A stretch of DNA of 28,876 nt from a virus. Lineage: Duplodnaviria > Caudoviricetes. Positions within the stretch are counted from its first letter, which is position 1. The number at the start of each line of letters is the position of its first letter. A program made the position numbers and the translations under genes. Under the pieces are notes generated by a model. That model saw only the letters and a program-made list of their open reading frames with translations, had not been told where the DNA came from and made no database searches. Of this stretch, positions 1 to 28,876 are shown in pieces. Where the stretch lies: IMG/VR virus record IMGVR_UViG_3300011442_000024, positions 1 through 28,876 of that record; one strand, given 5' to 3'.

Positions 1-260
1 GAGGCGTCGCCGCCGCTCTTCCCGTCCTTCTGGTCAGCAGGCTTCTGCTGGCCGTCCTTGTTGGCCTTGTCGTCGGCCGGTTTTTCTGCGGGCTTCTCGC
101 CCGGCTTCTCCGCTGGCTTCTCCGCCGGTTTCTCAGCAGGCTTCTCGGCCGGTTTTTCCGCTGGCTTCTCGCCGTCCTTGTTGCCGCCGCCAGATCCGTC
201 CGCGTTGGCGTCAGCGAACACGGGGGCTTGGAGGAACCCGTATCGCATCCACGTCTTCAT
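1..260 (-). CDS. Putative capsid scaffolding protein, N-terminal part (runs off the left edge)
   Basis: Not in the ORF track. ATG at 260 overlaps the upstream TGA (ATGA) and follows GGAG. Reads MKTWMRYGFLQAPVFADANADGSGGGNKDG(EKPA)n... and stays open to base 1. A low-complexity N-terminus after portal and Bbp19-like genes is the usual scaffold position. Confidence 0.7.
   Translation of the reverse strand, partial: MKTWMRYGFLQAPVFADANADGSGGGNKDGEKPAEKPAEKPAEKPAEKPAEKPGEKPAEKPADDKANKDGQQKPADQKDGKSGGDA
75..170 (-). repeat. 8 x 12-bp coding tandem repeat encoding EKPA (one EKPG)
   Basis: Units GAR AAR CCN GCN vary only at synonymous positions except one GGC, so the repeat is constrained at protein level. 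Confidence 0.9.
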
Positions 261-631
261 GTCTTCTTCTCCTGTGCGCTCGGTGTCCGAGCAGCTTCTG
301 CGCCCTTGTCATCGAACCGCGCGCGAGCGCGGGCTTCTGCACGGGCCTGCGCCCATGCGTCTTCGTCAGCGTCCTCGAACAACCGAAACAGCTCGAAGCC
401 GAAGTCCTGCCGCCCGGCCTTGAAGTACGTCACCGAGCCGGAGTGATCGAAGATCCCGGCCTGCACGCCAGCGGCCTGCACGATGCCCCACAGGACCGCG
501 CGCCCTTCGTAGGTCGACAGGACCGACTGGACGTACGCCGCGAGCTGCGCCTCGCGCCGACGGTCGGTGCGGGCCGCTTGTCCGACCTGGCCCGGGTCGG
601 CGGCGTTGCGAACAGCAGCACGGTCAGCCAT
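257..631 (-). CDS. Bbp19-like conserved phage head-region protein (124 aa)
   Basis: Start reassigned to ATG 631 (TGATG coupling). Motifs VLSTYEGRAVLW and TYFKAGRQDFG resemble the small protein found between portal and scaffold in BPP-1-like phages. Confidence 0.7.
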   Translation of the reverse strand: MADRAAVRNAADPGQVGQAARTDRRREAQLAAYVQSVLSTYEGRAVLWGIVQAAGVQAGIFDHSGSVTYFKAGRQDFGFELFRLFEDADEDAWAQARAEARARARFDDKGAEAARTPSAQEKKT

Positions 632-1503
632 CACAGGCCCGTGTTGACCAGCCGGTACCGCACCAGGACGCGCACGACGCCCGCAGCGGTGCCGGGGTCG
701 GTGAACGCGGCCGAGCTGACGAGCGACAGGCCCTTGGCGACCGTCCGCACCGTCGCACCGGCGGCCAGCGGCACGAACGTGGCGACCTTGTCGGTGGCCG
801 CCCCGAGCGAGTTCGCCGCGCTCACGAGGCCCGTGAGTGCCGCGCCGCCGGTCTCGTTCACGGTGATGTTGCCGCCAGCGGTGTACGCCGCCGTCGCGCG
901 GTCGCTGATGACCACGGCGCTCACCAGCTCGCATATCTGCGCCGCGCCGACCGCCGCGTCGGCGACCAGCGCGTAGCCGTTGGCGTGGCCGAAGTCTCCG
1001 GCGGCCGTGCCGATGATGGCGGCCTTGCTGATGGTGATCAGCTCGACGAACTCCTCGACGCTGCCCGGCAGGAGCTGCGAGACGCCGCCCTCCAGGACCA
1101 TCGGGAAGTGGAACACGATGCCGCCGTCGTCGCGACGCGACATGATCGGCCGTCCCTGGTCGTCGCGCATGAGGACACCGACCACGTCGCCAGTGACCTG
1201 GCTGATCGTGTAGTCGATGTCATCGGCGCTGCCCGCGTCCGTGCATTGGAGCATGTACTGCGCGCGGCTGTTCGGCGCGTCGTTCGTGATCACGCGCGCG
1301 GCCTCGGTGGCGGCGATGGCGACGGACGTGCCGTCCCAGGTCTCAATGATCTCCCACGAGCTGCCGCCGGTCAGGCTGCGCAGCAACGTGACGATGCCGT
1401 CGAACGTCTCGCCTGCGGCTGGCGCGACCAGCACGGAGATCGAGTTCAGGGCCTTGACGGGTTCGACTGCACTGAATCCTGTCGCTGAGAATGTGCCGGT
1501 CAT
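631..1503 (-). CDS. Hypothetical beta-rich virion protein, possibly capsid decoration (290 aa)
   Basis: ATGA-coupled to portal with a GGAG RBS. Rich in A/G/T/V and located in the head operon. Confidence 0.6.
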   Translation of the reverse strand: MTGTFSATGFSAVEPVKALNSISVLVAPAAGETFDGIVTLLRSLTGGSSWEIIETWDGTSVAIAATEAARVITNDAPNSRAQYMLQCTDAGSADDIDYTISQVTGDVVGVLMRDDQGRPIMSRRDDGGIVFHFPMVLEGGVSQLLPGSVEEFVELITISKAAIIGTAAGDFGHANGYALVADAAVGAAQICELVSAVVISDRATAAYTAGGNITVNETGGAALTGLVSAANSLGAATDKVATFVPLAAGATVRTVAKGLSLVSSAAFTDPGTAAGVVRVLVRYRLVNTGL

Positions 1504-3263
1504 TGAACTGCTCCTGCTCCTTGGCCCATCACCGCGTCGAGCGCCGACGAGCCATCCTGAAGTTTCGAGTCGCTGAGGTTCTTGCCTGCCTTCGCCATCT
1601 GCTCGGCCTGCTGCGCTTGCATCATTCCGGCGGCGGCCTGGTCGCGGTTGTCCGCGATCTCCTTCGCTTCTTCCTTGGTGCGCACCACCTTTGGGTTTGC
1701 TCCGAGCATGTCTTGGTACTCCTCGACGATCACGCGCGCGTCGATGCTGTCCTTCATCTCCGGCAGCGCCTCGAAGTACGGCACCGTCGACGCAACGAAG
1801 CGATCCATCGACGCGACGCCGACGTACTTCTGCGCCTGCGCCATGATCGAGATGAACTCGACCTTGAGGTCCACGTCCTGGAGCTGGTCGGGCGCGGGAG
1901 GAATGAGGCCGTTCTCGTCCATCATCAGGTAGACGCGGTCGATCAACGGTTCGAGCAGCTCGTCGTTCGTGCGTTCGAGGACGGGGCCGAGCGCGAGCAG
2001 CTTCTCTTCGTGGCGCTCTTCGATCTCGCGCGCGGTCACCGGCTGCATGCCGCGCGACGGGTCCGACTGCGCGAGCATCAGGAACAGGTCCTCGTAGAAC
2101 GCGCGCTTGATGCGGTACTCGACGCGGTCCATCTCAATCGACAGGTGGTTCATGTCGATGTTGATTTCGTGAACCGAGCGCAGGCCCTGGTTGCCGTCGC
2201 GCACGTTCACATACGTCACGTCCCCGGCGAGCAGCGAGACCTTCTGCGTCCGCAGCTCGGTCGGTCCCTGCAGCGGCGGGTCGATCATCTTCTCCAGCGC
2301 CTTGGCCTTCTTCTTCTCCATGCCCTGGAGCTGCTTCTGGTCCGGCAGCGCGTCCATGCCGGGGCAGGCGACGCCGTACGTGTCCTCGCCGGTGATGTCC
2401 CAGCGCGGCGCGAGGACCGGGAAGGTGCGGAAGCCCGACTCGCGCAGGAAGGTGTTCTCGCGGTTCTCGCCCAGCTCCCAGTAGCAGGACTTGAACGGCA
2501 TGTACTTCGCCTGCATGTACCGGTCGTTGCGGTCCTCGTTGGGCTGCACCATCCAGGTGATGTCGACCGGCGCTTCGTAGCTGCCGCGTGACCACAGGTT
2601 GCGCACGGTGAGCGAGATGCCCGACCAGTCGATGGCCTTGTTGCGTTGCGCGACCGTGCCGCCTGGCCCGCCGAACTGCTCGACGATCTGTCGCACGGTG
2701 AGCTGGTAGTCGCGGACGAACACGGAGACGCGGCCTCGGTGATCGCAGCCGAGCGCGTACGTCCCGATGGGGTACGTGTACGCGCGGAAGAGATCCTGCG
2801 TGTCGTCGAGGATCGACATCGCGGCGGTGCCGAACAGCCCGAAGTCGCCGTAGCACACCGGCAGCGCGTTGTAGAGGTTGCTGGCAGAGAAGACGGTCTG
2901 CATGCGCTGCGTCACAAGATGCAGCCATTCTTTGACGGGGCCGTACTCCGCCAGCGTGGGGTCCGGCGTTCCCAGCTTGAACCAGGGCCGCGCCGGTGAC
3001 GTCAGGCCAGCGTGAAGACCTGACTGCAGCGTGCGGTGCGCGAAGCGTCCGGCGCTGTTGATGATCTTCTGGTTCCGCTTGTCGCCCTTGTTCTTGTCGC
3101 TCGTCCAAAAGCGCGTGCGGCGCGGGTTGAAGTAGTCGCCGATCTCGCGCCAGTGCGCCTCGAACGAGCTGCGCTCCTGGATGAGTGCGGCCTTGTAGGT
3201 CTCGTACCGCTGGCGCTTCGTGCCGCCGTAGACGTCGCCGAGGGTCAGGGCGGCCGTACTCAC
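1500..3263 (-). CDS. Portal (head-to-tail connector), Bbp21/T7 gp8-like
   Basis: 587 aa with motifs LTSPARPWF, YGDFGLFGTA, PRW..GEDTYG..PG, IKRAFYEDLFLM and TAREIEERHEEKLLALGPVLER. Confidence 0.95.
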   Translation of the reverse strand: MSTAALTLGDVYGGTKRQRYETYKAALIQERSSFEAHWREIGDYFNPRRTRFWTSDKNKGDKRNQKIINSAGRFAHRTLQSGLHAGLTSPARPWFKLGTPDPTLAEYGPVKEWLHLVTQRMQTVFSASNLYNALPVCYGDFGLFGTAAMSILDDTQDLFRAYTYPIGTYALGCDHRGRVSVFVRDYQLTVRQIVEQFGGPGGTVAQRNKAIDWSGISLTVRNLWSRGSYEAPVDITWMVQPNEDRNDRYMQAKYMPFKSCYWELGENRENTFLRESGFRTFPVLAPRWDITGEDTYGVACPGMDALPDQKQLQGMEKKKAKALEKMIDPPLQGPTELRTQKVSLLAGDVTYVNVRDGNQGLRSVHEINIDMNHLSIEMDRVEYRIKRAFYEDLFLMLAQSDPSRGMQPVTAREIEERHEEKLLALGPVLERTNDELLEPLIDRVYLMMDENGLIPPAPDQLQDVDLKVEFISIMAQAQKYVGVASMDRFVASTVPYFEALPEMKDSIDARVIVEEYQDMLGANPKVVRTKEEAKEIADNRDQAAAGMMQAQQAEQMAKAGKNLSDSKLQDGSSALDAVMGQGAGAVQ

Positions 3264-3604
3264 AGGCCCACCAGGGTGCGCGGCTTGAACGTGGCGTTGG
3301 TAGACGTCGCGCCGGGCGGCAGGTGGACGTTCAGTGATCCGCGCTTCGCCCTCTTCCGCATCTGCTCCGAGGCAGCATCCGCTGCGCCCTTCGCGCCACC
3401 AGCGTCGAGGCTGGGCGGTGCGCCGGTCTCAGCGCCGATAGTTTGACCGCTGCCGCGCGGGACGGCGTAGCCGAGGATCGGCGCATCAGGAGGACGCTGG
3501 CGGCCCCGGTTCGGGGTCGTGGTCGGTGGCGTGGTCGTCCCGCCCGCTGCCGTCCGGCCTGCGGTCGTTGGAGTCGTCGCGACCTTGCTGCTGAACAGCG
3601 ACAT
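3260..3604 (-). CDS. Hypothetical low-complexity protein upstream of portal (114 aa)
   Basis: GAGG RBS before ATG 3604. The stop overlaps the portal GTG. C-terminus RKRAKRG...PRTLVG resembles small pre-portal proteins of this phage group. Confidence 0.65.
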   Translation of the reverse strand: MSLFSSKVATTPTTAGRTAAGGTTTPPTTTPNRGRQRPPDAPILGYAVPRGSGQTIGAETGAPPSLDAGGAKGAADAASEQMRKRAKRGSLNVHLPPGATSTNATFKPRTLVGL

Positions 3605-4046
3605 CGAGCCTCTTGAGGAAAGCGATTTCCACTGCCTCGAAGCCTCGCCGCTCCAGGACCCTGCCGACCTCCGTGCCGTACGGCGTCGACATCTTTACCA
3701 CGTCGACTTTGTGTTGGGAACACCACACTAGGGCGGCGTCGACCAGGCGCAGGCCAGCGGTCCCGCGCTCCTCGGGATTGACCCACCAGGCGACCTCCTC
3801 GGCGAACGTGTCGTTGCTCATGTAGCTGGGCTGGACGACCATCGCGAGCGCGCCGATCAGGACGTCATCGCGCAGCGCCACGAACAGCACGCCGAACTGC
3901 ATGATCAGCGGCACGAGCGTCGACTCCAGCTTCTCGGGGGTGGCGTTGCTCCACTTGCCGAGCTTGGTCTCGCGCGCGAACCGCATCCCGAGCTTGATGA
4001 CGGCCGGGGTGTCTTCCACTTCGCCGAGTCGGATCTCTAGTCCCAC
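3486..4046 (-). CDS. GNAT-family N-acetyltransferase
   Basis: IRLGEVEDTPAV N-terminus, EVAWWVNPEERGTAGLRLV (acetyl-CoA motif A) and LERRGF (motif B). GGAG RBS before the GTG. Confidence 0.8.
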   Translation of the reverse strand: MGLEIRLGEVEDTPAVIKLGMRFARETKLGKWSNATPEKLESTLVPLIMQFGVLFVALRDDVLIGALAMVVQPSYMSNDTFAEEVAWWVNPEERGTAGLRLVDAALVWCSQHKVDVVKMSTPYGTEVGRVLERRGFEAVEIAFLKRLDVAVQQQGRDDSNDRRPDGSGRDDHATDHDPEPGPPASS

Positions 4047-5539
4047 GGGTTCTCCTGTCCTTCGCGTTCAGTGACCGCGCGCCCGCCGCGTCCCGAGCTG
4101 CGCGTGTTCTTGCCTGCGATGTGTGCGAGCGCGTCGGCGGGCATGTCCGGGATCGCGAACGTGAGCGCGAGCGCGTCGGCCAGATCCGGCGACCGGCCGA
4201 TCTTGATCTTGATCTGGTCCTTCTCTTCGAGGAGGAACTTGCCGTTGTGGAACGTGTACGTCGCCGCGCACAGCTCCTGCATCAGCCCGGCGGTCTTCGG
4301 CAGCCGGAGGCCTTGCTTGATCGCGCGCGTCATCTCGATCCACATCTCCGCGCGCCGGTTGTGGTACCGCACGTTGAGCGCCTTGTCGCTGAACACGACG
4401 CCCATCGCCGGATACCCGCCGGTGATCAGGTTGTCGATGACGCCGTGGCCCCAGTGACCCGTGTCGTCGACGAGGATCAGCTCCGCGTCCCACTTCACCA
4501 GCGCGTTGGCTGCAGCAGCGGCGATGTCCGTCGTCCGCTGCGTGCGCATCGTGATCGGCTTGTCGCTGTACATGCCCTGGCGCGGGAAGATGACGCTGCG
4601 GTCGTCGCCGAACCGCGCGACGTCGACGCCGAGCCGCTTCTGCGAGTGCGCGTAGTTCTCGGGACGGATGATCCGGTTCTGCGCGATCTCGACTTCCTCT
4701 TCGCTCACGAGCGCGTTGATGGCGGCCGGAGGGAACTTGCCGAGGATGTAGGCCTGCACCCACGGGTTGTCGCGGCCGTACTGTTTGATCTGCTGCTTCG
4801 CCCAGGCCAGCGGGCCAGGACCGACGCGCGGCGAATGCACCCAGGCCTTCGGGTCGTTCGGGTCGCCGGTGATCTTGATGACGATCCACTGGTCGCTCAG
4901 CTCGTACGCGGCCGCGCGCAGCATGCCTTCGAGCGAGATCGGGTTGCCGCCCTGGAGCAGCCGTCCGAAGATGCACGTCGACAGCGCCTGCTCCGCCGCG
5001 CGCAGCACCGTCGTCGGAATGCCGCCGCTCTCGTCGACGATGACGAACGGGTACGGCGAGTGCAGCCCGCTGAACGTCTGCCCCTGCTGCTCAGCGTTCG
5101 CGGTCTTCGGCCAGGTGCGCGCTTCGAGTCGCCAGGTCGCCGGATGGTCCTTGCAGAAGATGGCGGTCGCGGTCCAGGTGAACACCTCTGAGAGGAACGC
5201 GCTCACGCCTTGCCACTTCGCGAACTCCGCCCACAGGTTCGCCTTCAGGTTGTCGCCGGTGATCGACGTCGCCAGGCCCTTGGGGTGCGCGTGCTTGTCG
5301 CCCTGCGTGCAGAGGAACCACCAGCCGCACCAGCTCTCGACGGCGGTCTTGCCCGGGCCAGCGCAGGCCTGCATTGAGATGCGCGCGCGCTCCATCGCGG
5401 GGTTGCCGTACGCGAGCAGCGTCTCTTCTTGCCAGGGATCAGGGGTGACGTGGAACTGTTCGTTGACGAAGCGCAGGATGCCGCGCTCCTCCCGATAGCT
5501 GCGCAGCGCCTTCGCTGCATTCGACCACGCGCTGTTCAC
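4037..5539 (-). CDS. terL: Terminase large subunit
   Basis: Walker A ACAGPGKT, Walker B VIVDE, GNP coupling motif, and RNase H-like nuclease motifs LGVDVARFGDD and SPDLADALAL. Confidence 0.95.
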   Translation of the reverse strand: MNSAWSNAAKALRSYREERGILRFVNEQFHVTPDPWQEETLLAYGNPAMERARISMQACAGPGKTAVESWCGWWFLCTQGDKHAHPKGLATSITGDNLKANLWAEFAKWQGVSAFLSEVFTWTATAIFCKDHPATWRLEARTWPKTANAEQQGQTFSGLHSPYPFVIVDESGGIPTTVLRAAEQALSTCIFGRLLQGGNPISLEGMLRAAAYELSDQWIVIKITGDPNDPKAWVHSPRVGPGPLAWAKQQIKQYGRDNPWVQAYILGKFPPAAINALVSEEEVEIAQNRIIRPENYAHSQKRLGVDVARFGDDRSVIFPRQGMYSDKPITMRTQRTTDIAAAAANALVKWDAELILVDDTGHWGHGVIDNLITGGYPAMGVVFSDKALNVRYHNRRAEMWIEMTRAIKQGLRLPKTAGLMQELCAATYTFHNGKFLLEEKDQIKIKIGRSPDLADALALTFAIPDMPADALAHIAGKNTRSSGRGGRAVTEREGQENPWD

Positions 5540-5913
5540 TCCGCTTCTTTCCGTGACTCGGCGAGCAGATCCTCGAACGTCTTGTCGCGCAGGTTCACGG
5601 TCACACTGTGGCGGCCGCGCACCTTGTTGAGTTCCTTCCAGGCCCCGAGCTGCGTCTTCTCGTCGTACGCATGCTCCGCGAGATTGCGGACGCGCTCGTC
5701 GATGTACTCGTTGGTCAGATCGGTCTGCTTTTCACGCCTCGCGACACGGCGCGCGACGGCCTGTTGAATGTGGACTTTTTTCAACCACTTGTTGCCCACA
5801 GTTCCGGCGCTCTTCTTCGGCACGCCAGCGGTGATCGCGGCCCGGGTGGCGTTCCACTTCGCTGCGCCGACCAGGGCGTCGACGAAGACCGACTGCTTCC
5901 GGGTGAGCTTCAT
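5536..5913 (-). CDS. terS: Terminase small subunit
   Basis: LTRKQSVFV...NATRAAITAG...A.TVG.KWLKK..IQ HTH signature, directly upstream of terL. Confidence 0.9.
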   Translation of the reverse strand: MKLTRKQSVFVDALVGAAKWNATRAAITAGVPKKSAGTVGNKWLKKVHIQQAVARRVARREKQTDLTNEYIDERVRNLAEHAYDEKTQLGAWKELNKVRGRHSVTVNLRDKTFEDLLAESRKEAE

Positions 5914-6239
5914 GGCGCACCTGGGTGCCAGCAGGGCTGGGTGCCTTGCTTGAGGATGGCGCAGAGGCCGGGCCGGTCGCAGTCGCGGCAGGGCATGAAC
6001 TGCACGTCACCGCCCAGCGGGCCGGTCTTGAGGGTCTCGCCGCGCACGGGGCCGACGTTGGTCGCGAGGTACGCCGCCGTCTTGTGCCAGGGGCCGCTGA
6101 TGCTGTCCGAATACTCCAGGCCGGTTTCCGTGGTGCGCACGTAGCGCATCGGGAAGGCCTGGCGGTCGATGGCCCGTGAGAGTGCGGTCGCGAGCTTCTC
6201 CAGCGCCGCGATCAGGCGCGTTTCGTTTTCGCGGTCCAT
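5910..6239 (-). CDS. Hypothetical protein with C-terminal Cys cluster (109 aa)
   Basis: Start reassigned to ATG 6239 (TGATG coupling). Contains CRDC..C..C and has an ATGA overlap with terS. Confidence 0.6.
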   Translation of the reverse strand: MDRENETRLIAALEKLATALSRAIDRQAFPMRYVRTTETGLEYSDSISGPWHKTAAYLATNVGPVRGETLKTGPLGGDVQFMPCRDCDRPGLCAILKQGTQPCWHPGAP

Positions 6240-6424
6240 CAGGACCGCCCGTCGTACGAGTACTCGACGATCTCGTCGCAGTCGAGGCAGACCCACGCGC
6301 GGCCCTCACGTACGCGACGCATCTGGCGCGCGAGGTGGAGGCAGATTTCCTTGGGCGGCGCGACGGGCTGCTCAGCCGGTGGCTGGGGCTTGCGAGTGAG
6401 CAGGTGTCGAAAGAACACGAGCAT
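6239..6424 (-). CDS. Small putative Zn-ribbon protein (61 aa)
   Basis: CLH...WVCLDC motif, tightly packed with its neighbours. Confidence 0.6.
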   Translation of the reverse strand: MLVFFRHLLTRKPQPPAEQPVAPPKEICLHLARQMRRVREGRAWVCLDCDEIVEYSYDGRS

Positions 6425-6427
6425 GAC

Positions 6428-6544
6428 CTATCCCTTCGTGGTGAGGCGTGCGACGAGGTAGTGCGCGAAGGCCCAGCCGAGGCCGGTGCAGAAGCCGACG
6501 GCGAGCCACACGAGCGCGAGCTGCGGGGTGAGGACGGACGGCAT
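6428..6544 (-). CDS. Small single-TM protein (38 aa)
   Basis: Not in the ORF track. AAGGAG RBS then MPSVLTPQLALVWLAVGFCTGLGWAFAHYLVARLTTKG*. Confidence 0.65.
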   Translation of the reverse strand: MPSVLTPQLALVWLAVGFCTGLGWAFAHYLVARLTTKG

Positions 6545-6546
6545 GG

Positions 6547-6717
6547 TTACTCCTTGGGCTTGTTCCCTTCACAACCTGGCGCGGGGCAGCGGAACTCGGT
6601 ACCGGGACGCGGCGCGGCCTGCTGGCTGCTGTCCCACTTGTACCAGTGACCGCAGCCGAGGATGAGGAACGCGCGCGAGCGATTGTAGATTTTGGCGACG
6701 TGCAGGATTTCAGTCAT
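6547..6717 (-). CDS. Small putative Zn-binding protein (56 aa)
   Basis: Not in the ORF track. GAGGTG RBS then MTEILHVAKIYNRSRAFLILGCGHWYKW...FRCPAPGCEGNKPKE*. Confidence 0.65.
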   Translation of the reverse strand: MTEILHVAKIYNRSRAFLILGCGHWYKWDSSQQAAPRPGTEFRCPAPGCEGNKPKE

Positions 6718-6739
6718 CGATCACCTCACGAAACGAAAG

Positions 6740-6960
6740 GCGGCGCGCCGGACAGGACTCGAACCTGTCTATCGCCCATCGACGCGGAACGTCACGCGCG
6801 CGAGGTGCTGGGCTTCGCCAGGCGGCCGCTCGTCAGCGGCCCGGCGCGCTGTCGCGGTCAGCTCCAGGGACATGACCCCCTGGAGCCTTGCGCGGGCTGG
6901 TGGGCCTCGGCGGGAACCAGGACGAACGTCACGTCCTGGCGACCCTCCCCGCGTTGGCCC
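6740..6960 (-). ncRNA. Structured ncRNA with a tRNA-like 3' domain (not a canonical tRNA)
   Basis: Intergenic. T-arm ACAGG-TTCGAGT-CCTGT, acceptor-like stem GCGCGCCGG (6849-6841)/CCGGCGCGC (6751-6743), hairpin GCCGCT-GACG-AGCGGC, and two long upstream hairpins. There is no normal anticodon loop or CCA. Confidence 0.65.
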
Positions 6961-6965
6961 GTACG

Positions 6966-7445
6966 TCACCGATGCCCGAACAGCCCGGCGAGGAACGTGA
7001 GGACCGTCCTGATCCACTTGATCGGGCCGACCTGCGGTCCTGTGTCCGGCACCATGACGTAGAAGTCGGTGGTGACCGTGGGCTGCGTGAACGATCCGTC
7101 GGCGAGCAGGAACCCCCCTATCGAGAGCTGGAAGTCGTGCCTGCCGTTGGTGAGCTGCGGGGCCGGGAGCTGGCTGACCGGAATGTTCACGCGGAACTGC
7201 GTGGTTGATCCCGGCGTCTGCTCCCAGGTCGGCGTCACGGTCATCGTCAGGTTGTCGACCTTGAGCGACACCGGCAAGGCCTGCGCCTCGGCGAGTGTCG
7301 GCACGGTCACGTCCTGACAGATCGTGAAGCCCTTGTTGATGACGATGTTCTTTGACTGCGCGTACGCGGTGACGCCGCCGGTGACTGCGTACCCGGCCAA
7401 CAGGCCGAGCAGCAAGCCGAGGACGTTCTGAGTGTGCCTCTTCAT
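6966..7445 (-). CDS. Exported/membrane protein with Sec-type signal peptide (159 aa)
   Basis: GGAGG RBS. MKRH followed by a hydrophobic stretch and AYA cleavage site, a beta-rich body and an amphipathic C-terminal helix WIRTVLTFLAGLFG. Confidence 0.75.
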   Translation of the reverse strand: MKRHTQNVLGLLLGLLAGYAVTGGVTAYAQSKNIVINKGFTICQDVTVPTLAEAQALPVSLKVDNLTMTVTPTWEQTPGSTTQFRVNIPVSQLPAPQLTNGRHDFQLSIGGFLLADGSFTQPTVTTDFYVMVPDTGPQVGPIKWIRTVLTFLAGLFGHR

Positions 7446-7777
7446 TCTGCCTCCAGGTATTTCAGATCATCGAGCAGCTCGTTGCGCACGAGACCGGTGA
7501 ACTCTTCCGGCCTCTGCCCTCCGCCGCTGTAGACGTAGTACTCGGGTAGTCCCTCGTTGAGCGCGCGCCAGTACGTCTTCGGCAGCGGCGTCGCGACGCG
7601 AATCAGGCGCGGGTCAATCGGGTTGCTTTTGAACCCCGCCTGGCCGATGGTGTGGACGGTCTTCTCGCCCCAGCTCACGAGCCACAGGGACGTGAGATCC
7701 GCCGCTTTACCCTTGAGGGTAGCGACCGGCGCGACCACCAGCGCGGTGAGCGCGGCGAGGAATGTGCGGCGGTTCAT
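7442..7777 (-). CDS. Tat-signal protein made of major-capsid-protein-like fragments (111 aa)
   Basis: Start reassigned to ATG 7777 (ATGA coupling, GGAG RBS). MNRRTFLAALTALVVAP is a twin-arginine signal, and the remainder matches remembered Bbp17-type capsid motifs (see findings). Confidence 0.75.
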   Translation of the reverse strand: MNRRTFLAALTALVVAPVATLKGKAADLTSLWLVSWGEKTVHTIGQAGFKSNPIDPRLIRVATPLPKTYWRALNEGLPEYYVYSGGGQRPEEFTGLVRNELLDDLKYLEAE

Positions 7778-8019
7778 TCTGCTCTCCACACCTCCAAGAC
7801 CTTCACGCCCTCTGCGTTGAGGGTGATCTGGACCTCGGACGTGCGACGAAGATACCACTTGTTCTGCCGCGCTCGCGACGGATCGCCTTCGACCAGGCTG
7901 AAGCCGCCCGGCACTTGGTTGTACGGCCGCATGAAGACGACGAGGCCCGAGCCGACCAGCTCGTTGGGCAGATCGATCTCGCGCCGGTCGGCCATCGGGA
8001 AGTCTGCGAGGACGCGCAT
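7774..8019 (-). CDS. Hypothetical protein (81 aa)
   Basis: Start reassigned to ATG 8019 (TGATG coupling, AAGGAG upstream). Reads MRVLADFPMADRREIDLP... Confidence 0.6.
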   Translation of the reverse strand: MRVLADFPMADRREIDLPNELVGSGLVVFMRPYNQVPGGFSLVEGDPSRARQNKWYLRRTSEVQITLNAEGVKVLEVWRAE

Positions 8020-8549
8020 CAGCCGAGGTACTCCTTCACGTAGTCGCGCATCTCGCAAATGAAGTCGATGGGCTGTGTCGTGTCGACGTCGTCGCACCAG
8101 TCGCTGCATTTGCGAAGAATCCGGCGGAGGACGTCTCGCGCGCTCGGCTTCACGACCGAGCTGCTCTCGGTGTCGATGGGTTCGTCGAGCGCCACCCACA
8201 CGATAGCGTCGTCGCCGCGAGGTGTCGGACGAGTGCGTCCGCTGTTTGCGATGAACTGCCACCGGCACCCTTTTGACTGGCCCGTCAACTCTTTCCGTCG
8301 AGCTGCGTACGCGCCAGGTTGCATCCCCAAGGCCGCTTGCCCTTCCTGGTCGGTCGCGCCGTTCACGCCGTTTTGTTGGATGAAGTCAAAAACGCGACGG
8401 CGCTGTGTTCCAGCGCGTCCCGGATCTTTCCTCATGCTGTTGTTGCGCGCGGTATCCGGCGCGCTGCGGTTCACCGGCACGTCGTAGTCCAGCTCGTTTT
8501 GCGATGGATCAGGTGCGTCGCTCGCCACGTTCGCCACATTCGCCTCCAT
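8019..8549 (-). CDS. Winged-helix-like phage DNA-binding protein
   Basis: QRRRVFDFI..NGATDQE...ARRKEL...SGRTRPTPRG..AIVW is typical of a common phage wHTH family. Confidence 0.65.
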   Translation of the reverse strand: MEANVANVASDAPDPSQNELDYDVPVNRSAPDTARNNSMRKDPGRAGTQRRRVFDFIQQNGVNGATDQEGQAALGMQPGAYAARRKELTGQSKGCRWQFIANSGRTRPTPRGDDAIVWVALDEPIDTESSSVVKPSARDVLRRILRKCSDWCDDVDTTQPIDFICEMRDYVKEYLG

Positions 8550-8774
8550 TCAGTTTTTGCCCGTGTACCCTTTCGGTTTCTGCCAGAAGAAGTGCCACAG
8601 CAGGACGCCGACGATCACCAGGACGACCCACTTCAGCGGCGGCCAGTTCGCGTACGCATCCCACACCATCGCCGACAACGTCAGCGGCTGCCCGGCGAGC
8701 GCGATGAGTTCGTAGACGCCCATGAAGACGAGCGCGCCGACCCAGGGCCAGTACTTCTTGAACCAGGTCAGCAT
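8550..8774 (-). CDS. Small two-TM membrane protein (74 aa)
   Basis: Start reassigned to ATG 8774. Two hydrophobic helices with the pattern YE..A....TLS..VW...LLWHF. Confidence 0.65.
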   Translation of the reverse strand: MLTWFKKYWPWVGALVFMGVYELIALAGQPLTLSAMVWDAYANWPPLKWVVLVIVGVLLWHFFWQKPKGYTGKN

Positions 8775-9445
8775 GCTAGTCTCTCGCCCGCTGTTGACGG
8801 AACTTGTCGGAGCCGGGGCAGGTCGCCCAGTGTACCGACGAGCCGTCCATATGCGCCACCACGCGGCCACTCTGTTCGTCGGTCGAAGTCCGCAACGGTA
8901 CCGCCGGTGCGTCGAAGCACATCTTCCGGCCTGTCGCCACCGTTTGCCCCCACACGATCTGCTTCACGCAGTCCTCGTCCCGGCACGGCACCGGGTTCGA
9001 CAACGTGTCGTCCCACACTTGAATCTCTCGTTGCTTCGCCACGTCCGACCTCCCGATTGATCGCCATCTGCTTTTGCAGCGCCTGGCGCAGCCCAGTCGC
9101 CAGCTTCGCTTCGCGCTCGCGCATGACCCGCAGACGAGTCGGCCAGTGCGGCTTCCGTCGTCGCATCTCGTGGTAGTTCAGGCCACTCAGCCGGAACCAC
9201 ATGAGCGCGGCGTCATCGTTGCGCTCGACCAGGAACGCGCCAGCGAGGATCTGGAGCCGTAAGGTCGAAAGCCGTCCCACGATGGTCTGGTCGAGTCTTC
9301 CCAGCGGGCGGCCCCGCGACCGCCGCTGGCTGGCTGGCGTCACGCCGAAGTCGACGAGCGCCGTCTCGATCACCGCCACCGCGAGCTGCTGGTACGGCAG
9401 GTGGGCGCGGTCCACTGGTTTGTTGTGTTCGTTCTCCATCAGCAT
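8768..9445 (-). CDS. Hypothetical phage protein; C-terminal ~90 codons overlap the next gene
   Basis: Start reassigned to ATG 9445 (GAGG upstream). The YQQLAVAVIETALVDF...FL...WF pattern is seen in phage late-region regulators. Confidence 0.55.
   Translation of the reverse strand: MLMENEHNKPVDRAHLPYQQLAVAVIETALVDFGVTPASQRRSRGRPLGRLDQTIVGRLSTLRLQILAGAFLVERNDDAALMWFRLSGLNYHEMRRRKPHWPTRLRVMREREAKLATGLRQALQKQMAINREVGRGEATRDSSVGRHVVEPGAVPGRGLREADRVGANGGDRPEDVLRRTGGTVADFDRRTEWPRGGAYGRLVGTLGDLPRLRQVPSTAGERLAC
8776..9042 (-). CDS. Small Cys/His metal-binding phage protein (88 aa)
   Basis: GGAGG RBS and GTG start. CRDEDC..IVW..T..GRKM.FD...HWATCP is a recurrent phage family pattern. Confidence 0.7.
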   Translation of the reverse strand: MAKQREIQVWDDTLSNPVPCRDEDCVKQIVWGQTVATGRKMCFDAPAVPLRTSTDEQSGRVVAHMDGSSVHWATCPGSDKFRQQRARD

Positions 9446-9584
9446 CGGCGGTCCTCGTTTTCCAGTACGTCGGCGACTTCGGGCAGAGGCGACACGCGAG
9501 TACGATCGCTTTACCCTTCCACTCGTCACCCGCATGCTCGCCGCAGCAGGCCGGGCGATCCGTTGTGATCTTCGCCGTCTTCAC
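9213..9584 (-). CDS. Small Cys-rich hypothetical protein with long overlapping tail
   Basis: GTG 9584 is coupled (GTGA) to the MTase stop. Reads RPACC..H.......LACRLCPKSPTYWK and fills the 9445-9581 gap. Confidence 0.5.
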   Translation of the reverse strand: MKTAKITTDRPACCGEHAGDEWKGKAIVLACRLCPKSPTYWKTRTADADGERTQQTSGPRPPAVPAARGGGDRDGARRLRRDASQPAAVAGPPAGKTRPDHRGTAFDLTAPDPRWRVPGRAQR

Positions 9585-10183
9585 GCGAGCCGCTCGAAGA
9601 CGGAGAAGCAGCGGTCGCGGTTGTCGTAGCCGACCGTGACGCTGACCTTCGCGATCAGCTTCACCGTATCGCGCGGCGGCCTGGGGAACACGTAGTCCAA
9701 GACGCCGACGCGGCCGCCGATGACGCACACCGACAGGGCGTCCGCGAGCAGCTTCTTGATCGGCGGGAAGACGTCCGCGCCGACCCGGTAGTGCGCCGCG
9801 TCGACTTCGGTGTACGGCCGGTCGATCAGGATCGCGCGGTACCCCTCGGCCATGCCGTCGGCCGAGTTCCAGTCGCGGAACAGCTCGCGCAGGTGTGGAC
9901 TCGCGCCGACCAGCTCGAACGGTTCAGGAACGCCGTTGCGCAGGTCGCGGATGATGTCCGGCTTGCACTCCGGGTCGAGGTCGCAGGTGACGTCGTTCGG
10001 GCAGAGCTTGGCCCAGGTCGGGTACGACTTCACCATGCCGCCGCAGAGGTGCAGCACGGGTTCGGTCCTGGTGACCGGCATGAAGACGCGCGCCCGTTCG
10101 AGGAAGCCGTTGGGGTACGCCCCGTAGTACTTCACCTTCGGGCGCGCGAGTATCCAGACGTCGGTGATCGGCCGGTAGCTCAC
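9581..10183 (-). CDS. Compact amino(adenine)-methyltransferase-like protein
   Basis: YYGAYP, SAM-binding VLHLCGG, acidic TCDLD, and catalytic-type motif ILIDRPY (DPPY variant). Confidence 0.7.
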   Translation of the reverse strand: MSYRPITDVWILARPKVKYYGAYPNGFLERARVFMPVTRTEPVLHLCGGMVKSYPTWAKLCPNDVTCDLDPECKPDIIRDLRNGVPEPFELVGASPHLRELFRDWNSADGMAEGYRAILIDRPYTEVDAAHYRVGADVFPPIKKLLADALSVCVIGGRVGVLDYVFPRPPRDTVKLIAKVSVTVGYDNRDRCFSVFERLA

Positions 10184-10524
10184 AGGCCCTTGTCCTCAGC
10201 GAGGCCTGGCGGCGTCGGGTGATCCTTCTGTTGCAGCGGGAACACCATGTTCTCCAGCTTCTGCCCCGCCGCGATCACCGCTTCGATCCTCGCGTTGAGC
10301 CGCTGCTCCATGTTCGCCAGCGCCTGGTCGTTCGCTCGGATGAAGGTGTAGAGGCCCTCGATGTGGCTCTCCGCCTTCTTCAGCCGGTGGGACAGGTCCT
10401 TTGTTTTCTTCTTCTGCGCGTCGAGGTTGATCAGCGTCGCGTCCTGCGCCTTCCGATTGCGCGGCCGCGTCGCGCGCGCCTTCGCGGTCTTCTTCGTTCG
10501 CTTCGCTCTCTTGGGTCTCGCCAT
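10180..10524 (-). CDS. Basic N-terminus, coiled-coil hypothetical protein (114 aa)
   Basis: AGGAGG RBS, K/R-rich start and heptad pattern. GTGA coupling to the next gene. Confidence 0.7.
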   Translation of the reverse strand: MARPKRAKRTKKTAKARATRPRNRKAQDATLINLDAQKKKTKDLSHRLKKAESHIEGLYTFIRANDQALANMEQRLNARIEAVIAAGQKLENMVFPLQQKDHPTPPGLAEDKGL

Positions 10525-10945
10525 TGTCGCCTCCTGGTTGGGGTTGGTTGAAGTGTCCGTCGAGTAGTTCCTTGATGCGAGCTTCGATGAACTCCCGCGT
10601 CGCGTTCGTGCCGATGTCGAGCGCGAGAATGCGGCGGCCGACGCCGGGTTCCGGGACCGCCTTGATCGCGAGCGCCAGCGGCCGGAACAGGCGCTGCTGT
10701 TCGTCCTGCGTCAGCCGGAGCTGTTGCGCGTTGACGAAGGTCTGGTGGATCGCGTTCCGCAAGCGGCGCGACTGCGCGATGGCGTCGACCGCGACCTGCG
10801 TGTCGTTCGTCGAGGCCTTGCGCCGGATGCGCAGCTCCTCGGCGGCGTAGAGGAAGACCTCACACCACTGCTTCTCGTACCCCTCGCGCGAGAGCTGCCG
10901 GTGCCGACGGCGCAGCGTCGCCGGGGTGTCGTCGAAGGCGCTCAC
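10196..10945 (-). CDS. Hypothetical helical protein; last ~110 codons overlap the next gene
   Basis: GTGA coupling to the upstream gene. The first ~140 aa fill an otherwise empty interval. Confidence 0.55.
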   Translation of the reverse strand: MSAFDDTPATLRRRHRQLSREGYEKQWCEVFLYAAEELRIRRKASTNDTQVAVDAIAQSRRLRNAIHQTFVNAQQLRLTQDEQQRLFRPLALAIKAVPEPGVGRRILALDIGTNATREFIEARIKELLDGHFNQPQPGGDNGETQESEANEEDREGARDAAAQSEGAGRDADQPRRAEEENKGPVPPAEEGGEPHRGPLHLHPSERPGAGEHGAAAQREDRSGDRGGAEAGEHGVPAATEGSPDAARPR

Positions 10946-11181
10946 GCAGGCAGCGAGGCGCGGACGGCCGCGTCCTTGCTCTCCAGGAGCTTGCGCAGGG
11001 CTACCGTGCGCTCAGGGCTGCGTTCGAGTGTGTGACAGAGATGGATCGCCAGGTCGCCGAACGGACGACTCACCACCTGCAGCGCGGGCGGCAGGTGTTC
11101 GTAGCTGAAGAACTTCAACATGGCCTCGCCGGTGAGATCCATCGCTTCTTTGATCGTCGTGGTCGCCTTCTGCTCGCTCAT
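10942..11181 (-). CDS. Small helical-hairpin protein, possible Acb2/Tad1-like anti-defence sponge (79 aa)
   Basis: Start reassigned to ATG 11181 (ATGA, AAGGAG RBS). Motif FFSYEHLP..LQ.VS.PF..LA...ERTVALRKLLESKDAAVRA. Confidence 0.6.
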   Translation of the reverse strand: MSEQKATTTIKEAMDLTGEAMLKFFSYEHLPPALQVVSRPFGDLAIHLCHTLERSPERTVALRKLLESKDAAVRASLPA

Positions 11182-12209
11182 GCTTTTGCTCCTTGCGCCC
11201 ATAGGCGCGCGTCGTTTCCGAAGACCGTCCAGCCGTCGACCTGGCGTCGCCCGAACAGCTCGACGTACGGGCCATCCGGGTACAGCGCAGTGATCAGCGA
11301 TCTGAAGTGTTCCGGCTTCTGCGAGTGTTCGCCGCTGCGCTTCACCGTCTGGATGCTCGCGTGGCTGTGCTTCTCGATCCCGATGTCCGGTGTTGCGCTG
11401 CCGCGCGTGCAGACCAGCAGCAGCTCGTGCTGCACGTACGAGTAGTGGCCCGGGCGACCGAGGACCTTGTCCCAACAGTAGTTGGTTTTGTACGTGAAGC
11501 CCCAGGCCTCCAGAACGTCGCGCGGGCCGGGGTTCTCCAGGAGGTGCGAGTTCGTCGACCACATGAACAGCACGGCGTCCGGCAGCGTGTGCGCCGCGAT
11601 GGGCAGCTTGCAGAGCTGCTCGATGGTCATGCCGTCGTAGCTGTCGTCGGCGGGCGTCTGTGAACCGTCCGGCATGGCCTTGTTGTTGTCGTACGTCCAG
11701 GGCGGGTCGGCGTAGAGGACGCGGAACTTACCCTTGAGGGTAGCCTGGCCCTCGATGATGCGCGGCCGCGTGATGCGCTTCACCGCCTTGATCGTTTCGC
11801 TGACCGTCAGCTCCTGATCGCGCGCGACCTTGAGGACTTTGAGCTGCTCCTTCAAGTCGAGGCTCGCGACCGCTTTGGCGTGCGTGATCGTTGGGGCCAG
11901 CTCGCGCGCCTTCGTGCCGACGTGCTTCGACACGTACGTCAGGTTGTGAATGGTCTGATGCGCCAGGCCGGTCATCGACACGAGCTGGTCGAACTTTTCT
12001 CCCCAGTCTTCGCGGTCAGCCGCGTACGCGAGGAGGTCCCCGACCCAGTAGGGCGAGGCCTCCTGCGTCGCGACCGCGAACGCGCTCGCCTCTGCCCACA
12101 TATCAGGCGTCGGACGGCCCACGGGTGTGACCGTCTTGTCCTTGAAGTGGAACCCGCGCAGCTTGATCGGGGTGCGGTCGAAGTGACCGCGCAGGGCGAG
12201 GCCGGTCAT
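11178..12209 (-). CDS. MT-A70 family N6-adenine methyltransferase with N-terminal LmbU-like domain
   Basis: VLYADPPW, LFMW.T, AWGF.YK...W.K, HELLLVCTRG, HSQKP and ELFGR..GW..FGN. N-terminal YWVGDLLAY motif. Confidence 0.9.
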   Translation of the reverse strand: MTGLALRGHFDRTPIKLRGFHFKDKTVTPVGRPTPDMWAEASAFAVATQEASPYWVGDLLAYAADREDWGEKFDQLVSMTGLAHQTIHNLTYVSKHVGTKARELAPTITHAKAVASLDLKEQLKVLKVARDQELTVSETIKAVKRITRPRIIEGQATLKGKFRVLYADPPWTYDNNKAMPDGSQTPADDSYDGMTIEQLCKLPIAAHTLPDAVLFMWSTNSHLLENPGPRDVLEAWGFTYKTNYCWDKVLGRPGHYSYVQHELLLVCTRGSATPDIGIEKHSHASIQTVKRSGEHSQKPEHFRSLITALYPDGPYVELFGRRQVDGWTVFGNDARLWAQGAKA

Positions 12210-12517
12210 TCGCCCGCCTCAGCCTTGTCGTCGTCGACGAGTCGGACGCGGAGCTTGTCGGTCTGCGAGTGCAGCAGCTCGACGCCGTTCTGCGTGTACG
12301 ACTCGATGCCCTTGCGCTTCATGTGTTCGAGTGACCGGGCGATGGAGAGCGCCTCGCGCTCGCTCGCTTCGTTCTTCGTCTCGCGCACGTCGCGGATGAC
12401 GCGCGTCTCGCGGTCGAGAATGGCGTCACGTCCTTCGGCGACGCCGTCGAGTCGCTGCTGTCGGGGTCGGCGCGGTGCCTTGGCGGGTGTTCCGCGCTTC
12501 GCGTTTTTCTTTGCCAC
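12206..12517 (-). CDS. Hypothetical protein (103 aa)
   Basis: AGGAGG RBS and GTG start. Basic N-terminus, helical core, ATGA coupling. Confidence 0.7.
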   Translation of the reverse strand: MAKKNAKRGTPAKAPRRPRQQRLDGVAEGRDAILDRETRVIRDVRETKNEASEREALSIARSLEHMKRKGIESYTQNGVELLHSQTDKLRVRLVDDDKAEAGE

Positions 12518-13025
12518 GTTCTTCCTCCTGAGCTGAAGTGTCGAAGAGCTTGCCGCCGCGCACGCGACGACAATACTCGGCCAGCAGCAGCGCGTCAGCT
12601 ATCGCGTGTGTGACCTCTTCGCGCGGGAACAGTTCCTGCGCTTTTCTCTTGTTGATGTTCTTGTCCTTGTGGCCCAGCTCGGCGCGCACCTCGCGCGGCG
12701 TCCGACACTGGATCACGTTCTGCCATCGAATCGGCGCGACCAGCTCGTACGGCATCTGCACCGCTTCGAGGCACATGAGCAGCTTGCCGAAGCCGACGCC
12801 GAACGTGAACGAGGACGCGACGCCCATCTGCGGCGTCGAGTGAACGTGTTCGAGCATCGCGAAGACGCCACCGTCGTCGAACGACGCGAGGTCGTCGAGC
12901 TGCTTGAAGATCGCGAGGAGTTCGCCGTCTGTCTTCGGCATGCGCCGGACGCGCAGGACGCTGCCGCGCTCGCTGATCGCTGCGATGCCGCCTGAGAGAC
13001 CTGGGTCGATGCCTACGTACAACAT
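12426..13025 (-). CDS. ruvC: RuvC-like Holliday junction resolvase
   Basis: YVGIDPGLSGGIA, LEHV...GVASSFTFG..FG, V.P.RW and ADALLLA motifs. Confidence 0.85.
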   Translation of the reverse strand: MLYVGIDPGLSGGIAAISERGSVLRVRRMPKTDGELLAIFKQLDDLASFDDGGVFAMLEHVHSTPQMGVASSFTFGVGFGKLLMCLEAVQMPYELVAPIRWQNVIQCRTPREVRAELGHKDKNINKRKAQELFPREEVTHAIADALLLAEYCRRVRGGKLFDTSAQEEERGKEKREARNTRQGTAPTPTAATRRRRRRT

Positions 13026-13043
13026 CGGGATGACGGCCAGAGT

Positions 13044-14483
13044 CTACCAAGGAACGGGCCTCCTGGATCGTCTTTTTGGAGGTAGTGGCCGCTGGCCGAT
13101 GTCGGGCAGCGGTTCCTGGGCGGCCTGGGGAATGTCTGCCTCGGGGCCGACATCCTCGAAGGTCTGCATCGGCCGGTTGATGGACAGGGTGACCGTGCCG
13201 GTCGGGCCGTTGCGCTGCTTCTCCAGGATGAAGCTCGTCGGGCCGGACTCCCGATGGTGCGCCCGGTGCAGGAACCCCACAATGTCGGCGTCCTGCTCCA
13301 GCGCGCCGGTCTCGCGCAGGTCGCTGAGCTGGGGCCGCTTGTCGCTCCGGGTCTCGCCCTGGCGGTTGAGCTGGCTGCAGACCAGCACGGGGCAGGAGAC
13401 CTCGTCTGCGAGGATCTTGAGCCTCCGGCTGATGTCAGCCAGCTCCTCGCCGCGCGTCGCGCCCTTGCGGCCCAGGGAGCCGCTCACGAGCTGCACGTAG
13501 TCGACGATGACCAGGTCGAGCTGCCCTTCGCTCTTCAGGCGGCGGCACGTCGCGCGAATGTCGACGACCGTCTGCCCGGCGCTGTCGTCGACGAACAGCG
13601 GCCGCGATCCGATCAGGCCCGTCGCCGGAGAGATCCGCTCGTAGTCGAAGTCGTTCACCCAGCCCTGCGTGAGGCGCGTGAGGTCGACCTGCGCAAGGTG
13701 CGCGAGGCGTCGGTATTCGAGCTGGCGTCGGCGCATCTCCAGGCTGAAGATCGCGACGTGCTTGTCGAGCGCGGCGGCGGCCTCGGCGGTGTTGAGGATG
13801 AACACCGTCTTGCCCATCGACGGGCGCGCTGCGATGACGACCATATCGCCCGGCTGCCAGCCGCTCGTCAGCTCGTTGATGCTTTTGAATCCAGTGTCGA
13901 GACCGAAGAGCTGGCCCTTGTTGTTGACGCGGCGCTCGAAGTCCTCGACGAACGATCCGAACGACTCGCGCAGGTCAACCATGCGACCGTGGCCGCCGCG
14001 CTGCAGCGAGAGGATCTGCTTGTCGGCGTCGATGACCACCTGCTCCGGCGTCTTCTCGCCGTCGTACGCATCGACCAGGATCTCGTTCGCAGTCTTGATC
14101 AGCGCGCGGCGGCGCGATAGGTCCTTCACGATGGCGGCGTAGTGCGCGATGTTCGAGGTGCGCGGGACGCCGTCGGTCAGCGACGCGATGTACGCGGGGC
14201 CGCCGACCTCTTGTTCCCAGCCCTGGGTGCGGAGATCGTCGAGCAGCGTCAGGGGGTCGACCTCGCGCTTCCGCTCGTCCGCGACGCGCAGCATCGACGA
14301 GAAGATGGCCTGGTGCGCGACGCGGAAGAAGTCCTCGGCGACGATGAGGCTCTGCACGGTGGCGAGCAGCGCGCTGTTGATGAGGATCGATCCGAGGACG
14401 GCCCGCTCGGTGGCGAGGTCGTGCGGCAACACGCGCGCCGCCAGCTCGGAAGGCTCGAGTACTGGTTTCTTCTTCGCGGTCAC
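13044..14483 (-). CDS. dnaB: Replicative DNA helicase DnaB (479 aa)
   Basis: Start reassigned to GTG 14483 (GTGA coupling). LPHD..ERAVLGSIL, Walker A AARPSMGKT, FSLEM, IVDYVQL, SQLNR..E.R..KRP.LSDLRETG..EQDAD and KQRNGP. Confidence 0.95.
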   Translation of the reverse strand: MTAKKKPVLEPSELAARVLPHDLATERAVLGSILINSALLATVQSLIVAEDFFRVAHQAIFSSMLRVADERKREVDPLTLLDDLRTQGWEQEVGGPAYIASLTDGVPRTSNIAHYAAIVKDLSRRRALIKTANEILVDAYDGEKTPEQVVIDADKQILSLQRGGHGRMVDLRESFGSFVEDFERRVNNKGQLFGLDTGFKSINELTSGWQPGDMVVIAARPSMGKTVFILNTAEAAAALDKHVAIFSLEMRRRQLEYRRLAHLAQVDLTRLTQGWVNDFDYERISPATGLIGSRPLFVDDSAGQTVVDIRATCRRLKSEGQLDLVIVDYVQLVSGSLGRKGATRGEELADISRRLKILADEVSCPVLVCSQLNRQGETRSDKRPQLSDLRETGALEQDADIVGFLHRAHHRESGPTSFILEKQRNGPTGTVTLSINRPMQTFEDVGPEADIPQAAQEPLPDIGQRPLPPKRRSRRPVPW

Positions 14484-14956
14484 GAGGCCCTCGCTTCGCG
14501 CATCGTGCGCGAGGTGTGCGCGGCGTCCGACGCGCAGCGCGGTTTGTGTTTGCAGCCGACGGCGGGCGTCGCGAGGGAGAAGTCCTTCGCGGTCTCGGTG
14601 CTGAACTTGTTGATGCCGCCGACGAACGCCGACAGCCCGTGGCGCGCGTCGACGTAGAAGCGTTCCGTCGACGCCAGGTACAGCTTCATGCGCGTCGCGA
14701 TCTCGCGCGCCGTCAGCGATCCGACCAGGCGCTTGAGCGAGGCCATGTCCTTCGCGCCCGCGACGACGTAGTCTTCGCGGTACTTCAGCTTCCACTGTTC
14801 GCAGAAAAAGTCGAGCAGCTTCTTCGCGAGCTGGCCTGGTGTGGGTTTGTCGTTGAGCATCTCTTCGAGTCGAGCCGCTTCCGCCATGAGCTGCTCGGCG
14901 ATCTTCCGTGTGATTGCGACGTGGGCTTCGACGCGCGCGCGTTCTTTCGGTTCCAT
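14480..14956 (-). CDS. Replication-associated protein resembling the C-terminal domain of phage initiators (158 aa)
   Basis: Start reassigned to ATG 14956 (AGGAGG at 14961-14966). Directly upstream of dnaB, with helical pattern F...W...Y...Y....KD...LK.L...YL...FY...H.L..F...IN. Confidence 0.6.
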   Translation of the reverse strand: MEPKERARVEAHVAITRKIAEQLMAEAARLEEMLNDKPTPGQLAKKLLDFFCEQWKLKYREDYVVAGAKDMASLKRLVGSLTAREIATRMKLYLASTERFYVDARHGLSAFVGGINKFSTETAKDFSLATPAVGCKHKPRCASDAAHTSRTMREARAS

Positions 14957-14981
14957 CGATCCTCCTAGTACCACCCAAGCA

Positions 14982-15190
14982 CAAGCCGGACTTCTTACTT
15001 CTCTCACTCGGCTGTTCGCCGCGAAAGACAGTACCAAAGGCACCCACGTCCACGACGGTGAGAGGACGGGGCGCGTAGAAGTCCGGTTGAAGCGCACTTC
15101 CCCGTACGTTTTCGGGACCAGGCCCGCCATCCAGCCGGTGGTCGCCCGGCAGCGCAGAGGTTCAGGCACGACCCCAGGACCTGCGTTTCG
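14982..15190. other. Densely structured non-coding leader or origin candidate upstream of the replication genes
   Basis: Inverted repeat CCGGACTTCT (14986-14995)/AGAAGTCCGG (15077-15086) encloses CTCTCAC/GTGAGAG. Further hairpins lie at about 15101-15116 and 15152-15186. Confidence 0.5.
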
Positions 15191-15195
15191 CTTTG

Positions 15196-15224
15196 TTGGT
15201 AAGAAGTCGGGGGCCTGCTAGAAT
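15196..15224 (+). promoter_or_regulatory. Plus-strand sigma70-type promoter for sRNA1
   Basis: TTGGTA-N17-TAGAAT with extended -10 TG. Overlaps a 13/15 copy of the early-promoter operator (15193-15207). Confidence 0.6.
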
Positions 15225-15230
15225 CCCTGG

Positions 15231-15312
15231 CAGCCGCCCACTCGTTGCCTCAATCAACGAAACGGTCAGAACGCGCTCGACGGTTGGATGACCCGTCGGG
15301 CGCGTTCGTTTG
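15231..15312 (+). ncRNA. Putative ~80-nt small RNA (sRNA1)
   Basis: Lies between the promoter above and a 15-bp terminator hairpin. Internal hairpin TCGTTG-CCTCAAT-CAACGA. Confidence 0.5.
15269..15312 (+). terminator. Intrinsic terminator-like hairpin
   Basis: GAACGCGCTCGACGG/CCGTCGGGCGCGTTC followed by GTTTG. The G-U pair forms on the plus strand. Confidence 0.6.
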
Positions 15313-15338
15313 TACGCGATCACTCAGTCGGCCGTCAA
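15309..15338 (-). promoter_or_regulatory. Possible promoter of the replication operon
   Basis: TTGACG-N18-TACAAA has the same 18-bp spacing as the other minus-strand promoters, but the -10 lacks the last T. Confidence 0.35.
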
Positions 15339-15433
15339 CCCCACCAACCGTGCCACCAGTCCAATAGCCTGACCCACCAGCGGTGCGAACGGCTGGCCCA
15401 CAGCCGCCGGGGGTCTTTCAGGCGGGTCACAGA

Positions 15434-15829
15434 TTACCGCTTGCCAGCCTTCTGGCGGCCCCGGGCGAGGCGCAGGGCCTCGGGGTTCCCCAGGACGTCG
15501 CCTCGCTCCTTGCGCTGCGCCACGAGCCGGTGGCCCTGCCTGCGCTTGGCCCTGGTGGCGAGCTGGTCCCGGTGCCGGGCCAGCGCCGCCGTGACGGCCG
15601 CCGGGAGGACGATCCGCTGGCCGCCGACCTGGTCGACCCGCTGCAGGAAGACCTGCTCCCGGCCCTCGCCGTCGCGGAACGTCTCCAGGACCCAGGTGGC
15701 CGCGTTGCCGTAGAAGTCCTGAGTCTGGATGGTCGAGGTCGAGCTGATCGCCCCGGGGTTGTCCCGGAGCGAGCGCAGCTCGCGTGAGAAGAGGTCGGTC
15801 GGGATCACGCCGCTGTCTTCGTTCGCCAT
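15434..15829 (-). CDS. Hypothetical early protein (131 aa)
   Basis: Start reassigned to ATG 15829 (GGAGGT RBS). Beta-strand core followed by a basic helix. Confidence 0.7.
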   Translation of the reverse strand: MANEDSGVIPTDLFSRELRSLRDNPGAISSTSTIQTQDFYGNAATWVLETFRDGEGREQVFLQRVDQVGGQRIVLPAAVTAALARHRDQLATRAKRRQGHRLVAQRKERGDVLGNPEALRLARGRQKAGKR

Positions 15830-15831
15830 GT

Positions 15832-16095
15832 TTACCTCCGTGAATGATTGAACGCCTGCACCGACTGCTCCAGGAACCCCGGCCGCCGCGTCGGGCCTTC
15901 GCTGCGGTACCCGTCGAACCACGCGCCGTGCGTACGCGTGTGTTCAATCGCCTCGGGCCGCTTCGCCGTCGTCGACGACGTCTCTTTGTCCTGGCAGTGT
16001 GCCTGCGCCTCGTCGAGCGTCAGGCCGGTCTCCAGGACGACGCTGTCGAGGTTGTCGCGCTGATAGAAGCGGACGATGGAGTACGACTCAGCCAC
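15832..16095 (-). CDS. Conserved small phage protein (87 aa)
   Basis: GGAGGT RBS and GTG start. Pattern YSIVRFY...TGLTLDEAQAHC.D.ETSS.T...WFDGY. Confidence 0.7.
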   Translation of the reverse strand: MAESYSIVRFYQRDNLDSVVLETGLTLDEAQAHCQDKETSSTTAKRPEAIEHTRTHGAWFDGYRSEGPTRRPGFLEQSVQAFNHSRR

Positions 16096-16390
16096 GGACC
16101 ACCTCCACGTTCTCCGCGAGCGCCGCGAGCGCCGCGTCGAGGTCCTTCGTCTTCAGCTTCAACACGTAGCGCCAGCCGAGGCCAATGGTCGCGTGATCAG
16201 CGCAGCCGCTGAGACCGACGATGGCCTTGTCCCACGTCGACACGTCGTACGGACGCGCGACGCGCCGCCCGATGTCGTAGTGGCCGAGGTCCTGGTTCTC
16301 AAAGATCCCGATCCACGTTTCGCCGTCCGCGAGCCAGCGCGCGAACGTCTCGCGCGTGGTCTCCGGCTTCGTCGCCTTCTCAATCGCCAT
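16088..16390 (-). CDS. Hypothetical early protein (100 aa)
   Basis: Start reassigned to ATG 16390 (AGGAGG RBS). Confidence 0.7.
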   Translation of the reverse strand: MAIEKATKPETTRETFARWLADGETWIGIFENQDLGHYDIGRRVARPYDVSTWDKAIVGLSGCADHATIGLGWRYVLKLKTKDLDAALAALAENVEVVRG

Positions 16391-16619
16391 TGTTGCCTCC
16401 TCTGACTTCCTGCTTCGCGGCTGGGTCCGTCCAGCCGCCACCACTCACTCGCACGTTCTGGTCGTGCCGGTACACCTCCACTTGATCGGTCCCGTCGCGC
16501 AACGTGCGGAATGAGATCAGCCCGCCGGTGCCACTGGGGAATGAGAACTCGACGATGCGCTCCGTCGGCCCGTGATGCCGGTCGGCGACGCACGCCGTCA
16601 GCACGCGCGGCCGCCTCAC
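16380..16619 (-). CDS. Hypothetical early protein (79 aa)
   Basis: GTGA coupling. Reads CVA....P.ERIVEFS....GGLISFR...V.VYR.D. Confidence 0.6.
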   Translation of the reverse strand: MRRPRVLTACVADRHHGPTERIVEFSFPSGTGGLISFRTLRDGTDQVEVYRHDQNVRVSGGGWTDPAAKQEVRGGNNGD

Positions 16620-16819
16620 TGGCGCACCGCCGGAGTCGGAATGTAGATCACGTTGCGCAGCGTCGCGAGGTCGAGCGTGTCGGACACGGTGTCGTCGTCT
16701 TCGCGGTTGAGGTCGACGGTGCCGCCCTGGAGATCGAACGTCGGGTAGAAGCCTGGGAAGGCGTACTCCACGCTCGCGCTCTCGCCCTGCGCCACCGTGA
16801 TGATCGTCTTGCCCTTCAT
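16616..16819 (-). CDS. Hypothetical early protein (67 aa)
   Basis: Start reassigned to ATG 16819 (ATGA coupling). Reads MKGKTIITVAQGE... Confidence 0.55.
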   Translation of the reverse strand: MKGKTIITVAQGESASVEYAFPGFYPTFDLQGGTVDLNREDDDTVSDTLDLATLRNVIYIPTPAVRQ

Positions 16820-17070
16820 CGCAGCACGACCAGTCCGTCGTTCTCGATGCCGAAGACGATGTCGGCGATGTAGCGCCACTCGACCACGTAGCCGTTGCGG
16901 CCCCAGGTCATCACGTCGCCGGGCAGGTGGTCCGTCACCCACTGCTCGGCCGCCTCGGTCTCCGCCCACAGGACGTAGATCGTGCCTTCGTTTTGCACGC
17001 GGAAGTCCGGCCGCTCCGGGGCCTCCGTCACTTTCACGTCGTCGAAGTTCGCCGGGTTCTCGTTCGCCAT
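16816..17070 (-). CDS. Acidic hypothetical early protein (84 aa)
   Basis: Start reassigned to ATG 17070 (GGAGG RBS), directly behind promoter P4. Confidence 0.75.
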   Translation of the reverse strand: MANENPANFDDVKVTEAPERPDFRVQNEGTIYVLWAETEAAEQWVTDHLPGDVMTWGRNGYVVEWRYIADIVFGIENDGLVVLR

Positions 17071-17088
17071 GTCAGCCTCCAAGGGTTC

Positions 17089-17121
17089 AGTATCGGTCGA
17101 CGGCCTACTTCTTGTCAAGAA
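17089..17121 (-). promoter_or_regulatory. Early promoter P4 with palindromic operator
   Basis: TTGACA-N18-GATACT, with the -35 inside TTCTTG-A-CAAGAA(GT). Confidence 0.8.
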
Positions 17122-17126
17122 TGCGG

Positions 17127-18662
17127 TCAGCGCCTGCCTTCGACCCAGGTCAGCTCGACCTTGGCGCGCGTGATCGCGACGTACTCGATGTTCTGCTCTT
17201 CGCGCGCCTGCTTCGGGTCCGGCTGGTAGCTGCCGCACACGCAGCTCTTCGGGCGCTTGCGGCACGTCACGCACGGCACCGGCGGGTTCAGCGTGTCCTG
17301 CAGGATGAAGACGCGCTCCGACTCGCGGCCCTTCGCGCGATGCACGGAGCTGCAGACGATCTGCGACGGGACCTGGTCGCTGTTGTCGGCGAACAGGTTC
17401 TCGATGCGCGTGAGCAGCTCCGCGATCCCGCTGACGCCGTCGACGAGCGCCACGAGCGTCTCGTGTTGGTCGAGGACCTGGTCGACCTTGTTGTCGAGCT
17501 TGGCCTTCGTCGCGCGCTCGACTTCCTTGTCGCGCCACGTCGCCAGCTTCTCCAGCCACTTCGGGATCGAGTTCTTCGCCGGGCCGGTCGCGAGCTTGTT
17601 GACGATGGCGCGCAGGCCGTCGCCGATGTTCCGCCCCTCGATCTTCACGCGGCGACCCTCGCGCACGAGCGACAGCGCGATGCCGACCAGCGGCGCGTTG
17701 ATGCGCGAGAGGATGAAGTCACCCGGGCCGACTTCCTTGTTGAGCTGGTGGCCCTTCAGCGCCTTGATGACGCCGTCGTGGTTCGACTCCGCCGCGACGA
17801 AGTCCGGCACGAGGCGCTGCGCGGTCGCGACGATGGCCTTGCCGCAGCGGTACGTCGTCGTGAGGCCCAGCTCGTCGGCCTGCAGTTCGTTCTTCAGCCG
17901 GTCGAGCGAGCCGCTGTCCGCGCCACGGAACCCGTACATCGCCTGGCGGTCGTCGCCGACCACGACCACGCGGCCGCTGCACGACCGCTGCGCGAGCAGG
18001 AGCTGCACCAGCGTCATGTCCTGCGCCTCGTCGATGACGACCAGGTCGTAGATCGGCCGCAGCCAGTTGTTGCGCAGCGGCAGGAAGAGCATGTCGGCGA
18101 AGTCGATCCCTCCGGCGGGCTTCACGCTGGCGGCCAGCTCGACGGCCTGCACCGCCTTGTCGGCGACCCAGTGCAGATCGAACCCGTCAGCCTGCCAGGC
18201 CTTGTCGGGGACGCAGTCGAACTGCTCGGCGATGTCGTACACCTCGGCCGCGTCCTTCGCGAACGGGGCCAGCTCGCGGACCTTCGTGCAGAGCGTCGCG
18301 ACCAGGCGCTTGAGCGCGTCCGGGGCCTGCTGGCCGCACACCGACTCCGCCAGGGCGCGCGCGCGGTCCTGGCCCTTCGCGACGCGGACGTTCTCCCAGT
18401 ACCGCTTCACGGCGCGGTTGCCGAGCGAGTGCGAGGTCAAGGCCTCGGCGTTGACGTTGGTGATCTTCGCGGCCGCGTCGATCTGATTCGACTTCGCGAA
18501 GCAGAGGACCGCGATGCTCTCTTCCGGCGCGCGGTTCACGCCTTCGAGGACGGTGGTGGTTTTGCCGCAGCCCGCGCGGGCGCGGATGACGAGGTTTTTG
18601 CCGGTGGGGTGGGCGAACCAGGAGAAGATGTCGAGCTGCTGTTGGGACCAGGTCGTCGCCAT
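17127..18662 (-). CDS. UvrD/Rep-like SF1 helicase (511 aa)
   Basis: Start reassigned to ATG 18662. Motifs ARAGCGKTT, T.HSLG, IDFADM, IDEAQD, VGDDRQAMYGFRGA, YRC, SSVHRAKGRE and YVAITRAK. Confidence 0.92.
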   Translation of the reverse strand: MATTWSQQQLDIFSWFAHPTGKNLVIRARAGCGKTTTVLEGVNRAPEESIAVLCFAKSNQIDAAAKITNVNAEALTSHSLGNRAVKRYWENVRVAKGQDRARALAESVCGQQAPDALKRLVATLCTKVRELAPFAKDAAEVYDIAEQFDCVPDKAWQADGFDLHWVADKAVQAVELAASVKPAGGIDFADMLFLPLRNNWLRPIYDLVVIDEAQDMTLVQLLLAQRSCSGRVVVVGDDRQAMYGFRGADSGSLDRLKNELQADELGLTTTYRCGKAIVATAQRLVPDFVAAESNHDGVIKALKGHQLNKEVGPGDFILSRINAPLVGIALSLVREGRRVKIEGRNIGDGLRAIVNKLATGPAKNSIPKWLEKLATWRDKEVERATKAKLDNKVDQVLDQHETLVALVDGVSGIAELLTRIENLFADNSDQVPSQIVCSSVHRAKGRESERVFILQDTLNPPVPCVTCRKRPKSCVCGSYQPDPKQAREEQNIEYVAITRAKVELTWVEGRR

Positions 18663-18713
18663 GTAGTGCCTCCACCCACGAGTATCGGGGATGGAGGCAC
18701 TTCTTGTCAAGAA
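18663..18713 (-). promoter_or_regulatory. Early promoter P3 with operator and RBS-sequestering inverted repeat
   Basis: TTGACA-N18-GATACT, operator at 18699-18713, and arms AGTGCCTCCA (18665-18674)/TGGAGGCACT (18692-18701). Confidence 0.8.
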
Positions 18714-18719
18714 CTCGGG

Positions 18720-19526
18720 CTAGACCACCTTCGTGTCGCTGAGGACCCGGACGCCGGGCCAGCGGTTGACGACGGTCTCGCCGAGGTCGCGCGCGTACTG
18801 GTTCAGCCGGACCTCGTCGATCTTCAGGACGTCGCGCGGGATGCCGAGCTTGCCCTCGAAGACCGCCGCGATGAACTTCTCCGCGTCGAGGACCTCGCCC
18901 TTGCGCGTCGTGCGGTCGACCGCGCCTGCGGCCTTCACGATGTCCGGCTTGACCTCGACCACGGTCGCCTGCAGCGGCGCGTCCTTCAGCGCGGCCGCCT
19001 GCTCGCGTCCGGCCTTCGTGCGCTTGTTGAGCGCCGCCAGCTCCTCGTCGCGCTGCTTCCGCGCGCGGTCGTCTTCGATCTTCTGCAGGCGCGCGGCTTC
19101 CTCCTGGGCCTTGCGCTTGGCCGCAGCGGTGTACTCGTTGTGGAGCTTGTTGCCGATGGTGGCGGAGTCGTCGAGGTACTTGATCGCGACGTCGCGCCGG
19201 GCCGTCAGGCGACGGTGAACGCGGTAGATGATCCGCGTGATCCCGGGCGCGAGGTCGGTGCCGTCCCAGTGACCGCCGACGGTGACCTTGCCGACCGCGA
19301 CGCGCTTGATGAACTTCTGGATCTCCTCGTCTTCCTCGCCGTTGGTGGGAGCCTTCAAGGTAGTCGCGAGCGCGTGGACTTCCTTCGCGCGGGCCTCCAG
19401 GTCGTTCGCGCGCTTGAAGAACGCGGCCGCCTGTTTCAAGAAGCCGACGACGCCGACGCCGACGCCCTTGATGAAGTCGAGGTCGGTCTGATCGGTGGGA
19501 ACGAGTTCTGCTGTTTTCTTCGCCAT
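18720..19526 (-). CDS. Coiled-coil phage protein of recombination-module type (268 aa)
   Basis: Start reassigned to ATG 19526. Long charged helix with C-terminal V.D...IP...L.IDE..LN..AR......PGV.V pattern. Confidence 0.75.
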   Translation of the reverse strand: MAKKTAELVPTDQTDLDFIKGVGVGVVGFLKQAAAFFKRANDLEARAKEVHALATTLKAPTNGEEDEEIQKFIKRVAVGKVTVGGHWDGTDLAPGITRIIYRVHRRLTARRDVAIKYLDDSATIGNKLHNEYTAAAKRKAQEEAARLQKIEDDRARKQRDEELAALNKRTKAGREQAAALKDAPLQATVVEVKPDIVKAAGAVDRTTRKGEVLDAEKFIAAVFEGKLGIPRDVLKIDEVRLNQYARDLGETVVNRWPGVRVLSDTKVV

Positions 19527-19579
19527 GTAGTGCCTCCGCCCACGATGGTAAGGGGGAGGCCTACTTCTTGTCAACAAGT
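19527..19579 (-). promoter_or_regulatory. Early promoter P2 with operator and RBS-sequestering inverted repeat
   Basis: TTGACA-N18-TACCAT, operator ACTTCTTGTCAACAAGT (19563-19579), and arms GTAG-t-GCCTCC/GGAGGC-CTAC. Confidence 0.8.
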
Positions 19580-19803
19580 CGCAAGCGGTCGGCCGTGACC
19601 CGGCGCTGCCGGGTGCTGACGCGCAGGCACCAGCCGCGCGCCGCCCTGAATCCGCGCTCCTGGTCCGTGTAGTCGCGCAAGAAGATCCGCACCGCTGGGG
19701 CCGCCTTGCGGCCGACCGTGACGCCGAGCTTGTTGACGACAGCGCGGTACTCCGTGCCGTCCTGGGCGGTGTAGATGACCTCGTCGAGCAGCGCGAACGT
19801 CAC
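19561..19803 (-). CDS. Small basic hypothetical protein (80 aa)
   Basis: Start reassigned to GTG 19803 (GTGA coupling). Strand pattern is SH3-like. Confidence 0.55.
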   Translation of the reverse strand: MTFALLDEVIYTAQDGTEYRAVVNKLGVTVGRKAAPAVRIFLRDYTDQERGFRAARGWCLRVSTRQRRVTADRLRLVDKK

Positions 19804-20255
19804 AGCCGCACCTGCGTGCGGATCTTGTCGATGTCGGCCTTCTGCCACAGCAGCAGCCCGTCCGCGCCTTCAGGGTCCGGCATCGCGACGAGGATCTTCG
19901 GCTTCCGCCGTCCGTCGATCTGGTCGTGATGTTTCGTGCAGGCCATGATGGTCCACTCGGTCGAGTGCCGCTGCTCGGGTGACATCTTCCGCGTCTTCGC
20001 GCGCGTGTAGTCCGGCAGGTGCGCCCACTCGCTCTTGCCCTCGCACTCGTTGAGCTGCAGGTCCTTCTGAATCCGGCAGTACCCATCACGCGCGACGACC
20101 TGCGGCCGCACCGACTTCACGCGCTTCGACTCGGAGCGCCGCTTCCGCCCACGCTTCAGCTTGATCGTTTTGCGTTTGAAGTTCGTGCCGTACGGCTGCG
20201 GAAAGCAGCGGCCGCAGCCAGGGTCGCCGCACAGACACGGGCCATCGTTCGTCAT
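19800..20255 (-). CDS. HNH-like (His-Me finger) endonuclease (151 aa)
   Basis: Start reassigned to ATG 20255 (ATGA). V.ARDGYC...C....EWAH.....AC.KHH..ID, plus an N-terminal CLCGDPGC.RC Zn knuckle. Confidence 0.7.
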   Translation of the reverse strand: MTNDGPCLCGDPGCGRCFPQPYGTNFKRKTIKLKRGRKRRSESKRVKSVRPQVVARDGYCRIQKDLQLNECEGKSEWAHLPDYTRAKTRKMSPEQRHSTEWTIMACTKHHDQIDGRRKPKILVAMPDPEGADGLLLWQKADIDKIRTQVRL

Positions 20256-20833
20256 CGGTACTTGTTCAGGATGCCCAGGACCTTCGCGAAGTCGGCCTGG
20301 TTTCCGTGACCCTCCACCTTGTAGCGGCCGTTCGGCTGCAAGTAGCAGCAGTACCGCTGAATCGACTGCGGCGGCAGCCGACACTCTTCCGCGAGCAGTA
20401 GCGCCTGAAACGCCGTCTGCAGCGGGTGCGCCTTCGTGCGCAGGCCTGACTTGATCTCCCACACCGACGCGGCGTTGTAGACCGTGCCGCCGCGATCTGG
20501 TGTCCCGCCGAAGCGCAGCTCGCGGTGGAACATGGCGGTCTCGACGTGGACCCAGTTCGGCTGGATGATCTGCATGACCTCAACGTGGCCCAGCAGGTAG
20601 TTCTTGTACGCGCTCACCAGGTGCGGCAGATCCTCGTTGGTGATGACGCCCAGGTCGTACTCGGCGGTGAGCTTGTGAACGGCGCGCCCGCGCTCGCTCG
20701 ACTCTTCCGTGTACCACTCGTCGTCGATCTCACCGGCCAGGGTGAGGAGCCGGGTGATCCCCGGCACCTCCCCGACCTGGTCGCTGTAGGTGTGCGTCGC
20801 GGCGTCGAAGTGAAACGTCTGTGTGGATGACAT
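20252..20833 (-). CDS. PD-(D/E)XK (Cas4/RecB-like) phage exonuclease
   Basis: F....HTY, VPGIT..L, RGRAVH, GGTPDR, WEIKSG and LQTA motifs, located near ERF. Confidence 0.8.
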   Translation of the reverse strand: MSSTQTFHFDAATHTYSDQVGEVPGITRLLTLAGEIDDEWYTEESSERGRAVHKLTAEYDLGVITNEDLPHLVSAYKNYLLGHVEVMQIIQPNWVHVETAMFHRELRFGGTPDRGGTVYNAASVWEIKSGLRTKAHPLQTAFQALLLAEECRLPPQSIQRYCCYLQPNGRYKVEGHGNQADFAKVLGILNKYR

Positions 20834-20841
20834 CAGAGGCC

Positions 20842-21093
20842 TCAGTGCAGGGTGATCAGTTTGCTGTCGGTCTCGGCGTGTTGCTGCTCAATGAACGCGA
20901 CGCCGAGCGCGAGCATCATACGCTGACCCTCGCCCGGCGGGAACATCAGCAGCAGCTCGCGCGTGACGCGCAGCGACGCGAAGTACGCCAGGTCCAGCGG
21001 GAGGCGCTCGCGGTTGGCGCGGTTCAGCACGTCGCTCATGGCGCGCTGCAGCTCGGTCATCTTGCGGAACGCCTCGGGTCCGAGGTTCGTCAT
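20842..21093 (-). CDS. Hypothetical helical protein (83 aa)
   Basis: Start reassigned to ATG 21093 (ATGA, AAGGAG RBS). Confidence 0.65.
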   Translation of the reverse strand: MTNLGPEAFRKMTELQRAMSDVLNRANRERLPLDLAYFASLRVTRELLLMFPPGEGQRMMLALGVAFIEQQHAETDSKLITLH

Positions 21094-21992
21094 TTGCTCT
21101 CCTTTCCCGACGGCATCGGCAGCGGCCCCTTCTTCTCGATGGCCTCGCAGATCGTGTCGTAGTCCTTGCGCTTGATGTCGTGCGTCGAGTCGACGCCGTA
21201 GACGGTGTGCAGCCAGGTGCGGATCGCTTCCTCGTTGCGGCCGCTGTTCCGAATGATGACCCACAGCCGCTGGAGCTGGCCTGGCCGCTCCTTCGTGCCG
21301 GACGTGATCACTTTGTCGTCGCCGCTGACCGGCGCGCGCGTGGGCGGCGCAGGCTTCTTCTCGGCCTTGCGTTCCTGCGCCGGGCGCTCGGGCGTCTGGT
21401 TCCCGGTCGACGCGCCGTCGTCGTCGTCCTCGCTCGCGATGGAGAGCAGCGCGATGGTCGTGTACCGCTTGCCGTACTGGCGCGCGCTGCCCCAGCTCTG
21501 GATGCGGTTCTTGCCCGGCGTGTCGTCGGTGCCGGTGGTGAACTCGTCCGTCTCGAAGTGGCCGTCGCGGTGCGCGAGGATGCCCGTGACGGTGAGCAGC
21601 CCATCGGTCAGCTTGTTGCGGAACCGCAGCGCGAAGCCGAACTTCGCGAGGATCGGCCGGACGGCTTCGGTGATGTCGAGGTCGCGCGCGTACTGCGTCT
21701 CGCGGATCAGGCGGCCGTCCTTCTCGATCTTCGCCTTACCCTTGCGGGTAACGGTCGGCAGCTTGCCCTGCATCGCCGCGAAGTCACGGTCGAAGGCCTG
21801 CTTCGCCGTGATCGCCATGACGCGGACTTGGGCGTCGATGATCGCGTTGAGCTTCTCGGGGGTGACGTTTGGGTCGCGCGCGATGTCCGCGAACGACTGC
21901 ACGATCATGCTGGCTTCCGCGTTTGGCCGGACGGCCAGCGCGGCGGTCTTCTCGACGAACGGAACGATCTCAGCTTGCTTCTGCTTCGCCAT
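21090..21992 (-). CDS. erf: ERF-family single-strand annealing protein
   Basis: YA...DI..AVRPIL...G, L.H..GH.E and the ERF signature QSWGSARQYGKRY...ALLSIA..DDDG. AGGAGG RBS. Confidence 0.88.
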   Translation of the reverse strand: MAKQKQAEIVPFVEKTAALAVRPNAEASMIVQSFADIARDPNVTPEKLNAIIDAQVRVMAITAKQAFDRDFAAMQGKLPTVTRKGKAKIEKDGRLIRETQYARDLDITEAVRPILAKFGFALRFRNKLTDGLLTVTGILAHRDGHFETDEFTTGTDDTPGKNRIQSWGSARQYGKRYTTIALLSIASEDDDDGASTGNQTPERPAQERKAEKKPAPPTRAPVSGDDKVITSGTKERPGQLQRLWVIIRNSGRNEEAIRTWLHTVYGVDSTHDIKRKDYDTICEAIEKKGPLPMPSGKESK

Positions 21993-22013
21993 TGTGCCTC
22001 CTGGTGGTAGACT
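21985..22013 (+). promoter_or_regulatory. Plus-strand extended -10 promoter for sRNA2, overlapping the erf RBS
   Basis: TTCGCC-N17-TAGACT with TG at 22005-22006. Confidence 0.45.
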
Positions 22014-22019
22014 CTCGCC

Positions 22020-22088
22020 GTCGGACCTTCGCCGGTACGACAGCCTCCGAGACCCGGTTCCCGCTCGCCACGGGGGCCGGGTCGTTTT
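22020..22088 (+). ncRNA. Putative ~68-nt small RNA (sRNA2)
   Basis: Fills the intergenic gap, between a promoter and a U-tailed terminator. Carries CUUCGCC, CAGCCUCCG and CUCGCCA. Confidence 0.5.
22051..22088 (+). terminator. Intrinsic terminator
   Basis: GACCCGGTTCCCG/CGGGGGCCGGGTC followed by GTTTT. Two G-U pairs form only on the plus strand. Confidence 0.7.
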
Positions 22089-22311
22089 ACGTACGCAGTC
22101 GGGCGAGGACCTTCTCCGCTTCTTGCTTGCCGCGCGCGAGGTAGTCGAACACGTCGCCGTCGCTGACTCGGTCGACCGGAATGCCGACGAAGGCCGCGAT
22201 GTGTTTGCGAGTCGTCTCGAAGCGCCTCGACCCGACGGTCGTCATCAGCCCCTGATAGCGAGCGTTGACGTCCTTCTTGCCGAACAGTGATGGTCTACCC
22301 ATTCGAGCCAT
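22087..22311 (-). CDS. Small basic putative DNA-binding regulator (74 aa)
   Basis: GGAGG RBS. MGRP N-terminus followed by a strand-helix-helix-like pattern; second gene of the first early operon. Confidence 0.6.
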   Translation of the reverse strand: MARMGRPSLFGKKDVNARYQGLMTTVGSRRFETTRKHIAAFVGIPVDRVSDGDVFDYLARGKQEAEKVLARLRT

Positions 22312-22480
22312 GTTGCCCTCCTGGCACGAGTGAGAGACTCGCTTCGCGTTTGCGGGTGTGAATCGCCTGCTGCCGCTTCCGGCGCTGTTCGCTCCGCCCT
22401 CGACGCTCCAAGGTTCGCGCGAGGGTGTGACAGGCCAGGACAGCCACCAGGGAGGTCAGAACGAACCAGACGATCTGCAT
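22295..22480 (-). CDS. Small N-terminal TM protein with basic tail (61 aa), probably leaderless
   Basis: Start reassigned to ATG 22480, 8 nt from the P1 -10 box. Reads MQIVWFVLTSLVAVLACHTL followed by an R/K-rich tail. Confidence 0.55.
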   Translation of the reverse strand: MQIVWFVLTSLVAVLACHTLARTLERRGRSEQRRKRQQAIHTRKREASLSLVPGGQHGSNG

Positions 22481-22488
22481 ACCCCCAA

Positions 22489-22521
22489 AGTGTAGGGGCG
22501 GCCGTGACTTGTTGTCAAGAA
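22489..22521 (-). promoter_or_regulatory. Early promoter P1 with palindromic operator
   Basis: TTGACA-N18-TACACT with operator ACTTGTTGTCAAGAA (22507-22521). Confidence 0.8.
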
Positions 22522-22525
22522 TGAG

Positions 22526-22557
22526 GCCCGCCCCGGCGGTGGTCACCAGGGCGGGCG
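22526..22557 (-). terminator. Hairpin closing the late/lysis transcript
   Basis: GCCCGCCCTGG/CCGGGGCGGGC on the minus strand, right after the lipoprotein stop. The U-tract is weak. Confidence 0.5.
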
Positions 22558-22562
22558 CTCGG

Positions 22563-22898
22563 TCAAGGCGTGACGATGACAGTGAGAACGCGCTGCGACG
22601 AGGATCCGTTGGGCGCGCGAGCGTTCAGGGTGAAGGTCGTGGTCACCGCCAGCACGACCGAGACGCTGCCGGTAGACGGCACGTTCCCGACCAGCGGGTC
22701 GATGCGCACGTCGACCTGTGCGCCCGCGACGTCCCAGCGCAGCGTGGCCTGGGTGCCTGCCTTGATCGAGAGCGAGTCGGCCGAGAACTGCGTGATGATC
22801 GGCGCGTCACCAGGCCCCGTCGGAGTCTTGAGCGAGTCACACCCGACGAGTGATGTGACGACAAACGCAACGAACAACACGAGCGCGAGCTTCTTCAT
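22563..22898 (-). CDS. Lipoprotein with Ig-like domain (111 aa)
   Basis: AGGAG RBS. MKK, hydrophobic stretch and LVG-C lipobox, then P.I..F.A....I..G....LRW.V...TTFTL.A beta-sandwich pattern. Confidence 0.8.
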   Translation of the reverse strand: MKKLALVLFVAFVVTSLVGCDSLKTPTGPGDAPIITQFSADSLSIKAGTQATLRWDVAGAQVDVRIDPLVGNVPSTGSVSVVLAVTTTFTLNARAPNGSSSQRVLTVIVTP

Positions 22899-22907
22899 GG
22901 TCTGCTC

Positions 22908-23159
22908 CTACTTCCAGGAAACCCCGAGCCTGGCCCCGGTGGTCCATCCACTCTTCCAGCCGCCGCCCGCGTTCCACTCGCGGCCCGCGTAGCCCGAGAT
23001 GTCGAGCCAGGACTTCGGCTTGTATCCGACCTCGGCTTCGAGGCCCCGGTTGGTGACGGCGACAGTTGCTCGTCCCTTCTTGTCGTCCGGCACCTGGCGG
23101 ATCGCTGCGTCGAGCGAGTCGCGGAGGGACGTCGACAGAATGGGCGGCGCAACGGGCAA
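22908..23159 (-). CDS. Small amphipathic beta-strand protein in the lysis cassette (83 aa)
   Basis: Fills the gap between holin and lipoprotein. Alternating strands end in GARLGVSWK. The TTG start has no clear RBS, so the start is uncertain. Confidence 0.6.
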   Translation of the reverse strand: MPVAPPILSTSLRDSLDAAIRQVPDDKKGRATVAVTNRGLEAEVGYKPKSWLDISGYAGREWNAGGGWKSGWTTGARLGVSWK

Positions 23160-23167
23160 CGTGTCGC

Positions 23168-23578
23168 CTAGACTTTTGGGTCGACTGTCACCGCGACGAC
23201 TGGCAGCACCGGCGCACCGGCCGCTGTTGTTTCCGCCGCTGTCGCCGCGACCGCCAGCACGCGCGCCGCAGGCATCTTCGCGTCGATCATCTGCTTGACC
23301 ACGTCGACGGCCGCGCTCTTCATGTTGTCGGTGACGAACGTCGTCGCGACCTGGTTCTTCTCAGCCGCCGACACGACAATGCCCTTGGTCTTCAGGACGT
23401 TGCGCGCGTACTCCTCGGCGTACTGAATCCCGAGCTGCACGAAGTGTTCGAGCTTGCCCTGGTTCTCGGCACTGAGCTGGACCCCGTACTTTCGCAGCAT
23501 CATGCCGACGAGCGCGAGCAGTGCCGTGCCGAGCGCGGCCCCGATGACGGGCAGAAAACCACCGATGAGCTGTTCCAC
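23168..23578 (-). CDS. Putative holin, LL-H-like
   Basis: AGGAGG RBS, one N-terminal TM helix and V..GIQYAEE...EK...A..FV pattern. Adjacent to the endolysin. Confidence 0.7.
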   Translation of the reverse strand: MEQLIGGFLPVIGAALGTALLALVGMMLRKYGVQLSAENQGKLEHFVQLGIQYAEEYARNVLKTKGIVVSAAEKNQVATTFVTDNMKSAAVDVVKQMIDAKMPAARVLAVAATAAETTAAGAPVLPVVAVTVDPKV

Positions 23579-23587
23579 GTTCTCCTC

Positions 23588-24019
23588 CTAATAGGACCAC
23601 AGACCCGGGCGCGGCGTGTTGTCGTCGCCCGGCAGATCGTCGAGATGCACGAAGCGCGGCTGGCCCGCGCGCTGACTGACGCCGATGCCTTGGAAGCCGT
23701 ACCGGAATGCCAGCTCCGCCAGGCGATACGCTTCATGGCTCGTGGCGATGGCGACGTCGGCGGCATGGCCCGTCGTGTGAGGTCCGTCCGCGCCGGTGTG
23801 CGCGACGCGCAGGTTGTACTCCGGCGAGCGATACCCGGAGGTGATCACCAGCGGCCGCGCGTAGGTCGCGCGCAGCGCCTCGAAGCGGTCGAGGAAGTCC
23901 GGCGCGACCAGCAGCGTCCCGTCGCCCTTGCAGGCCCACTCGGTCCTCGGGTTGACGTGCGGCCACTTCCAGAAGTCTGCCGGGAGTTCGTCGACGCTCG
24001 CGAAGGTGAAGGTCCGCAT
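23588..24019 (-). CDS. Endolysin, peptidase M15A family (143 aa)
   Basis: Start reassigned to ATG 24019. EWACK, ITSGYRSPEYN, H..G.AADV, GIGV and FVHLD motifs. Confidence 0.9.
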   Translation of the reverse strand: MRTFTFASVDELPADFWKWPHVNPRTEWACKGDGTLLVAPDFLDRFEALRATYARPLVITSGYRSPEYNLRVAHTGADGPHTTGHAADVAIATSHEAYRLAELAFRYGFQGIGVSQRAGQPRFVHLDDLPGDDNTPRPGLWSY

Positions 24020-24039
24020 GACGCGCGCGATTCTACTAC

Positions 24040-25443
24040 CTACCCAAGGACCACGCCAATTTGCCGGTACCCGAAGGTCCGCGTCGCGGCGGTCTTGGTC
24101 TCGCAGCCGCAGAGCAGGAAGTACGCCGTGCCGGTCGCGGGGATGTTCGTGGTGACTGAGACCTCGGTGCCGTCGTTCACCGACCAGTACACCGTCGGCG
24201 TGCCGGTGCGGACGAAGCGGATACGCAGACGGAAGATGGTCGACGCCGCGATGGCCTGCAGGTTGGAGGAGACCGTCTGGTTGCCTGCGCCGTTGATCTG
24301 TGAGACACCGACCCAGCCCGGGTCGCTGGCCGCCGTCGAGTACCGCAGCATCAGCGAGCCGTTGCCCGCCGAGCCGAGCGTGTCGGTGTTGCCAAGGACC
24401 GCACTCGTGAAGCCGAACCAGAACCGCACCAACGTCACCGTGCCGCCGGTCAAGTACTCGCACCAGGTGTCGCAGTCCGTTTCGAGCAGCCGGACGTTGC
24501 TGCCGGTCGCGGTCGTGAAGTACGAGCCGTTGCCGTCGACCGCGCCGGTCGTCGAGGAGAGGTACGGCAGGCCGTTGACGTACGACCTGGTCGGCGACGC
24601 GATGTTCGTGCCGGTCAATGTGCCAGCGACGTCGCTCGACAAGAAGCCGAAGCCGGACGCAGTCGCCGGGTTCGCGGCCCCGTTCGCGGGTTGGATCAGC
24701 GCGGCCGACGGTCCCAGTGGGAAGCCGAACGCGGACATCACGTCGTACCAGCCGTACGCCGTCGAGCCGCCGCCGAGCTTCTGATAGACGCGGCCGTTTG
24801 CCGTGTTCTGGTAGTACGACCCGAGACCGGCCGCCTGGACGCCCTGCGGGTGCGTGGTGCCGCTGTACATCGAGCCGCCGCCGATGGCGGCCGAGGCCCA
24901 GGCCGGGTCCGCGCCCGCGCCCAGCGTCTGCAGGAAGCGGCCGGAGGTGCCTGCCGCGAGCCTGGCCCAGCCAGCCGCGCCTCGGTAGAGCAGGTCGCCC
25001 TGCGCCGCTGACCCGATGAAGTCGAGGATCGCCGACAACGTGTGCGCCGTCAGCGCCCCAGCACTCGCGGTGGTGCGCGCGGCGATGACCGGGCCGGTGA
25101 CGTCTTCGAGGTTGGCGAACGGCAGCTTGCCGGTCACGGCGGCGGCCTGGGCCAGGTTCAGCGCGCCGAAGCCCAGCGCCGTGCCACTGCGGCGCAGGAC
25201 CTGGTGATCCGTTCCGGCGGCGATGCTCGCGACGTCGGCGGTCGCGTTCCCGGCGACACCCAGGACCGAGAGCGCGCTGCCTTGCGCGAGGTTCGCGAAC
25301 GGCAGATCCCCGCTGACCTGGCTGGTGAGATCAATCGGCAGTGTGACGCCGCCGGAGCTGCTCGCGGCCGCTGGGACCGTGGCGGGCGCGGGGCTGCGGC
25401 GCTGAATGCCGCGAGGCCCAAGGGCTTTGTTCCGTCCTGACAT
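24040..25443 (-). CDS. Tail fibre / receptor-binding protein (467 aa)
   Basis: G/A/T-rich with two LPFANL repeats, fibre motif QGDLLYRG...W.RLAAGTSG..L.T.G.GADPAW and a beta-sandwich C-terminus. GAGG RBS. Confidence 0.75.
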   Translation of the reverse strand: MSGRNKALGPRGIQRRSPAPATVPAAASSSGGVTLPIDLTSQVSGDLPFANLAQGSALSVLGVAGNATADVASIAAGTDHQVLRRSGTALGFGALNLAQAAAVTGKLPFANLEDVTGPVIAARTTASAGALTAHTLSAILDFIGSAAQGDLLYRGAAGWARLAAGTSGRFLQTLGAGADPAWASAAIGGGSMYSGTTHPQGVQAAGLGSYYQNTANGRVYQKLGGGSTAYGWYDVMSAFGFPLGPSAALIQPANGAANPATASGFGFLSSDVAGTLTGTNIASPTRSYVNGLPYLSSTTGAVDGNGSYFTTATGSNVRLLETDCDTWCEYLTGGTVTLVRFWFGFTSAVLGNTDTLGSAGNGSLMLRYSTAASDPGWVGVSQINGAGNQTVSSNLQAIAASTIFRLRIRFVRTGTPTVYWSVNDGTEVSVTTNIPATGTAYFLLCGCETKTAATRTFGYRQIGVVLG

Positions 25444-28400
25444 CTACTTCCTCGGTGCGCCGAACAGCAGCGCCAGCGGGTTCTCGGTCTTGCCTTCCTG
25501 CAGCGCGGCGAAGCCGTCGACGGTGCGCTGCACCTGGCCGCTCGGGTACCGCAGCACGACGCCGCCGGTGTCGTTGAGCGCCTTGAACAGCCCCTCGTCG
25601 ATCTCGCCCTGCTCGATCTGTCCGGCGAGCCGGTAGAGATCCTGGATGAGCCGCGTCCCGGCCGGGCCTTCGTAGCCACGGTTGGAGCTGCGCAGCAGGC
25701 CGCCCAGCTCGCGAACAAGGACCATGCTGTTGAGTGCCGAGCCGCCCATCTCTCGCAGCACGTCCTTCGACACCGTCCAGGTGTCGTCGTCATCGTCGTC
25801 GCGGCCGCGCAGCAGCCGGGACAGCATGACGGTCGCGAACGCCGGGAAGAAGTAGATCAGCGACAGCTCGCCGAGGAACCGCGTGGTCTGCAGCGGGGAC
25901 TTGAAGCTGTCGACCTTGCCGTACGCGCGCGAGGTCTGATTGAACACGACCGCGCCGTACGAGTAGAACACCATGAACACGCGCGCCACCGGCCCGCCGC
26001 GCTGCACGGCCGCGAGGTCGATGGTCTGCCCGCCGCCCTGCGCATCCTTCACCGCCTGGTCCGCTTCAGCGGCCGCGTCGACGTCGGCGCGTCCGGCGGC
26101 CTTCGACTTCTCGTACTGCCCCAGCCAGGTCGGCACGTCCGCGACGCGCTGCGCGAGCGCGATATGCCAGAGGAAGGAGTCGGTCACGTTCTTCTGCGTG
26201 ATGGCGTTCCCTGAGATCCCGCGCACCGCCTTGTCGAACCAGCCGCCGGGCTGCGCCAGGCGCTGCCGCAGCTCCATCAGATCCTGCGTCTGCGTGAGCG
26301 CGCGGTTCCGCATGAACGGCGACACCTCGTGAATCCACTGCATCGTGCCTTCGGTGTCCTTCGCGCTCGTGAGCCAGCGAATGACGCCGCGCGCGACCCA
26401 CTTCGGCCCGACGCGCGCCGCGCCGTTGAAGATGCCCAGCGGCTGCTGCATCGCGGTCCAAAGGTTCAGGCCGAGGCCCGCGATCTGCGCGCCGGTCTTC
26501 GCGAACGCGGCCGCCTTGTCCATGCCGTGCGACTCGCGGCGCTGCGGGGCAGCGACGTCGGTGATCGCGTTCGTGAGCTGGTCGTAGTACTCGCTGCCGA
26601 GGATGTCGTGCAGCTCGCCGGTGACCTTTGAGTCACGGATGACCCGCGTGACATCGATCAGGGCCTCGTGGTGCGTCAGGTCGTGGATGACCTGGTCGAG
26701 GTGGTTGAACATGACGCCCAGCTCCAGCTTGATCGGGAGCTTCACGTTCTCCAGGCGCGCCTTCTCGTGGCCGCGCTTCGTGGTCGTGCGGAGGTACGCG
26801 CCCGCGAGCTGCAGCTTCGCGTCCTGGATGTCGACGATCTGCGAGCCGCGCGCCGACAGGCGGCCGTCGTACTGCAGCGGGTAGTAGCCGCCGCGCTGCT
26901 TGCCGTACTTCGTGTCGACCTCGACCGCCTCGACCTTCTCGGGCCGGAGGCCGGTGAGCCGCTGGTGCTTGTCGCTGATCTCCTGCCAGAACGTGTCGAC
27001 GAAGTCCCAGGTGTCCTGCACGAAGTTCCAGTCGCGCTGGTCGAGCTTGTCGAGGATCGCCTCGATGCCCTGGCGCGACCACTTCCGCTTCTGGTCCGCG
27101 AGCAGGCGGTCGCGGCTGCTCTGGTTGCCCCAGTTGAGCGCCACCGCGAGGATCGCCTCGCGCGAGAGCGAGTCGTTGATCCCGTCGATGCGCACCATCT
27201 GGTCGAGGTTCCCGAGCTGCTTGCCCGGGTAGTGCTTCTCGATCACCTTCGCGAACTTCTCGCCCTCCTTCACGCGGCGCGTCTGCTCCGCATCAGCCGC
27301 TGCGTTCAGCGGCCGCACGAACAGCGACCACATCGGCCCGCCGTCGACGTAGCCGTCGAGCCGCTGCGCGATCTCCGCGACGCGATGATGCGCGGCGAAG
27401 AAGCCTTCGATGGTGCGGCCGCGCTCGGCCTTGCTGCGGTACTCGAGTTTGCCTTCCCGCTTCGTGTTGTGCGTCGCGAGGGACGCGAGCAGCTCGTCGC
27501 GGCGCGCTTCGTACTCGCGCTGATCCACCGACGACGCCATCGTGTTCTTCGTGCGCGCCAGGTGTTCGATCTGCTTGATGGTGTCGCGCATCAGCCGGAG
27601 CTGCTCCAGCGGCACCTGCTTGAAGTTCATCTGCAGCGCGGCTTCCATCACCTCGGCCGGGATGTCGACCGGGCGGCCTTCGTCCTCGCGCGCCTGCACC
27701 CAGTCGACGAGGGACTTGCGCCGGTCGAGCGCCTTGCTGCTGATGTTCGCGAACTCGTACTTGTTCAGCAGGTGGTTGACCTGCGCGAGGTACGACTCGC
27801 CTGCCTTGCCGAGCCGCTGCTGGGCGGGCTTCTCCGTCATGCGCTCGGCGTACTTCTGGATCTTGCTGGTCTCTTCGATGGCGGCGAGCGCGGCGCGGTG
27901 CATCGCCACGGCGAACCGCTGCTGCAGCTTGGCCGCGACGGCGGCCTCGTAGTTCCCGTCGGCGAACGCGCGCGAGGCCTCGCCTCCGGCCTTCTGTGCG
28001 GCGAGCCAGTAGGTCCTCGGATTGATGTGAACCGGCGCGAGCTTCGCGATCCGCTGATCCGCCTGGGCGGTGATGACCTCGACCGGGAGCGCAGCGGCCG
28101 CCAGAGCTTCACGCGCGGCGCGGCGCGCGCTGCTGTCCTCGGCGACTTCCTGCTGCACCGCCGCGTTGACGACTGGCTTGGCCTGGCGCGCGAACTTCGC
28201 GAGCGCGATCAGCTCGGCCTGCAGGACGTGCTGGTACCCGTTCTCCATGACGGCGAGCTGCGCGACGCGGCGCAGGGTGCCGTCGGTGCGCATGTTGCCG
28301 TACTGCGCGACCATCCGCTTGCCGGTCTCGGTCGTGACGACGGTCTCGCGGTCGGGCGCGCTGCTGAGCGCGTCGAGCAGCGCGTCGCCGGAGGTGAAGC

Positions 28401-28876
28401 CGAACATCTGCGCCGCGTGGTCGACGTCGAGACCGCCCTCCACCTGGTAGACCCACGGCTTCGGCAGATCCTTGAGTCGGTCCTCGCTGTACTTCTCGAC
28501 GATGGACTCCTTCGAGAGGCGCTGCGCGTTCGGCACGTCAGTGCCGTCCGGCCGTTGGCCCTTCTGTAGGAACGTGAGCGCGGCGTAGACCGGCTGCTGG
28601 CCCACTTCGGCGTCGACGGCCGATCGTACTTCGGCGGTCTTGGTCTTCCACCAGGTGGCGCGCTCGCGTTGCAGCTCCTGCAGCACCTGGCGCGCGAGTG
28701 CGGACTTCGCGTTCGCATGCGCCAGCGCGAGCAGCTTCTGGTAGCCCTGCCATTCGATCTGCGACATGCCCGCGTCGGCGGCCGTCGAGAAGAACGGCTT
28801 GAGCTGCGCCTCCTGGCGCGCCGCGTCGATGGCGTCATCGCTCGCCACCAGGCGGTCGAACACGTCGACGATCTCC
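25444..28876 (-). CDS. Very large internal virion / DNA-ejection protein, C-terminal >1140 aa (starts outside the window)
   Basis: The frame stays open past the right edge. Alpha-helical, with GGYYPLQYD, hydrophobic C-terminal segments and podovirus position just before the fibre. Confidence 0.75.
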   Translation of the reverse strand, partial: EIVDVFDRLVASDDAIDAARQEAQLKPFFSTAADAGMSQIEWQGYQKLLALAHANAKSALARQVLQELQRERATWWKTKTAEVRSAVDAEVGQQPVYAALTFLQKGQRPDGTDVPNAQRLSKESIVEKYSEDRLKDLPKPWVYQVEGGLDVDHAAQMFGFTSGDALLDALSSAPDRETVVTTETGKRMVAQYGNMRTDGTLRRVAQLAVMENGYQHVLQAELIALAKFARQAKPVVNAAVQQEVAEDSSARRAAREALAAAALPVEVITAQADQRIAKLAPVHINPRTYWLAAQKAGGEASRAFADGNYEAAVAAKLQQRFAVAMHRAALAAIEETSKIQKYAERMTEKPAQQRLGKAGESYLAQVNHLLNKYEFANISSKALDRRKSLVDWVQAREDEGRPVDIPAEVMEAALQMNFKQVPLEQLRLMRDTIKQIEHLARTKNTMASSVDQREYEARRDELLASLATHNTKREGKLEYRSKAERGRTIEGFFAAHHRVAEIAQRLDGYVDGGPMWSLFVRPLNAAADAEQTRRVKEGEKFAKVIEKHYPGKQLGNLDQMVRIDGINDSLSREAILAVALNWGNQSSRDRLLADQKRKWSRQGIEAILDKLDQRDWNFVQDTWDFVDTFWQEISDKHQRLTGLRPEKVEAVEVDTKYGKQRGGYYPLQYDGRLSARGSQIVDIQDAKLQLAGAYLRTTTKRGHEKARLENVKLPIKLELGVMFNHLDQVIHDLTHHEALIDVTRVIRDSKVTGELHDILGSEYYDQLTNAITDVAAPQRRESHGMDKAAAFAKTGAQIAGLGLNLWTAMQQPLGIFNGAARVGPKWVARGVIRWLTSAKDTEGTMQWIHEVSPFMRNRALTQTQDLMELRQRLAQPGGWFDKAVRGISGNAITQKNVTDSFLWHIALAQRVADVPTWLGQYEKSKAAGRADVDAAAEADQAVKDAQGGGQTIDLAAVQRGGPVARVFMVFYSYGAVVFNQTSRAYGKVDSFKSPLQTTRFLGELSLIYFFPAFATVMLSRLLRGRDDDDDDTWTVSKDVLREMGGSALNSMVLVRELGGLLRSSNRGYEGPAGTRLIQDLYRLAGQIEQGEIDEGLFKALNDTGGVVLRYPSGQVQRTVDGFAALQEGKTENPLALLFGAPRK

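Follow-up and report, generated by a model that had tools for sequence, protein, structure and literature searches.

The locus described here raises the question of what a small phage gene is for when it begins like an export signal and continues with pieces of a capsid protein joined out of order. This gene, P0001, lies in the window, by which we mean the whole stretch of DNA that was analysed: one contig of 28,876 bases, the whole record of a phage fragment. Every recognisable gene of the window is carried on the minus strand, and these include a large virion protein, an endolysin, ERF, helicases, a resolvase, methylases, the terminase subunits, the portal and a Bbp19-like gene. The contig breaks off within a low-complexity gene that its position suggests to be scaffold-like. 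P0001 itself is one of several small genes in a row, with 1.5 kb between it and the small terminase gene downstream.

The P0001 gene and its leader

The features to which the text refers are as follows.

7442..7777, minus strand: ORF P0001, 111 amino acids, twin-arginine-type leader and four capsid-derived pieces (profile, structure-chain and shuffle comparisons, codon use)
7773..7787, minus strand: start junction, GGAG followed by a 10-base word that contains the upstream stop and the ATG
7712..7777, minus strand: leader, residues 1-22 (motif and composition; PF10518 below its cut-off)
7625..7711, minus strand: piece A, residues 23-51 with a core of 23-44, capsid 164-192, start of the beta-element with its loop and first strands (Pfam, solved chains, shuffles)
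7598..7654, minus strand: stretch of residues 42-60, common to P0004 and overlapping the weak end of A (relative comparison)
7544..7597, minus strand: piece B, residues 61-78, capsid 56-73, outgoing strand and tip of the E-loop hairpin (solved chains, shuffles)
7490..7531, minus strand: piece C, residues 83-96, capsid 131-144, end of the long helix and following loop (solved chains, shuffles)
7448..7483, minus strand: piece D, residues 99-110, capsid 35-46, short helix and strand ahead of the E-loop (solved chains, shuffles)
7441..7454, minus strand: end junction, the identical 10-base word and a GGAG for the gene that follows
6966..7445, minus strand: downstream coupled gene, 159 amino acids, hydrophobic N-terminus, without family; locus marker in other runs
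7774..8019, minus strand: upstream coupled gene, 81 amino acids, no assigned function
4037..5913, minus strand: terminase large and small subunits, downstream of P0001
1500..3263, minus strand: portal (PF12236; family match)

P0001 reads from 7777 to 7442 with the twin-arginine leader at its N-terminus. A GGAG Shine-Dalgarno stands 6 nt ahead of the start, and ATGA junctions at both ends make the gene overlap the upstream stop and the downstream start, just as the first-pass annotation had described it: an ORF that bears a ribosome-binding site and is translationally coupled. Its codon use fits a real gene, with a GC3 of 0.83 and a codon adaptation of 0.57, while the five remaining frames reach 0.18-0.33. 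No longer forms of P0001 were found. The 9-base core of the junction word occurs only at these two sites on the minus strand of the window, and the matching ends suggest a cassette able to enter or leave scarlessly; no empty site, that is, a locus without the cassette, was seen. There are no repeats between the pieces, which rules out an array separated by repeats or recombinase sites.

The Tat motif is given as S-R-R-x-F-L-K followed by a moderately hydrophobic, uncharged region (available text of PMC6708511). The P0001 leader carries the twin-arginine motif as N-R-R-T-F-L-A, deviating at the first and last positions, and continues with 17 uncharged residues (mean hydropathy 2.1; 15-17 residues and 1.6-1.8 in the relatives described below) and then basic residues. 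It thus has the RR-x-F-L, uncharged stretch and trailing basic residues of Tat signal peptides (PF10518, TIGR01409). Unlike typical ones, it stays under the curated cut-offs (PF10518 gives 13.5 bits for P0001 and 21.1 for the best relative against a cut-off of 22.7, and TIGR01409 does not match P0001), its cargo has no predicted fold, and a by-eye reading found no strict Ala-x-Ala site in P0001 and none common to the relatives. The leader may be an uncleaved anchor. RR-x-F-L is present in all five family proteins, P0001 included, and the conserved RR motif anticipated at the outset was indeed seen, RR and F being kept in 5/5 members and RR-x-F in 4/4 relatives, though the leader helped to find them. 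This conservation is not separable from the use of the leader in finding the relatives, as a leader-free scan (B then D) gave 29 loci and no GP7 match. According to the same source, Tat usually refuses unfolded cargo, though it has exported unstructured segments as long as 110 residues (PMC6708511).

Capsid-derived pieces in P0001

The source family of all four pieces is that of the GP7/Bbp17 capsids (PF20911, NF045672, phrog_212; PDB 3j4u, 3j40, 8cjz). These proteins have about 330 residues in one HK97-type fold, whereas P0001 has 73 capsid residues, out of order and behind a leader. The Pfam GP7 model (PF20911) matches P0001 on residues 21-44 with 29.7 bits (cut-off 27), phrog_212 matches with an E-value of 8e-6, and the NCBIfam GP7-type model (NF045672) scores 24.7 bits, under its cut-off of 75. 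The solved capsids of BPP-1, epsilon15 and Carin1 match P0001 at separate places: A (164-192), B (55-73) and D (35-47) align with the BPP-1 chain (3j4u), and C (119-145) with that of epsilon15 (3j40).

A capsid profile was built from 20 loci collected by their portal, 14 of which had a GP7-type capsid and 13 of which, as non-duplicates, were used. On this 13-capsid profile, A, B, C and D score 67.7, 45.6, 31.8 and 30.6 and fall at positions 164-192, 56-73, 131-144 and 35-46, so that the order along P0001 is 4-2-3-1 of the capsid order. Among 1000 shuffles of the tail, the best segment scored as high as A, B, C and D in 0, 0, 6 and 6, respectively, and a score of the same rank was reached in 0; the fifth-best segment of the real tail (11.8) lies under the shuffle mean. 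The pieces fill 73 of the 89 residues after residue 22, and their best identity to any of 15 capsids is 16/29 for A, 11/18 for B, 9/14 for C and 6/12 for D.

The central claim of the first-pass annotation, a leader followed by four non-collinear capsid pieces whose capsid order is D, B, C, A and whose order in the ORF is A, B, C, D, is thereby borne out: the matches are specific, the profile positions agree and 0 of 1000 shuffles gave such a set. The four segments were likewise found, with amended limits, as C is best supported at residues 83-96 and the end of D overlaps the ribosome-binding site of the next gene, so that its last three or four residues need not be capsid-derived. The capsid family also fits the group to which the portal had been assigned, relatives with this portal carrying GP7-type capsids. 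A truncated capsid paralogue is ruled out, since the 111 residues of P0001 are non-collinear with the full-length GP7 capsid. On sequence comparison, then, P0001 is confirmed as a twin-arginine-type leader joined to four reordered GP7/Bbp17 capsid pieces. The stretch of residues 42-60 is possibly a portal piece and is offered as a lead only: its portal match was equalled in 4/1000 local shuffles and in 203/1000 whole-tail shuffles, the latter non-significant, and the P0001 and P0004 versions hit one identical portal column.

To place the pieces in the fold, we used a model of a related capsid (pLDDT 76; best structural match BPP-1, TM 0.74), in addition to the BPP-1 beta-element, which is given as residues 169-241 (available text of PMC3863775). 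The columns covered by the pieces have a mean conservation of 0.66, against 0.61 for random placements (p=0.044), a difference qualified by the fact that piece detection itself favours conserved columns; the most conserved capsid window (232-243) is unused. No confident fold was predicted for P0001 on a shallow, 4-row alignment (pLDDT 39, pTM 0.20), and its Atlas model has a pTM of 0.25. A complex prediction of the P0001 tail with a stand-in capsid (L004) gave a score of 0.00, uninformative either way.

The GP7-type capsid gene of this phage is absent from the 28,876-base contig. It probably lies just off the contig, because the capsid gene follows 0.9-4.7 kb past the portal in 12 related loci. 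In all 20 portal-related loci (233 kb), a P0001-type gene is absent.

Relatives, alleles and the wider class of leader-bearing ORFs

A search of 1.84 billion representatives returned seven matches, namely the query, three small leader-bearing proteins (P0002, P0003 and P0004), two capsids and one unrelated long protein, and a profile search added P0008. P0002 and P0008 have leader-A-B-D without C. In P0004 the leader is followed by the stretch common to P0001, then by a piece weakly like C, by B and by an end that resembles D, and P0003 has the leader, A and a portal piece (PF12236, E 0.005; 0/1000 shuffles). Pairwise identities of relatives to P0001 are 44/88, 42/95 and 36/78, and P0002 and P0008, at 44-50% identity, retain the scrambled order A-B-D. 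In its behaviour the family resembles a module that is reshuffled under selection.

P0001 to P0004 are single-member clusters, and in the ESM Atlas P0001 and P0008 had no match at 0.9 or above. Several additional scans gave no further A-B-D-type loci; one of them (22/64 parts) returned the window's own record and five leader-matched loci, of which four encode full-length, unrelated host-type proteins and one is cut by the contig end. Genome scans gave no prophage relative or host, annotated phages gave only capsid or chance matches to P0001, and viral contigs gave no relative of the downstream 159-residue gene.

The locus itself recurs in public runs. Identical contigs across B, C and D were found in the runs of two studies (X1, 7442-7627; X2, 7450-7599). 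In run X4, from another study, there is a relative with about 95% identical DNA in the downstream gene, and on its contig 7485-7555 is exchanged for 29 other letters; in a by-eye translation, the reading frame continues through these letters and the loose end behind 7587, and the result is the sequence of P0002. As the X4 sequence reads as P0002 beside a downstream gene about 95% identical, P0001 and P0002 can be considered two alleles at one locus, with B and D nearly unchanged and C and the stretch before B different; this swap is seen on one X4 contig at a depth of about 3. The X1 contigs leave 7628-7775 uncovered, and so the leader and A are supported by relatives and not by reads; a coverage hole of this kind proves nothing. 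Two short contigs of X3, an RNA run, lie near the 3' end of P0001 and are no evidence of transcription, and short leader matches in X1, X3, X4 and X5 resemble unrelated genes. An assembly error is an unlikely source of P0001.

An imperfect inverted repeat pairs 7521-7542 with 7570-7590, that is, DNA of piece B with the start of the swapped stretch. It matches at 14/17, a level reached in 5/200 synonymous resamplings, and is a possible trace of template switching; a hairpin origin of the start of C is offered as a lead.

A scan of viral contigs for the leader pattern alone gave 41 loci with 45 candidate ORFs. Nine of these were duplicates, one lacked a true leader and one encoded a 339-residue protein; the other 34 were kept, three of them near kin. 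Five of these 34 (L124, L129, L139, L142 and L153) match a capsid or portal family at E < 0.05, as do 0 of 58 neighbouring small ORFs used as controls (Fisher p=0.006), among which there was one partial small-terminase match and one low-complexity virion match. The screen of small leader-bearing phage ORFs that the first-pass annotation had called for thus turned up an excess of capsid or portal matches. L123 and L151 match the capsid gene of their own contig (E 3e-4 and 1e-7) in a comparison confined to the leader ORFs. In total, 7/34 tails are traced to capsid or portal and 27/34 are untraced.

At L142:622-906 (plus strand), 470 bases upstream of the portal gene of the same contig, a 94-residue protein combines the leader with GP7 piece C and a piece of portal. 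Between fragment and own gene in L123, L142 and L151, codon positions 1, 2 and 3 agree at 45, 53 and 40 of 85, a comparison biased by the choice of these pairs for protein likeness; the pattern would fit old capture with constraint at the protein level. The own gene ranks 1/21 as best match in L142 and 11/15 in L124.

Other leader-bearing ORFs were noted in passing. L051:10184-10579 (minus strand) has a leader and fragments of another capsid family (phrog_371, E 7e-5), and its 14-kb contig carries three small ORFs with a leader. L140:2793-3812 (minus strand) encodes a 339-residue tail-fibre-like protein (phrog_863, E 9e-11) that begins with a matching twin-arginine-type leader. The leader ORFs of L132, L154 and L158 are near kin, and at their ends there is a weak likeness to a tail-protein C-terminus (phrog_38396; for L154, E 0.36); tail-protein fragments may also be used in leader ORFs.

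Possible roles of the product

Our tentative reading, to which we give somewhat less than an even chance, is that the P0001 product serves as a decoy, targeted to the membrane, for immune proteins of the host that read short motifs of the capsid. The first-pass annotation had proposed the binding of CapRel- or Lit-like sensors with tethering or export through Tat, and this idea stays the leading guess. P0001 would be made just before or together with the capsid protein, and its leader would dock it at the Tat translocase or in the membrane, where the tail, probably unfolded, would present several capsid motifs. A sensor binding one motif could be held at the membrane, exported from the cytoplasm or degraded together with P0001, and it would stay off since the remainder of the capsid fold is missing. 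The pieces would have been copied long ago from head genes via illegitimate recombination and would now be reshuffled among alleles, as an arms race would predict. Bound partners can reportedly travel with Tat cargo. Because Tat usually rejects unfolded cargo, the bound sensor may just as well be tethered, or degraded along with P0001, as exported.

Several observations favour the decoy. The fast in-frame swapping of pieces fits an arms race, and the proposed timing agrees with the position of P0001, which precedes the packaging and head genes and shares their strand. No integrase was found in the 83 ORFs scanned, part of the genome being missing, which fits action during lytic growth; the slightly more conserved columns used by the pieces also speak for it. 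The fragment sources, capsid and portal, are both established triggers of bacterial immunity, as stated in the available part of bioRxiv 10.64898/2026.01.04.697583. In the same text, Lit and CapRel are said to detect capsid through short motifs, whereas Avs7, Avs8 and Avs10 sense it by folded shape, which argues against Avs proteins as targets of P0001. CapRel-SJ46, which binds capsid protein (available text of PMC9712102), and Avs7/8/10 are host capsid sensors and as such candidate targets; unlike P0001, they are host defence proteins. Against the decoy stand the facts that most leader-picked tails are unexplained, that the most conserved capsid window is skipped, that the own gene is sometimes not the best fit (L124), and that the leader is under the curated Tat cut-offs in addition to the usual rejection of unfolded cargo; a capsid motif could equally trigger a sensor.

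A broader form of the decoy is possible and, in our judgement, doubtful: phages may maintain mini-proteins with an export tag as a general library that recombines, each a string of conserved motifs from capsid, portal or other virion proteins, and use them as modular decoys, clearing pattern-recognition sensors from the cytoplasm via the host Tat system. If so, the tails would list the virion motifs watched by uncultured bacteria.

The free exchange of the tails and the lack of a confident fold for P0001 raise an alternative, namely that the leader is the working part, for example by occupying or jamming the Tat translocase or perturbing the membrane, and that the tail is tolerated filler from abundant late-gene DNA. 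The leader is indeed far more uniform than the tails, and 27 of the 34 leader-picked tails have no capsid or portal match. However, filler would be expected to come from any gene or frame and to decay, whereas here four in-frame capsid pieces make up 73/89 residues, the A-B-D order persists at less than 50% identity and third codon positions have drifted more than second. We hold this explanation to be unlikely.

The pieces could also act on the virion itself, binding nascent capsid subunits, scaffold or chaperones and so poisoning head assembly of co-infecting relatives or pacing that of the phage, with the leader pulling captured subunits to the membrane. That the pieces come from elements central to assembly, namely the E-loop, a helix end and a strand of the beta-element, and that some fragments fit the genes of other phages better than the own gene is consistent with such interference, which is a known strategy: mobile elements carry the Tai tail-assembly inhibitors, small accessory proteins with an action on virion assembly, although they block tail assembly, and the available text (PMC11364771) gives no sign that they copy virion fragments behind a leader. 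Lying ahead of the head genes in a run on one strand, however, P0001 would be made when the phage's own capsid is made, and the lack of an integrase in the 83 ORFs leaves protection of the prophage type unsupported, the rest of the genome being missing. Assembly interference appears quite unlikely.

Display outside the cytoplasm seems improbable. Here the protein would be exported, or anchored facing outward, and its capsid motifs, displayed on released vesicles or within the periplasm, would act on envelope sensors, superinfecting particles or neighbouring cells; the RR-x-F-L and the uncharged stretch of 15-17 residues in all five family proteins would suit it, as would the hydrophobic N-termini of neighbouring genes. 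Yet capsid proteins are cytoplasmic, the sensors in the cited papers (CapRel, Avs) act inside the cell as far as the available texts describe them, and there is no clear cleavage site. Neutral recombination debris or an assembly chimera is very improbable and largely refuted by contigs, relatives and coding signals: P0001 is a single-sequence cluster and no independent contig bridges the leader and A across the X1 gap, but identical B-C-D contigs occur in the runs of two studies, there are four independent relatives, identity of the pieces to the closest known capsid is no more than 50-64%, and the gene has a clean frame, codon bias and coupling.

For the membrane-targeted decoy, the closest known logic is that of DSAD1, which blocks DSR2 by competing with a tail tube protein (available text of PMC11087589), that is, a phage protein competing with a virion protein for the site on a sensor. 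DSAD1 is one protein against one sensor, and its description, by which it was compared, mentions no export leader or string of virion fragments in the part available. We found no description of a gene of reordered virion fragments behind an export leader in a literature search that left subscription journals largely outside and supplements unread, and the term twin-arginine is absent from the available part of a 2026 review (PMC13728456). The design of P0001 is apparently undescribed. In PADLOC, 0/12 proteins matched known or candidate defence models. If P0001 is a decoy, it would represent a new anti-defence principle, and its tails would point to the motifs read by bacterial sensors and serve as baits to find those sensors. 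Whatever its role, the locus shows in-frame module swapping within a small phage gene between close relatives and is a clear case of new proteins assembled from pieces of essential ones.

Elsewhere in the window, a 290-residue gene without family (631-1503, minus strand) lies between the portal and the Bbp19-like gene and is unmatched in the related loci collected. A second methyltransferase-like gene is found at 9581-10183, in addition to an MT-A70-type methyltransferase at 11178-12209 (minus strand) whose N-terminal part is weakly ParB-HTH-like. Finally, the ORF at 22563-22898 (minus strand) begins with a leader of lipoprotein type, and its next domain is similar to parts of long structural proteins of virions (phrog_2155, E 1e-9).
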